From IMG/VR virus record IMGVR_UViG_3300035665_000001, positions 124,001 to 188,000 of that record: a stretch of DNA of 64,000 nt; one strand, written 5' to 3'. A model generated the notes under the pieces. That model was not told the origin of the DNA and did not search any database. It was given only the letters and a program-made list of their open reading frames with translations. How positions within the stretch are numbered: position 1 is the stretch's first letter; each line of letters starts with the position of its first letter. Positions 1 to 64,000 of the stretch are shown here, piece by piece. A program made the translations under genes and the position numbers.

Positions 1-744
1 ACAAAATACACATACAGTATTGTTGCCGGTAAAGTAACTAGACAACCTGCATATACATTCACAGCACTTGAAGATTTATTTGATAGATTGAGCACAATTA
101 GTAACATTGATACAATTAATGGTATTGCTTCTAGAACACTTCAAGGTGAATCTGAAAGACCATTGATTGATAAAGAAGATGCTTGGTTTAAAGTACAAAC
201 AAGCATTCAAGATATGGATGCGGAACGTGTTTCATTAGAAGCAAAATTAAAAAGTGGTGATGCTTCTGGTAATCCACTTTCACCAACATTACAAAAAAAT
301 GTTGCTGCTCGTATTGCTGATTTAAAAGCTGGTAGTATTACAGTTACTAAACAGTTCTATAACCACTATACTCGTCAAACTATGTCTGTTGAAGAAGTGG
401 TTCAAACATCATACACTGTTTCTTTGGAAAAAAGAACTGATCTAGAACAAACAACACCATATTTAGCTGGTTTAAGAGGTATTTCTGCGGCTCCAACAAG
501 ACCAGCAGTTACTTTAGATCCTGCTAAAGATGCTGAAATTAGAAAAATTCTAGTTAGACAAAAAATTGGTGTTACCGTTGGTGATGACAAAGATATTATT
601 GCCGATTTGGCAAATGCTTTTAACGCTATTATCAAAAAAGTTGGTGGTCAAGCAGTAACACCTGTGGAAGAAGCACTTATCACTAAATATAGTGCACGTC
701 AAGCTCAAATTGCTACTATTTTAGCAACTGACTATAAAAAATAA
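1..744 (+). CDS. Hypothetical protein, 5'-truncated (possibly virion structural)
   Basis: Frame of ORF 88..744 is open back to base 1; Ala/Thr-rich; followed by a terminator. Confidence 0.6.
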   Translation, partial: TKYTYSIVAGKVTRQPAYTFTALEDLFDRLSTISNIDTINGIASRTLQGESERPLIDKEDAWFKVQTSIQDMDAERVSLEAKLKSGDASGNPLSPTLQKNVAARIADLKAGSITVTKQFYNHYTRQTMSVEEVVQTSYTVSLEKRTDLEQTTPYLAGLRGISAAPTRPAVTLDPAKDAEIRKILVRQKIGVTVGDDKDIIADLANAFNAIIKKVGGQAVTPVEEALITKYSARQAQIATILATDYKK

Positions 745-763
745 AATTTATAGTTAAAAAGTT

Positions 764-793
764 AAAAGGTGGGTTTTTACCCACCTTTTTTTT
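764..793 (+). terminator. Intrinsic terminator
   Basis: AAAAGGTGGGT-tttt-ACCCACCTTTTTTTT hairpin plus T-run. Confidence 0.75.
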
Positions 794-847
794 GCCAAAA
801 ATTTAGTATAATAATTTAAATTTTTTTAAATATATTGAGGTATTACC

Positions 848-1780
848 GTGGATTTACAAACCAACACTAAACACCGATTCATTAAAGATTTTTCTTTGCC
901 TATTCAGGTAATTCAAGAACCAATGTTTATGTATTATATTGATGAATTGGATAGTTATTATTCAACTATTAAAAAACTTCAATATTTGAAAGATGCAATA
1001 AATCTGTTAGGTAGTGAAGATAAAGTTTTTAGTGAATTCAGTAAAATTAAAGATAGTTTGATTGCTGCAGTTACCGAACAAAAAAAATACCAAGAATTAA
1101 GTGTTGATTCACTTGAACAATATACCGTGAAAAATGGTGTTACACAAAAAAATATTTATAGTTTGGAAAATTCGAATAAAGTTTTTATTTCTATCGATTT
1201 AAAACATGCAAATTTTAATGTTTTGAAAATGTATGATAGTAGTTTAGTTTTAGAATCTGAAAATTATGAAGATTTTGTTGGTACTATGACTGATGTGGAA
1301 TATTTTAAAAAATCAAAATATATTAGGCAGTTTATTTTTGGAAATTTGTTACCTAAGAAGCAGCAAAAGTTACAGCATTGGGTTATAGATTCTATAGTTC
1401 AAGTTTTACTTTCATCGGGATTAAAATTACCAGAATTTAATTCTGCTTCAGCTGATGAAATTGTGATACACGTGGATAAAAATCGTGTTGATGATGTTTT
1501 CAATCATATAAAAAATGAATTAAAGACGAATGTAAAAACCTGTGGTTTCTATGAGTGGTTGAAAATAGAAATGTTTGTATTAAAGTCAATTGGTGGTAAA
1601 AGTTATTTTGTAAAAGAAAATATGTTAGATGGTTCGATAGAGTTTAAAGCAATACCATCATTTATCTTCATGCAAGTCTACAAAAAATATGTTGGTAACC
1701 CTGTAGAATATTTTGATAGAATATTTTTTCATGAGGGTTATCTGGCTGAATTTAAACAACCTGTATTTAGTGAGGGGTAA
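848..1780 (+). CDS. Hypothetical protein with DNA-polymerase-palm-like motifs
   Basis: FISIDLKHANF, KSKYIRQFIFG and SADEIVIHV are spaced like polymerase motifs A/B/C; GAGG RBS; TATAAT upstream. Confidence 0.4.
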   Translation: MDLQTNTKHRFIKDFSLPIQVIQEPMFMYYIDELDSYYSTIKKLQYLKDAINLLGSEDKVFSEFSKIKDSLIAAVTEQKKYQELSVDSLEQYTVKNGVTQKNIYSLENSNKVFISIDLKHANFNVLKMYDSSLVLESENYEDFVGTMTDVEYFKKSKYIRQFIFGNLLPKKQQKLQHWVIDSIVQVLLSSGLKLPEFNSASADEIVIHVDKNRVDDVFNHIKNELKTNVKTCGFYEWLKIEMFVLKSIGGKSYFVKENMLDGSIEFKAIPSFIFMQVYKKYVGNPVEYFDRIFFHEGYLAEFKQPVFSEG

Positions 1781-1783
1781 AGA

Positions 1784-2032
1784 ATGTTTGTAGGTGGGAG
1801 TTTTTTTAATATAGAAAATAAATTTTGGGAATTTCAAGTTGAACGATATTCTGAATGGGAAACATATTTTAATTTTCAAATTTGTTTTAATCGCAAATGC
1901 GATCATGCCGGTTTAAGATGTAATGCAGAAATTTGTGGTTATTGGGTCGATTTACAGATTTACGATTGTCGACACTGGGATTATGACCACGATAAATGGT
2001 TCGAATATACATCTGAGGTTGATGGTGATTGA
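1784..2032 (+). CDS. Hypothetical protein
   Basis: 82-aa ORF directly after the previous gene, with GAGGGG RBS. Confidence 0.6.
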   Translation: MFVGGSFFNIENKFWEFQVERYSEWETYFNFQICFNRKCDHAGLRCNAEICGYWVDLQIYDCRHWDYDHDKWFEYTSEVDGD

Positions 2033-2066
2033 TAAGTTATTCCCCACTCTAAGGTGGGGATTTTTT

Positions 2067-2570
2067 TCATTGAATTCTTCTTATTAATTTTTTAAATTTC
2101 CAGGCTGGTGTAGTTTCAGTTTGAATAAAATTCTGTTCTTCTATTAGTTGGAAATCATCATATTTTATTGGTGTTAAAAAGGTATCTGCCTCACCCTCAA
2201 AATCTACTTCACTGACATACATCGTATCTACTAAATTCATAAAATAATTGTAGATCTGAGCACCACCAATAATAAACAATTCGGTTTCATGTTTTTCTTT
2301 TGCAAATTTAATTGCTTCTGAAATATCTGTAAATACGTGCAAATGGTCAATACTACTATCACTATAAAATCCTTGTTTAGAAACAACTAATGAAACTCGA
2401 TTTGGTAGTGGTTTACCAATACTTTCAAAAGTTTTTCTTCCCATCAAAATATGGTGTCCTGTTGTTAATTCTTTGAATATTTTTAAATCCTCTGAAATTC
2501 GCCACAATAGTTGGTTTTTGAAGCCTAACTCATAGTTATTACCATGTGCAACAATCATCGAAATTTTCAT
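2067..2570 (-). CDS. folA: Dihydrofolate reductase
   Basis: [46 protein letters not shown] motifs; ATGA overlap with thyA. Confidence 0.97.
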
Positions 2571-4240
2571 ACTGCCATTTCTCCTTCAATTTTATCATGA
2601 CACTGATAGTTTAATAATTCGAAGTCATTCATAGTAAAATCATTAATATTTTTGGTGTTTGAATTTAGTTTCATTGTGGGTAGTGGAAAGGGAGTTCTAC
2701 TTAATTGTAGTTTACATTGCTCGAAATGATTTTTATAAATATGAGCATCTCCACTGGTATGAATAAATTCTCCTGGAACTAAGTTGCAAACTTGTGCGAT
2801 CATCATCGTAAGGAGTGCATATGATGCAATGTTAAAACCCAACCCTAAAAAACTGTCCACTGATCGTTGGTATAGTTGACAACTTAATTTTCCGTTCACA
2901 ACATAAAATTGAAATAAGGTATGACATGGTGGTAGTGCCATACCATCCAAATCACTTACATTCCACGCACTTAAAATTATTCTCCGACTATCTGGGTTAG
3001 TTTTAATGGTGTTAACAATTTCTGATAATTGGTCAATAATAATTTGTTTTCTAAATGCGTGATTTGGTGATGCACGAACTGTATAAAACTTACAATCTAT
3101 ATGAAATTCTTGTTTACCATCAATACAGGCTTTTATTAAATCTTTATTGAATTTTTTATTTGGAAATTTATTATTGAGATCATTAAATGATAAATATTCA
3201 AAACGCACACCATCTGAAAATTCAACGACCGTCTTTGTATTAAAATCGATTTCGTGAGCACTATAAAATTTATTCACCTTTGATGGTAGAAATATACATG
3301 TGTCCTTTGAATATTTGTTAGAGTTATAGTATTCCCTGTCAAGACACCAATCATTTATATTATCTTTTGTGCCAATTGACCATTCGTAAAAAAATGGTAA
3401 TAATTCTAAATCATATAAAAACTGTTTAAAGTCAAACCATCGAGAATCGACAAATATTCCTTTACCACCATATAGATGGTAGGATACATTATTAACATCG
3501 TAACACCGTTGTATCATGTTGTACCACATAGTTTGTGCTTTTGCATAATACGAAATATTCTTATCTTTTTTTATTGTAGAATAAAATTTACCAAAGTATA
3601 TTTGCTGACCAAATGTATTATTTCTGAGATTATGTTTACTTGCTATTTCCTTATGTCCAGTCAATATGGATTGTATTTCATAAGAACTATTTTTTGATTT
3701 ATCCAACTTTTTCAAAACCTTATATTCTGTACCATATTTGTTAGTCATAATACGACCAATAAATTCATCATTTGGAACTGGTTGATGATTATCAATGGAT
3801 GGTATTGGTATGGATTCTATGAATTTTTTTTCTTCCATTTCTATTAAAGTTGTAGAGTTTAACGCCCCTGTTTTTCTCCAACCAGAACCATATACATTTC
3901 CGAGCAATTTCATAGTATCACTATTGGTGTATCCCAATTTTTTACCTTGATTATCTGCGTTTGCAGTCCATATAGTTTTTTTACCAATGAGATTTTCTCT
4001 ACTATCCCCATAGTGTATTTCTGCTAATCTTCTTTCATCGGTACTACCTTCAATAAACCATAATAATTCGGAAATAATAGCTTTTAAATATGTTTTTTTT
4101 GTAGTGATTAATGGAAACCCTTGTGATAAATCGAATCGCATTTGATAACCAAAAATCGATTTTGTTCCAACGCCAGTTCTATCCGTTTTTTCATCACCAT
4201 CATCAATTATTTTTCTTAATAAGTCCAAATATTGTTGCAT
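2567..4240 (-). CDS. thyA: Thymidylate synthase with an in-frame HNH-type nuclease insertion of about 270 aa
   Basis: [56 protein letters not shown] motifs; insertion lies between YGSGWR and IDQL. Confidence 0.95.
3040..3874 (-). mobile_element. HNH/His-Me-finger homing-endonuclease-like domain inserted in frame in thyA
   Basis: [24 protein letters not shown]...YSKDTCIF motifs typical of phage HNH-like nucleases. Confidence 0.75.
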
Positions 4241-4304
4241 AATATCCTATTCCTTTGTAGTTTAGATGATAATATTATACAATTATTTTAAAATTTTGTT
4301 TTTT

Positions 4305-5585
4305 CTATGTTTTCTTTAAAAATTTATATCTTACTAACATTGGCACATAACTTGAAAAATTATGTCTTACTTGGTCGGATGTATCTTTTATTTTATTTAC
4401 ACTACTGTTATAATTTACAATGATCGCTTTTGCAAATTTAGTATCTTTTATTTTTTCCCATGATTCTTTATTTCTTTTTATCCATATTGCCATTATAGTA
4501 ACCACAGCAGCAATACCTATATTTGTGCTTATATCAAATGATGTTACTGAGTTAACCCCTTTATGACCTGCAAGTAACCATAATAAATTTTCAAACCCTG
4601 TATCATTATTTTTATCATCAGCAGAAAGAAACCAGTCAGCTACGTTAAATTTACCTGCAATTGCATCTACAGCCTGTTCTAAATTGTAATCATATACTAA
4701 ATCACCTTTGAAAACCATAGTTTGCCATGTTTGCCATGCAACCCATGCCATCCCACAACCAATCGCGGTTCTTAATGCTAATCCAGCAGATGTTTTTAAA
4801 AATCCTTTAGATGCTACCGTCAATTTTAAAATTCTTATATCGTTAATAGCTTCATTTTTTTTACCCTGATAGTCATTTTCTATAATTTCTTTTATTTTTG
4901 GGTTGACTAGATCGGGTTTCATCATCATTTTGTCCAAATAATCTTGACCATATTTCTGTAGAAAGTTTTTTAGTGCTACTACTGGTGTTGTTCCCGCAAA
5001 ACTTTCACATACTCCTTTGGATAGAATTTCGTGTAATTTTTTATAAACTACAAAACCATCAATTAATCTTTTTAAAAACCAATTACCTGTAGATTTTACT
5101 AAACCTATGAAATCTTTATTTTTTATCATTAACCATACAGCTTTAAAATCTACATCACTTAAAGATAAACCTTTAATAAAATTAAATAATGCCTTTCCAA
5201 AAACACCAACTGATTTTATAAATGAGATGATGATTTTTTTTACATCACTTATTGTGTTTTGAACAACTGTATTTTTCTGTACTGGTTGACCAAATCGTTC
5301 CATCATAATCGTATTTTCTAAGTTATCTATCAATTCGCTTTTTACTGATTCGGTTAGGGTTTTATCTTTTTTCAATCTGTTAATAACTAACTGATTTTCA
5401 AGTAAATGTATATCAACTATAGATTTTTTATCATTTAAAATTGATGTACCAAATCTATTCACTAGAATTTCTATTGCATTTATAGTTTCTAATATTTTGT
5501 TATACTCGCCGTTGCTAATAGTTTGGTTTGCAACGTCTTTAGGTGGTATTGTGAGTAATGTTAATTGTAGGTCAGTTATATTCAT
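4305..5585 (-). CDS. Putative virion internal protein with hydrophobic helices
   Basis: Late-promoter motif at 5617-5623; LTE/LLE motifs; hydrophobic C-terminal segments; start probably at MNITDL. Confidence 0.45.
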   Translation of the reverse strand: MNITDLQLTLLTIPPKDVANQTISNGEYNKILETINAIEILVNRFGTSILNDKKSIVDIHLLENQLVINRLKKDKTLTESVKSELIDNLENTIMMERFGQPVQKNTVVQNTISDVKKIIISFIKSVGVFGKALFNFIKGLSLSDVDFKAVWLMIKNKDFIGLVKSTGNWFLKRLIDGFVVYKKLHEILSKGVCESFAGTTPVVALKNFLQKYGQDYLDKMMMKPDLVNPKIKEIIENDYQGKKNEAINDIRILKLTVASKGFLKTSAGLALRTAIGCGMAWVAWQTWQTMVFKGDLVYDYNLEQAVDAIAGKFNVADWFLSADDKNNDTGFENLLWLLAGHKGVNSVTSFDISTNIGIAAVVTIMAIWIKRNKESWEKIKDTKFAKAIIVNYNSSVNKIKDTSDQVRHNFSSYVPMLVRYKFLKKT

Positions 5586-5684
5586 TTTCAATCTCAGCAA
5601 GGGGTATGATTACAAATATTTATTGTGCACATTGATAAATTATTGTATAATAGATAAAAAATAATTGAAATAGGAATTTAGTTT

Positions 5685-6005
5685 ATGACTAAAAAATTCA
5701 ACAAGCAACGAACTGATTTATTGCAAACTGTAGACGATTTTGAAAGAGTTATGGAGGATTATTTTGGTATGCCTCCATTTAAATTGGAACTGTTTAAACT
5801 CGACAGAATAACCTATTGGGAATATGAAGATGTTGAAAATTCATTAACTTTACATTTTCGTGATATTTTTGATTTGGATGAATTGGTATCTGGGTTAATG
5901 AGTACACCAGATAGATTATTTATGTTTGAATTTGAAGAATACAAACACGTTGATAGAGAAAATTTAACATTAACTATAATTGGTCGAATGGGTGGATTAA
6001 AATAA
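5685..6005 (+). CDS. Hypothetical protein
   Basis: AGGA RBS; TGTATAAT upstream; stop/start coupled to the ligase fragment. Confidence 0.7.
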   Translation: MTKKFNKQRTDLLQTVDDFERVMEDYFGMPPFKLELFKLDRITYWEYEDVENSLTLHFRDIFDLDELVSGLMSTPDRLFMFEFEEYKHVDRENLTLTIIGRMGGLK

Positions 6006-6811
6006 TGAAACTGAATGCGTTATATGAAAAAATTAATAGTATGGTTTCACTAGAAATATTTCAGTTTGGTGATACACAAAAGATATTGGAACAGGAATTC
6101 GTATCCGAATTCCTATATCTCAATAATATGGTAAATGATGTATTCAAAAATGAAACAACTGAAGCTAAATTTAACATTTTGCGAATTTTTGATGTTTATT
6201 ATCGTAGTGGTGTTCCACTAATAAGCGACAATCATTATGATGGTATGTACAAAATTTATGTAGATTCGATCAAAGAACCCGTTTCACCTATTATGTTTGA
6301 ACCCACAATTAATGCATGGGAAAAAGTTAACCATGATATACCTATGGGATCACTTGATAAACAAACAACGATTGATGAGATTGAAAAATGGTGTATGAAA
6401 AAAGGTATAGCTGGTTTACCATCGGTAGTATCGGAGAAACTAGATGGCATTTCGGCAGAACTTATTTTTAAAAATGGTAAATTCACTCAAGCTATTACCA
6501 GAGGTGATGGTAAAAAAGGTGATGATATTACTGAAAATGCTAAGTATTTTGATGGGGTAGTTAAGGAATTACAGGAACCCTGGGATTGTTCTATACGAGG
6601 TGAAGTAATGATAACTAAAGATAATTTAATATCTATCAATACTATTTTAATGTCTAATGGAAAAGATCCTTTAAAAAATACCAGAAACGGTGTTGCTGGA
6701 TTAGCAACAAAATTCAAAGATAGAAACTTAGAAATTCTATCTTTGATTTCATTTTTAGCTTATGATATTCAAGTATTTGCGGTACATGATACCGGTGAAA
6801 ATGTTGTATAA
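6005..6811 (+). CDS. ligA: NAD-dependent DNA ligase, N-terminal (partial adenylation domain) fragment only
   Basis: YYRSG.P.ISD..YD, H..PMGSLDK, EKLDG, TRGDG..G.DIT, IRGEV, NTRN..AG, F.AYD; ends before motif IV and the OB/Zn/HhH domains. Confidence 0.85.
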   Translation: MKLNALYEKINSMVSLEIFQFGDTQKILEQEFVSEFLYLNNMVNDVFKNETTEAKFNILRIFDVYYRSGVPLISDNHYDGMYKIYVDSIKEPVSPIMFEPTINAWEKVNHDIPMGSLDKQTTIDEIEKWCMKKGIAGLPSVVSEKLDGISAELIFKNGKFTQAITRGDGKKGDDITENAKYFDGVVKELQEPWDCSIRGEVMITKDNLISINTILMSNGKDPLKNTRNGVAGLATKFKDRNLEILSLISFLAYDIQVFAVHDTGENVV

Positions 6812-6819
6812 TTATTATT

Positions 6820-7263
6820 TTACGGTTTAAACCATTCTTGGATTGGGTTGTAATGAGTACCTTCCTCACTAATCCAAGTTTGTTCACTTACTAATCTAAT
6901 TGATATTTCCTCAACGTCCCCATACTCAACATATTTAACCTTTGTGGTTATCACTACTTCGTGTGCTTTATCACCTGTTCCTGCCGTACAAATAACCTCT
7001 AATAATTCAGCTCTTGGTTCGTATTTTTTGATTACGTTAGTTATCTCTGTCTGTGCGATGTTTCTAGTTCGTTGAATATTTGGTTCGTATATTAATAGGT
7101 GTAGATTTGTTCCATAGTCTGGATCATATACCCTAGAACCTTTATGGGTGTTTATCAAATTTTGAATTGATTGTTTGATAACCTCCTTATCATATATAAC
7201 AAAACCATCCTCACTTGAATTAATAGAAGGTGATAGTTTAAACAAACCTAAATATTTTGACAT
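6820..7263 (-). CDS. Baseplate wedge subunit, T4 gp25-like
   Basis: IKQSI.NL..T.KG.RV..P.YG..L..L.YEP and YEPR motifs. Confidence 0.9.
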   Translation of the reverse strand: MSKYLGLFKLSPSINSSEDGFVIYDKEVIKQSIQNLINTHKGSRVYDPDYGTNLHLLIYEPNIQRTRNIAQTEITNVIKKYEPRAELLEVICTAGTGDKAHEVVITTKVKYVEYGDVEEISIRLVSEQTWISEEGTHYNPIQEWFKP

Positions 7264-7265
7264 AA

Positions 7266-7643
7266 TTAAAATCCTAAAGTTTTTTTAAAAAAGTTAAAAT
7301 CCGGTATTTTTAGTTCTCTACCTTTGTAAAATTCAATAAATGGATCCTGTATTTCATTAAATAATGCAATTATCCACCAATATTTTGCGTTTCCATAAAC
7401 ATCATAGGCTATGGCATCTGGTCTGTTTACAAATTTTTCCTGATTTATTATAAAAGTGGTAGAATCTATTTTAACATTGTTGAAATTTAATCTCCAATCA
7501 TATGGTAAATCTTTGTTGCCCGGTTTCATATAAACGAATCTATTGAAATTTGTCCCAGTTGCACTTGAATCCTGTTTTAAAAAATAATCTCGTTTATGTA
7601 CCACCGCTCTTGATAAAGCATCTGTTTCATTTCTTATAGCCAT
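7266..7643 (-). CDS. Baseplate wedge protein, T4 gp53-like (LysM-like)
   Basis: RPDAIAYDVYGNAKYWWIIALFN..DP...G..LKIP; adjacent to the gp25-like gene. Confidence 0.8.
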   Translation of the reverse strand: MAIRNETDALSRAVVHKRDYFLKQDSSATGTNFNRFVYMKPGNKDLPYDWRLNFNNVKIDSTTFIINQEKFVNRPDAIAYDVYGNAKYWWIIALFNEIQDPFIEFYKGRELKIPDFNFFKKTLGF

Positions 7644-7663
7644 TCATAACTCCTTTTTTAAGT

Positions 7664-7697
7664 TATTTATCGTCGCTCTGCCGAAAAACTCCAGGTA
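7664..7697 (-). mobile_element. Degenerate copy of the IS200/IS605-like scar fused to a late promoter
   Basis: Minus strand reads GGAGTTTTTCGGCAGAGCGACG-ATAAATA, matching the copies at 31985 and 46234. Confidence 0.55.
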
Positions 7698-7842
7698 ATA
7701 TTTAACGATAATTCTCATAAAAAAAATTTAATATTCATCCGAATCCCTACTAGTCTTGGAGAAAAGCAGTGAACGCATGATGATTTGGGTTACTATTATT
7801 TCAATTATTTTTAGTATAATATATTTTCAAAAGATAATTTAC

Positions 7843-8256
7843 ATGAGGTTAACAGTGTATAGTCATTTTTACAAAAGAAAATACGTTGTTCGATATGAAT
7901 ATATTGGAACTGATTTAAATATCGATATAGTTGAAGTATTTGAATTGTTGACCTTTGATAAAGGTATTGTCAGTATGTCACTCTATATTGAACCACATAA
8001 ATGGAAAAATATTGCATTATTGTCAATAACTGAAAGTAATAAACAAACACTTTTAAATCATGGTGTTGAAATTTTAGAATCTAAATTTTTGTATGATGAT
8101 GAAATAGATGCTTTGATTCAATTGGCTTTTATTTGTTCTAAATATATGGTTGCACCCAGTAAAATTTTTGATTGTTCGAATGGTAGATTAACTACCATAG
8201 CTTATAAAAAATTGGTAAATACATTTTATGATGATTTCCCAGAGAAATATATTTAA
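7843..8256 (+). CDS. Hypothetical protein ending in FPEKYI
   Basis: Start probably 7843 or GTG 7855 (GAGG RBS; TAGTATAAT at about 7812). Confidence 0.6.
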   Translation: MRLTVYSHFYKRKYVVRYEYIGTDLNIDIVEVFELLTFDKGIVSMSLYIEPHKWKNIALLSITESNKQTLLNHGVEILESKFLYDDEIDALIQLAFICSKYMVAPSKIFDCSNGRLTTIAYKKLVNTFYDDFPEKYI

Positions 8257-8265
8257 GGAGTTTAA

Positions 8266-8829
8266 ATGATTAAAATAGGATTAATTGGAGCCCCAGGTTG
8301 TGGTAAATCGACACTTGCTGCGTATGTATATGCTATGCTAAAAGATAAGGGTGTTGATGGTGAATTAGTTTCAGAATATATTCGTGAACATGTAAATAGG
8401 CATAAGCGAGTTCCCAGCATAACATTTCAGGGCGTTATTTACGAACGCCAATTAGAAAAAGAAAAAATAATTCCACAACATTTGGGTTTTTTTATAACTG
8501 ATAGTCCGCATATTTTATCCTATATTTTCGCATCATTGTATATAGATTATGGTGATCCAGATCAAATTGAATTGTTAGGAGATTTATACCTTAAATTTGT
8601 TAGACAGTCAAGAGATGCCTATGATTTAATTTATGTTTTAGATCATAACCATCCACCTAAAATGGATGATGGTGTGCGTTATCAAAATGATGATGAAATG
8701 GAATTATTAAAACGAGTTATACCTACATTTTTAGATATGCACAAGATTTCATATACAGTATTGGATGGAACAATATCCACAAAAGAACGTGCTGAGATGG
8801 TTGTTAATGATGTTTTGAAATTATTGTAA
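8266..8829 (+). CDS. NadR-like/AAA_28 P-loop nucleotide kinase/ATPase
   Basis: GAPGCGKST, ELVSEYIRE, FITDSP, DDGVRYQ motifs. Confidence 0.8.
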   Translation: MIKIGLIGAPGCGKSTLAAYVYAMLKDKGVDGELVSEYIREHVNRHKRVPSITFQGVIYERQLEKEKIIPQHLGFFITDSPHILSYIFASLYIDYGDPDQIELLGDLYLKFVRQSRDAYDLIYVLDHNHPPKMDDGVRYQNDDEMELLKRVIPTFLDMHKISYTVLDGTISTKERAEMVVNDVLKLL

Positions 8830-8862
8830 TGTATGGGAGAAATTTTTAATTCCTCCCATACA
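8829..8862. terminator. Hairpin between convergent genes
   Basis: ATGTATGGGAG...CTCCCATACAT inverted repeat. Confidence 0.65.
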
Positions 8863-8892
8863 TTACATATCAAGTTAAGCCATTGCTGGAGT

Positions 8893-9552
8893 TTATTTTG
8901 TTGTTTTTGTGAGGGATACTACTTTATTTAACAGTTTGTTGGCTAATGTCAATTGATTTGTTGGTAAAACCTTTTCTATTTTTGATTTCAACGACTTAAT
9001 AATGTCAGTAATACCTGGTTCGTGATGTCCACCTGCATTACCATGTGCAGCATGGGCATCTTTACTTTCCCACGGTAATACTATGTGTACCCCAGTTAAC
9101 GCAGAAACCATATGTAATGGGCCAGTTATTAGATGTGCTGTAGCGGTATCAAGCTGTAATAGAACATCAATTACGTTTTGTTGACTAAACGCTTTTTGAA
9201 TATCCCCTTTAAGATCTTTTGCTTGTATTTGACAATTTTTAAATTTTTCTTTGTCACCCGAAGCTTTTGCTTGAGTTGCAGCTAAACCTAATAGGAAAGA
9301 TTTCACTAATGTCTTTCCACCTTTTGCTAAAACTTGAATTAATCCGGGTTTTGTATTGTGAAATTCAAAACCCCATTCTTTAAATTTATCGGTTAAACCA
9401 TCCAATTTACCTTTTAATAAATCTAAAATTGAACTTTCAGTCAAAATAGATTCATCATCTATGACATCAATTAAAAAAGCATATTCTAATACTAGTAATT
9501 CTTGATTAGTTAAATGAGTACCATCATCAACTAATAATTGTTTTAATTTCAT
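8893..9552 (-). CDS. Putative virion internal/head protein
   Basis: N-terminus MKLKQLL.DDG..LTN.EL..LE shared with the neighbouring gene; ILTE motif. Confidence 0.45.
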   Translation of the reverse strand: MKLKQLLVDDGTHLTNQELLVLEYAFLIDVIDDESILTESSILDLLKGKLDGLTDKFKEWGFEFHNTKPGLIQVLAKGGKTLVKSFLLGLAATQAKASGDKEKFKNCQIQAKDLKGDIQKAFSQQNVIDVLLQLDTATAHLITGPLHMVSALTGVHIVLPWESKDAHAAHGNAGGHHEPGITDIIKSLKSKIEKVLPTNQLTLANKLLNKVVSLTKTTK

Positions 9553-9639
9553 AATAATTTTTTCTCCATGAATATAATTTGTAATTTTTTTTATTTACTT
9601 TGTCTTGTTGTAACTAACTACAATCTTATTTGGTAATGA

Positions 9640-10446
9640 TTATGGTTGTCGTGTTTTGTTTTGATTACTTTTGTTTTTCATAATTGTTTTGATTAAATAT
9701 ACAAAAGTTTTGTTTAGTTTTTCTCTCTGGGGGTTATTTTTATCCCCTGGTAGTAATTTCAAAGTATATGAATATATTTTTTCTAATGTTTCTTTTGCAA
9801 TTATCGGTGTAATTGGTTTTCCTCCAATTTTCCCTTTATTGTTTGTGTTTCCAGTAGTTACAGAATCATCACTCATTGTTGGTTGTGTTGTATCTTGAAC
9901 TTTGGTCGAAGCAATTTTTATAAATTCTTTACCTAGATCAATCAATTTATCGAATCCAGTTTTTTCTAATTCTCCACCAAAGTGTTTCATAGACCAAGAT
10001 GGTATGCTAACTTTAAGTGCTTTACTAAATTCTATTATTTCTGTGACTCTATTGTTGTCTGCGAGAATATCGTTCAGTTTTAAACCTAATGGTGGTGAAG
10101 TGAGTTCTTTTTGTAAAGCGTTTACTGATTTTTTACCTTGTGCAAATGCAGTCATTAATTTTAAAAATACGCCAATTGTTAATGATGAAACTGATAATTT
10201 TTTAAACATTGATTTTACGTTATTTATTGAATCACCAATAAGACCCTCTTCTAAAGTTGATTCATTTTCAAGTGCTTCTAAAATAGTATCAAAAAGTTCT
10301 TGATGTCTTAATGAAACAACATCTATCATTTCTGTGGATTGCAACAAACTATCGGAATAATCGGTAAATAATGTATGTTCTATTATTTGTAATTCTCTAT
10401 TAGTTAGTTGAAAACCATTATCATCCAGTAACCGTTTTAATTTCAT
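9640..10446 (-). CDS. Putative virion internal/head protein
   Basis: MKLKRLLDDNG.QLTNREL..IE leader; TLEE motif; late-promoter motif at 10489-10495. Confidence 0.45.
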   Translation of the reverse strand: MKLKRLLDDNGFQLTNRELQIIEHTLFTDYSDSLLQSTEMIDVVSLRHQELFDTILEALENESTLEEGLIGDSINNVKSMFKKLSVSSLTIGVFLKLMTAFAQGKKSVNALQKELTSPPLGLKLNDILADNNRVTEIIEFSKALKVSIPSWSMKHFGGELEKTGFDKLIDLGKEFIKIASTKVQDTTQPTMSDDSVTTGNTNNKGKIGGKPITPIIAKETLEKIYSYTLKLLPGDKNNPQREKLNKTFVYLIKTIMKNKSNQNKTRQP

Positions 10447-10755
10447 AATAATTTTCCTTTGTAGATATTTTATTTTTCAATGTATATATATTTATTTATT
10501 ATTCATATTGAAAGACCTCAAACTTTAGTTGAAGGTTGATGGATAGTTTTGTAGTTAATTTGTGAAAATAATTGACTTTTTGCATGAATATTTTTCAATT
10601 GTGGTATAATTAGTAATAAATCAGTAATTCTGATTTTGGATAACTGTATATTAATATGAATACTTGTTAGTCTTGGAAACAAGCAGTGGAATCACCATTC
10701 TTTAGATTATTTAATGTAGAATAATAGAAAATGTATAATGCACAAGGAGAAATCG

Positions 10756-11157
10756 ATGCCCAATAAAAAATTTGAAATTCAATTAACACCTCAAAATGAT
10801 GAGTGGATAAACTTAATTCCAAACCCAACACAAAATATGGATGTTATCTTTAACAAAATTGTTGATTTGGTAATCAACGAAGGTATTTTTTTAGAGGTAA
10901 TTTCACAGTCACTAACATTGAATGACTTATCAAAATTTAAAATGACATATGCTAAAATGCAAGCAACTCGGGCAAAACATATGCTAGATTTGGAAATAAC
11001 ACCCACTCAAACTGAAAGAAAGAAAATAACACAAATAAAAACTGTAGAAGTGGAAAAAGAAATTATTATCCCAGATGAAATTAAAGTTCCTGTGGAAACT
11101 AAGATTGAGAAAAAAGAAAAGAAAATGTCTCATGGGTTTTCAGAAGAAAGCTTCTGA
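10756..11157 (+). CDS. Hypothetical protein
   Basis: AGGAG RBS before ATG 10756. Confidence 0.65.
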   Translation: MPNKKFEIQLTPQNDEWINLIPNPTQNMDVIFNKIVDLVINEGIFLEVISQSLTLNDLSKFKMTYAKMQATRAKHMLDLEITPTQTERKKITQIKTVEVEKEIIIPDEIKVPVETKIEKKEKKMSHGFSEESF

Positions 11158-11194
11158 TTGGATATAATTGATTTTTTAAACATAGGAGAAAAAT

Positions 11195-11644
11195 ATGGAT
11201 TTGAAATTAGAGGAACGTTTTAATACAGAAGAACTGAATGAAATAAGAAAACGGGTATTTTCATTTGCCGATCAGATGTTTTTGGAAGGAGTTTCAGTTG
11301 GTCGTGAATTAAATAGAGATTTGATATATGGTGAAACCGAACAATTTGTTCGAGATAAATTATCTGCAATGACTGCATATTTTGTTACAGATTCATTATG
11401 GACTGCAATGCCACCACACGGTTATAATCCTGATCCATCCGTTGATATTCCAAAACCTAGTGATGCCGTAGCATCGACATTTGGAAAATCTATAAAAAGA
11501 TCTATTACTGGAGAATGTAACGCACAACAAAAACCCGAAGATGTTGGTTTGGTTTCGGAAGAAAAACCTGATTGGGTTAAAGAAGTTGAGAAAGCTGGGT
11601 TGCTTCGTGAAGGTGTAGATGTTAACACGTTGGAAAACCTATAA
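11195..11644 (+). CDS. Hypothetical protein
   Basis: AGGAG RBS; 149 aa. Confidence 0.7.
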   Translation: MDLKLEERFNTEELNEIRKRVFSFADQMFLEGVSVGRELNRDLIYGETEQFVRDKLSAMTAYFVTDSLWTAMPPHGYNPDPSVDIPKPSDAVASTFGKSIKRSITGECNAQQKPEDVGLVSEEKPDWVKEVEKAGLLREGVDVNTLENL

Positions 11645-11676
11645 CATCACGATATTTTAGTAAGGTTGTCAAATGT

Positions 11677-11710
11677 ATTGGTGGTTTAACTAATTGATTA
11701 AACCACCAAT
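11677..11710. terminator. Hairpin between convergent genes
   Basis: ATTGGTGGTTTAA...TTAAACCACCAAT. Confidence 0.7.
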
Positions 11711-11713
11711 CAT

Positions 11714-12502
11714 TTAAAAAAATAAGTTTTGTAATTTATCTGGTAATAAATGGGTATTGTTAGTTTTTAATGCATATTTTAGCATATCAGGATAATCTTT
11801 CCAAAAATCACCATCATATCTGTCTACTAATTCATTATCTACAATTAATTTTGGTGATGTAACTTGACCAATTATCATAGAATCATGTATTTTTTCTAAT
11901 TCTGTTATTGCATTATGATTATCCGTGTTTAATGCTACGGTAAATGGACTTTCACCTTTTTTATTTAATGGATTAATAATTGTTTGTTTGGCTAAACTAA
12001 AAAATAAAGATAAATATGGAGTATATAAATTTATACCTGATAAAATATGCAATATATGAGTACCTGTTATACTTTGAGAATTTACATTGATATTTTTATG
12101 TGATATGACAATTTCAAACATTTTATTTGGGTTAAGTGAATTTAAAGCACTTTTCATAAGATTGAAATCGGCAGATCTTTTTTCTGTAGTTTTGTGGTGT
12201 TCTAGCATCGTTTCAATGGTCATTGAATAATCATGTGTCGCTGTTTTTGAAACCGATATTGCAACTTCGATAGGTGATAAAAAGTTACTACCACCAACAT
12301 CAACATTGCATCCTTGATCGATGAATTGAGTTACCTTTTGTAATAATTTTATTTTATCAAGATCCGAATATATTAATGCTTCTAAAAGTGTTATTTTATT
12401 GGCAACTCCTTCTATACTTGAAATATCGATAGTTATATCAGGTTTTATATTACCATTTTTTAATTGTTCTAACCATTGATCAATTTGTTCAATTGAAAAC
12501 AT
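11714..12502 (-). CDS. Ankyrin-repeat protein 1 with C-terminal LPDKLQNLFF tag
   Basis: GCNVDV..SPIEVA, NINVN...G.HILHIL, NPLNKKGESPFTVA repeats. Confidence 0.8.
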   Translation of the reverse strand: MFSIEQIDQWLEQLKNGNIKPDITIDISSIEGVANKITLLEALIYSDLDKIKLLQKVTQFIDQGCNVDVGGSNFLSPIEVAISVSKTATHDYSMTIETMLEHHKTTEKRSADFNLMKSALNSLNPNKMFEIVISHKNINVNSQSITGTHILHILSGINLYTPYLSLFFSLAKQTIINPLNKKGESPFTVALNTDNHNAITELEKIHDSMIIGQVTSPKLIVDNELVDRYDGDFWKDYPDMLKYALKTNNTHLLPDKLQNLFF

Positions 12503-12540
12503 TATTTTTCTCCTTTATAATAAATTGTTAATGTTATTCC

Positions 12541-13305
12541 TCAGAATAAAAGGTTTTGTATTTTTTCTGGCAATAAAAATTTTTTTTCTGATTTAACTGC
12601 GTATGTTAACATTGCTGGGTAATCTTTCCAAAAGTTACCAATATATCTGTCCACAATTTCATATTTCACAATGTGTACTGGTGATTTACCATCATAACCT
12701 ATTAACATTGCGTGTTTGTTTTGTTTCCAGGCTAATATTGTAGCAGTGTTGGTGTTTAATAATGCAACAGTCATTGGACTATATCCATCCTTATTTATTG
12801 GATTAACATCAATATCAGGTCTAAGAGTTAGAATATCGTTAAGATGTTCAACATAATATGCCACTGCAGATAATATATGTAAAATATGAGTATTGTCATC
12901 TATAGAAATTGTGTTAACATTGATGTTTTCATTTGTTACTACTAAATTAAACATAATATTTGCATGTAATGCACCTAACGAACATTTCATAATATTTAAA
13001 TCGTTTTCGTGTTTTTTGTGGTGAGATAATAATAATCTGATTAGATCAACATAATCATTATCCTCAGACCAAAAAATTGCAGTTTCAATAGCAGAACAAC
13101 CGACTTGTACACCATCCACATCACAACCAAGTGATATAAGTTTTTCAATTAGTTTAATTTTTTCATTTGGTGATACATTTGTTACTCGTATAGCTGCATC
13201 AAGTAAGGTTGTTTGAAATTCCGTATCAACCATAAAATCGGGGGTAATCTTATGCTCTTCTAAATCTGAAATCCATCCATTAAGTTCTGTTAAGGTAATA
13301 ATCAT
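12541..13305 (-). CDS. Ankyrin-repeat protein 2 with C-terminal LPEKIQNLLF tag
   Basis: Paralog of its neighbours; DVNPINKDGYSPMTVA. Confidence 0.8.
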   Translation of the reverse strand: MIITLTELNGWISDLEEHKITPDFMVDTEFQTTLLDAAIRVTNVSPNEKIKLIEKLISLGCDVDGVQVGCSAIETAIFWSEDNDYVDLIRLLLSHHKKHENDLNIMKCSLGALHANIMFNLVVTNENINVNTISIDDNTHILHILSAVAYYVEHLNDILTLRPDIDVNPINKDGYSPMTVALLNTNTATILAWKQNKHAMLIGYDGKSPVHIVKYEIVDRYIGNFWKDYPAMLTYAVKSEKKFLLPEKIQNLLF

Positions 13306-13342
13306 TTTTTCACCAATGCTTTTAAATATTCAAATAGGGGTG

Positions 13343-14131
13343 TTAAAAAAACACATTTTTTAATTTTTCTGGTAGTTGATTAAATTTACCATTTTTATAG
13401 GCATAATTTAACATTTTTGGATATTTTTTCCAAAAATCTCCAAAATATCTATCAACTAAATTGTTGTCTATAATGTCAGTTTCAGCACCAGTAAAATTTC
13501 CAATAATCATGGTATATTTTCTTTTTTGTAGTTCCCTGACTGCAACATAATTTTTTATGTTTAATGCCACTGTGAATGGACTATTACCATTGTTATCTAG
13601 TGGGTTTAGATGTACATCTGGTGCATAAGAAAATAAATCGCCAATGAATGCTGCGTGATGTTCAGATTCAACTAAAATATGTAAAATATGTTGGTTGTTA
13701 CTATTTAATGCGTTTACATCCACTTGTTTATTTGATACCACAAGTTTAAATCTGGAATCTGGATCGTAAGAATTTATTGCCGTTATCATTAGACTAAAAT
13801 CTGATTCTTGTGTGGAATTATGTTTTCTTAACATCATATTTAATATAGATGTATTTATAACATCATCTTTTAACTGTAGTGCAATTTCTAATGGTGATCT
13901 ATAATTTTTATCATTTAAACTAGCATAATTAACACCATCAACATCACAACCAAAATCTAATAATTGTTTTATTACGTCAAATTTGACATTTACAGGCTCA
14001 TTACTCAAAATAATACTTTCAAGCATAGTAATGTCACCTTTACTACTACCTATAATTGCTTTATTTGGCTTTAATTCACCAGTTCGCAACATTTCAATCC
14101 ACGAATCAAAATACTTTTTGTTAAAACTCAT
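13343..14131 (-). CDS. Ankyrin-repeat protein 3 with C-terminal LPEKLKNVFF tag
   Basis: Paralog; start at MSFNKK (GAAGG RBS) removes the overlap with the upstream gene. Confidence 0.8.
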   Translation of the reverse strand: MSFNKKYFDSWIEMLRTGELKPNKAIIGSSKGDITMLESIILSNEPVNVKFDVIKQLLDFGCDVDGVNYASLNDKNYRSPLEIALQLKDDVINTSILNMMLRKHNSTQESDFSLMITAINSYDPDSRFKLVVSNKQVDVNALNSNNQHILHILVESEHHAAFIGDLFSYAPDVHLNPLDNNGNSPFTVALNIKNYVAVRELQKRKYTMIIGNFTGAETDIIDNNLVDRYFGDFWKKYPKMLNYAYKNGKFNQLPEKLKNVFF

Positions 14132-14141
14132 ATGCATACCT

Positions 14142-14912
14142 TCAAAATAAAAGACTTGAAATTTTAGGTGGTAGCATATCAAATTTCCCAAATTTATATG
14201 CATATTGTAACATATCTGGATGATCTTTCCAAAAATCCCCATTATATCTATCAACTAATTCATAATGTATTATCTTTTTTGGGTCATTTACTTTTCCAAT
14301 TATTCTGCATTTTATATTGTGTTTTAATGCAGAAATTGCAGATGAATCATCTATGTTGATTGCCAATGTTAATGGACTTTCACCTTCGGAATTTAGTGGA
14401 TTGGATATTGTTTTTGGGTTATCCAAAATTAAATTAACAAACGTTGGGTTATAGATTCCTTCATAAATCATAATATGTAATATGTAATCACCATATATTG
14501 TTTTTTCATTTGTGTTTATATTATCACTACCAACAATTACAGGGAATAATGCTTCTGCATGTGGTGATTTAAACGACGTTTTTATTATTTCTAAATCTAA
14601 ATGGTTAGATTTATGGTGTTGTAACATTAGATATACAACATCTGTATAGTTCATGGTTTGCATAATTGCTCGCTCTATTGGGGTAAATACCCCTTCTGCA
14701 TCAACATCACACCCCAATTCAATTAACTTTTCTACTCTATCTAATAATTCCTTTTTAGTTAATTTACTGCTTATTGCAGCATCTAATAAATTTACGGAAT
14801 TCTTATTTCCCAAACTAACTAACTTATTTGGGTTCATTACACCGCTTTTTATTTTTTTTATCCATTCATCAATTTGTTCTGGAGTATAAACTGTAACTGT
14901 GTTCTTTGTCAT
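14142..14912 (-). CDS. Ankyrin-repeat protein 4 with C-terminal LPPKISSLLF tag
   Basis: Paralog; GCDVDAEG..TPIERA, NPLNSEGESPLTLA. Confidence 0.8.
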   Translation of the reverse strand: MTKNTVTVYTPEQIDEWIKKIKSGVMNPNKLVSLGNKNSVNLLDAAISSKLTKKELLDRVEKLIELGCDVDAEGVFTPIERAIMQTMNYTDVVYLMLQHHKSNHLDLEIIKTSFKSPHAEALFPVIVGSDNINTNEKTIYGDYILHIMIYEGIYNPTFVNLILDNPKTISNPLNSEGESPLTLAINIDDSSAISALKHNIKCRIIGKVNDPKKIIHYELVDRYNGDFWKDHPDMLQYAYKFGKFDMLPPKISSLLF

Positions 14913-14931
14913 TTTATTGCCTTTTGTGAAT

Positions 14932-15795
14932 TCAAATTATATCGCTGATAAAAAATATGTTTCGAATATTTTCTGGTAATGTTTCGGGAATATAAGTCAA
15001 AATTAATTTTATTAATGTTGGTTCTAATTTTATAACATTTTTTACCTGTGTACTGTTGATTTTATCAATCCATACATCTTTACCATCAATAAATTGTAAG
15101 ATGTAATCTTTATTAATTCCTTCCCCGCTAGTAATATAATCATAGACATCTTTTGAACCATTAGTTAAGGCTTCCAATGCTATTCGCTGAACATCACCTA
15201 ATCTTGTCAAACTACTTGTGTTCATTTCACCGTACTGAGAATATTCATAGCCCATGTTTCGAAATAAATTTTCACGATTCTTGTTTTTTTCTGAAAAATT
15301 AAAAATTTCTTTTATGAAATCTAAATCATTATGTTTTGCTGCAATGATACACACTAGATGTAAGAACCCATTATCTCTAATATTTCCCGATTTATGTAAA
15401 TTTCTTAAATTATTTCCAAAACATTTGTCGTTGATACCATACTTATCCATAAATTGAATAATATCTTTTAAGGTTTTAGTTTCCCCACCACTAATTGCGT
15501 GTGATACTGCCGATTGTAATTTTATATTTAAAGATGCGAATAGAATGTTTAACTTTTTTTCTTCATCACGACAATACGCCATAAGTTCCGGTAATATATC
15601 TTTATCCGAAACATTACTAGCCCCGTATTTTGTTTCTAATGATTTTTTAATTTTTTCAAATTTATCATCATAAGACTGATAGTTTGATAAAATTTTTGAA
15701 ATTTCATCCCCAATATTTTCGACACCTGAAAAATTATCTCTTGCATGTTTTTCCTGTGATGAAATTTTTTTAATATTTTTAGTTGCTGTATTCAT
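14932..15795 (-). CDS. Helical (possibly degenerate ankyrin) protein with LPENIRNIFF tag
   Basis: Member of the array; near-terminal motif. Confidence 0.6.
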   Translation of the reverse strand: MNTATKNIKKISSQEKHARDNFSGVENIGDEISKILSNYQSYDDKFEKIKKSLETKYGASNVSDKDILPELMAYCRDEEKKLNILFASLNIKLQSAVSHAISGGETKTLKDIIQFMDKYGINDKCFGNNLRNLHKSGNIRDNGFLHLVCIIAAKHNDLDFIKEIFNFSEKNKNRENLFRNMGYEYSQYGEMNTSSLTRLGDVQRIALEALTNGSKDVYDYITSGEGINKDYILQFIDGKDVWIDKINSTQVKNVIKLEPTLIKLILTYIPETLPENIRNIFFISDII

Positions 15796-15816
15796 AATTT
15801 GTGTCGATTGATTGAG

Positions 15817-16725
15817 TTAAAAAAACAAATTTTTTATTTTTTCCGGTAAATATCTATTATCTTTTGTAATCTTATATAACAATTTACTCACTATTGGGGA
15901 TTGAATATCAACTATGCGTTTTAACCATGGTGTGTAATCTTCTTCAGCAAATTTACCCAATTCTATTAAATTGCAGAATAATATTCCTGTTTCTGTTGTA
16001 TAATAATTTCTTATTAGTGATGCTAAAGTATCCATAGCTTGTTTATCGGTAGATAAAACGGTTTCATACTTTTTCATAATATCGTCGATTGTTTCACCAC
16101 CATTGAAAAATAATATTTCACTTGGAAATGTTTTAATCGCTGATAACATCATTCGAAATAATTCAGGCGAATAATTTGCATCAACCAGAGAATAGTAAAA
16201 ATGTAAGTCTTTAAGTGTTCGGAAAATTGCCCATGACTTATCAGGACTTATTGATTTAGCCTGTTTAACCAATTCTTTTTTAAAAAAGAATTCCATATCA
16301 GAAAACCAAGGTTTTTCCGAGAGAGCCGTAAACCAATGTCCAGAACCGCCACCATCATAGTTCAACACTGCGTAAACTAATATTCCAATGTCATAATTAT
16401 TAAATCTGATTTTATCATTCAGTGAAATATTTTTGTACATGAACTTATAACTCCAGGGTGGTTTATTTTTCCCTTTTATGAGTTTATTGAATTCATTAAA
16501 TATCACCGACCAAATAAATTCACAGTTTTCCGTGTTGTTTGCTATACCGGATGCATATTCATATAATGCTTCATTTTTTGAATTTCGCAGTAATCCTCTC
16601 ACAAACTCAGCTTTTTGTATATAATGAGTATCCTTTAAACTGTCATTACATAATTTAATAAATTCGATTGGGTTTTTGGGTGAATGTAGTTTTTTAGCTT
16701 TTTCACCAGCTTCAAGGTAATCCAT
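15817..16725 (-). CDS. Hypothetical helical protein with LPEKIKNLFF tag
   Basis: GGAG RBS; terminal motif. Confidence 0.65.
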   Translation of the reverse strand: MDYLEAGEKAKKLHSPKNPIEFIKLCNDSLKDTHYIQKAEFVRGLLRNSKNEALYEYASGIANNTENCEFIWSVIFNEFNKLIKGKNKPPWSYKFMYKNISLNDKIRFNNYDIGILVYAVLNYDGGGSGHWFTALSEKPWFSDMEFFFKKELVKQAKSISPDKSWAIFRTLKDLHFYYSLVDANYSPELFRMMLSAIKTFPSEILFFNGGETIDDIMKKYETVLSTDKQAMDTLASLIRNYYTTETGILFCNLIELGKFAEEDYTPWLKRIVDIQSPIVSKLLYKITKDNRYLPEKIKNLFF

Positions 16726-16736
16726 ATTATCTCCAT

Positions 16737-17591
16737 TTAAAAGAAAATTAGATTTTTAACCTTTTCAGGTAAAAAATCGACATTTTTAGTTTTGTTATAT
16801 AATAATTTTTTTATATCATCTGGACAGTTTGGATTTTTACAAAAGTTTAGAATAGTAGCTATTCTAAAATTCGACATCATTGATTGTGAACTTAAAACAC
16901 GAGTCAATAATTTCCCCAACTCTATTCCATTTGCTACTACTCGCCACTCTAAGTTGTGGTTAGTTAATAATGCTTCGACTAAATCATCTGTATCTAATGT
17001 TCGGATTTTCCAATCCTTTGCTTTATCACATACAGCTTCAAAGATTTTTGGCATTTTTAATAATCCTGGGTTTGATGCCATCATAATTAGATTTTTATCA
17101 GATTTTATATTTTTCAATAATATTTTTTCAGGTGCGTTAGGATGTTTGAAAAAATCTGCTCGTTGTCTTTCTAACCAACTTTTATCTACTTGTGGATTAT
17201 TTTTAGGTATTAGCGAACTATAAATTTCTTCTAATTGTTTTGGTGAGGTATGTTTTGATTTCCAAAATTTAAATGGTAGTCCTCTAGCTAAACCATTTTC
17301 CCATACGTCATCGAATAATTCTTTCGAACCATTATCAAATAATTTATAAGTGTCGTTGCCATAAATAATCAAAAATTTTTCAAGATTAATATTTGCCAGT
17401 TCTCTGATAATATCATCTGTACAGTTTTTTTCTTCCGATATTTTTAGATAAATTTCCCATGGAGTGTGGATACTTGTTCCAATTAAGTGGGTTGGGGTAT
17501 TTTTTATGGTTTTTACTAATTCTTCTAATTCAACATGAGAAATACTCGGATTTTTAAGTTTTTCATAGCAATCATCATACATATTTATCAT
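16737..17591 (-). CDS. Helical-repeat (LRV/HEAT-like) protein with LPEKVKNLIFF tag
   Basis: KHPNAP, SNPGL, TNHNL, KNPNCP repeats; terminal motif. Confidence 0.65.
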   Translation of the reverse strand: MINMYDDCYEKLKNPSISHVELEELVKTIKNTPTHLIGTSIHTPWEIYLKISEEKNCTDDIIRELANINLEKFLIIYGNDTYKLFDNGSKELFDDVWENGLARGLPFKFWKSKHTSPKQLEEIYSSLIPKNNPQVDKSWLERQRADFFKHPNAPEKILLKNIKSDKNLIMMASNPGLLKMPKIFEAVCDKAKDWKIRTLDTDDLVEALLTNHNLEWRVVANGIELGKLLTRVLSSQSMMSNFRIATILNFCKNPNCPDDIKKLLYNKTKNVDFLPEKVKNLIFF

Positions 17592-17634
17592 TTTTCGGAC
17601 CTTTTAACATTGTTCTAGACATATTATTATAATA

Positions 17635-17686
17635 TATTTATAGGTGTTTTTAATGTTCACTTTATTTTAAAAGGTCAGTATAAATA
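17635..17686. promoter_or_regulatory. Divergent T4-type late promoters (TATAAATA on both strands)
   Basis: TATAAATA on minus at 17635-17642 and on plus at 17679-17686; related ATAAATA precedes most structural genes. Confidence 0.7.
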
Positions 17687-17739
17687 TTATTTGAATAGTT
17701 TTAAATTATTAAGTTTTAATAACAAAAAGGAGATACAAA

Positions 17740-18555
17740 ATGGTTGATTCAATTTTTAAAAAAATGGGTAGTGTAGTTGCAACCGCTGTTGCAAATGAAG
17801 CATCTGCCAGACAGGCGGCAGTTACTACTTTAACCACTGCATTAGAAACTGCTAATACTAATAGACAAAATGCTATTTCAACTGAAGCATCTGCAAGACA
17901 AGCCGCAGATACTACTTTAACAAATAATCTTGCTTCTGAAGCAACTTCAAGAGCAACTGCTGATAACAATTTGACTACAGCTATCAATACCGAAAAAGCT
18001 AGAATTGATGCTATTTTATCAGCATCATCTGCTGATAAAGATTCATTTGCTGAAATTGTTACTTTGATTAACTCAGTTGATACTACTAATGATAACGCAT
18101 TCGCATCATATGTAACATCTAATAATGCAGCAGTCGCGGCATTAGATACTGCGTATAAAGCTGCTGATACTACATTAACTAATAATTTGGCATTAAAAGC
18201 ACCAATTGCAAACCCAACATTTACTGGTGTTGCAACTTTCGTAGGTATTAAAGAAACTAAAATTGCTATGTCAGCAAACAACATTGATTTAGCTACAGGG
18301 TCTGTATTCAGTAAAACTATTTCAGGTGCTACTACATTAACTATTTCAAATTCACCTACATCTGGTTTAGTAGGAACTTTTATTCTTAACCTTACTAATG
18401 GTGGTTCATCAACTATTACTTGGTTTAGTGGTATTAAATGGGTTGGTGGTACAGCTCCAACTTTAACAACTGCTGGTAGAGATAGATTGGGTTTCATTAC
18501 TGAAGATGGTGGTACAACTTGGGATGGTTTTGTAATGGGTAAAGATCTTAAATAA
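17740..18555 (+). CDS. Tail/whisker fibre shaft or adaptor protein (MVDSIFKK family)
   Basis: EASARQAAD coiled-coil repeats; KAPIANPTFTG; C-terminal ITW...KW.GG.APTLT..G.D...F.T.DGGTTW domain. Confidence 0.75.
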   Translation: MVDSIFKKMGSVVATAVANEASARQAAVTTLTTALETANTNRQNAISTEASARQAADTTLTNNLASEATSRATADNNLTTAINTEKARIDAILSASSADKDSFAEIVTLINSVDTTNDNAFASYVTSNNAAVAALDTAYKAADTTLTNNLALKAPIANPTFTGVATFVGIKETKIAMSANNIDLATGSVFSKTISGATTLTISNSPTSGLVGTFILNLTNGGSSTITWFSGIKWVGGTAPTLTTAGRDRLGFITEDGGTTWDGFVMGKDLK

Positions 18556-18565
18556 GGAGATTTTT

Positions 18566-19807
18566 ATGATTAAAGACATTATATTGTGTGCAAATACCCC
18601 AAAGGTATCTAGTGGAACTACATATGCGAGTAGTTCAAATACTACCGCTAGTACAAACCGTGGAACTCCAGTATCACAAGCCTTTAATACATCGGGATCA
18701 TATTTTATATTTGGGACAACATCTGCTGGAAACTACTTACAGGTATCATTTGGATTTGCAGTATCCGTTACACAGGTAACATATCGAAATGCTGTTGGTA
18801 GTAGCTGGGCACCAACAAGTGTAAAAATTAGGTATAGTAATGATGGCAGTACATGGAATGATGCTGTCACTTACTCTGATAACGCCAGTACATCTTTACA
18901 AACTATATCTGTATCTGGTGGTTCTGGTTCTTATTGGCAGTTATACCAAAATAGTAGCACTCGTGCTGGTAGTGGTGGTTATGAGTGGCACATGGATAGT
19001 TTTTCTATGACTGGTTCGTATGGATTAGTTAATGGTCAGATTTCTTATACTGTTCCAGGTACTTATACATGGGTTTGTCCGCAAGGAATAACTAGTGTTT
19101 GTGCAGTTGCTATTGGTGGTGGTAGTGGAGGCTGTCATTATACTGGTGGTGCTGGTGGCGGTTTATCTTACCAAAATAATATTTCTGTAACGCCAGGTCA
19201 ATCTTATACTGTAGTTGTAGGTGCAGGTGCGGTTGGTACAGGTTGGACTTATGGAAAAGGTGGCGATAGTAGTGTTTTTGGTATGGTTGCTGGTGGCGGT
19301 GGTACAATCGGAGGTTTAGGTTATAATTCTACTCCACCTGGTGGTGTTGGTAATGCTGGAACTGGTGGGTTAGGAGAGGGTTATTTTAGAAATAATTCTG
19401 TCTACAATGTTGGTGGTAGTGGTGCTGGTGGTTACGGATACAATGGTGGCGTAGGTACATATATCACTAGTTCACATGGTAATGGAAATGGTGGTGGTGG
19501 TACTGGTATTTTTGGTGGTACTGTTGGTGGATCTGGTGGTACATATGGGTTTGGTAATGCTGGATATACTGGAAGCGGTGGTGCTGGTGGATCTGGTGGT
19601 ACATCCGGTGGATTAGTAACTGGGTGGACAACAGACAGTAGTGCAAGTAGTGGTTCTGGTACACCTGGCAGTGGCGGTTTATACGGTGGTGGTGGTGGTT
19701 CTGGATGTGGATATGGGTATGTTAGTTCCACTGGTGGAAATGGTGCTATACGTATCATCTGGGGTGCTGGTCGTGCGTTCCCAAATACATTAACTGGAGA
19801 CTTATAA
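18566..19807 (+). CDS. Glycine-rich fibre/receptor-binding protein with discoidin-like N-terminal domain
   Basis: MIKDIIL leader; YLQV.F..V..V...YSNDG.TW; PGTYTWVCP...AIGGG; GGNGAIRIIWG. Confidence 0.75.
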   Translation: MIKDIILCANTPKVSSGTTYASSSNTTASTNRGTPVSQAFNTSGSYFIFGTTSAGNYLQVSFGFAVSVTQVTYRNAVGSSWAPTSVKIRYSNDGSTWNDAVTYSDNASTSLQTISVSGGSGSYWQLYQNSSTRAGSGGYEWHMDSFSMTGSYGLVNGQISYTVPGTYTWVCPQGITSVCAVAIGGGSGGCHYTGGAGGGLSYQNNISVTPGQSYTVVVGAGAVGTGWTYGKGGDSSVFGMVAGGGGTIGGLGYNSTPPGGVGNAGTGGLGEGYFRNNSVYNVGGSGAGGYGYNGGVGTYITSSHGNGNGGGGTGIFGGTVGGSGGTYGFGNAGYTGSGGAGGSGGTSGGLVTGWTTDSSASSGSGTPGSGGLYGGGGGSGCGYGYVSSTGGNGAIRIIWGAGRAFPNTLTGDL

Positions 19808-20091
19808 TGGATATGTATATTGAAGTTAACGATGGTGTTATTCATGGACATCCAATACTTGCAGATAATTTGGGTTATTTAGGGTTAGATCTACACAACT
19901 TACCAAGTAATTATGTAAAATATATCAGAGATGATCATTCTATCTCACCTACAAATGTAAAATCCGGGCAGTGGTTGGAGTATATTAAAGAATATAATCC
20001 TGAATTGGGGGTTGTATTTGAGTATGCTTTAGTTTTGGGAAATCCTGATTCTGATGCAAATCATATACCACCTGCATTACAAACAAATTAA
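19807..20091 (+). CDS. Putative fibre chaperone (paralog of 47086)
   Basis: MYIE..DGVIH.HPIL.DNL; coupled to the Gly-rich gene. Confidence 0.6.
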   Translation: MDMYIEVNDGVIHGHPILADNLGYLGLDLHNLPSNYVKYIRDDHSISPTNVKSGQWLEYIKEYNPELGVVFEYALVLGNPDSDANHIPPALQTN

Positions 20092-20111
20092 TTTTAAAAG
20101 GGAAAACTATT

Positions 20112-20627
20112 ATGCAAATTGCAATTATCGACAACGGTCAAGTCATTAAATTAGGCTACTATAAATCATTATTTCCAAATGTATCTTTTCCAACAACTGG
20201 ACCTGATGCAGAATTTTTACAAGCTAATTCGGCTTTAGAAGTTACTGTTTGGAAACCAACAACAGCAACACAAAAATTAGTTGCATCCGAACCTTATGTT
20301 GAAGGAAATTTTGTTTATACTGTTAGAGTAGAAGACAAAACTGCAGAAGAACTTGCTGCAGAAACAGCTTCAGTAGAAGCAAAAAAAGATGCACAAACAG
20401 TATCAATGAAACAAGCAAGAATTGCTCTTTCAAGACAAGGATTGTTAGATGATGTTACTGCTGCATTATCATTAATTGAAGGTCAAGTTGGTGAAGAAGC
20501 AAGAATTGCTTGGGAATTTGCTACAGAAGTAAAACGTGGTGATAAAGTGTTAAAATCTGTGGCTTATGCTTTAAGCTGGGATGAAAGTAAATTAGATGAA
20601 TTGTTTGAATTAGCTACAACAATTTAA
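20112..20627 (+). CDS. Tail-fibre assembly-like protein
   Basis: VSMKQARIAL...LLD.V, IAWEFATEV.R, LDELF..A motifs. Confidence 0.65.
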   Translation: MQIAIIDNGQVIKLGYYKSLFPNVSFPTTGPDAEFLQANSALEVTVWKPTTATQKLVASEPYVEGNFVYTVRVEDKTAEELAAETASVEAKKDAQTVSMKQARIALSRQGLLDDVTAALSLIEGQVGEEARIAWEFATEVKRGDKVLKSVAYALSWDESKLDELFELATTI

Positions 20628-20825
20628 TAATGTTAAAAAAATAAAACCCCATACAAACTTAATTGTTTTTATGGGGTTTTTCATGCCATCATCAAATCTT
20701 AAATTATTTCCGTGTAACCAAAAATCATATATTTTCAAAAATTTAACTGTCCTAACTGAGCGGATATGTCTTTCGGCAGGAGTGGATAAATAAGATTGAA
20801 ATAATAATTTAGAGGGATATGTTTT

Positions 20826-21737
20826 ATGATTAAACAACTTATAATGGGTGTTGGTGATAGCACTTCTGGTGGGGGTGCGACGTTATTTACTTTTTCATCA
20901 TTCACTTTTACAAACGCCTCATCAACTGGACGAAATGGCCCAACATTAGCTCAATGTACATCTGCCTATTCTACTCAACCATGGGTATCTAGCACTGCAA
21001 ATTTTAATATGGTAACACAAGGAATACAGTTATGGACTGTTCCCTCAACTGGAACATATCGTATACTCGCAACTGGTGCTGCTGGAGCACAAAGTAATCC
21101 AAAAGCATATACTGCAGGTGGTAATGGTGGTTCGGCACAAGGAGATTTTACTTTAACATCTGGAACTATACTAGCAATCCTTGTTGGACAAATGGGAACT
21201 ATACCACAAACATATTCTGGTGGTTGGGCTGCAGGTAGTGGTGGTGGTGGTTCATTTGTAGTATTGAATTCATCAAATACTCCATTAATTGTTGGAGCAG
21301 GTGGTGGCGGTGGTGGTGATGATGGTGCTACGTACCAAACATTTCAACAAGGTGGACAAGGATCGGTTGTTACGAATTATACTGGCTCAAATGGACTTGC
21401 AGGTAACAATGGTGGTGGTAATGGTGGGGCTGCAGGTGGTGGTTTCAATAATAATGGTGTTAGTGGTTATAACAAAGTTGGTGGTCTTTCTTATCTGAAT
21501 GGTGGCACTGGTGGTAATGGAAATGTTGATTATCCATCTGGACAGATTGGAGGATTTGGTGGTGGCGGTCAGGGTGGTGGTTGTCCTGGCGGTGGTGGTG
21601 GTGGTTTTATAGGTGGGGCATATGGTCCAGGAAACGTAAGTGGACGTGGTGCAACCCATTTTAATTCCGGTTCAAACCAAATAAATACAACTGGTGGTAA
21701 TAGTGGGCATGGTTTCGTCACTATTACAAAATTATAA
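20826..21737 (+). CDS. Glycine-rich (ALK/LTK-like Gly-rich domain) receptor-binding protein
   Basis: TFTNA..TGR.GP, GIQLWTVP.TG.Y.I.A.GA.G, L.ILVGQ.G, GGGGSFV, GGFGGGG. Confidence 0.75.
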   Translation: MIKQLIMGVGDSTSGGGATLFTFSSFTFTNASSTGRNGPTLAQCTSAYSTQPWVSSTANFNMVTQGIQLWTVPSTGTYRILATGAAGAQSNPKAYTAGGNGGSAQGDFTLTSGTILAILVGQMGTIPQTYSGGWAAGSGGGGSFVVLNSSNTPLIVGAGGGGGGDDGATYQTFQQGGQGSVVTNYTGSNGLAGNNGGGNGGAAGGGFNNNGVSGYNKVGGLSYLNGGTGGNGNVDYPSGQIGGFGGGGQGGGCPGGGGGGFIGGAYGPGNVSGRGATHFNSGSNQINTTGGNSGHGFVTITKL

Positions 21738-21762
21738 TAAAAGATTAAAAAGGGGAAAATCT

Positions 21763-22344
21763 ATGTATATTAATACATTAACAAAAGAAACATATAACAC
21801 ATTGGATGACATAAGAACAAGTTTTAGTAGTATATCCTTACCCACAAATTTAACAGATTCAGTATTGTTAACATTTAATATTGTAGAAGTATTAAATTTA
21901 CCAGAACCTCAAGTTACAGATTTACAAGTTGCAATCGAAACAAATGATGTAGAATTGGCAAATGATGGAAATTATGTACAAAAATGGGTTATTACTGATA
22001 AGTTTGCAACTTATACTAATTTTCAAGGGGTAATTGTTACTAAAGAAGAACAGGAACAAAATTTTTTATTAGATAAAAATAAACTACGAGTTCCTTATGC
22101 GATTACACCTATACAAGCAAGAATGGGCTTTTTAAATGTTGGTTTACTTGATAAGGTAGAGACTTTAATAAATGCAGATAAAGTTAAAACTATTTGGTGG
22201 GAATACTCATTAGAAATTCATCGCAACAACGAACATATTTTAAGTTTAACACAGGCATTAAATTTAACTGATACAGAAATGGATGATATTTTTATTTCTG
22301 GTAGAAATTTGGTTCCAGACGTTCTCGCAGATGTTGTTCAGTAA
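21763..22344 (+). CDS. Tail-fibre assembly-like protein
   Basis: VP..ITP.QAR, WWEYS.E..R, L.LTD.EMDDIF; start at MYINT. Confidence 0.65.
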   Translation: MYINTLTKETYNTLDDIRTSFSSISLPTNLTDSVLLTFNIVEVLNLPEPQVTDLQVAIETNDVELANDGNYVQKWVITDKFATYTNFQGVIVTKEEQEQNFLLDKNKLRVPYAITPIQARMGFLNVGLLDKVETLINADKVKTIWWEYSLEIHRNNEHILSLTQALNLTDTEMDDIFISGRNLVPDVLADVVQ

Positions 22345-22451
22345 ATAACATTCTGTTATAATTGACATTTTGTCCCCACTCAAAATTAAATTTGTCTGGG
22401 GATTTTTTGTGCTCGCCGATAAATAATTTTTAATATAATGTGGAGTATAAA

Positions 22452-25139
22452 ATGATTAAAGATATTATTTTGGGTGTTGAATCACCATATACAGTAAGTG
22501 GTAGTAGTGCTGGTGATAAAAATTGGGATAAAGTAAGTTTATTATTGAATGGGGATGATTTGTTTGATCATTCATCAAATACTAAAACTATAAGCAATAC
22601 ATTAACAACCGTTAACAATGCAACAAAAAAATTTGGTAGTGGCAGTTTATCATTTTCATCTTTAGCAACTATGGTTGTACATTCACCTTCTGATAATTTA
22701 ATAAATTGGTTTTCTGGTGGGACTTATACTTTTGAATGTTGGGTTTATCCTACATCAATAACAGATGCAAATTCTGGTGGATCGTTAGTTGGAAATGGGT
22801 GTTCGGATGGATCTAATGGATATAATTATTGGTCATTTGGACCTAAGTCTGATGGTAGACTCGGTTTGTATTATTATACAGGTGGGTTAAACAATGTTTA
22901 TTCAAACTCAACAATCCCGTTTAATGCTTGGACTCATATTGCTTTCACATGTGATGGAACTAATATAAAATTTTGGATAAATGGCAACTTAGATACCAAT
23001 ACCACCATAGTAGGTTCGCCACAAATTTCTAATGCTGCAAACACTGGTGATTTTTCTATGGGTAGATTAGCCGCAGGTGTATTTAGTGGTTACGTTGACG
23101 ATGTTCGAATTACAAAAGGTATTGATAGATATACAGCTAATTTTACGCCACCAACAGCAGCATTGCCAACTTCCATGTTTGTGGCTGATTCATCAGCAAC
23201 ACCTGTTTCTGATCCCAATACATCAAAATATGTTTCTTTGTTATTAAATGGCGATGGTACAAATGGTTCACAAAATAACACTTTCATTGATGGTAGTGTT
23301 AACAATGTAACCATTACTAAGTATGGTGATGCTACTCAAGGTTCTTTTAGTCCTTTCGGTAATTCGTGGAGTGTTTATTTTGATGGCAATGGGGATTATT
23401 TAAGTTTGCAAAATAGTGTTACCAATCAACCAGGCAATGGAGATTTTACTATAGAATGTTGGGTTAACGTAGATTACATTTCTTCGTATCAAATTATATT
23501 TTGTAAAGGTGAAGGGATAACTTCGGGTGAAATGTTTTTTGCTGTTACTGCATCTGGTTATATTGTATTGTATAACCCCTCAGTAACAAGTTCAAATACA
23601 ATTACTCCAGGTTTATGGAATCATGTAGCATTAGTTAGACAATCCGGAGTAATAAAAATATTCGTAAATGGTGTTGGTGGGACAGGTGTAAATGATTCGA
23701 CAAATTTCAATTCTACAAGCTATTTTAATTTAGGAGATAGAAATGCAGGTGCTAGTTATTTAAACTATCCGTTAAAGGGTGCAATATCAAATTTTAGAAT
23801 GGTGAAAGGTAGTGCACTTTATACTGCTAACTTTACACCATCTACAGCACCATTAGTTGCAGTAACGGGAACAACATTATTGATGTGTCAATCAAACGGG
23901 TTTATTGATAACAGCTCTAATAATTCTTTGATTACTGTTTATGGTGAAACTAAAATTATTAAAAGTAGTCCATTTCCCGAAATATATGATAAGAATGTTC
24001 ATGGAGGCAGTGTTTATTTTGATGGAACTGGTGATTATTTGAGTATGCCTAGTTCTGCTAATTATGCGTTTGATACCAGTGATTTTACAGTGGAAGCCTG
24101 GGTTAACCCAGCTACTGTTGGGTTATTGTGTGTTTTTCAATGTAGAGATACTGCATCTAATGGTATGTGGTTGGGATTATATAATGGTAACGTATTTTGG
24201 TATGATTCGGCAATTGGTACATGGAGTGGTACTGCGGTAAAATTAAATAGCTGGACACATTTAGCTTGGTCGAGAAATTCTAGTACATGCAGAATGTTTG
24301 TAAATGGTGATGATGTTGGAGTTACAAAAACATCAAATGCAAATTATACAAGCACTAATGCGAAAATAAGTTATGATGCTAGTAATAATGGTAATTATTT
24401 TAATGGTTATATTTCAAATTTGCGAGCAGTAAAAGGAACCGCACTTTACACTGTAAATTTTACACCAGGTACAAGTCCATTAAGTCAGGTATCCAATACG
24501 ATTTTACTGTTAAAATTTGATAATGCCGGGATTTATGATGCAATAGGTAAAAACGATTTAATAACTTATGGCAACTCTCAAATTAGTACAACCCAAAAGA
24601 AATATGGTACAGGTGCTATGTATTTTGATGGTAGTAGTTATGTAAAAATTCCAACTAGTGTTGGTGGAGATTTAGATTTTCAATCTATTGATTTTACTAT
24701 AGAATTTTGGGCAAATAGTCCAATGAGTGCAAATCAAGGATGGGTTGATAAGTGGGGAAGTAGTAGTAGCAGATCTGTGTTCATAGGATACTCAAATTCA
24801 TCACCTAGTTCAGGTGTGAATTTTAACTGGACTACTAATGGTACTAATTGGAGTGCAATTAATTCTTTATCTATCCCATCTGCAAATGTATGGCATCATT
24901 ACGCTGCAATTAGAAATGGTAATACATTAAACTTTTTTATTGATGGTGTTTCTCAAGGTACTGCATCGATAAGTGGTTCTATATATTCTAGTTCATCACC
25001 GTTTATTATTGGTTGTAATGGTGAAACACTAGGTTCTAGTTGGTATTATACGGGGTATATTGATGATTTGCGTATAATCAAAGGGAAAGCACTTTATACT
25101 GCAAATTTTACCCCTCCATCTGCACCATTATCATTATAA
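22452..25139 (+). CDS. Four-domain LamG/concanavalin-A-like receptor-binding protein 1
   Basis: Four repeats of FT.E.W...W.H.A..R...G.I...R..KG..YT.NFTP; MIKDIILG leader. Confidence 0.85.
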   Translation: MIKDIILGVESPYTVSGSSAGDKNWDKVSLLLNGDDLFDHSSNTKTISNTLTTVNNATKKFGSGSLSFSSLATMVVHSPSDNLINWFSGGTYTFECWVYPTSITDANSGGSLVGNGCSDGSNGYNYWSFGPKSDGRLGLYYYTGGLNNVYSNSTIPFNAWTHIAFTCDGTNIKFWINGNLDTNTTIVGSPQISNAANTGDFSMGRLAAGVFSGYVDDVRITKGIDRYTANFTPPTAALPTSMFVADSSATPVSDPNTSKYVSLLLNGDGTNGSQNNTFIDGSVNNVTITKYGDATQGSFSPFGNSWSVYFDGNGDYLSLQNSVTNQPGNGDFTIECWVNVDYISSYQIIFCKGEGITSGEMFFAVTASGYIVLYNPSVTSSNTITPGLWNHVALVRQSGVIKIFVNGVGGTGVNDSTNFNSTSYFNLGDRNAGASYLNYPLKGAISNFRMVKGSALYTANFTPSTAPLVAVTGTTLLMCQSNGFIDNSSNNSLITVYGETKIIKSSPFPEIYDKNVHGGSVYFDGTGDYLSMPSSANYAFDTSDFTVEAWVNPATVGLLCVFQCRDTASNGMWLGLYNGNVFWYDSAIGTWSGTAVKLNSWTHLAWSRNSSTCRMFVNGDDVGVTKTSNANYTSTNAKISYDASNNGNYFNGYISNLRAVKGTALYTVNFTPGTSPLSQVSNTILLLKFDNAGIYDAIGKNDLITYGNSQISTTQKKYGTGAMYFDGSSYVKIPTSVGGDLDFQSIDFTIEFWANSPMSANQGWVDKWGSSSSRSVFIGYSNSSPSSGVNFNWTTNGTNWSAINSLSIPSANVWHHYAAIRNGNTLNFFIDGVSQGTASISGSIYSSSSPFIIGCNGETLGSSWYYTGYIDDLRIIKGKALYTANFTPPSAPLSL

Positions 25140-25194
25140 TTTTTAGTTTGATTAATACCCTTCATATCGATTAAGATGGGAAGGGTATTTTTAA

Positions 25195-25371
25195 TTAACT
25201 GATATTATACTTAGAAGGGTAGATTAAGGTTATAACAAAATGAGGATATTTTTTATCAACAATTTTCCTAACATCCTGTGGATTATCAGCAATAATTGCA
25301 AAATGGGTCTCTGAACTAGGAGTTGTATCTTTGTTATATCTACCAAAAACTTCAAAACTACTTTTACACAT
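25195..25371 (-). CDS. Small hypothetical protein (58 aa, not in ORF track)
   Basis: ATG at 25371 with AGAGGG RBS; reads MCKSSFEVFGRY...YNIS*. Confidence 0.4.
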   Translation of the reverse strand: MCKSSFEVFGRYNKDTTPSSETHFAIIADNPQDVRKIVDKKYPHFVITLIYPSKYNIS

Positions 25372-25404
25372 AACAATCGGCCCTCTAAAAAATAATTTAA
25401 CTTA

Positions 25405-26019
25405 TCAAAATAATATATCTGTTGTTTTTTGATTTTTGAATTCTTGTAATTCTTTTACATTATATGACATGCGATGTACTTCACAATAACCATAATTTTT
25501 TATAGCAGAAATATGTTCTTTGGTAGCATAACCAACATTATTTAAAAAATTATAATTTGGATATTTTTTATGATGTTCACTCATAAGTGAATCTTTAGTA
25601 TGTTTTGCGATGATAGATGCTGCACCAACACCTTTTACTAATGCGTCTGCTTTTATTAACGTTGTTAAGTTTTTATTGGTTACACCGAACGTTTTATTTC
25701 CATCATATAAGTAATTTTCATTTTTACCAAAATGGTCAATAATATTCTCTAATGATCTTTTAATCATTGCAGACAATCCAAACACATCAATATCTTTTGC
25801 AGTTGTTATTACTGAAAAATATTCACTATTAGATTTGATTTTATCAACTAAGTCATTTCGTTGTTTAGTGGATAATTTTTTAGAATCATTAGCAAAAGAA
25901 ACATCACCAGTTATTTTTAATCCAGTAAATACCATTTCAGCTGCTAAACACCCTCTACCTGCTTCGTCTATGAATACATAATTCTTATAAATTTCATCAT
26001 AATTTGTTACATCAATCAT
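25405..26019 (-). CDS. rnhB: Ribonuclease HII
   Basis: IDEAGRG, DSKKLS, DG, KAD...V.AASIIAK, N.GY.T.EH, HR.SY motifs. Confidence 0.93.
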   Translation of the reverse strand: MIDVTNYDEIYKNYVFIDEAGRGCLAAEMVFTGLKITGDVSFANDSKKLSTKQRNDLVDKIKSNSEYFSVITTAKDIDVFGLSAMIKRSLENIIDHFGKNENYLYDGNKTFGVTNKNLTTLIKADALVKGVGAASIIAKHTKDSLMSEHHKKYPNYNFLNNVGYATKEHISAIKNYGYCEVHRMSYNVKELQEFKNQKTTDILF

Positions 26020-26126
26020 AGATTATATCCTTATTTCTAAAAAATTACCCGTTAATATTTATTTAACATTTTTTCAGATTCACTGAAAAACTTTCAACAG
26101 TCGACAATTTTTTTTGTTATCAAATT

Positions 26127-26321
26127 TTAAACATTATCCCATTGTAAACCTTCTACTAATTTTTCTACAGCTAGATTTTTGGCTTTAGATTCACACATCA
26201 TATCTGCCCACGATAGATGAGTTAAAGCCCAATCATTAACAGCTATATTCCAGTAGAAATCGGAATGAGCACGCAATTTGGATTTAGTGTAACCGGCGGC
26301 AACTAATGAAGGTAAATCTGG
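26127..26321 (-). pseudogene. uvsE: C-terminal remnant of UV-damage endonuclease
   Basis: Manual translation PDL..LVAAGY.KSKLRAHSDFYWN.AVNDWAL....ADMMCESKAKNLA; in-frame stop upstream and no start codon before the conserved part. Confidence 0.75.
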
Positions 26322-26403
26322 AAAACTCCAGTTAAAAAAAGAATATAAATATTATACCATATATCTTTAACTGTGTCAAGATATGTTACCAATTGTTTTA
26401 GTT

Positions 26404-26724
26404 TCACCATTCAATCATGACTTTGGTGTTGATTTGAGTATTGCGTAAAGCATGTTCGACATAAACAACATCAAAATTTCGACTTAACATTTCTATACAA
26501 ATTAAACGAGTTAACACTTTTCTATGTTGTTCATCTGAAACGATAAAAGTGTGATTTCCATCATGTATAGTGTTTGTTGAAATGTTAAAGCCCACTGCAT
26601 TCCTTGAAGGTTTAATAGCTAATATCATCGATTTTATTTCATCGAGAATTGATGAAAATCCCTCATAGTAACAATCTTTTGATGGTGGTTCGGGGGTTTT
26701 TCTAAGTGCGTCAGCATTTATCAT
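26404..26724 (-). CDS. Hypothetical protein
   Basis: AGGA RBS; in an operon. Confidence 0.6.
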   Translation of the reverse strand: MINADALRKTPEPPSKDCYYEGFSSILDEIKSMILAIKPSRNAVGFNISTNTIHDGNHTFIVSDEQHRKVLTRLICIEMLSRNFDVVYVEHALRNTQINTKVMIEW

Positions 26725-26746
26725 TTTTTGAATATCCTACTAATTT

Positions 26747-27094
26747 TCACATCATTGCAAATGATAAACTATTTAAGATTTGCAATGATGTTTTATTTAA
26801 TGCATATTGAAAGTTGGTGTTGTCAAAATTTAAAAGTTCCCATAGAGTTAAATCTATATCACCACCACACACAGTCATATTTTTAAATGCACTACTAAAC
26901 GTATATTCGATTTCTGATATTAAATACTGTTTAGTAAAGTCCTCATCACATTCTTTAACCACATGATTAACACATTCGTTAAAATGTGGGCAAATTTTTG
27001 AATAATGTCCATCAAACATTTTTATCAGTGCATTATCACCCGAAGTTTGATTTCTTAAACTTAATTCAGAGTATAAAATAGCAAAATAATTCAT
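26747..27094 (-). CDS. Hypothetical protein
   Basis: AAGG RBS. Confidence 0.6.
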   Translation of the reverse strand: MNYFAILYSELSLRNQTSGDNALIKMFDGHYSKICPHFNECVNHVVKECDEDFTKQYLISEIEYTFSSAFKNMTVCGGDIDLTLWELLNFDNTNFQYALNKTSLQILNSLSFAMM

Positions 27095-27168
27095 GTAGTT
27101 TTTTACCTTTTTTTGACGTTTTTTGTATTTAGTGGATATAGTTAAAAATTCTTTTGATTAAAAAATTT

Positions 27169-29193
27169 TCAATCTATATGATTTGTATAGAAATTTTGTT
27201 CTTCATTATACAAAGAATCTAACATCATTTCAATTCGAACTAATTCTAATTCGTCTTTGGTTGTGTTTAAACTTGTTTTTTTCAATTTATCTAATTTAAA
27301 CTCATATAAATTAATTTTATCTTTAATTTCATATTTACTTTTTTCCAAGTTTATAAATTCATCACTCACCATTTTCTGTGAAAATACAGTCGAATTTAAA
27401 GATTTTGAATTTGTTAGATTCAAGTATTTCTTAAAATCAGCAGATGATAATAGATATTGTAAGTTATCATTGGTTGATTTAATAAAAATACCATTTTGTT
27501 CACTTTCATAATATTCGGTATTATGTTGAAAACTACCAAATTCATCTTTTTTATAAACTTCATGTAAATAGGGATTATATAATAAATCGGCGTCACTAGG
27601 GTTATCGACAACTACACCATACTCACCGAATTTTACAGAATTGGTATTGTAATTCTGTAACCAAATTTTTTCATCTACATTTAAAATTTTTATTTTATCA
27701 GTTATTTCAGATTTAACAATCGCAAAACAGTCCCCGTAATTATCAATATGAATACTTTTCGATTTTGTAGAGTTAAACCCTAAAAGAACATAGGCTTTCT
27801 CATCAATATCAATAAGTTGCATGTTATCAATGTGAGGCATTATATGTTTGATTACGTCCTCATCTTCCAAATCCGCTTTTTCAATAATTGAAAACCATTT
27901 TGAATAATTGAATACTTTATTATATTCCATTGAAAAATAATCGGTTTTTGAGCTGGAAACAATTTTTTCTAATGATAGTTGGTTAAACAATTCAATTAGT
28001 GGGTGGTTAATATCATTAGTTTCACCAATTAAAAATGATGTACACAGGTTTAATGGGCAGTATTTTTCCTGTATAATTTTTTTATAAAATGAATATTGGT
28101 CCTGTTTATTTTCATCAACCCAATCATAAAAATCTACACCATGATAAGGATTAAAGATCTTTTTTGTTAATGAGAAAAACAATTTATTTAAATTTGTTGA
28201 TTTTAGATTATATTCACTTAATAATACCACTTGATCGATTATAGATTTTGGTATTTTTACTCTTCCTAGATATGAAATATCTTGCCATACGGGTAATTTT
28301 GCAATTTCATCGGAAATATGTAAATTTTCTCGACTGTTTTTATTATTTTTCATAGTTTGAAAAAATAACGAAAACACATTCCAGTGGGATTTTAAATTTT
28401 GGTCGAAATCATTTTTTCGATTGTATATAGTTTTGATTAATAATGGAGGTAATTTAGAACAATCCTCTAAATATGCCATTGCTAAAAATTTATTGAATAA
28501 ATCGTCAGCATACGCAGGTTTTATTTGATTGTGTATAGATTTATAAATGCTAGATGCAATTAAATAGAAATCTTCATCAATTTCTTTTTCAGTCTCACCA
28601 CTTTGTGCTATCATCAATTTAGTTAAATTTCCATAGAAACTATTATAACTCATTACTAGATAAAATTCTTTAAAATCATCGTAACTCATGTTGAAAATTG
28701 ACCATGATTGGCGAAATTCTTCTTTTCTATTGAATACTACAAAACTATCAAAATTACTCACCACTGCTAATTCTGAATTAGATGTTTGAAACAAATATTT
28801 AGCACCCTGTGTGATTGGTGATAATTTACCACTCTTTTTAAATAAGTCCGGTGTATCTAACGCTTTTAATTCGATAACAACTTTGATTGTTTTTTTATCA
28901 TTTGCATAAAAAACACCATCAATTCTCTCTTCCTTTTTTCCAGCACCATTGGTAGTCCAACTTTCTCTGGATTTTAATTTTTTTGGATAACCTAAAATTT
29001 CACAAAAAATTTCATCGATCCATTCTGCATCAAAAGTTGATTCTGAGTATAATCGTTTATCATTTTTGTATTCGTTTCTGAAAGTTTGGAGTTTATTCCA
29101 AGCATCACTATATTCTGTTTCGGAATAATTATCAATAAATTTGTTGAGCACTAATTCAGTAATTAAAGTTTTGTTGTTAAACATTTTTATCAC
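27169..29193 (-). CDS. Type I/IIG restriction-endonuclease-like (HsdR_N PD-(D/E)xK) protein lacking methyltransferase motifs
   Basis: IF..ILGY, RIDG, VIELKA, Q..KY, AVVSNF, FL...YLED..LP; no FxGxG or NPPY seen. Confidence 0.6.
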   Translation of the reverse strand: MIKMFNNKTLITELVLNKFIDNYSETEYSDAWNKLQTFRNEYKNDKRLYSESTFDAEWIDEIFCEILGYPKKLKSRESWTTNGAGKKEERIDGVFYANDKKTIKVVIELKALDTPDLFKKSGKLSPITQGAKYLFQTSNSELAVVSNFDSFVVFNRKEEFRQSWSIFNMSYDDFKEFYLVMSYNSFYGNLTKLMIAQSGETEKEIDEDFYLIASSIYKSIHNQIKPAYADDLFNKFLAMAYLEDCSKLPPLLIKTIYNRKNDFDQNLKSHWNVFSLFFQTMKNNKNSRENLHISDEIAKLPVWQDISYLGRVKIPKSIIDQVVLLSEYNLKSTNLNKLFFSLTKKIFNPYHGVDFYDWVDENKQDQYSFYKKIIQEKYCPLNLCTSFLIGETNDINHPLIELFNQLSLEKIVSSSKTDYFSMEYNKVFNYSKWFSIIEKADLEDEDVIKHIMPHIDNMQLIDIDEKAYVLLGFNSTKSKSIHIDNYGDCFAIVKSEITDKIKILNVDEKIWLQNYNTNSVKFGEYGVVVDNPSDADLLYNPYLHEVYKKDEFGSFQHNTEYYESEQNGIFIKSTNDNLQYLLSSADFKKYLNLTNSKSLNSTVFSQKMVSDEFINLEKSKYEIKDKINLYEFKLDKLKKTSLNTTKDELELVRIEMMLDSLYNEEQNFYTNHID

Positions 29194-29260
29194 CTAAACA
29201 AATGAAACTAAGACAAATGACCATCATATTAAAGATGGTCATTAAACCATAAAATTCGTA

Positions 29261-29452
29261 TCACCCTTCACATTTACAAACTTTTACAACTTCGAGTAAC
29301 GCATCATATTTCCCAGTGTAATATTGAACAAGTTCATTTATTTCATCTCTAGTTTTACCCGAACCATCTATTGCTGTTTGGTCGTTTAATACTTTACTCC
29401 AGTTATTTTTTTTTGCTTCGGCTGCATAAATCATTGATTTGATTGTATTCAT
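29261..29452 (-). CDS. Hypothetical protein
   Basis: Short ORF followed by a hairpin at about 29218-29243. Confidence 0.5.
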   Translation of the reverse strand: MNTIKSMIYAAEAKKNNWSKVLNDQTAIDGSGKTRDEINELVQYYTGKYDALLEVVKVCKCEG

Positions 29453-29609
29453 AATCTTTTGATGTCCTTAAAATGTTGCTACGTTAAAACCTAAAAAATT
29501 TTGATGTTAGATTTAATTTATTTTCAGAGCATTTGAAATAATTCAACGCCATTTTTAGTTCAGTTTTATAAGTTGAACAAACCTTATTAGATTATTTTAC
29601 CAAATTTTT

Positions 29610-29873
29610 TCACTTAGTAAGTCTTTTATTATGCACTACATACGGTGTTTCTCCACTATGAATTGTTGTATCATCATATGTTTTCGTGTCATATGTTGGT
29701 AAATTTTCATTTTTTGGTGGTATTGATGAACTCCTTGTATGCACAAATTTACGCCCAGATTCCGAATTAGTAGATTCTGGTGTTTTTTGTAATACTTCAT
29801 CTTTAATTTTTGATGATTGTGAGTTATCTATTGTTTTTTTAGTATGCACTAAAACCATTCCTTTTTGAGTCAT
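29610..29873 (-). CDS. Low-complexity hypothetical protein
   Basis: AAGGA RBS; coupled to the upstream gene. Confidence 0.55.
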   Translation of the reverse strand: MTQKGMVLVHTKKTIDNSQSSKIKDEVLQKTPESTNSESGRKFVHTRSSSIPPKNENLPTYDTKTYDDTTIHSGETPYVVHNKRLTK

Positions 29874-29877
29874 ATGA

Positions 29878-30306
29878 TTATCCTTTTAAATCAGCTGTAA
29901 GTAACTCCAATTTTTTTTCCCAATCGAGAATATCTTCCAAAAAAAATGGTTCGTTATTGTCAAATGTAGTATATTCATCACCTAAAGAATCGGAATAAAG
30001 CACTCCATCATCATGTTTTTTATTAGTTTTTTCCACTACTCTGGTTGGTGGTGTAGTATTTTCATGAACTATTACATTCTGTTTCAAATTCAAAACTTTA
30101 TTGGGTTCGGTAATCATTATTTTACCAGGCTCAACAGTCTCACGCATTTGCTGGATTATTTCTGCATGTGGTGAAGGTTTTGTTTCTGAAACATACACAC
30201 TATCAATCTTTTTTACTTCATCGACCAAATCAGAATCGGTTCGTTTATGTTTATCTGATCGTCCCCATTGACTTTTACCATGGGTAATAATTATTCCCAT
30301 ATTCAC
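29878..30306 (-). CDS. Low-complexity hypothetical protein
   Basis: GGAG RBS. Confidence 0.6.
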   Translation of the reverse strand: MNMGIIITHGKSQWGRSDKHKRTDSDLVDEVKKIDSVYVSETKPSPHAEIIQQMRETVEPGKIMITEPNKVLNLKQNVIVHENTTPPTRVVEKTNKKHDDGVLYSDSLGDEYTTFDNNEPFFLEDILDWEKKLELLTADLKG

Positions 30307-30339
30307 TCCAATAATAATTTTAATATTTTTTGGTTATAT

Positions 30340-30606
30340 TTATATTAATTTTTCGGGGTAATGTAATTCTAACTGTTTTGTAAATTGTGGTTTTATTTTT
30401 ATTTCAATTGGAGTTATCACATCTATAGTTCCGTCAGTGTTATATCTTATACATATACTGACATATTTTTCATTCATAATATGTACATAATTTGATGAAA
30501 TAAAATTATTAATATTATGTTCCATATTATGAATTAGATTCTCAGTCAATAATTCAAATGATGAACTATCGGTTAATTGTTCGATGTAATCAATCAAACT
30601 TTTCAT
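30340..30606 (-). CDS. Hypothetical protein ending in YPEKLI
   Basis: ORF in a tight operon. Confidence 0.6.
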   Translation of the reverse strand: MKSLIDYIEQLTDSSSFELLTENLIHNMEHNINNFISSNYVHIMNEKYVSICIRYNTDGTIDVITPIEIKIKPQFTKQLELHYPEKLI

Positions 30607-30607
30607 T

Positions 30608-31135
30608 TTAAATTGGTGATCTATTGATGAAACTATGAATCTTATATGAAATTATATTTGTGATGAATCCTACGGTTTCAACAAACAAATAATGGGAATC
30701 AATCGTTTCATCGGATACTAATTTATTTAGATTTTTAATTTTTTGTGAACACAAATCCATATCATCTAAGGCAACTACTTTATATCCATCATTAAGTAAA
30801 TTAATAATGTCGTTAAATCTGCAACCTGACGATAAACCAATTATTCGATTACCGATACCATCACTGATAGTTTGAAAAGCTTCATATTCATCTTTTTGAT
30901 TTTTGTGTGAAATTTTTCGATTATATGCTAGACAATTTGTTACTTCGTCAATTTTCAAAATTGAATACCACGATGATGTTATGAACACACCCATATTATA
31001 CTTTTCCAACATCATTGATATTCTTTTCATGTTTAACTGTAACAAATGTAATGAATCATCAACTTGTCCAAAACAAGTATAGTCGGATGGAAGGATACAA
31101 TCATCTATATCTAAGCACAAAATATGTTGGTACAT
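30608..31135 (-). CDS. HAD-superfamily protein (RNA-repair-associated HAD-like)
   Basis: LCLDIDD, FITSSW, VALDD motifs. Confidence 0.7.
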   Translation of the reverse strand: MYQHILCLDIDDCILPSDYTCFGQVDDSLHLLQLNMKRISMMLEKYNMGVFITSSWYSILKIDEVTNCLAYNRKISHKNQKDEYEAFQTISDGIGNRIIGLSSGCRFNDIINLLNDGYKVVALDDMDLCSQKIKNLNKLVSDETIDSHYLFVETVGFITNIISYKIHSFINRSPI

Positions 31136-31136
31136 G

Positions 31137-31409
31137 TTAAAAATGTTCCTCTGATGAAAAATTTGAATGGATGTTATTTGAAATGTAAAAATTTTCTACG
31201 ATTTTTCGTTCTTTTGGTATAGTAGATAGTTTCATATCTATTACACTTTTTTGAATGTAACCTAACCATCGGTTTGCTTTACCTTCGGGCATTGAATCAA
31301 TCTTATCAATTATGGTTAAGCACATATTTCTAAGATGTTGATCTCTATTAAAACCAAGCATTTTTAAATATCTATTTGCAAGTAGTAATATTATATCTTT
31401 TTCATTCAT
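31137..31409 (-). CDS. Hypothetical phage protein
   Basis: HL..MC...KANRWLGYIQ motif; TAGTATAAT upstream. Confidence 0.65.
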   Translation of the reverse strand: MNEKDIILLLANRYLKMLGFNRDQHLRNMCLTIIDKIDSMPEGKANRWLGYIQKSVIDMKLSTIPKERKIVENFYISNNIHSNFSSEEHF

Positions 31410-31456
31410 TTAATAAATCCTTTAGTTATTAATATTATACTATAATTAATTGGATT

Positions 31457-31942
31457 TTAATCACTTGTTTTTTCTAATTTCGATTTTATTGCAAATGTTA
31501 AAATACCACCTAAGTAACTAGGAGCAATATTATAGTTATTTGCTTGTGAACCTAAACTAGACATAATTATCGTTGTTATATGGTTTGTTACATCTTCTTG
31601 ACTGATTTCCTGGTTGGTTTGTCTCACAATAAATTTTCCAGGATTATTAGAAAAATTGAATATTACTGTAACTATGTTGTTTGCAACTTTTACTTCCTTA
31701 ACATTTAATTCATTAGTTAGAGTTTTTTGTAAGTTAACACCCAGTTGTGATGAAACTTTATAACTTTCTTTACCAATACCATCACTCGAACTTTTTATTT
31801 TATCCGTTATACGTTGTGGTTTATTTGTAGGTGCTGTTGATGTTGGTTTATTAGTACCTGCATCTGTTGGTTTTACATCTGTAGAAACCGCAGGTTGTGT
31901 ATCATCCTCGAATATAATATTCTTTAAATCTTTAAGTAGCAT
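31457..31942 (-). CDS. Putative late/virion protein
   Basis: Start at MLLKDLKNIIFED, downstream of the late motif at 31978-31984. Confidence 0.55.
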   Translation of the reverse strand: MLLKDLKNIIFEDDTQPAVSTDVKPTDAGTNKPTSTAPTNKPQRITDKIKSSSDGIGKESYKVSSQLGVNLQKTLTNELNVKEVKVANNIVTVIFNFSNNPGKFIVRQTNQEISQEDVTNHITTIIMSSLGSQANNYNIAPSYLGGILTFAIKSKLEKTSD

Positions 31943-31984
31943 ATGGTATATCCTATTTAGTTTACTGTTATATCTTATATTTAT

Positions 31985-32031
31985 CCTCGCTCTACCGAAA
32001 AACCCCATCCCTTTAGGGTGGGGTAATTGAC
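31985..32031 (-). mobile_element. IS200/IS605-type (IscB-like end) miniature scar
   Basis: GTCAATTACCCCACCCTAAAGGGATGGGGTTTTTCGGTAGAGCGAGG then ATAAATA; near-identical to 46234-46279. Confidence 0.65.
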
Positions 32032-32038
32032 CTGACTA

Positions 32039-33223
32039 TTAACAAATAATTTCTAGTCCTTCCATATTTTTCAATCTTGAATAATCGGGATTCAACCAGC
32101 AAATGTGATGTGCATCAACCCAAGGATAGTATCCATTAACAGTATTTCCTTCTAAAACCAGCGAATAAAACATTTCAGTTCTATATCTATGTTCAACTTT
32201 AATTTTTTTACTTCCATCTGTAAGGCTAAGTATTTTTTCATCTCTTGATAAATCCAATGCAGGGACATATCCTTTATTTGGTACTGACACTAACGTATCT
32301 CTGGAAACCGAATAAACGTACTCATAATTAACTTTTTTAGAATTTTTAGATGAGTGCATTTGTATTATTATATTTTGATCTCTTTTACCAACAATACCTT
32401 GTATTCGATAAATTGTATTAAATGGTCCTGGAACATATAAACCTAAATTTGGATGATGTGATAAAACCTCTTTAAGGAAAAAAAAGTTTGTTTGAATTTG
32501 CATCATTTCTCTACGGTTTGTATCAATAAATTTATTATAGTAGTTGGTTATGAAATTATATTCATTGACATCAGGTGGATTATTAGCTAATGCACTGTTT
32601 CTATAGACGATTTCAACAATTCGTAAAGCTTCGTGGTATGCATCATCTCTTTCCATACCTTCAGAAATATTGAAATCGGTTAATCCATAAATTAATTCTG
32701 TGTTGAGTGCTTTACCTTTAAAGGTTGAAGTAACTGCATCTTCATAAGTCATACCACCCATATATATTTTTTCCATTACGGATCTAGAATCAAATCCCAT
32801 GGAAACATTTAACATTGGTGAATTTGGTATCGATATGGTGTTTCTCATTTTTTTTGCAGTTTTTGCAGTTCTATCAAATTTACCACCAACTCCCCACCAA
32901 CCTAAAACATAACTGTTGAATTTTTCATTATAATCATAATATATGTTGCCTACAACATCTGCATAGTTGGATTCTTTTTTTTCATATTGTTTTCCATTAG
33001 CAAATACGTTTGATTCTTGATGCCACCCCATGATTTTTAATGGTCTCGTGTAACCAGTATCATGTTTGCGATTGTTTTCCAATACTTTTACTTCATCAAC
33101 TCCTAGAACATCCGCTGTTCTCCATCGCCTTTTTGTTCTCTCATGCCAATTCTTAAAATTATAATATGTGTAAGTATCTTTTGGTGCTATCCAAATTTTT
33201 AACAATGTTGATGCAGAAAACAT
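32039..33223 (-). CDS. Hypothetical protein
   Basis: 394-aa ORF; AAGGAG RBS; TGTATAAT upstream. Confidence 0.7.
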   Translation of the reverse strand: MFSASTLLKIWIAPKDTYTYYNFKNWHERTKRRWRTADVLGVDEVKVLENNRKHDTGYTRPLKIMGWHQESNVFANGKQYEKKESNYADVVGNIYYDYNEKFNSYVLGWWGVGGKFDRTAKTAKKMRNTISIPNSPMLNVSMGFDSRSVMEKIYMGGMTYEDAVTSTFKGKALNTELIYGLTDFNISEGMERDDAYHEALRIVEIVYRNSALANNPPDVNEYNFITNYYNKFIDTNRREMMQIQTNFFFLKEVLSHHPNLGLYVPGPFNTIYRIQGIVGKRDQNIIIQMHSSKNSKKVNYEYVYSVSRDTLVSVPNKGYVPALDLSRDEKILSLTDGSKKIKVEHRYRTEMFYSLVLEGNTVNGYYPWVDAHHICWLNPDYSRLKNMEGLEIIC

Positions 33224-33269
33224 AAAACTCCTTAGTTAAATAAAACATATTCTATTATTATACAATTTA

Positions 33270-34082
33270 TCAAAATATTAATAGTTGTTTCAGTTTTTTA
33301 GGTAATATAGTTTCATCTTTAGTGTACTTATACATTTCAATTTTTATTTTATCTGGACTGTTTTTATGTTTTGCAATGGCAATTTTTCTTGATGTTGTGG
33401 TACATTTATCAAAAAAATCAACTAAAATTTTTGTTGATGTATCTTTGAATTGTGTTAAAACGTTAACAATCTGGTCTTCAAATACATCATCATCCGATAA
33501 CTGATATTCCACTTCATCTCGATACCAATCATACATGTCATCGTCAGACATAGAACTGAATAATTTATGTAAAAAAACAATTGTTTCTTTGTTTGCTATG
33601 TTATACGAGATAGTTATAGTTGCGAATATTCGGTTAAAAGGCTCATCTGTAATATCAAACCATAATGGTCTCCCTAAAACACAATAATGTAAAAAACTAT
33701 ATGGGGATTTTGAATTAAAATACTTGATCCAGTCCAATTTATTACTGGTACCTACACCAGGGGTAAGTTTAAATAGGTGATTTAAAGTATTAAAATGATC
33801 ATCTGTATTTACAAAATTATCAAGATAAACAACATTCGCAAATTTATTCAAAACATCTAAATTGAATGGTCCCTGTTGACTACATATTAAACTTTTATAA
33901 AAAGAGATTCTATTAGACGCTTTTTCTATATTCTCCGATATTTCAAAAATCTCCAATAATTCTGTATTTGAAAAAGTGAATTTACTTAGAAATTCACTAT
34001 TCCTCGCAGTTATAGATGTATTAAAAAATTCTTTGATCTGTTTTGATTTATCCACAATATCACTTTTTTTTAATTTACTCAT
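33270..34082 (-). CDS. Helical-repeat protein with C-terminal LPKKLKQLLIF tag
   Basis: Tail IAKHKNSP..IK..MYKYTKD...LP matches the 15817 and 16737 tails; TAAATA repeats upstream. Confidence 0.65.
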   Translation of the reverse strand: MSKLKKSDIVDKSKQIKEFFNTSITARNSEFLSKFTFSNTELLEIFEISENIEKASNRISFYKSLICSQQGPFNLDVLNKFANVVYLDNFVNTDDHFNTLNHLFKLTPGVGTSNKLDWIKYFNSKSPYSFLHYCVLGRPLWFDITDEPFNRIFATITISYNIANKETIVFLHKLFSSMSDDDMYDWYRDEVEYQLSDDDVFEDQIVNVLTQFKDTSTKILVDFFDKCTTTSRKIAIAKHKNSPDKIKIEMYKYTKDETILPKKLKQLLIF

Positions 34083-34258
34083 AAACACCCTCGTTTGTTT
34101 TTTTATTTATTTATTTATTTGTTATTCTCTTGTCATAAGACCTCACACTTTAATTCGTTGCACAAGTTAAAAAAATTGATGGTGTACATTCATATACCAA
34201 ACGTGAATCGTGAAAAAATCATCAACTCTAAATTAAAGTTGATGATTTTGATTAGATG

Positions 34259-34648
34259 TTAAATCTTTCTACCTTTACCCATTTTTTCTAACTTAGCTAT
34301 CTTTCGCAACAATGCAAATTCAATAGTATCGAAGTCGTGAGGTAAAACCAAATGATCCATAATATTTCCTAAAAAGGCTTCATTTTGAGTAAGTGAATAT
34401 TCAATTTGTTCTGATGTACCAATCAATAGAAATTTAACATTATTATTTCTACCAAATTTACGAAATACAAATCTAACATCCAACCCTATCAAATCAAAGG
34501 TAATAACGGGTAGGATTATGATAGTTTTTTCCGACGTTTCCCAGTTTTCATGAAATTCAGTCCATTTTGAAAATTTCTGTATTTCTTTTTCATTCGAAAA
34601 TAAGTTTCTAAATGGTCTATAGTAATTGTAGAATATTTTTTTCATCAA
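34259..34648 (-). CDS. Hypothetical protein, possibly a degenerate receiver-like fold
   Basis: IIILP...DLIGLD...KFLLIG pattern only; weak. Confidence 0.4.
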   Translation of the reverse strand: MMKKIFYNYYRPFRNLFSNEKEIQKFSKWTEFHENWETSEKTIIILPVITFDLIGLDVRFVFRKFGRNNNVKFLLIGTSEQIEYSLTQNEAFLGNIMDHLVLPHDFDTIEFALLRKIAKLEKMGKGRKI

Positions 34649-34998
34649 CGTTCAAATGTTTTGAATAATTTTTCTCGATTACCTAATTTAATTTTATATG
34701 TATCACAGGTATTTTTTACTAGAAATACCTCCTCTTTAATTTGTACATTGGTAATATCTCTAATATAGTAAATGCCCGTATTTATACCATTAATATCTGC
34801 AACAGTAAGTTGCATTCTTGGTAAATCGTTGAAAGATGTGGGTATTTCTTTCGCATCACTTAAAAATCCAACAGATGTTTTACTTGCAATATCACACACG
34901 GTTGGTACGTTAAATGGAAATAAAATAAATGTTGCAAAACCAACTATAAGTATGATTGGAGTTAAAACTTTGCATGTTTCCCATAAAATTTTTTTCAT
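34645..34998 (-). CDS. Membrane-anchored hypothetical protein
   Basis: N-terminal hydrophobic helix; GAGG RBS. Confidence 0.6.
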   Translation of the reverse strand: MKKILWETCKVLTPIILIVGFATFILFPFNVPTVCDIASKTSVGFLSDAKEIPTSFNDLPRMQLTVADINGINTGIYYIRDITNVQIKEEVFLVKNTCDTYKIKLGNREKLFKTFER

Positions 34999-35018
34999 TT
35001 TTTTCCTCGTTATATTTT

Positions 35019-35591
35019 CTACATAAGTCTCAAACCCTTATTGAATGAGTTTTTACCTTTTAAATTGTTGATGATTGTTTTTGGTGATTTTTGTGGTTTT
35101 TCACTGTTGTCATCATTATCTGTTGTGGAGTCGTTATATTGTGAATCATTATTTTCTTTGTTTTTAGTGAGTTTAGTATATTCTTTTTGTTTTGAATTTG
35201 CCCTTACATCAGTATAAGCATTTTTATCGTGTGATACCGTTTCTTCTCCATTTTCATTTGTAGTTGGGATAAATGATAATGTTCCCCAATCAGTTTTAAA
35301 AAAAACATATGAACCAACACCGGATGAATCTCTGGTTTTTAATAATTTTGCTCTAATAATTCCTGAATCTCTTGATGCTGAATTTGGGATGAACGCTAAT
35401 ACATTATCAGCACTTTGAATTTTTGCGATACCACCTTGAATATTTTCTTCTGAAATATCATTGGTATCACCACTAGCACTATTATGGGTAAGTATGTCAT
35501 TAGTAAAAAATAAGTGATCACCATCAACAGTAATATCTCTGGTTTTTCTAATACCAATTTTTTGAATATTTACGATTTCATCCAATACCAT
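35019..35591 (-). CDS. Split-intein IntC (37 aa) fused to the C-terminal extein of a T4 gp41/DnaB-like helicase
   Basis: MVLDEIV.I..IG...T.DITVDGDHLFFTNDILTHN|S resembles gp41-type IntC; extein has ISEENIQGG..KIQSAD and KLLKTR; own RBS and TGTATAAT. Confidence 0.85.
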   Translation of the reverse strand: MVLDEIVNIQKIGIRKTRDITVDGDHLFFTNDILTHNSASGDTNDISEENIQGGIAKIQSADNVLAFIPNSASRDSGIIRAKLLKTRDSSGVGSYVFFKTDWGTLSFIPTTNENGEETVSHDKNAYTDVRANSKQKEYTKLTKNKENNDSQYNDSTTDNDDNSEKPQKSPKTIINNLKGKNSFNKGLRLM

Positions 35592-35675
35592 TATTTCTCC
35601 CAATTAAATTGATTTAGTTGTTTTTAAGAATTATACAATAGTTTTACTTGTAATGATATTAGAAATATGATGCTA

Positions 35676-35736
35676 TGAGAGTTCATTTACCAATGCTCTG
35701 CAGAAATGCCACGTCTTGTAGGGTGGGGTGGTTCAC
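35676..35736 (+). mobile_element. TnpB/IS605-type right-end remnant inside a hairpin
   Basis: GAAATGCCACGTCTTGTAGGGTGGGGTGGTTCAC flanked by a perfect 15-bp inverted repeat (35658-35672 / 35739-35753). Confidence 0.5.
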
Positions 35737-35762
35737 AACATCATATTTCTAATGTAATGGTG

Positions 35763-36863
35763 TTAAGTGTTATTCTGATTGACTTGTGATATTTCTTGAA
35801 GACCAACTTTTTTAATTTCTTCAAAACATTTTTCAAACGCTTCTACTATAGTAGGATCAAATTGTGTTCCTGCACCTGCTATGATAATTTCTTTTGCCTC
35901 GTCAAAACTTACTTTTTCTCGGTATGGTCTTTTTGAAATTAAAGCCTCTAAAGTATCAATTATGTGAATTAATCTTGCAGATATTGGTATTTCAAATCCA
36001 CTCAATCCTTCTGGATACCCTGTTCCATCCCATTTCTCATGATGATAATGTGCCATTTCAATCGCAGTATCAATGTATGTAGTTACTTCTGGTTTCATCA
36101 ATAGTTCGTCTTTAACAAATTCTAATGCAACACATCCCAATCGTGTATGTTCCTGCATGATATGATTTTCATTTTCTGTATATTTATCCCTTTTTAAGAG
36201 TGTATTGTCTCGAATACCTACCATACCTATGTCATATAATGTCGCAGATAAACAGATATGTTCAACAAATTCAGATGTTAAATCATAAATATATTCTTTA
36301 TTTTTAGTAAGCTGATTGACTAAAATTTTAATATACTCTTTTATGAGTGAACTATGTTCAAATGCATTAGCGTGGTTAAATTTTGTCAAGTATGACACCG
36401 CCAATAATACTACATCGGTAAATTTATTATAATCCGTTTGAAATCGATTATTGTCATTCTCTAATTTCACAATGTATTCTTGTAATTCTTTTATTTTTGT
36501 GTTTGCTTTTATCTGATTGTTGACCCTAGCTAAAAAAATCAATGGTGTAATTGGTTTACGCATATAATCTACTGCACCTAATTCAAATCCTCGAAATTCA
36601 TCGGAAATATCATCTAATTCAGATATAAAAATTACGGGTGTGTTTTTATATCTGGAATCGTTTTTCAACAGTTCAAACATATCATACCCAGTTTCAAAAG
36701 GCATGATTACATCTATTACAAAAAGTGATATGTTATTAGCTACGGATATTATTTTTTTTGCTGATTTAACAGAGCTTGCAGTTTTAACTTTGTAAAATGG
36801 TTTTAAAATTCCACGAATGGTATCGACACTTTCACCATCATCATCGATTATCAATATAGTCAT
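35763..36863 (-). CDS. Response regulator REC + HD-GYP (RpfG-like) with degenerate catalytic site
   Basis: ILIIDDD, IDVIMP..TGY, GAVDYMRKP; LYDIGM replaces LHDIGK; HHEKWDGTGYP, RPYR, G.QFDP intact. Confidence 0.9.
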   Translation of the reverse strand: MTILIIDDDGESVDTIRGILKPFYKVKTASSVKSAKKIISVANNISLFVIDVIMPFETGYDMFELLKNDSRYKNTPVIFISELDDISDEFRGFELGAVDYMRKPITPLIFLARVNNQIKANTKIKELQEYIVKLENDNNRFQTDYNKFTDVVLLAVSYLTKFNHANAFEHSSLIKEYIKILVNQLTKNKEYIYDLTSEFVEHICLSATLYDIGMVGIRDNTLLKRDKYTENENHIMQEHTRLGCVALEFVKDELLMKPEVTTYIDTAIEMAHYHHEKWDGTGYPEGLSGFEIPISARLIHIIDTLEALISKRPYREKVSFDEAKEIIIAGAGTQFDPTIVEAFEKCFEEIKKVGLQEISQVNQNNT

Positions 36864-36893
36864 AATTTCCCCACTTGGTTTGAATGAACTTGG

Positions 36894-37244
36894 TTAGTTA
36901 TTGAAATTTAACAGATTATTATTTTGTTCCAATGGTTTCCACATTTTTGCAAATTTCAAAACTTTCGGGACATCATCTTTTTGTGTTGGACAAACAACTA
37001 TACTTGAGTCTTTACCACCTAAAGTATGTAATTCATGACCGATACACACATTAGGTAATTCTTTTATTTTATCAAACTCTTTTTGTGTAACTCGAAGAAC
37101 AACTTTTCGAAATGATTCAGATAACCATTGTTGATAATTTTCATTATCGCTAAATTTAATATGTGCCCATAAAACACTATGTGCAACTAATGTTGGTGTC
37201 ATAAAATCAGGAAATTCATCCAAAACGGCAATATACATCTTCAT
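36894..37244 (-). CDS. Peptidyl-tRNA hydrolase 2-like phage protein
   Basis: KMYIAV, VAHS, WL..SFRKVVLRV...EF, CP motifs. Confidence 0.6.
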   Translation of the reverse strand: MKMYIAVLDEFPDFMTPTLVAHSVLWAHIKFSDNENYQQWLSESFRKVVLRVTQKEFDKIKELPNVCIGHELHTLGGKDSSIVVCPTQKDDVPKVLKFAKMWKPLEQNNNLLNFNN

Positions 37245-37337
37245 AATTTTCTCTTTTTAAGATTTAATATGTTGATTATTTATAAGTTCACCGATTAACT
37301 CAATTAATATCATTTTTTTGTAAAAAAATAGTTTAAA

Positions 37338-38189
37338 TTATTTTTTCATATCAAAATTTTTGATAAAGTATTCTTCTCTGAGCACTTCAATGGTATTGTC
37401 TTTTTTCCATTGAATTGCCACGGTTTTTTTAACTAATGCATCATCTCTTTCTTTTCCTAATCCAATCACTATTACGTAATTAGATTTAGATTCTAAATGT
37501 GCTGATGATTTTGACCATAAACTACCTATCTCAATATTACAAGTTGTGTTGGGGTTTTCTTCTTGAAAGAGTATTTCTGTTTTTAATATGTTTGAATTTC
37601 TATCTGCCCAATGAACTACAACACACATTTCTTCTGCTTTTGGTGGTGCGGTATTCCAATCAGGAATAAATTTTTCATATTTGGTGAATGATTGATAATT
37701 AAGAAATTCTTTAATATCTTCGACAGAATGAAAATGTTTATTCTCTGTAAAATGATAAACCATTTTGTTTATTTGGTCTTCATTCAAACCAACTGCAACT
37801 TCAACCGTAGTAGGTTTAACAAAATCATCTCGATTATTTACCAACCATTTTTTTATTTTGGTAATATTTGAGTTTATATCACCATCTAAAAATCGTGCTA
37901 AACGATGTACTTGTTCATTTGTCAACCCAACCGCAACTTCTTTCTCCACCACATCGTCAAATTTCTGTAAATTTAAATAAGATTTAATGCACTCTAAAAT
38001 AGTTATCGTGCCTTTTCTTTGCCATATTGCATTTTCTAAATCTATGATTTGACTATCACTCAAGCCAACAACAGACTTGGTTGGTTTAGGGTTATTTAAT
38101 TCTACCCACCGGGTAATAGCTTTCTTATAATCGAAAATTGTATCAACTGATAAAAATTTTGCTAAACTTTCAATTTCCAATGAATTCAT
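37338..38189 (-). CDS. Hypothetical protein with internal repeats
   Basis: Three V(A/V)GL...Q(I/V) units. Confidence 0.6.
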   Translation of the reverse strand: MNSLEIESLAKFLSVDTIFDYKKAITRWVELNNPKPTKSVVGLSDSQIIDLENAIWQRKGTITILECIKSYLNLQKFDDVVEKEVAVGLTNEQVHRLARFLDGDINSNITKIKKWLVNNRDDFVKPTTVEVAVGLNEDQINKMVYHFTENKHFHSVEDIKEFLNYQSFTKYEKFIPDWNTAPPKAEEMCVVVHWADRNSNILKTEILFQEENPNTTCNIEIGSLWSKSSAHLESKSNYVIVIGLGKERDDALVKKTVAIQWKKDNTIEVLREEYFIKNFDMKK

Positions 38190-38343
38190 TTTTTCTCTCT
38201 TTTAAGGTTATTTTTGCAAATTAGTTTGATGAGGAGTGTTTTTTAAATGTTAAAATGTGGCATTTTTTTGGTTTTCGTAGGGAAGGATTGTAGTATCTTA
38301 ATGTTGATGGATAACACCAACATTAAGATGTAATTTTTGTTGC

Positions 38344-38829
38344 TTAATCAATAAATGATGATGCTTTTCCATTATCATCAATTAGAATATAAGCCGAACT
38401 TCTACCGGCATATGCCCTAACAACAATAGAACCGTTTGCTCGATAAGGAGGAACAGTATCTAATGACCACCCTTTATTTTCTTCAACATATTTTTTTGCG
38501 ATACTCAAAGCATCATCTTTTTCTTTTTTTGATAACTCAGTAGTTTTATCATCTTTAACACTATCGGCAGTTTGAGATTTTTTTGTTATTTCTGATACAG
38601 GTTTATCAACACCTTCACCAAACTTTTCATCTGCCGCAGAAATATTTTGTTTAGCAGTAGCACCACTGGTATTGTAGATTCCATAAAACCAACTTTTTTC
38701 TTCTGCATCCCATTTCAAACCCATTTTTTTTGCAATTTCTTTATCTTTGAAATCAACTTTATAATACCGTTTTGTTACCAAAGTGGGGGCTTGTTTTGTT
38801 TCATTAATCAATAATTCACGAACTTTCAT
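38344..38829 (-). CDS. Late protein with DUF5710-like domain
   Basis: Y.V.FKDKE.AKK.G.KWD...KSWF; MKVRELLINE leader; late motif at 38861. Confidence 0.55.
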   Translation of the reverse strand: MKVRELLINETKQAPTLVTKRYYKVDFKDKEIAKKMGLKWDAEEKSWFYGIYNTSGATAKQNISAADEKFGEGVDKPVSEITKKSQTADSVKDDKTTELSKKEKDDALSIAKKYVEENKGWSLDTVPPYRANGSIVVRAYAGRSSAYILIDDNGKASSFID

Positions 38830-38907
38830 TTAGAATTCTCCATTTACTATATTTTATCAGTATTTATATTTTTCATCAAAAAAAGTGAATGATTTTCTGT
38901 GATTTCA

Positions 38908-39990
38908 TTACACTATTTTCGTTTTATTTTCGAAGATATACTGAATTTCATCAAATTCATCAAAATTTGGTAGTTCAAAGTTTTTTACCTGGTTTGAAAT
39001 AATATTATACTCTAATTTTTTATGATCTCGGTTATTTAAATTTTGAGTTATTTGTTTTTCACCAATTAAGAAAACCACAGCCTTATGATTATACTGTGTG
39101 GTTGGTATTTTAATAAGTTTATTCAAGCGATGTTCCTTAGTTAAATTTGTCATATCAACTAAAATGTTTTCTTTGTTTTTTACTGCATTTAGTAAATCTT
39201 TTAAACTCTGGTCGTGAGCTTTTTTAATATTTTTTTTATAATCGACAGAATCGTATCCCATTTTTTTATTATAAAAAAAGTTGTCAACTGATATTATACT
39301 ATAATTTGAAAAATCTGAATTGTTTTTGACAAACGTTGATTTTCCACTACCAGATAACCCAATTAAAAATACAGCATCCAATTTTCTTTTTTCCCTAAAC
39401 TGTTGTTTATTATATGGGATATAGTTTTCTAAATGAGTGAACTGGTTGTCAATAAATACCAGCTCATCATTAAAATCGGGTGAAATTTCTCTACCGTACG
39501 CATCAGCCTTAACAAAATCAATAAGTTCTTTTAAAAATTCCGGTTGGTGTCCATAACATAAATCCAAATTTTTTATTTTTTCCTCAATAGGAATTTTGTT
39601 CCAAAGAGTACCGTGTCTAGCAATTAATTGCAATGTTAATAAAAAATCGATTTCAAATTCTGTTGAGGCATGTTTTAGAATATCTATACTTTTGACCATT
39701 GATACGTTTTCATGGTCATAAAACGCTACTCGCCCGTTCTCTTTTTCATATCTTACATAAACTTTACCGATATCATGCAGTATTGCCGCAAAAATATGGT
39801 TATTATTATTTAATGCTAAATCCAATACCATTTCAGTATGACACCATACAGTTCCTTCAAAATGAAAAGGATTTTTACTACCATTACTATGTGTATGATC
39901 ACATAATACCATAGCATTGTATAATTCAACATAATTGGTTTTAAACCAATTCACAATTTTTTGTTTTTCAACTGTCATTAGATTAGCCAT
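38908..39990 (-). CDS. HD-domain phosphohydrolase fused to a P-loop (polynucleotide-kinase-like) domain
   Basis: H.EG.VW.HT.MV, LHDIGK, F..HE..S, AD..GR; GLSGSGKST, VDMTNL. Confidence 0.85.
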   Translation of the reverse strand: MANLMTVEKQKIVNWFKTNYVELYNAMVLCDHTHSNGSKNPFHFEGTVWCHTEMVLDLALNNNNHIFAAILHDIGKVYVRYEKENGRVAFYDHENVSMVKSIDILKHASTEFEIDFLLTLQLIARHGTLWNKIPIEEKIKNLDLCYGHQPEFLKELIDFVKADAYGREISPDFNDELVFIDNQFTHLENYIPYNKQQFREKRKLDAVFLIGLSGSGKSTFVKNNSDFSNYSIISVDNFFYNKKMGYDSVDYKKNIKKAHDQSLKDLLNAVKNKENILVDMTNLTKEHRLNKLIKIPTTQYNHKAVVFLIGEKQITQNLNNRDHKKLEYNIISNQVKNFELPNFDEFDEIQYIFENKTKIV

Positions 39991-40343
39991 TCTGGATTTT
40001 CTATTTGGATTTTTTTATATAATTCTATAAAATGTGAAAAATCTATACCATTGATTGACTCAAAATTTTTGAAAAATTCTTTAGCCCATAATTTTTCAGC
40101 TATCTCTTTATCTTGTATTTTAAACAGATAATTATAATTTGCAGGTGGAATATCAATATATACTGTAAGAAATTCCATATTATCGCTTTTGTCAAACTTA
40201 ACTGTGCGAAATGTGGCGGATTTATCTTGCAGTAAATCTACTAAAAATACTTTTTCAAGTTTAATAGTTTGTACCGCGGTATACGTTGGAATAAAAACAT
40301 ACCAATAGTAATTATGTGGCACTAGATCACTGGGTTTTATCAT
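39978..40343 (-). CDS. Hypothetical protein ending in NPEWLI
   Basis: ORF in an operon. Confidence 0.6.
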   Translation of the reverse strand: MIKPSDLVPHNYYWYVFIPTYTAVQTIKLEKVFLVDLLQDKSATFRTVKFDKSDNMEFLTVYIDIPPANYNYLFKIQDKEIAEKLWAKEFFKNFESINGIDFSHFIELYKKIQIENPEWLI

Positions 40344-40349
40344 AACATA

Positions 40350-40610
40350 TTATTCCAAATAGTCATTTGTTTTAACTGGGTGTTTAAATGTTGATACCCA
40401 TTTTTCAATACAGTCATCACAAATTTCAAAATCCCAGGTATCCATATCAAATTTTGAACCATATCCAAATAAAATTGAAAAATTGGTTATGTTTGAACAT
40501 ACAAATTGATATTCATCTGTGATATGGGTTTCTTTACCACAACAATCACAAGCCACCATAGATACTATTTTTTCTGTTGTAGTTACTTCTTTTTCAATGT
40601 ATTTAATCAT
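40350..40610 (-). CDS. Small zinc-finger protein
   Basis: CDCC...GYGSKFD.....ICDDC. Confidence 0.7.
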   Translation of the reverse strand: MIKYIEKEVTTTEKIVSMVACDCCGKETHITDEYQFVCSNITNFSILFGYGSKFDMDTWDFEICDDCIEKWVSTFKHPVKTNDYLE

Positions 40611-40911
40611 GATTAATTTTCTTTTTTTTGGTTTTAATTTTAGAATCACATAGAGAAGACATTAGATCCTCCTGTTGTACCATATATTCTATAAATTTTT
40701 TATGAGACATAACATCGAAACAAACATAATCAATTATATTTTTAAAATTTGGAATTGCAACTATTAATTCTTCATCATTTGATAGAGTTTCAATGGCATA
40801 TTTAAATTCTAAAATTGATGGTTTGTGGTTATATCCATACGCCATAACATAATTATAATTATTATCCATAAACACCAAATAATATTCGAACTCTTTAAAA
40901 GTTGTTGTCAT
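40603..40911 (-). CDS. Hypothetical protein
   Basis: AGGA RBS. Confidence 0.6.
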   Translation of the reverse strand: MTTTFKEFEYYLVFMDNNYNYVMAYGYNHKPSILEFKYAIETLSNDEELIVAIPNFKNIIDYVCFDVMSHKKFIEYMVQQEDLMSSLCDSKIKTKKKKINHD

Positions 40912-40988
40912 TTTTTAATCCTGTAGAGTTATTGAAAAAACACTCCCATAACTGGGTTAAGTAGATGCAATGTATTATTTTCAATTCA

Positions 40989-41249
40989 TTATACATTTTT
41001 TTTAAAAACAATTGGATCTGACGCTTTTCCTTTTTCACGAGTATTGGAAACCTGAAATTTTCTTTGGTGGTTATTATCAACAGCAACACCCGACCATTCA
41101 ATACTTTCTGAAAAATCACCATAAAAATTACTTTCATTGTTATGGATTGCTTCATAATTTACAACATATTCTCTACCACCCACAATGAATATATCACCAC
41201 TTTTTAACTCTTTAAGTTCATCAAAAGTATATCTGACCATGTTTTTCAC
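40989..41249 (-). CDS. Hypothetical protein
   Basis: ORF coupled to the upstream gene. Confidence 0.5.
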   Translation of the reverse strand: MKNMVRYTFDELKELKSGDIFIVGGREYVVNYEAIHNNESNFYGDFSESIEWSGVAVDNNHQRKFQVSNTREKGKASDPIVFKKNV

Positions 41250-41250
41250 A

Positions 41251-41880
41251 TTATAATTTAAAATTTGATGTAATGTTTAATAAACTACTAAACAAATTAA
41301 GTATATTCAAATATAAATCCATTGCTGCCTCTATTGGAGTAACATCGGTGTATAGAACTCGCTGTGTATCATAAATCATGTAAAATGAAAACATAATAGC
41401 CACACAATATGAAATATATAATGATAGTAATGAACTTCCTATAAATATGTTGATTACCATTAATAGTAACATACCAATTAACACCCAAAATAAATAAGTG
41501 CCCATAGTTAAGAAATTTTTACGAGTGGTTGATGCGTAAAGTGTCAAACCACCAGTGATAAACGTTGTTAATGTTAATGATTGTATAATCACATCACTTG
41601 ATCCAATACTGATAAAATGATTTAATGTAGGTACTAAAGTTATACCTGTAAATAAAGTAAAAAGATAATATGCCACTGGAACTTTTTTAAATATAAACCA
41701 AAAAAGAATCAAAAATTCCAACAATATTAAAATGAAAAATGTAACAGCTGTCAATACATGTGTGTATGGTAATATTGCCCATGATCCAAGCATTGCCAAT
41801 AAGACCCCATTAAACACATACGAGTATGTTTTTCCTAATTTTTGTAAATTGTCACTTGTAGTATTACTAACTAATTGCAT
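41251..41880 (-). CDS. BAX inhibitor-1/YccA family membrane protein
   Basis: About 7 hydrophobic segments; FT..TG.TL.P, YDTQ, AA..LYL.ILNLF. Confidence 0.88.
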   Translation of the reverse strand: MQLVSNTTSDNLQKLGKTYSYVFNGVLLAMLGSWAILPYTHVLTAVTFFILILLEFLILFWFIFKKVPVAYYLFTLFTGITLVPTLNHFISIGSSDVIIQSLTLTTFITGGLTLYASTTRKNFLTMGTYLFWVLIGMLLLMVINIFIGSSLLSLYISYCVAIMFSFYMIYDTQRVLYTDVTPIEAAMDLYLNILNLFSSLLNITSNFKL

Positions 41881-41912
41881 GTTTGTACCCTCTATATATT
41901 AAAATTAATTTT

Positions 41913-42206
41913 TCACCTATTTATCAATTCGTACAGTTCGTCACGTAAAGTTTCGATTTCAAATTCCATTGCATTAATTTTTGCTTTCAATTCATTAATC
42001 TTTTCTTCTGAAATACGTTCCTCTAAAAATAAATCAATCATATCATTTATTAATACTAGTTCTGAAAAATCAGTTTTAAAAATCAACTCCGATTTAACAT
42101 TATTCCTTGTTCGATACACCGAAATTCCAGAATCTTCTTTTTCAATACACAAGGTAAAAATTGTTTTACTGTTTTCTGATAAGAAACTATTGTCATCTCT
42201 TAACAA
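41913..42206 (-). CDS. Hypothetical coiled-coil protein
   Basis: ORF in an operon; start uncertain. Confidence 0.5.
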   Translation of the reverse strand: MLRDDNSFLSENSKTIFTLCIEKEDSGISVYRTRNNVKSELIFKTDFSELVLINDMIDLFLEERISEEKINELKAKINAMEFEIETLRDELYELINR

Positions 42207-42219
42207 TGGTTCGAGTGAT

Positions 42220-43080
42220 TTAGGAATCTGTTTTTTCCTTTTCTAACGTATTTTTAATGATGGTAGTGTCAAATACTTGACCTCTATAAATTACTCCCGC
42301 AAAACCATCGTTTATTACCTCTGTATTTAATTCATCAAAAGTTTTACCATTTAACATATAATGGTATAACCACATTTTTTTCTTATATACCTCAGGAATA
42401 TCTTTTAATTGGTGGTATTGACAATGTACACCATTTTCATAATTTGCAAATTCACATTCTTGGAAAATAATATCGGCATATTCCCAGAATGACATTAATC
42501 GCCAAAAATCAAATTGTGTGTCCCCACTGTAAAAAAACTTAATTCCATCTTCCTGCCATTTCAAACCAAATGCAGGTACTTCATCTTCATCATCAACAAT
42601 ATGTGGTAGTCTAACTGGATAAAATTCAGTTCCTAGAAATTGAAATCCATCTCTAGGTCTAATACGTCTAACATCGAAGTAATCATCCAATCCAACTTTA
42701 CTATTTTTATTATGACACCCCATATTTCCTTTTAAAACATTCTCCCATAAAACATCCATTACCTTTGGGTTTGCAAATAACATAGGTTTTTCTGCGTTAG
42801 GATTAAAAAATGTTTTGAATCCAATAAGTTCGAGACCACCATTATGGTCGCCATGGTTGTGCGTAATAAAAATATGTTTAATATCTGTTACATCAATATT
42901 GTTATACTCTAAAGCCTCACCAATATGATAACCTACATCAATTAACAGATTAGAAGTAACTACTTCAGTTACTCCTTCCTCTGATACAATAGTTCCTGTC
43001 TTGGTTATTAAAATGTTGGAATGGAAATTTTCTTTTATTGAAACAAATGCACTTCCACTACCTAAAAATTTAATTATCAT
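42220..43080 (-). CDS. Metallo-beta-lactamase-fold hydrolase (RNase Z/phosphodiesterase-like)
   Basis: FLGSGSAF, LLIDVG, ITHNHGDHNGG, YSGDT, IFQEC, H, LYHY. Confidence 0.88.
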   Translation of the reverse strand: MIIKFLGSGSAFVSIKENFHSNILITKTGTIVSEEGVTEVVTSNLLIDVGYHIGEALEYNNIDVTDIKHIFITHNHGDHNGGLELIGFKTFFNPNAEKPMLFANPKVMDVLWENVLKGNMGCHNKNSKVGLDDYFDVRRIRPRDGFQFLGTEFYPVRLPHIVDDEDEVPAFGLKWQEDGIKFFYSGDTQFDFWRLMSFWEYADIIFQECEFANYENGVHCQYHQLKDIPEVYKKKMWLYHYMLNGKTFDELNTEVINDGFAGVIYRGQVFDTTIIKNTLEKEKTDS

Positions 43081-43092
43081 TCATTTTCACCA

Positions 43093-43386
43093 TTATGACC
43101 CAGTAAAATAACCCATTTCATCTTCATCACCATCATATTCTTCATTACCATAATTTTCTTCATCTGCAAGATCTTCTAAGATTTCTTGTAGATTATATTG
43201 TGTATCAGAAATTTTTTCTGAAATTTTTTGATATTCAAAATCATCAATATCATCAATAATGGTATCTAATTGAGTTACTAAATCGTCTAAAGTATTCAAT
43301 AATTGTTCAATAATATGTTCGTCTTTAATTGTTTCTGCTTCTAATGAGATTTCTGCCAAAGTTGATTTAATGGTTGCAATAGTCAT
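43093..43386 (-). CDS. Highly acidic small protein
   Basis: About 29 Asp/Glu versus 4 Lys in 97 aa; GGAG RBS. Confidence 0.65.
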   Translation of the reverse strand: MTIATIKSTLAEISLEAETIKDEHIIEQLLNTLDDLVTQLDTIIDDIDDFEYQKISEKISDTQYNLQEILEDLADEENYGNEEYDGDEDEMGYFTGS

Positions 43387-43427
43387 AAACTGTCTCCAAG
43401 TTTTTATGTTATTTAAAAATAGTTGTT

Positions 43428-43976
43428 TTAAAGACCGATGAGTGGTGGAACATCATCATCGGAATAGTCTGAGTTTGGGTTCATCATATGTTTAATCTGA
43501 TCTAAAATCTCTTTTTGAGTCCCTTTTATACCTGGTTGATCCATATTTAAATTGTTGATGGTTACTGATTTTATTTCAAGTTTCTGTTTTTCAATTTCCA
43601 TTTTCTCTTTTTGTAGAGTGAAATTCAAAAGAGCCTTCGATGCGTCACTAGCATTTCCCAATGCTTGTTGTGCTACCTCCGAAATTCTCGCAGCAGATTT
43701 ATCATCAATTTTACCCATAATTTCAATTAATTCATCATGATCGTTTAAACTTTTTTGTGCTACTTTCATTAGAATTATTTTTGAAAAATCTGCAAGACCA
43801 AGATCTGTTTCCATTGCTCGAAACATTGAAATATCTTGATCCGTAATCAATGAAGAGGAATAAATGGGTTGGTTTGTCAAAGGATTTATAGAAACTACTG
43901 ATTCTTCAATTTTTTTATCGTCAACTATATTATCGATATTGAGCATCTTTGATAATTTCTTACTTACTATATCCAA
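43428..43976 (-). CDS. Probable terminase small subunit (T4 gp16-like)
   Basis: AARISEVAQQ.L..A.DA...LL, NNL...GTQKEIL pattern; late motif at 44009; AGGAG RBS before TTG 43976; near a terL piece. Confidence 0.55.
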   Translation of the reverse strand: MDIVSKKLSKMLNIDNIVDDKKIEESVVSINPLTNQPIYSSSLITDQDISMFRAMETDLGLADFSKIILMKVAQKSLNDHDELIEIMGKIDDKSAARISEVAQQALGNASDASKALLNFTLQKEKMEIEKQKLEIKSVTINNLNMDQPGIKGTQKEILDQIKHMMNPNSDYSDDDVPPLIGL

Positions 43977-44169
43977 AATGAATCTCCTTTTTATTGTTAT
44001 AAAATACCTATTTATCCAAAATACAAAACCATTATACAAAAAATATTTATTTTTTTGCGTTTATTATTTTAAAAAATAATCATTAACGTCAACATATAGT
44101 AAATTTTGTGGGACGGTGCTTTTTTGTAAAATAGGTAAAAACAACGTGTGGTTACACTGGAAAAAATAT

Positions 44170-45351
44170 ATGAAATCCGATAATTCAATCAGCTATCATT
44201 ATGTTTACAAAATTACAAATATTAATCCTCCTGATGAAAAAAAGTATTACATTGGTGTTAGAACAACCAAAAATAGAACACCTCAAGAGGATAGTAGTTA
44301 CATGGGATCATCAAAACATTTAAAATCCGCGATTAAAAAACAAGGAAAACAACATTTTTTTAAGGAAATATTATCTACTTGGAATTCAAGGGATGAAGCA
44401 AATGTAGAAGAAATAAGATTACATTCATTGTACTCAGTTTCGAGTAATGTCGAATATTACAATATGGCAGAAGCTGTAAGTGTTGGGTTTTGTACATACG
44501 GAAATGTTCCCGTTATCGATACAAATACGGGTAAAACACTTTCAGTGTCGTTAAAAAATTTTAATGAAACTTGTCATTATGTAACAAATTCAAAAGGTTG
44601 GGTATCTGTTATTGATACCCGAACAAATGAAACTACAAGAGTAACAGTGGAAAATTATCATCGATATGGATATTATAAGTGTATCAACACAGGTACCTTA
44701 GTGGTTATTGATACTCGAGACAAAAAGCGAAAAAAAGTGTCGGTAGAAGATTATTACAAACACGAACATTTTGAATGTTTGAGTGTGGGAAAATTAACGG
44801 TTAAAGATACTCGCACAAACAAACTAGTTAAAGTTTCAGTTGATGATTACTATAGATATGATTATTTTCAACATCCCTTCATAGGTCAAGTTACAGTAAT
44901 TGATACACGTGATGGAACAGTGAAAAATGTAAGTAGAGAAGAATTTTTAAATAATAATCATTTTGTTTCACCCTCAAAAGGTAGAGTCAGTGTTATCGAT
45001 TTGCGAGATGGTGTTAAAAAAATGGTTTCACAAGATGAATATCAAAATAATGAGTATTTCGTTTCTCCTGTCAAAGGGTTAGTTACAGTTATTGATACTC
45101 GTGATGGAGTAACTAAAAATGTCACGAGAATGGAATATCAAAGCACCGATAATTATATTTCGGTGGCAAGTAAAAAAGTGAATATTTACAATGCCTCACA
45201 TGAGTTAAAATATACCATTTGGGGAAAATTTAGAGAAACCTGTGTCAAACTAAAAATCCCTGCGAGATTATTTAAAGAATCGTGTAACAATAACTCAAAA
45301 CCCATTGTACACAAAAAATTTAATGGTTGGTATGCGATTGAAGTAAAATAA
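44170..45351 (+). CDS. Free-standing GIY-YIG homing endonuclease with seven 32-aa repeats
   Basis: YVYKITN...YYIG.R, YMGSS..L..AI.K.G...F.KEIL, YYN; repeats every 96 nt from 44500. Confidence 0.85.
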   Translation: MKSDNSISYHYVYKITNINPPDEKKYYIGVRTTKNRTPQEDSSYMGSSKHLKSAIKKQGKQHFFKEILSTWNSRDEANVEEIRLHSLYSVSSNVEYYNMAEAVSVGFCTYGNVPVIDTNTGKTLSVSLKNFNETCHYVTNSKGWVSVIDTRTNETTRVTVENYHRYGYYKCINTGTLVVIDTRDKKRKKVSVEDYYKHEHFECLSVGKLTVKDTRTNKLVKVSVDDYYRYDYFQHPFIGQVTVIDTRDGTVKNVSREEFLNNNHFVSPSKGRVSVIDLRDGVKKMVSQDEYQNNEYFVSPVKGLVTVIDTRDGVTKNVTRMEYQSTDNYISVASKKVNIYNASHELKYTIWGKFRETCVKLKIPARLFKESCNNNSKPIVHKKFNGWYAIEVK

Positions 45352-45357
45352 TCCAGC

Positions 45358-46110
45358 TTATTGGTATTCATCCCCATAGTACAAATCCTGAATATCGATT
45401 TCTCTGATTTCACCTGTTTTTTTGTTTCTAATAGTAATCTGTGTTTTACCATCCAGACAGTAAACAAATTTTAGCGATTTACCCCTAGCTGCGTTCGCAG
45501 TTGTAGCTTCCGCAATGATACGCATACCATTATCAAATTCTACCGAGGTTTCATTGTTCTTAATCATCCCAGGTTTTAACCAGTTTGGAGCAGAATAATA
45601 CATATCTTTTATTCGCTTCAATACTTCAACAGAATGTGCTTGTTTGTGAGCAACAATTAAAATATCCCCTTTTGCTACAGGAAAACATGCTTCATAAAGT
45701 AAATAAAAAGCACCAATGGTTGTATTATGACTGAGAATGCCATTCGTATAATATCGATGATCTTCACTTTCTACCGAAAGGTCATACATAGGTGTTGATT
45801 CGATTGTTTTCTTTACAGAAATTATTTTTTCTAATCCATCTTCTGTTACAATGAAATCATCAACGGTTAAATCTTTTACAAAAATTGAATTGTAATTACT
45901 ATCAAAAACAATATGATTATCTGCACATTCCAATATGTGATTTTCAGTAATCACTTCCCATACACAATAATCAACGGTCTTATTACTACCAATTATTTTT
46001 TGAAATCCCGTGTCTGTATTTACTGACCACCCATCAACTAAAAGTTGTTCAATAAATTTTTGTTTTTCATTCATACTGTATCCATTAAGTTTTTCACAAT
46101 TCAAAATCAT
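45358..46110 (-). CDS. terL: Terminase large subunit piece 2: IntC - ATPase extein (88 aa) - IntN
   Basis: ECADNH, MYDLSV...YYTNGILSHN|TT; extein AHK, NETSVEFDNG.RI.A.AT...A.RGKS; then CLDGKTQITIRNKKTGEI..IDI.DLY*. Confidence 0.9.
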   Translation of the reverse strand: MILNCEKLNGYSMNEKQKFIEQLLVDGWSVNTDTGFQKIIGSNKTVDYCVWEVITENHILECADNHIVFDSNYNSIFVKDLTVDDFIVTEDGLEKIISVKKTIESTPMYDLSVESEDHRYYTNGILSHNTTIGAFYLLYEACFPVAKGDILIVAHKQAHSVEVLKRIKDMYYSAPNWLKPGMIKNNETSVEFDNGMRIIAEATTANAARGKSLKFVYCLDGKTQITIRNKKTGEIREIDIQDLYYGDEYQ

Positions 46111-46233
46111 CGATTATTTCTAATTATACAATTGGTTGTGAAATAATTACAAAAACAGTCAAATTTTTTTGATGATTAGCTATCAAATATCTATACCACA
46201 TCGGTAAAAGTTTGATGACTTATGGTTGGGGTT

Positions 46234-46279
46234 GTCAATTACCCCAACCTAAAGGTCGGGGTTTTTCGGCAGAGCGAGG
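46234..46279 (+). mobile_element. IS200/IS605-type (IscB-like end) miniature scar
   Basis: GTCAATTACCCCAACCTAAAGGTCGGGGTTTTTCGGCAGAGCGAGG then ATAAATA. Confidence 0.65.
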
Positions 46280-46318
46280 ATAAATATCAATATGGTTCAC
46301 TTTAAATGGGTGGTAACA

Positions 46319-47086
46319 ATGATTAAAGATATTATAGTTGGTTCAAGTAGTTATACAGGTGTTCCTGCAACTGGTGCACAAATTACGTTCACAACACCTG
46401 GAACTTATACGTGGATATGTCCATCCAATGTAACTACGGTTTGTGCAGTTGCCATTGGTGGTGGTGGTAGTAGTGGAGCATACTATACTGGTGGTGCTGG
46501 TGGTGGATTATCTTATTTAAACAATATCGCTGTAACGCCAGGTCAATCTTATACCGTAGGTGCAGGTGGTATCGGTTCAGGTGGTATCGGTTGTATTGCA
46601 GGTGGTATCGGTTCAGGTGGTATCGGTTGTATTGCAGGTGGTATCGGTTCAGGTGGTATCGGTTGTATTGCAGGTGGGAATAGTTCAGTATTTGGTATGG
46701 TAGCTGGTGGAGGTGGTGGAAATAGTGCCCCTGGTTATAATAATGCACCACCACAAGGTGGTTATGATAATGCGGGAACTAGCGGGAGATCACCATACAA
46801 CTACTCTACTAACAGTTCAATTTACAACGTAGGTGGTGCTGGTGCTGGTGGTACTGGCATTTTTGGTGGAACAGGTGGTGGAACAGGTGGTGGAACAGGT
46901 GGTTTGCCTGGCGGTATAGATAACTCCAATAATACAACTACTATCAGTGGTTCGGTTGGTATTGGTGGTGGTGGCGGATCAGGGTGTGGATATGACTATA
47001 TAGATTCAAAAGGTGGGAATGGAGCAGTTAGAATAATTTGGGGTTCTGGTAGAGCTTTTCCTAATACAAATACGGAGGATTTATAA
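46319..47086 (+). CDS. Glycine-rich fibre protein (rearranged paralog of 18566)
   Basis: MIKDIIVG leader; PGTYTWICP...; GGNGAVRIIWGSGRAFPNT. Confidence 0.7.
   Translation: MIKDIIVGSSSYTGVPATGAQITFTTPGTYTWICPSNVTTVCAVAIGGGGSSGAYYTGGAGGGLSYLNNIAVTPGQSYTVGAGGIGSGGIGCIAGGIGSGGIGCIAGGIGSGGIGCIAGGNSSVFGMVAGGGGGNSAPGYNNAPPQGGYDNAGTSGRSPYNYSTNSSIYNVGGAGAGGTGIFGGTGGGTGGGTGGLPGGIDNSNNTTTISGSVGIGGGGGSGCGYDYIDSKGGNGAVRIIWGSGRAFPNTNTEDL
46562..46677 (+). repeat. Perfect 36-bp tandem repeat, three copies plus a partial
   Basis: GCAGGTGGTATCGGTTCAGGTGGTATCGGTTGTATT at 46562, 46598, 46634. Confidence 0.95.
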
Positions 47087-47379
47087 TGAAAATGTATATT
47101 GAACTTAAAGATGGAGTTATTCACAATCATCCTATTTTGGAAGATAATTTAATTCATTTAGGCTTTGATATTAATAACTTACCAAATAATTATGTTGAGT
47201 TTGTTAGAGATGATTATTCCATTTCATCCACAAAATTAAAAGCTGGACAATGGTTGGAATATTATGCAGAATATAATGAAGCAAATAAAATAGTGTATGA
47301 ATATTCTATAGTTATGGGTGAGGCTATTCCTGCAGATCCAAATATGTTTCCTCCAGGGTTACTGATTGGTCGTGAATAG
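47086..47379 (+). CDS. Putative fibre chaperone (paralog of 19807)
   Basis: MYIE..DGVIH.HPIL.DNL; RDD.SIS. Confidence 0.6.
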   Translation: MKMYIELKDGVIHNHPILEDNLIHLGFDINNLPNNYVEFVRDDYSISSTKLKAGQWLEYYAEYNEANKIVYEYSIVMGEAIPADPNMFPPGLLIGRE

Positions 47380-47448
47380 TTTAGGGTGGTGAAGTAATTT
47401 TTTTTTTAATCATAAATAATTCAAATCGGGTAAATTAGAGGGTATGTT

Positions 47449-50082
47449 ATGATTAAGGATATTATATTAGGTTCATCAGAAACATTGACATCGACAGGCA
47501 GTGGTTCTGGTGATTCAAATTGGGATAAGGTAAGTTTATTATTAACCGGAAACAGTTTGTTAGATAGTAGTTTGTCAAACAATACTGTTTCTATTGTAGG
47601 CAACACGACTACATCATCTACACAGAAAAAATACAATAACACTAGTATTTATTTTGATGGTAGTGGTGATGAACTGTATGTTTCAAAAACAACTAGTCAG
47701 TTGATTGGACTATCAAATGATTTTACTGTTGAATTATGGTATTATGCTGATGGTAATCAATCTGCGTGGACGGGTATTATAAACAACTATCAAAGTGGTG
47801 GTTGGGGTTCAAATTCTAGTTGGTGGCTTGGATATGATGGTTCAGGTAGTAATGTACAAATTGGTGTAAAAACGGATTCTTCTCAAACATCAACTACACC
47901 AGTAAATGTTTCAGTTAATACATGGCATCATATTGCGTTTGTGCGTTATGGAAACAATTATACCATGTATCTTGATGGTGTTGGTGTAGGAACAGTTACT
48001 AATTCGGGTACGATAGTAGATACCAGCACAAAATTGGAAATTGGTGCCTGGGGTAATAATGTATATAATGTTAAAGCTTATATGAGTGACATTAGAATTA
48101 CAAAAGGTGTTGCTAGATATACTACAACATTTACACCACCTATTTCATCATTACCAACAGCAGCATTTGTTGCGACATTAGCAACACCAGCTTCCGATCC
48201 TAATACATCTAAATATGTTACTCTCCTATTAAATGGTGAGGGAACAAATGGATCTCAAAACAATACGTTTATTGATTCATCCTCTAATAACGCAACCGTC
48301 ACTAAATATGGTGATGTTACTCAAGGTTCATTTGGACCATTTGGTAATTCGTGGAGTGTTTATCTTGATGGTGCTGGGGATGATTTATATATACCTACTT
48401 CTTATGGTATTGGAGTTGGAGATTTTACTGTTGAAGCCTGGGGATATTTAAATGTACTATCTTCATGGAGTGATATTATCTGTTTTATTGGTAGTACATC
48501 ATGGGGATTAACCACGAATAACGGTGATATTGGTGCTTATAACATTGGTATAAACACATCGGGCACTATAATACCTACAAATTCATGGAACCATTTATCA
48601 ATTACGAGACAATCGGGTACAGTTAGATTATTTTTAAATGGTAGTCTTATAGGATCATCCACAAATAACACATCATTGGATAATACAAGTGTTAGAATTG
48701 GTGCCTGGGTATCATCTGGTACTGAAAACTGGAACGGTTATATTTCAAATCTTAGAGTAGTAAAAGGTACTGCACTTTATACCTCTAATTTTACTCCACC
48801 AACATCACCTTTAACAGCAGTTTTGGGAACAGTATTGTTGACTTGTCAATCAAATTGGATAAAAGATAATTCAGTCAATAATGTAACAATAACAGTAAAT
48901 GGTGATACTAAAGTAGTTAAAGATAGTCCTTTTCCTGAAGTTTATGATAAAACTGTTCATGGTGCAAGTGTTTATATACCATCAACGAGTTATTTGTCCA
49001 TACCTACCTTAGCAAATTATGGATTAGATGGGGATTTTACTGTTGAGGCATGGATTTATCCAAATAGTTATTCGACGTACGCCTATATTTTTTCAGTTAC
49101 TAACAATCCTAATGGGTTTGTATTTTATATTAATGGTGGTTATCTTAAAGTTCGAGCATATTATAACACTGATTTATTGTCCGTAACTGCACCACCATTA
49201 AATGTATGGTCTCACGTTGCCGCAACCAGAAGTGGTTCAACACTTAAAATTTTTATAAATGGTGTTCAAATGGGCAGTGTATCCAATTCAACCATTTTTC
49301 CTGCAAATGCTATTAGAGTTGGTGTGGATGGTACTGGTGGTGACTGGAATGGATATATATCAAATTTAAGAGTAGTGAAAGGAAGTGCACTCTATACTAA
49401 CAATTTCACTCCACCATCATCACCACTAAACATCGTTACAAATACATCAGTTTTATTGAAATTCGATAATGCTGGAATTATTGATTCTAGTGGGAAAACT
49501 GATTTAACAACTTATGGAAATGCTCAAATTAGTACAACATCAAAAAAATTTGGTACAGGTGCTATCTACTTTGATGGTAGTGGTGATTATCTAATAACAC
49601 CTCCAATATCAAGTAGTTATTTGATTGACACCACTGTTAACTACACTATAGAATGTTGGGTAAATATTACTGCAAATCCAAATACAGGTTATGGTCCTGT
49701 ATTTGTTTTAAATGGTGGTAGTTCAGGTACAAATGGCATTAGTGTTTGGATTTATAATAGTACCATCAATTTTTGGAATAATGGTTATTCTGCACCATTT
49801 GGTACATCAGGAAGTATTAGTTTTAATACCTGGTACCATATCGCTTATGTAAAAAATGGAACTACACTTACAGGTTATGTGAATGGTATATCTGTTGGAA
49901 CTGCAACTACGGTTACTGCAAACGGTGCTACTAATCAAATATATATTGGTGGAACATCCGCCGGTAAATCGTGGGATGGTAATTATTCATATTTGGGTTA
50001 TATTGATGATTTTAGAATTACTAAAGGAAAAGCTCTTTATACTAGTAATTTTACACCACCCACAACATCATTAACATTATAA
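47449..50082 (+). CDS. Four-domain LamG-like receptor-binding protein 2
   Basis: Same framework as 22452; MIKDIILG leader; late motif at 47412. Confidence 0.85.
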   Translation: MIKDIILGSSETLTSTGSGSGDSNWDKVSLLLTGNSLLDSSLSNNTVSIVGNTTTSSTQKKYNNTSIYFDGSGDELYVSKTTSQLIGLSNDFTVELWYYADGNQSAWTGIINNYQSGGWGSNSSWWLGYDGSGSNVQIGVKTDSSQTSTTPVNVSVNTWHHIAFVRYGNNYTMYLDGVGVGTVTNSGTIVDTSTKLEIGAWGNNVYNVKAYMSDIRITKGVARYTTTFTPPISSLPTAAFVATLATPASDPNTSKYVTLLLNGEGTNGSQNNTFIDSSSNNATVTKYGDVTQGSFGPFGNSWSVYLDGAGDDLYIPTSYGIGVGDFTVEAWGYLNVLSSWSDIICFIGSTSWGLTTNNGDIGAYNIGINTSGTIIPTNSWNHLSITRQSGTVRLFLNGSLIGSSTNNTSLDNTSVRIGAWVSSGTENWNGYISNLRVVKGTALYTSNFTPPTSPLTAVLGTVLLTCQSNWIKDNSVNNVTITVNGDTKVVKDSPFPEVYDKTVHGASVYIPSTSYLSIPTLANYGLDGDFTVEAWIYPNSYSTYAYIFSVTNNPNGFVFYINGGYLKVRAYYNTDLLSVTAPPLNVWSHVAATRSGSTLKIFINGVQMGSVSNSTIFPANAIRVGVDGTGGDWNGYISNLRVVKGSALYTNNFTPPSSPLNIVTNTSVLLKFDNAGIIDSSGKTDLTTYGNAQISTTSKKFGTGAIYFDGSGDYLITPPISSSYLIDTTVNYTIECWVNITANPNTGYGPVFVLNGGSSGTNGISVWIYNSTINFWNNGYSAPFGTSGSISFNTWYHIAYVKNGTTLTGYVNGISVGTATTVTANGATNQIYIGGTSAGKSWDGNYSYLGYIDDFRITKGKALYTSNFTPPTTSLTL

Positions 50083-50242
50083 TACAAATTTAATCATTTT
50101 AATCCTATTACATTTTTTTAAGTGTGATAGGATTTTTTACTCTCGCAATTGACTTAAAAACACATACCCTAATTGTGATGAATGTTTCCTATAGGATGAA
50201 GATAAATAACTGTATCGACTAATTACAAATGAGGAGTAATAC

Positions 50243-52855
50243 ATGATTAAAGATATTATATTAGGTTCATCCGAAATAGTAACAGTAAGTGGTACAGGTG
50301 ATCCAAATTGGAGTAACGTTGCGTTGTTATTAAATGGTGATGATTTATTGGATCATTCGAGTAATTCTAAAACCATAACTGTTAATGGTACTATATCAAT
50401 TAATACAACTACAAAGAAATACGGAACAGGTTCATATTATAGTTCATCTGCTGGAAATTATTTAACAGTTACAAATATGGGTTTATTTGGATCTTCTAAT
50501 TTTACAATGGAAGGATGGTTTTATAAGATAGCTAGCACTGGAAATGGGTTGACAAGTTATTTTTCATATAACCAATATACGGATGGTATTTTATTCCGCG
50601 ACGATTGTTTATATATTAATGGTTTGAATTTAGGTTCATTTTCATCAGGTTTATCAACAAACACTTGGCACCATATAGCATTAGTCCGTGATGGAAACAC
50701 TTTTACAATTTATTTAGATGGTGTGTCGACTAAACAATATAGTAGTAATGCTGTTATTTCACCATCATCCACAACAACATTATGGGTGGGTGCGGCATCA
50801 CATAATGCAGGTAGTGAAGGGTTTTATGGGTATATTGATGATGTAAGAGTAACTAAAGGGGTTGCGGTTTATACTGCAAATTTTACACCAACACAATTAC
50901 AGATTGGAGCTTTCACAACTTCACCTGTTTCTGCTTCCGATCCAAATACATCGAGATATGTTTCTTTATTATTAAATGGTGATGGTACAAACGGTGCACA
51001 AAATAATACTTTTGTTGATAGTAGTTCAAGTAATTTGACTGTTACTAGGTATGGTGATTCAACACAGGGCTCATTTGGACCTTTTGGTAATAGTTGGGGT
51101 GTTTCTTTTAATGGTGCATCCGATTATTTAGAGGTACCAACAGCTTTTGCAGGTTTAACAAATACAACATCACCATTTACAGTCGAAGGTTGGTTTAATA
51201 GTAATATATCTATTTCTGGTATTTGTCCAATCGGTATGAATAGTAAGAGTTCAGGGACAAATGTTTTATTATGGGGTGGTGATTTATGGGTAAATAATAC
51301 GAATGTATTTTCATTTAGTACAAACCATACCGATGTAGTAAAATATAATTGGTATCATGTTGCTATTTGTTACAATGGATCAACAGTAAAATGGTATGAA
51401 AATGGTAATTTAATTTATACTTATAATGGGGCATTAACAGTTGCACCTAATGATTGTACATTAGGAATTGGTGCTGAATTTGACGCTGCAAATGGTGGCA
51501 GTCCAGGCAATTATCATAATGGTTACATAAGTAATTTTAGAGTTAGTAATATCGTTCGTTATACATCGAACTTTACACCACCAACATCTAATTTTGTTTC
51601 AGATACAAATACTTTACTATTAACCTGTAGTGGTAATATGTTTAAAGATTATTCATCACTTAATAAAACAATATCAATTTTTAATACACCAAAAATTGTA
51701 AAGGAATGTCCATTTCCAGAAGTGTATGATAAAACTGTTCAAGGTGGAAGTGCTTATTTTGATGGTACAGGTGATTATTTGACTACTAATGGAGTATCTA
51801 TTTCATCAGCAACAAATTATACCTTAGAATTCTGGTTTTATACCACCGATGTAACTGCAAGTTATCACAGAATTATTCATAATAACTCCAATGGTAATAT
51901 TTATTATTGGTACACCAATGGGACAACATTATATGGTTATAATGCTGACATTGGTACCCTTATTTCTGCAGGGACATTTGTTCCAGGTCAATGGACTCAT
52001 GTTGCGATTAGTAGAGTGAGTACAACGACCACGGTGTATTTAAATGGGGTTTCTACAAAAACGTATTCTGGTTCAAGTGCATTCACTACGATTGGTAATA
52101 CAATTGGTGGCGGTCCAGCTTCAGAATATTTTACTGGATACTTATCTAATATTCACATTGTAAATGGTACAGCATTATATACCTCCAATTTTACACCATC
52201 AACATCTCCATTAACAGCAATTGCAAACACCTCATTACTATTGAAGTGTGATAATGCTGGTATTATCGATGCAATAGGTAAAAATGATTTGGTTACTTAT
52301 GGTAATGCTCAAATTAGTACAGCTAAGAAAAAATATGGTACAGGCAGTATGTATTTCGATGGTTCAAATGGTTATTTGGTAATACCCCACAATACCAATT
52401 TAAATATGGTAGGAGGTAATTTTACTATTGAGTTTTGGGCTAATTTTGCGGCAAATCAAAACGGTCCTGTTATTTCGAAATGGATAAATGGTAAAGGTGA
52501 ATTTTATTTTGGTATTCATAATTCAGCAGTACAATGTGCAATTTTAAATAGTTCCAGTGCTGGGAATACCTCTGGTGGTACATTTTGTTCAGCAGGTGCA
52601 TTTACAACGAATGTTTGGAATCATTGGGCTGCGGTTAGAAATGGTGATAATATTTTAATGTTTAAAGATGGTGTTTTACAATCAACTACATCATTTACTG
52701 GTAATATTTTTACATCTGATTCAAAATTAACATGTGGGTATAATTTAGACAATGGTTGGACAATAAACGGTTACATAGATGATTTAAGAATCACAAAAGG
52801 GAAAGCGTTGTACACATCAAACTTTACACCTCCATCTACACCACTAACACCATAA
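50243..52855 (+). CDS. Four-domain LamG-like receptor-binding protein 3
   Basis: Same framework; MIKDIILG leader; late motif at 50202. Confidence 0.85.
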   Translation: MIKDIILGSSEIVTVSGTGDPNWSNVALLLNGDDLLDHSSNSKTITVNGTISINTTTKKYGTGSYYSSSAGNYLTVTNMGLFGSSNFTMEGWFYKIASTGNGLTSYFSYNQYTDGILFRDDCLYINGLNLGSFSSGLSTNTWHHIALVRDGNTFTIYLDGVSTKQYSSNAVISPSSTTTLWVGAASHNAGSEGFYGYIDDVRVTKGVAVYTANFTPTQLQIGAFTTSPVSASDPNTSRYVSLLLNGDGTNGAQNNTFVDSSSSNLTVTRYGDSTQGSFGPFGNSWGVSFNGASDYLEVPTAFAGLTNTTSPFTVEGWFNSNISISGICPIGMNSKSSGTNVLLWGGDLWVNNTNVFSFSTNHTDVVKYNWYHVAICYNGSTVKWYENGNLIYTYNGALTVAPNDCTLGIGAEFDAANGGSPGNYHNGYISNFRVSNIVRYTSNFTPPTSNFVSDTNTLLLTCSGNMFKDYSSLNKTISIFNTPKIVKECPFPEVYDKTVQGGSAYFDGTGDYLTTNGVSISSATNYTLEFWFYTTDVTASYHRIIHNNSNGNIYYWYTNGTTLYGYNADIGTLISAGTFVPGQWTHVAISRVSTTTTVYLNGVSTKTYSGSSAFTTIGNTIGGGPASEYFTGYLSNIHIVNGTALYTSNFTPSTSPLTAIANTSLLLKCDNAGIIDAIGKNDLVTYGNAQISTAKKKYGTGSMYFDGSNGYLVIPHNTNLNMVGGNFTIEFWANFAANQNGPVISKWINGKGEFYFGIHNSAVQCAILNSSSAGNTSGGTFCSAGAFTTNVWNHWAAVRNGDNILMFKDGVLQSTTSFTGNIFTSDSKLTCGYNLDNGWTINGYIDDLRITKGKALYTSNFTPPSTPLTP

Positions 52856-52871
52856 TTATGTGTTGAAATTT

Positions 52872-52910
52872 AAAACCCCTTCCATTTAAATAATTGGCGA
52901 AGGGGTTTTA
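52872..52910. terminator. Bidirectional terminator
   Basis: AAAACCCCTTC...GAAGGGGTTTT between convergent genes. Confidence 0.7.
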
Positions 52911-52914
52911 ATCA

Positions 52915-53790
52915 TCATTGTATAGTTAATACTGTATAGTAATTTTTTGGTTCATGAAAAAATGTAGTGTAATCAGAAACAACATTTACCAAAGAAAGTG
53001 TATTGTTTGTGGATTCAATTTTCTCAATTTTTTCTAAATCAAACATAATGTATGGAATAAAATATCCACCCCCATCTGCCATAATTTTAATAGTATTACC
53101 TACGTTATTATAGGCTAACAAAATTTTATCACCAATTGCCTCATGTATTCGGATTTTAATATTCTGATTGATGTAAAAAGAACCATCATCTTTACAATTT
53201 AAAAATTTTTTCTCTACATCCAAGATTTTAAAGTTACTAAATGTTTTTGATGATATTACTATCACATTTGCAGTACCTCTTCGATTTTTTCTACCAATGT
53301 TATTTGCTTCATTTTGAATGATACCAAAAATTTTAATATCAACATCATCCACAAAAGTAAATTTTTCTGCACGATCAACAATTTCACATAACATCTTATT
53401 TTCGATTGATTCATATAAAACTGAAAAGGTGTCATGTAAATTATGTTGTGGTGTTTTATCTTGTTGCAATGTATCTAAAAAGTCTAAAGTAATTTGACAT
53501 ACAGATTCATTATCTGTTTCTACCACAATATCATCGGTTTGTAATGAAAAAGAAGTGTTGGAATCATTAGAAACATACATAAATTTTATGGTATCCTGTT
53601 TTTTTGATACAGGTTGTATCTGCATAATATCATTAATGATTGATTTTTTTAAAAAATTAACTACAGCATTCAAAAATATATTCTTAGTATCTTCAGTCTG
53701 AGATATTAACAGTTGGTTTGATAGTAGTTGTATTGCAACATTATGTTTACCGCAACCTGGTGTAAAATCAATTTTTTCTACAATTTGCAT
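52915..53790 (-). CDS. Shortened T4 gp23/gp24-like capsid protein paralog
   Basis: IMQIQPV, I.NEAN.I.R.NRRG.AN.I..S, L.Y.....DGGGYF.PY, NYY motifs; only 291 aa. Confidence 0.65.
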   Translation of the reverse strand: MQIVEKIDFTPGCGKHNVAIQLLSNQLLISQTEDTKNIFLNAVVNFLKKSIINDIMQIQPVSKKQDTIKFMYVSNDSNTSFSLQTDDIVVETDNESVCQITLDFLDTLQQDKTPQHNLHDTFSVLYESIENKMLCEIVDRAEKFTFVDDVDIKIFGIIQNEANNIGRKNRRGTANVIVISSKTFSNFKILDVEKKFLNCKDDGSFYINQNIKIRIHEAIGDKILLAYNNVGNTIKIMADGGGYFIPYIMFDLEKIEKIESTNNTLSLVNVVSDYTTFFHEPKNYYTVLTIQ

Positions 53791-53799
53791 AATTTTCCT

Positions 53800-54414
53800 C
53801 TAACGATTTTTAATTAATGGTTGTGTTTCTTCACCAAAAAATAATTTTTCAGTTTTATATTTTTTTAGCCAATTAGCGGTATCTTTAGCTTGTTCAATAA
53901 ATTCTGGTGACACCTTCTCCCATCGCTCATCTGATTCAGAATCCCAACCACCTTTTGTTTTATCAGGAACATAATTTTCCAATGAATGAATTACTTCATC
54001 AATAGTTTTATATTCACTAAAGGCACTTTCAATCATGCTCGCAGAATGTTGTTTTAACCCAGGAATTGTATTAATACCCAACAATTCTTCTGCATGACAT
54101 TTAGTACAACTGCACGGAACACAAGTGCAATCACCAATATGAATGCCACTTAATTCAGTTAGGAATATATCAAATAATTCATCAACTCTTTCATCTAATT
54201 TAGATTTTATATTATCTTCTGGACACCAATAATCAATATCTAAATCTTTTCGGATTTTTTCAATATCATAATCTGTTTTTTTAGATTCAAACCAAGCAAA
54301 TTCAATAATATTTTCCATTCTGGAAATTTTTATCTTTAACCAAAATTCTTTTTTGTCTGATTCTGTTAATTCAACTATCGAATCTAGTGGATTATCTTTA
54401 TATATTATATGCAT
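53800..54414 (-). CDS. Hypothetical protein with HxGDC..VPCSC.KC metal motif
   Basis: Cys/His cluster; TAGTATAAT upstream. Confidence 0.65.
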   Translation of the reverse strand: MHIIYKDNPLDSIVELTESDKKEFWLKIKISRMENIIEFAWFESKKTDYDIEKIRKDLDIDYWCPEDNIKSKLDERVDELFDIFLTELSGIHIGDCTCVPCSCTKCHAEELLGINTIPGLKQHSASMIESAFSEYKTIDEVIHSLENYVPDKTKGGWDSESDERWEKVSPEFIEQAKDTANWLKKYKTEKLFFGEETQPLIKNR

Positions 54415-54535
54415 GTTATGTAAGTTTTGTAATAATTAAATGGTTATCAATGTCAATTATACTATATTCTTTTAGAGGTAAAAAAAACCTAACAAGTTAT
54501 TTGTTAGGCTTTTTAATTATGATGTTAACTAAGAT

Positions 54536-54982
54536 TTAAACAAAAAGTTTATTTCTTTCACCAGCAAACCATGATGCGAATTTCATCCAATCTTTATCAC
54601 TGATAGGCATAGATACACCATTTTCCATTTTTAATACAGTAGAATTAAACGCATTATTCATGATTGCAATTGTAATTGCAGCCACTGTATCCTGTGTTTC
54701 TTTAGTTAATGTAATTTTATAAGTTTTACCATTCAACTCATAATCTACACCAGCTCTTTTAGCATCTAAAGCCGCTAAATCTGCAGCTACTTTTTCTTCT
54801 TGTGCTTTAAGTTCTGCAGCTGTAAACGCTCTAATGTCACCATTAGTTTCTTTAATTAATCTTCCTTGGAAAGTAAAACCTTCTTGAAGTGTATCAAAAC
54901 CAGTGGTATCAAAATCTTCTGCAGGATTAACAATAATTTCTGTTGATATACCATCTTTACCAAATTTAACGTATGTAGTCAT
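54536..54982 (-). CDS. Tail-fibre assembly-like protein
   Basis: Downstream of a fibre gene; GV.Y.....Y.I, NG...I...D...F..WF..ERN.LF. Confidence 0.55.
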   Translation of the reverse strand: MTTYVKFGKDGISTEIIVNPAEDFDTTGFDTLQEGFTFQGRLIKETNGDIRAFTAAELKAQEEKVAADLAALDAKRAGVDYELNGKTYKITLTKETQDTVAAITIAIMNNAFNSTVLKMENGVSMPISDKDWMKFASWFAGERNKLFV

Positions 54983-55009
54983 TTTAAATATCTCCTTTTT
55001 TTAGTTTAA

Positions 55010-56341
55010 TTATCTATTGCCATAATCTCTGGCACATGCAGTCCAGATATTTGCAAAGTTAGCAGTAGTATAACCTAAATTCCATTTTGATGAATTTAAC
55101 GTTGCTAACATTCTTAAATCACAAATAGTAGATGAACCATCAATTAATGTGGAAAGATTGTAAATTTTATTAATATCAACAAATGTTTCACCACCATTAC
55201 TACTAGTCCATTTATACATTGAAGCAGATAGTAAAATAATAACTGTAGTATTGGCAGGAATAGTAACAGTCATAGATGAATTGTTAGGTGTATTTCCACC
55301 TGTATATTGATATACATACGAATGACTTGTATTTGTAACAGAATTATAAGTTGTGGCATTTGGCGTAATAACTACTGCACCAGATCCTTCATGACCATAC
55401 ACCCACCCTGCAGCAAAATCCCAATACAACGTTTTATTTAATGATGACCCTGTTGTGTTTCTAACTGGTATTGCTAGGAATGAGTTTGGACAGTAACCAC
55501 CGTTATTGTAGGAGCCGTTGTATGCCGCTTGATAACTTCTATCTGTACCAACGATGTTATCGTGTCTAGCCCATAGAATTTGTGGACCTGGTTGTGCATC
55601 CGAACCAGAAAAACCATCATGTGTTGAATGTGAGGTTCCCAAACCATAACCAGATAATAAACACATTGCCTGAATTAATGAGGTATCACCATTTCCAGAT
55701 AGATAAGAATAATATGTTGTCCATGGTCCACTACTTGAACTTACTGGATAACCAGAAGCTCTATCCCATACGTTGTATAACGCACCTACAGAATAACCTT
55801 CTTTACCTTGATAACTGGATGCACTTGTTGATGCACTGCTAGCATTAACAACAGTAGTAGAAATAGATGCATTTCCAGTTCCATCAAATGAAACTGAACC
55901 AGTAACGTCCCCAGTTAATGCGATTGTTCTTGCAGTTGCTAATTTAGTGGCAGCAGCAGCAGTTGCAGTTAGACCTAATTTACCATCAATGTTTGTTTGT
56001 AATGTTGTAACTGCTGAAGCTCTTGTAGATACTTCACTTGCCAAATTGTTGGTTAAAGTGGTAATTGCTGAAGCTCTTGTAGATGCTTCAGTTGCCAAAT
56101 TATTGGTTAAAGTAGTATCTGCGTTTTGTCTTGCGGTTACTTCCGCAGTCAAATTATTGGTTAAAGTGGTATCTGCTGCTTGTCTTGCAGTTGCCTCAGT
56201 AGTAATCGCTGTTGAACGAGCAGTTTCAGCTGCGGTAATAGCAGTTTGCAATGCAGTGTCTGCTGCTTGTCTTGCAGTTGCCTCATTTGCGATATTAGTA
56301 GCAACAACACTACCGATTTTTTTAAATATTGAATCGACCAT
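55010..56341 (-). CDS. Tail/whisker fibre (MVDSIFKK family) with a unique tip domain
   Basis: EATARQAAD repeats; ATKLATARTI.LTGDVTGSVSFDG motif. Confidence 0.8.
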   Translation of the reverse strand: MVDSIFKKIGSVVATNIANEATARQAADTALQTAITAAETARSTAITTEATARQAADTTLTNNLTAEVTARQNADTTLTNNLATEASTRASAITTLTNNLASEVSTRASAVTTLQTNIDGKLGLTATAAAATKLATARTIALTGDVTGSVSFDGTGNASISTTVVNASSASTSASSYQGKEGYSVGALYNVWDRASGYPVSSSSGPWTTYYSYLSGNGDTSLIQAMCLLSGYGLGTSHSTHDGFSGSDAQPGPQILWARHDNIVGTDRSYQAAYNGSYNNGGYCPNSFLAIPVRNTTGSSLNKTLYWDFAAGWVYGHEGSGAVVITPNATTYNSVTNTSHSYVYQYTGGNTPNNSSMTVTIPANTTVIILLSASMYKWTSSNGGETFVDINKIYNLSTLIDGSSTICDLRMLATLNSSKWNLGYTTANFANIWTACARDYGNR

Positions 56342-56847
56342 TTGTATCTCCTATTTAATAATTTTTAATTTCAATAAATCATTTCATTTTTTAAAATGAA
56401 ACATCACCTAAATAGTGAAGTTTCTATACCTATTTCTAGGTCTTATAAAGATTTTTATTCCCTAAGAAAACCATAATATTTTCTATTTCAAGGACACACA
56501 TTGTTTTAATTTCTTAGAAAATACAATGACCATGAATTAAAAATATTATGATTTTCTCATCCTTTATATCCATACAAAAAGTGGTATTTTAGAAAAGGGA
56601 TGATAAAAAATTAAATAATTCCACTTTTATTTATTCACAAACATCAAAATGATGATGAGTTGATGGGAAAATAACCATGAATCCAAAATATAGTATTTCT
56701 AAATTTTAGTTTTGTTGGTATTAAATTTTTAATATATCAACTATTTTACATTTGACCACTTAATTGACTAAAAATATTTATTTTTTGAAGTTAAAAAAAC
56801 TCCAACATATTAAACATTGGAGTTTTTAGTAGAGTAAATATTAACTA

Positions 56848-57210
56848 TTATTTACTTGGTTCTACAGGCCATGCAATTTGCTCAGGTGTTGTAACATAGG
56901 GTTGAACACTTGGAAAATTACGTAATGCATTACGATAAGCTGCCCATTCTGCTTTTTTTGCATCTGATAATGCCGCGTCTGGAAGTTGTGTCCAATCAGA
57001 CATTTTCAATAAATCTGTACGAACAGTTCTAATATAATTAAAGAACTGTTCGTTGGTTGGAGGAACGATTGTTTCCGCCTCAAAATATTCAACATACCCT
57101 AATTCAGCTAAACCGACTTGGTCTTTTAAACCTGTTCTAGCTAATACATCCAAATATGGTATTTTACTTTCTGTAACAATACCACCAACTTCTAAATTAT
57201 AATAAACCAT
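56848..57210 (-). CDS. Tail-fibre assembly chaperone
   Basis: R..R..LL..SDWTQLPD...WA.YR.ALR..P...I.WP..P; start at MVYYN. Confidence 0.85.
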   Translation of the reverse strand: MVYYNLEVGGIVTESKIPYLDVLARTGLKDQVGLAELGYVEYFEAETIVPPTNEQFFNYIRTVRTDLLKMSDWTQLPDAALSDAKKAEWAAYRNALRNFPSVQPYVTTPEQIAWPVEPSK

Positions 57211-59381
57211 TACATATCTCCTGTACCTGTTGATGGGAATGAACGACCAGATCCCCAAATTATACGAACGCAACCACGACCACCTTTATTTAATCCGTAA
57301 CCCATTGGACTACTACTACCAGTTCCGCCACCGCCACCGCCATATAAACCACCTACTTTTGTACCAAAAACACCTATACTCCACCATGGGTTTTCACCAA
57401 TGTCACCATCTGTACCACCGGAACCACACATACCACCCGAATGTGCCCGTGAACTTCCTGATGTACCTTGACCAAATGGACCAACACCACCACCTGCACC
57501 TGTACCATAAGTAGAAGAGTACATATAACCACCTGCTGCACCGCCACCAGATCCATTGTGATTGGCACCATTTTCTCCAGATCCACCGTTTCCTGTATAA
57601 CCGCCGGCACCACCACCAGAACAAGCCCATTGTCCTGAACCATAACCACCATTACCACCACCACCTCTATATGCTCCACCACCACCAGCATTACTACCAT
57701 TGGAACCGCCATTAGCATAGAGTGTAGATGTATTTATGAAGTATGATTGACCACCGGATAAATCACCACCATTCCCATCACCACCTTTACCAACTTGAAC
57801 CGTATAATCTGTACCTGGTGTTACTGGAATGTTATTACCCCACGATAAAGCTCCACCAGCTCCACCACCATAAGACCATTGTGAACCACCACCAGCTCCA
57901 CCACCGATACAAACTACAGAAACAGATGTTACCCCAGGAGGACATCTCCATGTATAAGTACCATGTCCAGAACCATAGAAAGCTTGTCCAACTAATGAAC
58001 CACTACCACCAACAACAGTTCCAGAAACAGTAGTAGAAATAGATGCATTTCCTGTTCCATCGAATGAAACCGAACCAGTGACGTCACCAGTTAAAGAGAT
58101 AGTTCTTGCAGTTGCTAATTTAGTTGCTGCTGCTGCAGTTGCAGTTAGACCTAATTTACCATCAATGTTTGTTTGTAATGTTGTAACTGCTGAAGCTCTT
58201 GTAGATACTTCACTTGCCAAATTGTTGGTTAAAGTGGTAATTGCTGCTTGTCTTGCAGATGTTTCAACAGCTATAGCAGCTGCTTGTGCAGTTGAAACAG
58301 GTTTTGATAAGTCGGCTGTATTATCAACGTTAGTTAAACCAATTGCTGATTTATCTAATACACCATTTACAAAATTAGTACCATTCCATTTAATAATGTC
58401 GTTCACTTGTTTATTTGAAATTAATACATCATTTAATGAACCTAAAGCATGGTTATGATTGGTTTTACTATAGGTAAGATTTGTAAACTCTCTAGTTGCG
58501 ATAGTTTCAAATGTTCCACCAATTTGACCAACTTTGAAGAAATCATCTAATTCATCAAATAATAGAGCAAAATCAGACATATCACCACGATCAACTTGGA
58601 TACCAGCTTTACCTAAAGTAACACCTGAACCAATTTCTCCGGAATTAACTACAATAATGTTATCTTTAACATTTACAATTGTTGAGTTTACAGATGTTTG
58701 TGTACCGTTAACTGTTAAGTTACCACCAATAGTTAAATTACCACTCAATTGTTGACTAGTTCCAGAAATAGTGCTACTAAACACAGTTGGTGCAGATACT
58801 TGTACCTCATTAGTTGCACCAATACGAACATTAGAACCGGTACCAACTGCATTTAAAAATACGTCAGCGTTAATTCCTGATGTAGATATATTTACTGATT
58901 TTTCAGATTCAACTGTAGTTGTGCCAGTCCCAGAAGTTTTCATATCAATTGACTGATTACTATCTGAATGAATGTTAATTGTAGTTGCAGTTGTACCCAA
59001 AATAGCTGTATCACCAATATACAATGTATTTGTCGATAATTTGGCTTCATCAACGAAGATTGTTTTAAATCTTTGTGTTACTGAACCAATATCAATGTTA
59101 GCACCGCTTGGTAAAATTGTACTTGCTACAGTAAGTGATTTTGCATTGAAATCTTGTAACACGCTACCTGCTAAATTGGCTTTTAATGCATCTGCAGCTT
59201 TATAGGCTGTATCCAGTGCATTAACTGTATTCGATAATGTAGTAATAGCAGTTGTTCTAGATGTATTTGCAGAGGCAATATCAGCAGATAAACTATTATC
59301 AGCTGCCTGTCTTGCAGATGCTTCATTTGCAACAGCGGTTGCAACTACACTACCAATTTTTTTAAAAATTGAATCAACCAT
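57210..59381 (-). CDS. Tail/whisker fibre (MVDSIFKK family) with a glycine-rich tip
   Basis: GNLTVNGT, DNII..N, GLTNVDNTADL.KPVSTAQ, ARTISLTGD, Gly-rich GCVRIIWG tip. Confidence 0.82.
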   Translation of the reverse strand: MVDSIFKKIGSVVATAVANEASARQAADNSLSADIASANTSRTTAITTLSNTVNALDTAYKAADALKANLAGSVLQDFNAKSLTVASTILPSGANIDIGSVTQRFKTIFVDEAKLSTNTLYIGDTAILGTTATTINIHSDSNQSIDMKTSGTGTTTVESEKSVNISTSGINADVFLNAVGTGSNVRIGATNEVQVSAPTVFSSTISGTSQQLSGNLTIGGNLTVNGTQTSVNSTIVNVKDNIIVVNSGEIGSGVTLGKAGIQVDRGDMSDFALLFDELDDFFKVGQIGGTFETIATREFTNLTYSKTNHNHALGSLNDVLISNKQVNDIIKWNGTNFVNGVLDKSAIGLTNVDNTADLSKPVSTAQAAAIAVETSARQAAITTLTNNLASEVSTRASAVTTLQTNIDGKLGLTATAAAATKLATARTISLTGDVTGSVSFDGTGNASISTTVSGTVVGGSGSLVGQAFYGSGHGTYTWRCPPGVTSVSVVCIGGGAGGGSQWSYGGGAGGALSWGNNIPVTPGTDYTVQVGKGGDGNGGDLSGGQSYFINTSTLYANGGSNGSNAGGGGAYRGGGGNGGYGSGQWACSGGGAGGYTGNGGSGENGANHNGSGGGAAGGYMYSSTYGTGAGGGVGPFGQGTSGSSRAHSGGMCGSGGTDGDIGENPWWSIGVFGTKVGGLYGGGGGGTGSSSPMGYGLNKGGRGCVRIIWGSGRSFPSTGTGDM

Positions 59382-59570
59382 TTTGTATCTCCTTTTAAAT
59401 AATTTTGGGTTAATAGATTTTTTTTCATTTGAAATTTGAATAAATCCAACTTTATTTATCCAAATTTCAAAATATACATGATATTTATTTTTTAAAAAAA
59501 TATCACAAAATTCATATTTTAATATGATTTACTTTTATTATTTTACATTCACAGCGATAAAAATAACAAA

Positions 59571-60890
59571 TTATTTTTTTAAAATTAATGGGTTTTGACT
59601 ACCATATATTAATGCCGAATCAATATCCTCAATATCAAATGTTCTTTCACATTCATGACACTGATAACATTGTGATTTACATACAGATAATATTTTTTCT
59701 AATCTTATTCCTTTTTCAGTCATCCAAATATTATTATATAGATATTTTTCTTTAATTTCGGTGTAAATGTCGGGTGTTAAGTATCTATATTCATGATCAT
59801 CTGTTACTCGATTTAGTTTCCAGGTACTCATTGGAGCTGCTTCTAAATTATAAATATTTTCAAAGGTTTTGTCGATGATGATATAATCTTTTTCACCAGT
59901 CAAACCAAATTTTTTTGTTGCACTAACTGCTGCCGCACCAAATGTCCAGGCTAAATGAATGTTTTTATCTATTATATCCTGTTCACTGAAAGTTGAAAAA
60001 CTATCTAATCTACCCGAATATTTTAAAATATCTACATTTTCAAAATATTGGTCTTGTGTTTCTCTATGATTTGCTTCAATATTAACACCATTTCTAGGTA
60101 GTTGACCAAATATTGGATTTCTCCAATTGTTACATGTAAAATTGGCTAATGTTCTAAAATAATTAACACTGATCGATGAACCAATATCATCATGTTCCTT
60201 TTTAAAGGGGCATCTATACAAACATCCTTCAGTAACTAACAGTGATGTTTTTAATTGTTTTGCATTAGGATCTAATTCTTTTTTTATGGTATTATATTTA
60301 TCAATGATTTTCTTTGTTTTTTTAAGTTCTGGTATATTTCTATTATAGGATCTGTCTAATAATATGGTATCATATCCCAAACTGATAAATTCGACCACCT
60401 GTTGTGTATCTGAAACAATATGATTGACCGTGTTTTTCCAACGCATTTCTGGACATCTATGTTGTAATGCACCACTTCTTAATAAATGTGTCCAAGCAAT
60501 TGTACAACTTCTTAACCCTCTGTCATAAAAAGCACCAATCCAATCGAGAAATTGGTTTCCAATTTCAGGATTAGTTTGTAGTTCTTCAGGCACTTCTAAA
60601 GTGTTTAATGTCAAAGAAATTTGTACACCTGTTTCTTCTTGAATTTTAAATAAATTGTCTACCTGTGCATCTGTTGCTTCAACACCCATACAATTACCAT
60701 ATTTCTTTTTTGTACCATTACTTTCAAAATAGAAATATTTACCGAAATAAATGTCTTCAATTTCAGCCAATGTTTCTTTTGGTGTTTGTTTTATAAGAAG
60801 ATAAAAATGGTTGGGTGCATTTTCCATATGTAGTTCTGGATGTGCTATCGAAAATCTTTTTTTAAAATTTTGTGTCTGGGTATGTTCCAT
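59571..60890 (-). CDS. U32-peptidase-like (possible Fe-S) protein
   Basis: LTLN, NTVN, I.LDR..NRN, LLVTEGCLYRCPFKKEHD, DILKYSGR, C-terminal C..QC..CH.CE. Confidence 0.5.
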   Translation of the reverse strand: MEHTQTQNFKKRFSIAHPELHMENAPNHFYLLIKQTPKETLAEIEDIYFGKYFYFESNGTKKKYGNCMGVEATDAQVDNLFKIQEETGVQISLTLNTLEVPEELQTNPEIGNQFLDWIGAFYDRGLRSCTIAWTHLLRSGALQHRCPEMRWKNTVNHIVSDTQQVVEFISLGYDTILLDRSYNRNIPELKKTKKIIDKYNTIKKELDPNAKQLKTSLLVTEGCLYRCPFKKEHDDIGSSISVNYFRTLANFTCNNWRNPIFGQLPRNGVNIEANHRETQDQYFENVDILKYSGRLDSFSTFSEQDIIDKNIHLAWTFGAAAVSATKKFGLTGEKDYIIIDKTFENIYNLEAAPMSTWKLNRVTDDHEYRYLTPDIYTEIKEKYLYNNIWMTEKGIRLEKILSVCKSQCYQCHECERTFDIEDIDSALIYGSQNPLILKK

Positions 60891-60956
60891 AATTTTCGTT
60901 CCAATTTTAATTTGATATTATTATATTATTTTACATTAAAAATCATTTTCATGTGA

Positions 60957-61298
60957 TTAATGTTTGGTCATATCATGAAATTCTTTAATAGTAAACTCCA
61001 TTATTTCACCAGTTAAATCATTCCTTACAGTGATGATTGAATTTCCTTTTACACATTTACTCATTTGACGACTAGCTAAAAGAATAGATCTTTCAGAATT
61101 TTGAAAAAGATCTAACATTTCAAATTGATATGGTTTGATAACCTTTGCAAAATTAACAGGTCCATCGGATGTATTAATATCACAATAATAAGTAAACCGT
61201 TTTAATCCTGTTGGTCTTCTCATTAATCTAGCCATTTCCATAGTTTGTTCTAATGAAAGTGATATTTCCTGATTTGCTCTCCTAATATAATCTGCCAT
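60957..61298 (-). CDS. terL: Terminase large subunit piece 1: N-terminal extein (81 aa) plus 32-aa IntN
   Basis: PYQ..ML, SILLASRQMSK| followed by CVKGNSIITVRNDLTGEI..FTI.EF*; late motif at 61331. Confidence 0.88.
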   Translation of the reverse strand: MADYIRRANQEISLSLEQTMEMARLMRRPTGLKRFTYYCDINTSDGPVNFAKVIKPYQFEMLDLFQNSERSILLASRQMSKCVKGNSIITVRNDLTGEIMEFTIKEFHDMTKH

Positions 61299-61589
61299 AA
61301 TATGGTATCCTTTTGTTGTATGATTTATGCTATTTATTTTACATTTGATTTGGTGGTGTAATAATCTATATTTATAAGGTGTTAAAACATGATTATTATC
61401 TTATGGTGATAAATTCTATTTTAGATGATATTTTCTTTTTCTTTTTGCTGAAAGCAGATGTTATCCTCAAGGGAGCTTCTTAAAAAGAAGCTCCTCTTTA
61501 AGATTCTTTAATATCTATTCTTTAGGAAAATATTTTTCGTTTTTATACTATATTAATAAGGGGTTTTTTCGAGGGTGTTCAAAAAAATT

Positions 61590-61787
61590 CATTTTCTATT
61601 GGGAGAAATCAATTTTTTTTCATTTTCTATTGGGAGGAAATAACGAAAATTCATTTTCTATTGGGAAAGATTCAAATATCATTTTCTATTGGGAAGTTAT
61701 TTTTCATTTTCTAAGGTATAATAATATGTAAAATATTTCATTCTATTCTTTGAATGAAAATGAAAAATAACTTCCCAATAGAAAATG
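61590..61787. repeat. Iteron-like array (putative replication origin)
   Basis: CATTTTCTATTGGGA at 61590, 61621, 61652, 61680; partial at 61705; inverted copy at 61773-61787. Confidence 0.85.
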
Positions 61788-61792
61788 AAAAA

Positions 61793-62962
61793 ATGAAAAT
61801 AAATAAGCACAATTTTGAAATCAATAAACCCTCCGAACTATGTCAAGTAGTTTTTTTTGAAAATTATAAAAAAGGTATTTTTGCATACTTAACACCAACA
61901 CAAATTGACCTGATTAATATTTTATTTTATCAGGTTAAAAAAGAGATATTAACTGATAAAACATCAACCGATGATTTAGATAGTATAATTATGGTAGATA
62001 TTGAATTGACTGAAATTCACAGAATGTTAAATTATAAGTATAATAAGGATAGTGAAGCCTTACTAAATTACCTCTATGAGTTAAAGAAAGTTGATGTTAT
62101 GGTTAATACTTTAGGTAAAGTAAAAGACAGAATTGATTATAAACTAACATCAATAATCCATACACTAGAATGGTCAAAACATAAGAATATTTTAGATAAG
62201 AAAATAAAAATTGGTATAGACCGAGATATTATTCTATCTTTCATTGATAGAAAGGATTATTTTGCAAAGATGCATCTTTCATTACAATTATCAATGGTTT
62301 CAAAATATTCTAAGTTGTTATATGAGATATTGAAAGATTACGCTGGACTAAAAACGATTACTGTTGATTTTGGAATATTATTACCATTACTAAATGTTAA
62401 TTTTGAAAATACTAGGAATGGTGAATGGTCTATGTTTAATCAAAACATTTTAATGAAATCGGTTAATGAAATCAATGAAAAATCTGATATTGTAGTTTCT
62501 TATGAAGCGATTAAAGAAAAACCAGAAGGTGGTAGATTGCAAGTAACTAAAATAAAATTTACTATTGAAAAACAACCAGAAATAAGATTGTGTGAATTGG
62601 GTTTAATTCCACCAAGAATTGATAATAATAAATTTTATAATAAATCAAAAACTAAACTAGATAAATTGATTAGTAGTGGTTATAAAGTTATTGATGAGGA
62701 AAAATGGATTGAAACAGATATTACCAATAATGAAGAAAGATATGATGCAGAAATGCGTGTAGATATGTGGTTGAAAAGCACACCACGAGAAGATAGAAAT
62801 AAGATTTATGAATTACTTGCAACAAATTTAGATGAATGTCATGAGCAATTTATCACCATTGAAGGCTATTTAATTAAAGGTATTTTTTCAAATGAAGCCT
62901 ATACTAAGAATCCAATGGAAACTATTGCTGTTATGAATGATTTTTTGAGCAAAATAACATAA
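61793..62962 (+). CDS. Rep3/RepB-type plasmid replication initiator
   Basis: LT..Q..L...L, SKYSKLLYEILKDY, FNQ.IL..SV.EINEKSDI.V.Y, GR...I.F.I; start may be 61754 or 61793. Confidence 0.82.
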   Translation: MKINKHNFEINKPSELCQVVFFENYKKGIFAYLTPTQIDLINILFYQVKKEILTDKTSTDDLDSIIMVDIELTEIHRMLNYKYNKDSEALLNYLYELKKVDVMVNTLGKVKDRIDYKLTSIIHTLEWSKHKNILDKKIKIGIDRDIILSFIDRKDYFAKMHLSLQLSMVSKYSKLLYEILKDYAGLKTITVDFGILLPLLNVNFENTRNGEWSMFNQNILMKSVNEINEKSDIVVSYEAIKEKPEGGRLQVTKIKFTIEKQPEIRLCELGLIPPRIDNNKFYNKSKTKLDKLISSGYKVIDEEKWIETDITNNEERYDAEMRVDMWLKSTPREDRNKIYELLATNLDECHEQFITIEGYLIKGIFSNEAYTKNPMETIAVMNDFLSKIT

Positions 62963-62997
62963 ATAAACATATTAAAATAATAAAAAGGTATTCACAT

Positions 62998-63513
62998 ATG
63001 GCTGACGAAAAACTTAGTGCAAAATTTGCAAAATATTGTGGAGAAGGCAAACTTACCATGGTTAAAAAATATATTGCTGATAAAAATGTCGATGTTAATT
63101 GGAATATGAGTTCACCATTAACAAAAGCAGTTAAATATGATAAAATTGAAGTTGTGAAACTTTTACTATCTGACCCTCGATTACAAACCGATTTTGAGAA
63201 TAAAAAAGAGTTGCGTGGATCGTTAATGTATAATAACCCACCATTAGTTTTAAATAATGTTATTATCAATCCATTTACTGAGGCAATGTTTACTAAAAAG
63301 TATGATATTCTCGATTTATTTTTATCAGATGGTAGATTTACAACTAATCGAACTGAATATTTGGATATTTTATTAAAAATTGATGATGATGAATTGAACA
63401 ATTACTTTAAAAAAATTCCAGGGTTTAAAGAATATGCTGTTTCCAAAGTTAAAGAAAACAATGATTATGTTAAGATAATTTCTAAATCTGTTGCATCCAT
63501 TATGATGTTTTAA
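62998..63513 (+). CDS. Ankyrin-repeat protein with divergent terminal tag (ISKSVASIMMF)
   Basis: C.EGKL.MVK, VDVN...SPL..AV......VVKLLL.DPR; late motif at 62959. Confidence 0.75.
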   Translation: MADEKLSAKFAKYCGEGKLTMVKKYIADKNVDVNWNMSSPLTKAVKYDKIEVVKLLLSDPRLQTDFENKKELRGSLMYNNPPLVLNNVIINPFTEAMFTKKYDILDLFLSDGRFTTNRTEYLDILLKIDDDELNNYFKKIPGFKEYAVSKVKENNDYVKIISKSVASIMMF

Positions 63514-63605
63514 GAGTTTAACCACTAACTATTTGAATAATGAAATATCTAGTTTTTTGAAGTGGTGAGGATAAATAATTAAAACAAAAATATATAGGGG
63601 AAAAT

Positions 63606-64000
63606 ATGCGTATATTAGATTTAATTTTGGAATTCCAATTTGAAGAATTAGCTCAAGCATTATTTGAAAAAACAGGTGATGGTAAGAATGCAACAGTTGT
63701 CGCATGGGCTAAAAAATTAGATATGACTTATGAAGAATTACATAAAGTATGGGATAAATCTAAAAAAATAGCAAAAAGTGATACTGATTATGGTTTGATT
63801 ATGACTATTTTTAAAAGACAGGTTACCTCACTTAAAGGCGTAACTAAAAAACAACTTAAAGATGGTGGCGATGCTAAATTTAATTATAAAGTTAGAACAC
63901 AACAAACAATAGATCAGTTATTAGACGATAAACCTGCACCAAAATCCACAAATCGAGTTGAAGTTAAAAAAGCAGCAGTAAAACTTAAAAAAATTAGTCA
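63606..64000 (+). CDS. Putative late/virion protein, 3'-truncated
   Basis: ATG 63606 (MRILDLILEFQFEE...) open to the window end; late motif at 63571. Confidence 0.6.
   Translation, partial: MRILDLILEFQFEELAQALFEKTGDGKNATVVAWAKKLDMTYEELHKVWDKSKKIAKSDTDYGLIMTIFKRQVTSLKGVTKKQLKDGGDAKFNYKVRTQQTIDQLLDDKPAPKSTNRVEVKKAAVKLKKIS

What the first reader, a model, noticed from the sequence alone, without database searches (positions are those of the whole stretch)
45358..46110. Natural IntC-extein-IntN (SICLOPPS-like) protein: orthogonal intein pair or self-cyclising switch
Seen: piece 2 carries IntC at its N-terminus and IntN at its C-terminus. Its IntN (CLDGKTQITIRNKKTGEIREIDIQDLY) resembles the piece 1 IntN (CVKGNSIITVRNDLTGEIMEFTIKEFH). 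Established: this topology is used to cyclise proteins when the halves are compatible. Inferred: either the two inteins are strictly orthogonal despite their similarity, which would be useful for three-part protein ligation, or cross-reaction gives an 88-aa cyclic extein and piece-skipping products that could gate packaging.
Basis: partly seen in the sequence, partly recalled or inferred. Interest (0 to 1): 0.85.

Follow-up and report, generated by a model that had tools for sequence, protein, structure and literature searches.

The report
Four-piece terminase joined by split inteins
This gene encodes the second of four separately encoded fragments of a lake jumbo phage's DNA-packaging enzyme; it carries halves of two different split inteins, apparently so that protein splicing can stitch the fragments together, and I found no paper describing such a natural multi-piece assembly.

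Summary
ORF 45358..46110 (-) reads IntC (129 aa, ends SHN), then an 88-aa extein, then IntN (33 aa, starts CLDGKT). The extein matches T4 gp17 from just after the Walker A lysine to just before the Walker B Asp-Glu.

The gene is in four pieces, not three. Piece 1 is at window 60957..61298. Pieces 3 and 4 lie 42 kb and 12 kb beyond the window. Piece 3 is also IntC-extein-IntN. Joining the exteins in silico gives a collinear 602-aa T4-type large terminase (TerL), and the 306-kb record holds no other TerL.

All three inteins are atypically split, with a short IntN and a long IntC. Their closest solved relatives are VidaL and the Cat consensus intein.

The middle-piece topology is common. About 85 of the 120 best database clusters share it, as does the cultured Salicola phage SCTP-2.

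The IntN1/IntN2 resemblance is a family trait: the two site consensuses agree at about 20 of 27 positions. Their IntC partners belong to different insertion-site clades.

Best reading: tandem protein trans-splicing by functionally orthogonal inteins, a by-product of repeated intein and homing-endonuclease invasion. Self-cyclisation cannot be excluded. A packaging "gate" has no support.

The parts
45358..46110 (-). TerL piece 2: IntC(a) - extein 2 - IntN(b). 250 aa from the first ATG; probably 238 aa from Met13 at window 46074.
45724..46110 (-). IntC of intein a (Walker A / P-loop site), aa 1-129. Block B His66, His128-Asn129; followed by the +1 Thr130.
   Evidence: Sequence matches to VidaL and CatC. 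Foldseek and VIA-align matches to intein structures, model 21-129 on VidaL 28-141. Catalytic residues invariant in 60 homologues. Aligns end to end with the contiguous intein in P0032 and P0037.
45460..45723 (-). Extein 2, 88 aa, equivalent to T4 gp17 T167..Y253. This is the ATPase segment between the Walker A Lys and the Walker B Asp-Glu.
   Evidence: phmmer against gp17, E 5e-12. VIA-align Z 10.1, rmsd 1.3 A, model 129-219 on gp17 166-257.
45361..45459 (-). IntN of intein b (Walker B site), 33 aa starting at Cys218. Its cognate IntC opens piece 3, outside the window (genome 230010-230798, + strand).
   Evidence: C218 invariant. ...FVY + CDEIAF... restores T4 MIY-IDECAF. A homologous stretch forms the N-terminal part of a contiguous intein in Vibrio phage vB_VmeM-32 TerL.
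60957..61298 (-). TerL piece 1: extein 1 (81 aa, ends SRQMSK = Walker A) plus IntN of intein a (32 aa, window 60960-61055).
44170..45351 (+). Free-standing GIY-YIG (SegE-like) homing-endonuclease gene, convergent with piece 2 and ending 6 nt from its stop codon. A 40%-identical paralogue abuts piece 4.
   Evidence: Pfam PF19835, E 5e-9, above cut-off. PHROG homing endonuclease, E 1e-18. Paralogue comparison, E 2e-87.

Best explanation
The ORF is the second of four separately encoded fragments of the phage's T4-type large terminase (TerL).

Its N-terminal 129 aa (about 117 aa from Met13) are the long C-fragment of an atypically split intein inserted after the Walker A lysine (site a). Its last 33 aa are the short N-fragment of a second atypically split intein inserted just before the Walker B Asp-Glu (site b).

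Proposed assembly:
- Piece 1 (extein 1 + IntN-a) docks onto IntC-a of piece 2 and is spliced to it.
- IntN-b of piece 2 docks onto IntC-b of piece 3 and is spliced to it.
- A third split intein (site c, near the ATPase/nuclease boundary) joins piece 3 to piece 4.
- The product is a 602-aa TerL. Its ATPase site exists only after splicing at a and b.

The IntC-extein-IntN topology is a by-product of independent intein and homing-endonuclease invasions that fractured one gene several times. Genome rearrangement then scattered the pieces. It is not a dedicated cyclisation device.

Shown here: anatomy, homology, conservation of the catalytic residues, collinearity of the exteins, and wide distribution.

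Inferred: that splicing actually occurs, and that the three inteins are orthogonal enough in vivo.
For: - Four pieces were found, and their exteins map collinearly onto contiguous TerL homologues. No other TerL is present in the 306-kb record. The mature length is 602 aa.
- The junctions restore SRQMSK-TT (Walker A) and FVY-CDEIAF (Walker B) when compared with T4 gp17.
- HINT fold: one search reports VidaL first at Foldseek E 2.4e-9 and Cat second at E 7.7e-7, with T4 gp17 also matched; one search gives VIA-align Z 15.2 and 13.7.
- IntC3 matches CatC at E 8.8e-8 and IntC4 at E 7.7e-4.
- Catalytic residues Cys1, block B His, terminal Asn and the +1 nucleophile are invariant or nearly so.
- Close relatives P0032 and P0037 carry intein a as one contiguous domain. 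Pieces 1 and 2 align to it end to end.
- The same topology occurs in about 85 of the top 120 cluster representatives, out of 645 hits. It also occurs in cultured Salicola phage SCTP-2, with pieces at about 429, 256 and 216 kb.
- Collinear four-piece loci exist (L019, L036).
- IntC domains cluster by insertion site; the site-a clade has support 98/93.
- A homing-endonuclease gene lies next to each of pieces 2, 3 and 4.
- The locus is reproduced without differences in contigs from independent lake metagenome runs and in a second IMG/VR contig.
Against: - No experiment shows splicing for any of these three inteins.
- Pfam intein and terminase hits on piece 2 are below the gathering cut-offs. Piece 3 has no Pfam hit.
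- The IntN consensus of sites a and b is almost the same, so orthogonality is not evident from sequence.
- A published review reports that the IntN fragments of GOS-TerL and AceL-TerL are interchangeable (PMC11766414).
- The record is estimated to be 85% complete, so another terminase type in the missing part cannot be formally excluded.
Confidence: 0.8

Rival explanations
1. IntN-b and IntC-a on piece 2 are compatible. Piece 2 then partly or largely self-splices into an 88-aa cyclic extein, or gives piece-skipping products. This would be either a tolerated side reaction or a regulatory sink that delays terminase assembly until piece 1 is in excess.
For: - The consensus of IntN at site a and site b agrees at about 20 of 27 positions. 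The main discriminators are F versus L at position 26 and Asp at position 3.
- IntN1 and IntN2 share 12 of 27 core residues.
- IntN fragments of characterised TerL atypical inteins are reported to be interchangeable (PMC11766414).
- Two site-b inteins nest inside the site-a clade, so inteins have moved between the sites.
- The reaction would be intramolecular.
- From general knowledge of P-loop ATPases (inference), the extein's two ends lie together at the ATP site.
Against: - IntC2 and IntC3 are alignable by BLASTP only over their last 50 aa, at 40% identity, and they fall in different clades.
- An essential gene has kept this topology in many lineages down to 38% identity, and in a cultured phage. 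That is hard to reconcile with an efficient intramolecular dead end.
- IntC-a is translated before IntN-b, so it can capture piece 1 first (inference).
- AlphaFold2 did not place IntN-b in the IntC-a groove. This carries little weight because the cis positive control failed too.
Confidence: 0.13
2. The intein halves serve only as non-covalent docking modules. The four fragments assemble into an active terminase without peptide-bond formation.
For: Fragmented phage enzymes can work without ligation, for example the Aeh1 NrdA case cited in PMC2677866. Intein b ends in Lys-Asn rather than His-Asn.
Against: Cys1, the block B His, the terminal Asn and the +1 Thr/Cys are invariant or nearly so across homologues down to 38% identity. 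Two of the three breaks lie inside the Walker A and Walker B motifs, where more than 100 aa of retained intein would obstruct the ATP site (inference).
Confidence: 0.05
3. The pieces are decaying remnants of a terminase gene destroyed by mobile elements, or an assembly artefact. Packaging would then use another enzyme.
For: The pieces are scattered over 60 kb on both strands. The record is about 85% complete.
Against: - All four reading frames are open, and all ATPase, nuclease and intein motifs are intact.
- No other TerL is found in the record.
- The same arrangement is conserved in hundreds of relatives and in the cultured phage SCTP-2.
- Independent contigs reproduce the locus.
Confidence: 0.02

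Closest known systems
AceL-TerL, GOS-TerL and the consensus 'Cat' atypically split inteins (Thiel 2014; Bachmann & Mootz 2015; Stevens 2018, as cited in PMC11766414). PDB 6dsl.
   Same: The host protein is a phage large terminase. IntN is about 25-37 aa and carries only block A; IntC is about 104-122 aa. CatC matches IntC3 (E 8.8e-8), IntC2 (E 8.3e-5) and IntC4 (E 7.7e-4), with VIA-align Z 13.7.
   Different: Those were characterised as single pairs. Here three such inteins sit in one protein, so two of the four fragments carry an IntC and an IntN of different inteins. The CatC chain continues with Cys-Glu after the intein, like the CEFL C-exteins seen at site c in relatives. The characterised inteins may therefore be site-c alleles, whereas the ORF in question carries site-a and site-b halves.
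VidaL atypically split intein (PDB 6vgv)
   Same: Best structural and sequence match of IntC2: E 1.5e-5; Foldseek E 2.4e-9; Z 15.2; 27-28% identity. It has the same very N-terminal split point.
   Different: From my memory, its host protein is UvsX and its IntN is shorter. It is a single pair.
'Fractured genes' (Dassa et al. 2009, PMC2677866)
   Same: A phage gene broken by a split intein with a free-standing GIY-YIG or Vsr-like homing-endonuclease gene beside it. That paper reports one terminase locus with an unusually long, 122-aa IntC.
   Different: There, two halves flank the endonuclease gene in one locus. Here there are three breaks and four pieces dispersed over about 60 kb on both strands, and a middle piece flanked by halves of two inteins is not described in that paper.
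SICLOPPS and engineered tandem (three-segment) protein trans-splicing
   Same: The IntC-target-IntN order is that of SICLOPPS. It is also the design of the middle segment in engineered tandem trans-splicing with two orthogonal inteins (for example PMC12707363).
   Different: SICLOPPS uses two halves of one intein. Here the halves belong to two inteins at different insertion sites. The tandem scheme is an engineered one; I found no natural example in the papers searched.
Contiguous P-loop inteins of TerL in cultured phages (for example Klebsiella phage Magnus, annotated 'intein'; Vibrio phage Kuja)
   Same: Same insertion site, and 38-44% identity over IntC2 plus extein 2.
   Different: Those are cis-splicing and encoded within one gene.

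Membership tests
Intein (HINT protein-splicing domain, class 1) | Nucleophile (Cys/Ser) at intein position 1 | tested here: met
   Cys82 of piece 1 (intein a). Cys218 of piece 2 (intein b), invariant in 60 homologues.
Intein (HINT protein-splicing domain, class 1) | Block B His, C-terminal (His)-Asn, and a +1 Cys/Ser/Thr on the C-extein | tested here: met
   H66 and N129 are invariant; H128 and T130 are at least 90% conserved. Intein b ends KN|C and intein c ends HN|C.
Intein (HINT protein-splicing domain, class 1) | HINT fold | tested here: met
   AlphaFold2 model with pLDDT above 90 over most of IntC2. Z 12-15 to more than 30 intein structures, covering intein residues from about 20 to the end.
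Intein (HINT protein-splicing domain, class 1) | Catalyses protein splicing | not testable with these tools
   Needs expression and mass spectrometry.
Atypically split intein (AceL-TerL / GOS-TerL / Cat / VidaL type) | Split after the first beta-hairpin: IntN of about 15-40 aa carrying block A only, IntC over 100 aa carrying blocks B, F and G, on separate polypeptides | tested here: met
   IntN lengths are 32, 33 and 46 aa; IntC lengths are 129 (about 117 from Met13), 108 and 111 aa; all on separate ORFs. The break maps to a linker in the contiguous relatives P0032 and P0037.
Atypically split intein (AceL-TerL / GOS-TerL / Cat / VidaL type) | Sequence homology to characterised members | tested here: met
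   CatC E 8.8e-8 (IntC3), 8.3e-5 (IntC2) and 7.7e-4 (IntC4). VidaL E 1.5e-5 (IntC2).
Fractured gene sensu Dassa 2009 | A free-standing homing-endonuclease gene next to the split-intein gene piece | tested here: met
   GIY-YIG genes beside pieces 2 and 4. A Vsr-like / PD-(D/E)xK candidate lies beside piece 3, with weak Pfam hits and a PHROG endonuclease hit at E 1.6e-4.
Fractured gene sensu Dassa 2009 | Both gene halves in one locus, flanking the endonuclease gene | tested here: not met
   In this genome the pieces lie at 185, 170, 230 and 201 kb. The feature is met in relatives such as L019, L036 and L054.
SICLOPPS-type self-cyclising protein | IntC at the N-terminus and IntN at the C-terminus of one chain | tested here: met
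SICLOPPS-type self-cyclising protein | The two halves belong to one intein or to a compatible pair | tested here: inconclusive
   By extein continuity and the IntC phylogeny they are halves of different inteins. However, the IntN consensus of the two sites is nearly the same. The AlphaFold2 docking test was uninformative because the positive control failed. Biochemical compatibility was not testable.
T4-type large terminase (gp17-like) | Walker A, Walker B with catalytic Glu, and a C-terminal RNase H-like nuclease domain, in collinear order | tested here: met
   Met only after in-silico ligation: SRQMSK-TT, FVY-CDE...STPNG... and the nuclease match to RB49 gp17 (3c6a, E 6e-4). The exteins are collinear with contiguous homologues.

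The most novel reading that the evidence does not exclude
IntN-b and IntC-a of piece 2 are cross-reactive in cis, and the phage exploits this. Self-cyclisation of the 88-aa Walker A-to-Walker B segment (or competition between IntN-a and IntN-b for IntC-a) would act as a stoichiometric timer that keeps the terminase ATPase unassembled until piece 1 accumulates. That would make this a natural SICLOPPS-like regulatory circuit. A milder version is that the three inteins are a naturally evolved, mutually orthogonal set of short-tag split inteins.
Probability: 0.07. Interest if true: 0.85.

Novelty: new variant of a known kind. Interest (0 to 1): 0.62.

Why it matters
If splicing is confirmed, this would be a natural case of tandem protein trans-splicing. 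An essential enzyme would be built from four gene products by three split inteins, with two breaks inside its ATP-binding motifs and the pieces scattered over the genome.

It shows how far intein and homing-endonuclease invasion can fragment a gene without killing the virus.

It also offers a ready-made test set. The family contains hundreds of natural variants, in cis, split and absent states at three sites, and the inteins have very short IntN tags. Evolution has presumably made them orthogonal within one cell, which is what three- and four-segment protein ligation and labelling require.

For annotation, genome pipelines will keep calling such phages terminase-less or will label a fragment as the whole enzyme. 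SCTP-2 gp267 and gp224 are each annotated simply as "terminase large subunit", with no mention of inteins.

Tried and rejected
- Pfam scans of the whole record (PF17289, PF03237) gave only a sub-threshold hit on piece 2. Piece 3 has no Pfam hit. The pieces had to be found with motif and phmmer scans of the six-frame translation.
- Searching the PDB with the 32-33-aa IntN peptides gave nothing meaningful.
- The search for related loci with the 19-sequence alignment failed because it had no conserved stretch. The single protein found only two loci. A 10-sequence alignment worked.
- AlphaFold2 as a test of cis-complementation did not work. In the piece 2 model the IntN-b hairpin is confident (pLDDT about 81-87), but it appears packed with the ATPase segment: the alignment to T7 terminase models spans residues 114-250. 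pTM is 0.48.
- The positive control also failed. In P0032, where intein a is contiguous, the cognate IntN was not placed in the HINT fold (pLDDT 46-61; intein alignments start at model residue about 122-128). The negative result is therefore uninformative.
- Net charge of the fragments gave no clear complementarity pattern.
- Nine literature searches found no description of a natural IntC-extein-IntN protein or of natural tandem trans-splicing. The key atypical-intein papers (PMC4661395, PMC7232844) are not held, so prior mention cannot be excluded.
- The pseudogene and assembly-artefact reading was rejected (see rival explanations).
- One contig in run X5 suggests a 936-bp skip inside the endonuclease gene (44006 to 44943). 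Only 20 letters anchor one side and the gene is internally repetitive, so I do not rely on it.

Full report
**Source.** The window is bases 124001-188000 of a 306,333-bp IMG/VR virus record, 30.7% G+C and estimated 85% complete. The stretch around the finding occurs in lake-water and freshwater metagenome runs from 2016 to 2024. Contigs from independent runs reproduce it without differences, and a second IMG/VR contig does so at 100% identity. This is a freshwater jumbo phage, and the assembly at this locus is sound.

**Observation.** ORF 45358..46110 (-) encodes 250 aa.
- Residues 130-217 (88 aa) align to T4 gp17 residues 167-253, from the Thr after the Walker A Lys166 to the Tyr before Ile254-Asp255-Glu256 (E 5e-12). 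The region hits a PHROG terminase large subunit family at E 3e-29.
- Residues 1-129 end in SHN. By sequence they match the atypically split VidaL intein (E 1.5e-5) and CatC (E 8e-5).
- An AlphaFold2 model built on 60 homologues has mean pLDDT 85. It matches VidaL (Foldseek E 2.4e-9; VIA-align Z 15.2), Cat and more than 30 other inteins. Model residues ~20-129 fall on intein residues ~20-end. This domain is therefore a HINT fold missing only its first ~20-27 residues.
- The last 33 aa start with Cys218 and have the block A pattern.
- In 60 homologues His66 (block B), Asn129 and Cys218 are invariant; His128 and Thr130 are at least 90% conserved.
- The true start is probably Met13 (window 46074). 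Close homologues are 238 aa, and residues 1-14 are disordered in the model.
- Piece 1 (60957..61298, -) ends ...SRQMSK|CVKGNS.... IntN1 and IntN2 share 12 identical residues out of 32 aligned, i.e. 12 of 27 core positions.

**The whole gene is in four pieces.** Scanning the complete record found two further pieces outside the window.
- Piece 3 is at genome 230010-230798 (+): IntC ...FVSKN | CDEIAF...STPNG...KIEFE | IntN CMYPDT....
- Piece 4 is at genome 200201-201511 (-): IntC ...LKTHN | CAFITFE..., followed by the nuclease domain. It matches RB49 gp17 nuclease (3c6a) at E 6e-4 and CatC at E 7.7e-4.
- Piece 3 matches CatC at E 8.8e-8, and its extein aligns to the gp17 Walker B and C-motif region.
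- Joined in silico the exteins total 81+88+108+325 = 602 aa (from my memory T4 gp17 is 610 aa). They map collinearly onto contiguous TerL homologues. Nothing else in the record resembles TerL.
- The terminase therefore has three atypically split inteins: a after the Walker A Lys, b before the Walker B Asp-Glu, and c near the ATPase/nuclease boundary. Both piece 2 and piece 3 are IntC-extein-IntN proteins.

**Surroundings.** Each of pieces 2, 3 and 4 abuts a free-standing endonuclease gene.
- A SegE-like GIY-YIG gene lies convergent with piece 2 at window 44170..45351 (Pfam E 5e-9).
- A 40%-identical paralogue is convergent with piece 4.
- A candidate Vsr-like / PD-(D/E)xK endonuclease gene lies directly downstream of piece 3.
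- This is the signature of the "fractured genes" of Dassa et al. 2009. That paper recorded one terminase locus with an unusually long IntC (PMC2677866). Here, however, the pieces are dispersed over about 60 kb on both strands.

**Distribution.** A search of 5.8 billion proteins returned 645 homologues.
- Of the 120 best cluster representatives, about 85 have the IntC-extein 2-IntN topology. Eight have exteins 1+2 fused (no intein a) but keep IntN-b. Two (P0032, P0037; 61-67% identical) carry intein a as one contiguous domain.
- Pieces 1 and 2 align end to end with P0032 and P0037. The gene break falls in the linker after the first hairpin and helix.
- In 80 IMG/VR loci every combination of absent, cis and split inteins at sites a, b and c is seen. 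This includes collinear four-piece loci (L019, L036).
- Cultured Salicola phage SCTP-2 (MF360958) has the same middle piece, gp267, annotated only as "terminase large subunit". Its piece 1 is at 429 kb. Its third piece, gp224 at 216 kb, additionally holds a cis intein.
- In Vibrio phage vB_VmeM-32 TerL, an IntN-b-like stretch forms the N-terminal part of a contiguous Walker B intein.

**Orthogonal or cross-reactive?**
- The IntN resemblance is real, but it is a family property. The consensuses of 15 site-a and 59 site-b IntN sequences agree at about 20 of 27 positions. The main discriminators are Phe versus Leu at position 26 and Asp at position 3.
- The partners differ more. IntC2 and IntC3 align by BLASTP only over their last 50 aa, at 40% identity.
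- In a maximum-likelihood tree the site-a IntC domains form a supported clade (98/93), separate from most site-b and site-c domains. Two Walker-B-adjacent inteins nest inside the site-a clade, so site jumps have happened.
- A review reports that GOS-TerL and AceL-TerL IntN fragments are interchangeable (PMC11766414). Promiscuity within this family is therefore plausible.
- AlphaFold2 could not settle the question. In the piece 2 model the IntN-b hairpin is confident, but it seems packed against the ATPase segment rather than in the IntC groove. The positive control, the contiguous P0032, also failed to dock its cognate IntN.
- My inference: any cross-reaction within piece 2 would be intramolecular and hence strongly favoured. 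This topology has persisted in an essential gene across lineages down to 38% identity and in a cultured phage. The pair is therefore probably orthogonal enough in vivo. IntC-a also emerges from the ribosome before IntN-b, which may help.
- A role in gating packaging has no support.

**Regulation (minor).** T4-late-promoter-like TATAAATA motifs, or one-mismatch variants, lie 18-78 nt upstream of the first ATG of all four pieces. The octamer is under-represented genome-wide: 57 found against about 136 expected from base composition. This hints at co-expression late in infection but is not a test.

**Novelty.** Atypically split TerL inteins, fractured genes, multi-intein genes and engineered tandem trans-splicing are all known. 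In nine literature searches I found no description of a natural protein carrying halves of two different split inteins, nor of a natural four-piece assembly. The key subscription papers could not be read. I rate it a new variant of a known kind, of clear interest to intein and phage-packaging specialists and to protein engineers.

Noticed in passing
window 35019..35603 (-): A 194-aa ORF that starts with an intein C-fragment ending ...NDILTHN|SASGDT.... It is probably the C-terminal piece of another fractured gene. I suspect a replicative helicase, but Pfam and PHROGs gave no significant hit.
   Followed up: partly
L003:2535-3854 (+) and L003:4881-5612 (+) = genome about 241.5-244.6 kb: A second IntC-extein-IntN protein in the same genome. 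It has a RecA-like core (Pfam RecA E 2.8e-11) with a long atypical-type IntC in front (...ISSHN|SGKS) and a canonical long IntN behind (Hint_2, Intein_splicing). The next piece starts with ...NIISSN|C.
   Followed up: partly
genome + 108775-109887, + 109977-110465, + 117459-118694 (L004); - 1113-3158: Further ORFs with intein C-terminal motifs (...ILVHN|C, ...VASHN|T, ...ILTHN|S, ...FIHHN|T). This jumbo phage seems to carry many inteins or fractured genes.
   Followed up: no
window 44500-45150 (+), inside the GIY-YIG gene: The presumed DNA-binding part of the homing endonuclease consists of about nine tandem repeats of roughly 33 aa (G.V.VIDTRDG..K.V...EY......). The paralogue next to piece 4 has one repeat fewer. 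One contig in run X5 hints at a 936-bp deletion here, with weak support.
   Followed up: partly
window 46292..47086 (+): A glycine-rich ORF with a perfect triple tandem repeat (GGIGSGGIGCIA x3, about 46568-46675). Its C-terminal ...VRIIWGSGR.FP... motif recurs at the end of the 723-aa fibre-like ORF 57210..59381. The repeat region varies between metagenome runs (other letters between 46506 and 46832) and is 93% identical in contig L015.
   Followed up: partly
window 43428..44039 (-): A 203-aa ORF just beyond the endonuclease gene with a weak match to a terminase small subunit PHROG (E 6e-4). It is a possible TerS next to TerL piece 2.
   Followed up: no
L017:2063-2965 (+) and L017:2965-3720 (+): A related 250-kb phage contig carries two tandem paralogues with near-identical IntC-a and extein 2. 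One continues into extein 3 without intein b and then stops. The other ends in IntN-b. This may be a homing or recombination intermediate.
   Followed up: no
Walker B region of TerL in relatives (P0097, P0111, L031, L044, L081; L006): At least three different intein insertion points lie within about 6 residues of the Walker B motif: ..LLY|C-DE, ..LDE|C-AF and ..RG.S(AN)|C. The inteins at the third point nest within the site-a clade in the IntC tree.
   Followed up: partly
L014:1994-4078 (-) = Salicola phage SCTP-2 gp224: SCTP-2's third terminase piece starts with an IntC ending in Ser-Gln rather than Asn. It also contains a cis intein of about 220 aa at a fourth site (…TISC|LAPGT…LGSN|TGGK).
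   Followed up: no
window 61299-61376 and 46111-46128; genome upstream of pieces 3 and 4: TATAAATA (T4 late-promoter-like), or a one-mismatch variant, lies 18-78 nt upstream of the first ATG of all four terminase pieces. The octamer is under-represented in the genome (57 found against about 136 expected).
   Followed up: partly
window 59571..60890 (-): A 439-aa ORF directly downstream of piece 1, where a homing-endonuclease gene might be expected. It has no Pfam hit and matches only PHROGs of unknown function (E 7.5e-19). A Cys-rich C-terminus (CKSQCYQCHEC) is present.
   Followed up: partly

What the first reader, a model, noticed from the sequence alone, without database searches (positions are those of the whole stretch)
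61470..62962. Plasmid-type initiator and iterons in a T4-like genome
Seen: four exact 15-bp repeats (spacing 31, 31, 28 bp), one partial copy, and an inverted copy straddling the rep promoter/start. A hairpin lies at about 61472-61494. Established: Rep3 monomers bind iterons and dimers autorepress at inverted repeats. Inferred: the phage may persist as a plasmid or use a dual replication mode.
Basis: partly seen in the sequence, partly recalled or inferred. Interest (0 to 1): 0.65.

Follow-up and report, generated by a model that had tools for sequence, protein, structure and literature searches.

The report
Plasmid-type replication origin in jumbo phage
An uncultured lake-water phage of about 300 kb, with T4-type virion genes, carries a plasmid-style replication origin (repeated binding sites next to the gene for the protein that binds them) and a second, different one elsewhere in its genome, which probably shows how this group of giant phages starts copying its DNA.

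Summary
Four exact direct copies of a 16-nt iteron (spacing 31/31/28), one partial copy and one exact inverted copy lie upstream of a gene whose product passes both Pfam Rep3 cut-offs and folds like RepE and Pi.

The window belongs to a 306-kb IMG/VR virus record (GC 30%, lake water) with T4-type capsid, portal, sheath, baseplate, UvsX-like and gp32-like genes.

New here:
- The same genome has a second Rep3 paralog (50% identity) 117 kb away, with unrelated iterons of its own.
- About 100 metagenomic homologs, many on 120-500 kb phage contigs, share one origin plan: hairpin, a conserved 37-nt AT-rich block with three TTCTTTA units, a TATTAATAAGG motif, 3-5 iterons at 31-32 bp, a promoter-like site and an inverted iteron.
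- Some contigs carry two or three such cassettes, one of them decayed.
- The family has a conserved extra C-terminal domain.
- It was not found in deposited phages, plasmids or bacterial genomes, except as distant partial matches.

No ParA, ParB, TubZ or integrase was found. I therefore read it as a phage origin and initiator pair used during infection, not a plasmid-prophage replicon. That is unproven, because the record is 85% complete and the host is unknown.

The parts
61366..61383 (+). Distal copy of the TAT(T/A)AATAAGG-type motif (CTATATTTATAAGGTGTT). Most relatives also have two copies flanking the conserved block.
   Evidence: D6, 89% to the proximal copy; two copies per origin in oriB, L017, L019 and L036.
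61446..61456 (+). Small hairpin TGCT-GAA-AGCA. The same sequence is found at oriB and in L017; L036 and L025 have variant stems at the same position.
   Evidence: read from the alignments; no consensus fold was computed.
61461..61469 (+). DnaA-box-like 9-mer TTATCCTCA, one mismatch from TTATCCACA. A weak candidate only.
   Evidence: ATCCTC is conserved in relatives, but it also forms part of hairpin arms.
61472..61494 (.). GC-rich hairpin (10-bp stem, 3-nt loop) abutting the conserved block. Relatives have hairpins of different sequence at the same place.
   Evidence: (I22).
61490..61526 (+). Conserved 37-nt AT-rich block with three TTCTTTA-type units about 11-13 nt apart. Candidate DNA-unwinding element or ssDNA site.
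   Evidence: An nhmmer profile hits only upstream of rep genes. In the own genome it hits only here and at oriB (G000 68091-68124, -), and it hits in all related loci. The block is less stable than the local mean (-40.5 against -45.6 kcal/mol per 40-mer, sd 2.8).
61548..61575 (+). Proximal conserved motif: TATTAATAAGG, then G, a T-run and CG, between the AT-rich block and the iterons. The binding factor is unknown.
   Evidence: Genome-wide it occurs only at the two rep loci. It sits at -200 to -290 from rep in the window, oriB, L017, L019, L026, L036 and L038.
61589..61694 (+). Iteron array: four exact 16-nt copies starting at 61589, 61620, 61651 and 61679 (period 31, 31, 28).
   Evidence: unchanged in independent metagenome contigs.
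61704..61722 (+). Partial iteron (61704-61713) followed by the -10-like TATAAT (61717-61722). This is the presumed rep promoter, with iteron 4 over the -35 position.
   Evidence: Read from the sequence. The consensus scan did not list it because it lacks a -35 match.
61756..61788 (-). Right arm of the perfect 33-nt inverted repeat (left arm 61679-61711). It contains the inverted iteron 61773-61788. Presumed operator for autorepression.
   Evidence: I1. An inverted iteron near the rep start also occurs in L019, L036, L035, L126, L040 and oriB.
61754..62962 (+). rep gene. The longest ORF is 402 aa; the likely start is ATG 61793 (389 aa). Residues by ORF numbering: WH1 about 46-194, WH2 about 224-271, clade-specific C-terminal helical domain about 283-402.
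   Evidence: start; C-terminal domain.

Best explanation
The locus is an iteron-type replication origin (oriA, about 61366-61790) together with the gene for its cognate Rep3-family initiator. It belongs to an uncultured freshwater jumbo myophage with a T4-type core.

Proposed mechanism, by analogy with RepE, Pi and TrfA:
- Rep monomers bind the four iterons. These are phased at about three helical turns, so they lie on one face of the DNA.
- The loaded array melts the adjacent conserved AT-rich block (61490-61526). Rep may also hold one of its strands.
- A replicative helicase is then loaded, and replication starts from this point during infection.
- Rep bound at iteron 4 and at the inverted iteron, which flank the rep promoter, represses its own gene.

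The same genome has a second, orthogonal pair (RepB and oriB, G000 66651-68606). The genome therefore probably fires from at least two initiator-specific origins, before or beside recombination-dependent replication driven by its UvsX-like and gp32-like proteins.

Shown: family membership, fold, repeat architecture, conservation of the plan in relatives, and absence of partition and integration genes from the record. Inferred: binding, melting, helicase recruitment, autorepression and timing in the infection cycle.
For: - Rep3_N and Rep3_C are both above Pfam cut-offs, and also for RepB. PDB profile hits go to Pi and RepE. Foldseek's top hits are RepE54-iteron and RepE-DUE-ssDNA complexes, TM by target 0.76-0.82.
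- There are five exact iteron copies against none in shuffles.
- The same ordered plan (hairpin, conserved block, TATTAATAAGG motif, 3-5 iterons at 31-32 bp, promoter, inverted iteron) is found upstream of homologs of 37-73% identity.
- The 37-nt block is found only upstream of rep genes across about 1 Mb of fetched sequence.
- Reps of 67-69% identity have iterons differing at 1-2 positions, while the 50% paralog in the same genome has an unrelated iteron. This fits cognate pairs.
- Homologs sit on phage contigs of 120-496 kb amid T4-type genes such as UvsW, Cas4-like nuclease, topoisomerase and SprT.
- No ParB_N, AAA_31, tubulin or tyrosine integrase was found.
- No full-length relative was found in plasmids or in 185,579 species' genomes.
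- Both origins lie in divergent intergenic regions, as the more active T4 origins do (PMC3016281).
- Rep proteins are known to bind both iterons and DUE ssDNA (PMC10602881).
Against: - There is no experimental or read-based evidence that replication starts here. Only contigs, not raw reads, were available, and no RNA run holds the locus.
- GC skew shows no origin signal, because it tracks gene strand.
- No DnaB-family helicase or Toprim primase was found in the record, so the helicase that Rep would load is unidentified.
- The record is only 85% complete, so par, integrase or helicase genes could lie in the missing part.
- The AT-rich block is not the least stable stretch locally.
- Genomic context of the cassette is not conserved, and a decayed copy exists. 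This also fits a dispensable or mobile module.
Confidence: 0.62

Rival explanations
1. Plasmid-prophage or carrier-state replicon. The Rep-iteron module maintains the phage genome as a low-copy episome during lysogeny or pseudolysogeny, as in P1-type phage-plasmids. Lytic replication would then use other means.
For: Rep3-iteron replicons are typical of plasmids, and the nearest annotated relatives are plasmid initiators. The only weak hits among deposited phages are Clostridioides difficile phages with a RepB-family protein. Autorepression and iterons are copy-number control devices. Jumbo phage-plasmids and pseudolysogeny in jumbo phages are reported (PMC9700832 abstract; PMC7824862). The record is 85% complete, so par genes could be missing from it.
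Against: No ParB_N, AAA_31 ParA, tubulin/TubZ or tyrosine integrase was found in 306 kb. No full-length family member was found in PLSDB or in one genome each of 185,579 species, where an episomal prophage should sometimes be assembled. The genome has a T4-type core with UvsX-like and gp32-like genes, a kind of phage known as strictly virulent (my own knowledge). Two or three different cassettes per genome are not needed for maintenance.
Confidence: 0.2
2. Selfish or exchangeable ori-rep cassette. The module spreads between co-infecting jumbo phages by recombination at its conserved sequences, or with the help of fused or nearby homing endonucleases. It persists without being required for phage replication.
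For: Flanking genes differ in every relative. oriB and repB sit between the portal and head genes of an otherwise conserved T4-type module. RepA and RepB of one genome fall in different well-supported subclades, and another contig combines yet another subclade. A decayed cassette exists. Six homologs carry an N-terminal T5orf172/MUG113 nuclease-like domain. Assembly graphs of single lake samples branch inside the conserved block into other cassettes (loose ends).
Against: Mobility and function are not exclusive: an origin can be both exchangeable and used. No terminal repeats, integrase or transposase flank the cassette. Rep is conserved full-length without stops in about 100 sequences, and iterons are kept exact, which indicates selection on function.
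Confidence: 0.12
3. The Rep-like protein acts only as a transcription factor. The repeats would be operator sites for local gene control, with no role in replication.
For: Rep3 dimers are repressors of their own promoters, and a perfect inverted repeat brackets the promoter-like site.
Against: Four phased direct repeats next to a conserved AT-rich block, kept in this order across relatives whose iterons have diverged completely, form the signature of an origin rather than an operator. The monomer-type RepE54-iteron complexes are the best structural matches, while the dimeric RepE-operator form matches far worse (TM 0.39 by target).
Confidence: 0.04

Closest known systems
Mini-F oriS/RepE and R6K gamma ori/Pi (Rep3 family iteron plasmids)
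   Same: Two winged-helix domains (Pfam, PDB profile and fold). Direct iterons lie between an AT-rich region and the rep gene. An inverted iteron sits at the rep promoter. A DnaA-box-like 9-mer may lie at the far edge.
   Different: The replicon is a phage genome of at least 306 kb, not a plasmid. The iteron period is 31-32 bp, against about 22 bp (the latter from my own knowledge). The protein is about 390 aa, with a conserved 120-aa C-terminal domain that has no Pfam or PDB match. The operator half-sites are 94 bp apart. A conserved 37-nt block and a TATTAATAAGG motif are specific to this clade. It scores far below the NCBIfam RepE and RepM cut-offs.
Bacteriophage T4 oriE with its 12-nt 'iterons' and RepEA/RepEB
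   Same: It is a T4-type genome with evenly spaced direct repeats at a putative origin, located at a region of divergent transcription (PMC3016281).
   Different: In T4, no initiator is known to bind the repeats and their role is called 'ill defined'. Here a bona fide Rep3 initiator gene is adjacent. I did not compare RepEB with Rep3. T4 oriF and oriG use R-loops, not an initiator protein.
Phage-plasmid replicons (P1-type; Clostridioides phage phiSemix9P1 RepB-family gene)
   Same: They are phage genomes that encode a plasmid-type initiator. phiSemix9P1 and HGP05 are the only, and weak, matches in INPHARED.
   Different: Those are temperate phages of 50-100 kb with partition functions (my own knowledge). 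Here no par or integrase genes were found, the core is T4-type, and there are two or more cassettes per genome.
Lambda O protein and ori-lambda (lytic phage initiator binding four repeats)
   Same: A phage-encoded origin-binding protein, four phased repeats next to an AT-rich region, and recruitment of the host helicase (my own knowledge).
   Different: It is a different protein family, and ori-lambda lies inside the O gene. This was not tested here.
Multi-origin archaeal chromosomes (Sulfolobus oriC1-3, each with its own adjacent initiator gene)
   Same: One replicon carries several origins, each next to a distinct cognate initiator paralog. The initiators fall in separate clades, as if captured independently (for this phage; the archaeal side is my own knowledge).
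   Different: The initiators are Orc1/Cdc6 and WhiP, not Rep3, and the replicon is a cellular chromosome. This is an analogy of logic only.

Membership tests
Rep3 iteron-binding initiators (Pfam Rep3_N PF01051 + Rep3_C PF21205) | N-terminal winged-helix domain WH1 | tested here: met
   Rep3_N scores 33.3 bits against a cut-off of 22.4, residues 46-194. RepB scores 32.5 bits.
Rep3 iteron-binding initiators (Pfam Rep3_N PF01051 + Rep3_C PF21205) | Second winged-helix domain WH2 | tested here: met
   Rep3_C scores 36.4 bits against a cut-off of 21.1, residues 224-271.
Rep3 iteron-binding initiators (Pfam Rep3_N PF01051 + Rep3_C PF21205) | Three-dimensional fold of RepE/Pi | tested here: met
   The AF2 model has pLDDT 84.4. 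Foldseek matches RepE54 at E 3.7e-11 with TM by target 0.79, and Pi (2nra) at E 3.8e-7. This is a predicted structure, not a solved one.
Rep3 iteron-binding initiators (Pfam Rep3_N PF01051 + Rep3_C PF21205) | Array of direct repeats (iterons) next to the rep gene | tested here: met
   There are four exact copies 99-204 nt upstream of ATG 61793. Arrays are present in relatives.
Rep3 iteron-binding initiators (Pfam Rep3_N PF01051 + Rep3_C PF21205) | Inverted iteron sequence at the rep promoter (autoregulation) | tested here: met
   The sequence feature is present: a 33-nt perfect inverted repeat around TATAAT. Repression itself was not tested.
Rep3 iteron-binding initiators (Pfam Rep3_N PF01051 + Rep3_C PF21205) | Sequence-specific binding of Rep to iterons, and origin melting | not testable with these tools
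   Needs EMSA, footprinting or KMnO4 probing.
Rep3 iteron-binding initiators (Pfam Rep3_N PF01051 + Rep3_C PF21205) | Host DnaA box in the origin (common but not universal) | tested here: inconclusive
   There is one 8/9 match, TTATCCTCA, at 61461. The host and its DnaA-box consensus are unknown.
Phage-plasmid (episomal prophage) | Partition system (ParAB, TubZ or similar) | tested here: not met
   ParB_N, AAA_31 and Tubulin gave no match in the 306-kb record. The record is 85% complete, so absence is not proven.
Phage-plasmid (episomal prophage) | Found as an extrachromosomal element in bacterial isolates or assemblies | tested here: not met
   PLSDB gave only matches of 37% identity or less over residues about 160-340. 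GTDB species genomes gave only distant partial matches.
Phage-plasmid (episomal prophage) | Lysogeny control (repressor / anti-repressor) | not tested
   No search for CI-type repressors was made.
T4-type (Straboviridae-like core) myophage | gp23-type major head, gp20-type portal, sheath, gp15-type sheath stabiliser, baseplate wedge | tested here: met
   PHROGs 138, 213, 23, 227 and 10646/219. The capsid protein matches 2,556 phage records, mostly T4-like coliphages and cyanophages, with the best at 31-33% identity.
T4-type (Straboviridae-like core) myophage | T4-type replication and recombination set (PolB, gp32, UvsX, gp41 helicase, gp61 primase) | tested here: inconclusive
   A PolB-like gene, a gp32-like SSB and a UvsX/RecA-like gene with intein pieces were found. 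DnaB_C, AAA_25 and Toprim_2 were not found.
T4 oriE-type iteron origin | 12-nt evenly spaced repeats with repEA/repEB nearby | not tested
   This is known only from the review. No sequence comparison with T4 oriE or RepEB was made.

The most novel reading that the evidence does not exclude
A lineage of freshwater T4-type jumbo phages has replaced or supplemented the R-loop and recombination-based initiation of T4 with several orthogonal plasmid-type origin-initiator pairs per genome. Each Rep recognises only its own iterons, while all origins share one conserved unwinding block. A genome of 300 kb or more would then be fired from multiple specific origins, the same logic as multi-origin archaeal chromosomes. 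The cassettes would be exchanged between co-infecting phages. The clade-specific C-terminal domain would be the adaptor that recruits the helicase.
Probability: 0.35. Interest if true: 0.75.

Novelty: new variant of a known kind. Interest (0 to 1): 0.6.

Why it matters
How T4-type and jumbo phages choose where to start replication is still open. [quoted passage not shown] My term searches of the 2021 comparative survey and the 2026 review of jumbo phages found no mention of an origin-binding initiator.

This locus offers a sequence-defined, testable origin: about 500 bp plus one gene, in a T4-type jumbo phage. It comes with a natural specificity control, the second pair in the same genome, and a family of about 100 variants with different iterons. 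If it is functional, it would:
- give a handle for mapping replication in uncultured giant phages from metagenomic coverage;
- supply parts for orthogonal replicons;
- show that multi-origin, multi-initiator organisation arose in viruses too.

If instead it is a maintenance replicon, it would show a T4-type phage with an episomal state, which would also be unexpected.

Tried and rejected
Cumulative skew follows gene orientation (coding-strand skew +0.17) and shows no turn at either rep locus, so it is uninformative.
- parAB search. None was found, and no TubZ or tyrosine integrase either.
- blastn and tblastn against 50,697 deposited phages. There was nothing at E <= 1e-5 and only three weak hits at E <= 1. 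Rep3_N is absent from the five nearest cultured jumbo phages by capsid similarity.
- Known RNA families in 61250-61850. The only hits were far-sub-threshold miRNA-precursor matches caused by the long inverted repeat.
- RNAalifold on the hairpin region of 12 loci gave no consensus structure, because the alignment of the variable hairpins is poor. The idea of an origin transcript or terminator ending at the hairpin therefore stays untested.
- The consensus scan found no intrinsic terminator and did not list the rep promoter.
- C-terminal domain (283-402). There was no Pfam hit. Atlas hits stayed below the useful score. A separate AF2 model (pLDDT 85) gave no Foldseek hit at E <= 0.001 and a best VIA Z of 5.4, on pyrin-like helical bundles and within noise. 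Its function is left open.
- Search for the helicase that Rep would load. DnaB_C, AAA_25 and Toprim_2 are absent from the record. One relative (G005) has a DnaB_C gene, but its only match in the own genome is the RecA/UvsX-like gene.
- Rep identity against iteron similarity over 45 pairs gave only a weak rank correlation (rho 0.21, p 0.17). The pattern is a step, similar above about 67% identity, rather than a gradient.
- Reads. No RNA run holds the locus, and only Logan contigs were available, so depth, ends and transcripts could not be read.
- The large profile search and the complex prediction were not used, because no claim needed them.
Full report
**1. What is in the sequence**

The region 61300-62962 was read directly. 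The 16-mer TCATTTTCTATTGGGA occurs exactly at 61589, 61620, 61651 and 61679 on the + strand, and once inverted at 61773-61788. One hundred dinucleotide-preserving shuffles of the 64-kb window gave no exact match, and the whole 306-kb genome has no further copy.

A partial copy at 61704-61713 abuts a TATAAT at 61717-22. Iteron 4 and the inverted copy, each with its flank, form a perfect 33-nt inverted repeat (61679-61711 / 61756-61788) around that promoter-like site. The hairpin at 61472-61494 has a 10-bp perfect stem.

Contig pieces from independent lake-water metagenomes reproduce the array without change. The only correction is that the exact core is 16 nt, and 17 nt in three copies.

**2. 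The gene**

The ORF 61754-62962 (402 aa) passes both Rep3 Pfam models: Rep3_N 33.3 bits against 22.4, and Rep3_C 36.4 against 21.1. Further support:
- A profile of 34 family members finds Pi of R6K (E 2.9e-9) and RepE of F (1e-5) among solved structures.
- The AlphaFold model (pLDDT 84) superposes on RepE54-iteron and RepE-DUE-ssDNA complexes, at E about 1e-10 with TM 0.76-0.82 by target.
- NCBIfam RepM and RepE models match far below their cut-offs, so this is a Rep3 superfamily member and not one of those named subfamilies.

Homologs start at the position of ATG 61793, and in L036 an in-frame stop lies just before the equivalent ATG. The likely product is therefore 389 aa, with the inverted iteron in the leader.

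Residues about 283-402 form a conserved, confidently modelled helical domain. It has no Pfam, Atlas or PDB relative.

**3. The genome**

The window is bases 124001-188000 of a 306,333-bp IMG/VR virus record. The record is linear, CheckV rates it 85% complete, and its GC content is 30%.

It encodes:
- T4-type portal (with an HNH insert), major head protein, sheath, sheath stabiliser and baseplate wedge proteins;
- ribonucleotide reductase and a PolB-like polymerase;
- a gp32-like SSB and a RecA/UvsX-like gene carrying intein pieces;
- many homing endonucleases.

The capsid protein matches 2,556 phage records, chiefly T4-like coliphages and cyanophages. It is only 31-33% identical to the best of them, which are jumbo myophages such as Phosso, XaC1, SCTP-2, PA5oct and Asteriusvirus-like coliphages. 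'T4-like' is thus right in the broad sense of a distant jumbo relative. The locus is present in lake-water and freshwater metagenomes from many studies.

**4. A second module in the same genome**

Rep3_N finds a second gene at G000 66651-67844 on the - strand, 117 kb away, between the portal gene and the head genes. It is 50% identical to the first.

Its upstream region has three 32-bp-spaced iterons of unrelated sequence. A partial inverted copy lies over its first codons.

The two upstream regions share a leader that occurs nowhere else in the genome. It consists of a TGCT-GAA-AGCA hairpin, a 37-nt AT-rich block, and a TATTAATAAGG motif followed by a T-run.

**5. The family and its conserved origin plan**

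The word-based protein search returned 104 relatives, nearly all unnamed metagenomic proteins of 385-410 aa. Many lie on contigs of 120-496 kb. IMG/VR holds relatives on records of 122-290 kb. Gene neighbourhoods are phage-like and differ from case to case: topoisomerase IA, Cas4-like nuclease, polynucleotide kinase, UvsW, SmpB, Hen1, SprT, and runs of small ORFs.

Upstream of every homolog inspected there is a 400-850-bp non-coding stretch with the same order of parts:
1. a hairpin of variable sequence;
2. the conserved block with three TTCTTTA-type units;
3. the TATTAATAAGG motif, often with a second copy further upstream;
4. three to five iterons at 31-32 bp;
5. a TATAAT-like site;
6. an inverted iteron at the rep start.

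An nhmmer profile of the block hit about 1 Mb of fetched DNA only at these positions. This included a weak hit in the right place before a 28%-identical rep on a 7.5-kb Cloacimonadota-binned contig.

Iterons differ by one or two bases between Reps of 67-69% identity, and are unrelated between more distant ones, with one exception. So the iterons diverge together with their Rep while the unwinding block stays fixed. This is what is expected if Rep reads the iterons and a conserved activity acts on the block. That activity could be Rep's ssDNA face or a helicase or loader (PMC10602881).

**6. Several cassettes per genome, and turnover**

Besides the genome studied here:
- A 31-kb ENA contig has two intact cassettes and one decayed one. 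The decayed copy keeps the block, the palindrome, one iteron identical to the window's, and a 37-codon remnant of the Rep C-terminus.
- A 224-kb IMG/VR record has two rep genes.

In a maximum-likelihood tree, RepA and RepB of this genome fall in different well-supported subclades. The second Rep of the ENA contig falls in a third. The copies are therefore not recent duplicates.

Six relatives carry an N-terminal T5orf172/MUG113 nuclease-like domain. Assembly graphs of single lake samples branch within the conserved block into other cassettes.

**7. Plasmid persistence or origin used in infection?**

Searches of the 306-kb record found no ParB_N, AAA_31 ParA, tubulin/TubZ or tyrosine integrase, and the positive controls worked.

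PLSDB and one genome each of 185,579 species contain only distant matches, mostly partial, to ordinary plasmid initiators from Bacteroidota, Psychrobacter and Clostridium. The 50,697 deposited phages contain nothing at E <= 1e-5. At E <= 1 they give only three weak hits, two of them Clostridioides phages. The five nearest cultured jumbo phages lack Rep3_N.

Together with the T4-type core, this favours an origin and initiator used for phage genome replication during infection. The caveats are real:
- the record is incomplete;
- the host is unknown;
- GC skew is dominated by transcription and says nothing;
- no raw reads or RNA were available;
- no DnaB-type helicase or Toprim primase was found in the record, so the helicase partner is unknown.

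**8. Comparison with what is known**

The locus works like mini-F oriS/RepE or R6K gamma/Pi, and it meets every sequence- and fold-level criterion of the Rep3 family that could be tested.

It differs in five ways:
- the replicon type;
- the 31-32-bp period;
- the separated operator half-sites;
- the extra C-terminal domain;
- the clade-specific conserved block and motif.

Within T4 biology, the nearest thing is oriE. Its 12-nt 'iterons' have no known binding protein or role (PMC3016281). My term searches of the comparative survey of 224 jumbo phages and of the 2026 review found no mention of an origin-binding initiator. Full-text searches for jumbo phage with iteron or Rep3 found nothing relevant. 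Some IMG records do label homologs 'plasmid replication initiation protein', so the annotation exists but not the analysis.

**9. Verdict**

Plasmid persistence is not supported.

The best reading (0.62) is a phage origin-initiator pair, one of at least two orthogonal ones in this genome. It represents a conserved, exchangeable origin cassette of an uncultured lineage of freshwater T4-type jumbo phages. I class it as a new variant of a known kind.

Only table 11 was used. Read laying was given 2.7 kb.

Noticed in passing
G000:C1:66651-68606 (= L002:865-2820, outside the window): A second Rep3 gene (397 aa, 50% identical) has its own origin with three 32-bp-spaced iterons. It is inserted between the portal gene and the head genes of the T4-type module.
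   Followed up: yes
L035:19400-19722 (ENA ERZ27239226 contig k119_437579): A decayed origin cassette. It keeps the conserved block, the palindrome, a single iteron identical to the window's, and a 37-codon remnant of the Rep C-terminus. tRNA-like genes lie just upstream. The same 31-kb contig has two intact cassettes.
   Followed up: partly
L002:2363-2550 and L019:5366-5653: Long direct repeats lie upstream of the conserved block in some origins: 2 x 68 nt spaced 120 bp in L002, and 3 x 96 nt in L019. They share TTGATTTCCTCT. The window's oriA has none. Their function is unknown.
   Followed up: no
window 61366-61383 and 61548-61575; same motif in oriB, L017, L019, L026, L036, L038: A TATTAATAAGG-type motif, palindromic in several relatives, usually occurs twice per origin and flanks the AT-rich block. 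It is conserved although the iterons differ, so it is probably a site for a conserved factor that I could not identify.
   Followed up: partly
window 22440-25139, 47449-50082, 50243-52855: Three paralogous proteins of about 870-900 aa, each with four internal repeats, match baseplate-wedge or virion-structural PHROGs (24074, 3545, 13163). They coincide with GC-rich islands (0.34-0.40 against 0.29).
   Followed up: no
window 57210-59381 (-) and 18566-19807 (+): Tail-fibre-like proteins sharing phrog_4474. The first ends in a long glycine-rich tract.
   Followed up: no
G000 241522-242856 (L013:1522-2853) and G000 63460-66627 (L006:3460-6624): The RecA/UvsX-like gene carries Hint/intein pieces, and the 1055-aa portal has an HNH-endonuclease insert. 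Several free-standing homing endonucleases occur too, for example window 44116-45351. The genome is heavily colonised by selfish elements.
   Followed up: no
proteins P0026, P0039, P0074, P0080, P0083, P0088: Rep homologs of 430-589 aa with an added N-terminal T5orf172/MUG113 (GIY-YIG-like) domain. This may be a nuclease-initiator fusion.
   Followed up: partly
window 62998-63513 (+); L038:3641-4192: A small ankyrin-repeat-like protein lies next to rep in the window. Its Pfam Ank_2 score of 22.8 bits is below the cut-off. An Ank-like gene also lies next to rep in one relative.
   Followed up: no
L040:1165-1476 (7.5-kb contig binned with a Cloacimonadota MAG): A distant Rep (28% identity) is preceded by four iterons, an inverted copy and a weak match to the conserved AT-rich block in the right place. 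The origin plan may therefore be older than the jumbo-phage clade.
   Followed up: no
whole record G000: No tRNA gene was found in the parts of the record outside window 16001-56000, which is unusual for a jumbo phage. No DnaB-type helicase or Toprim primase was detected, whereas the relative G005 has a DnaB_C gene at 149-150 kb.
   Followed up: partly
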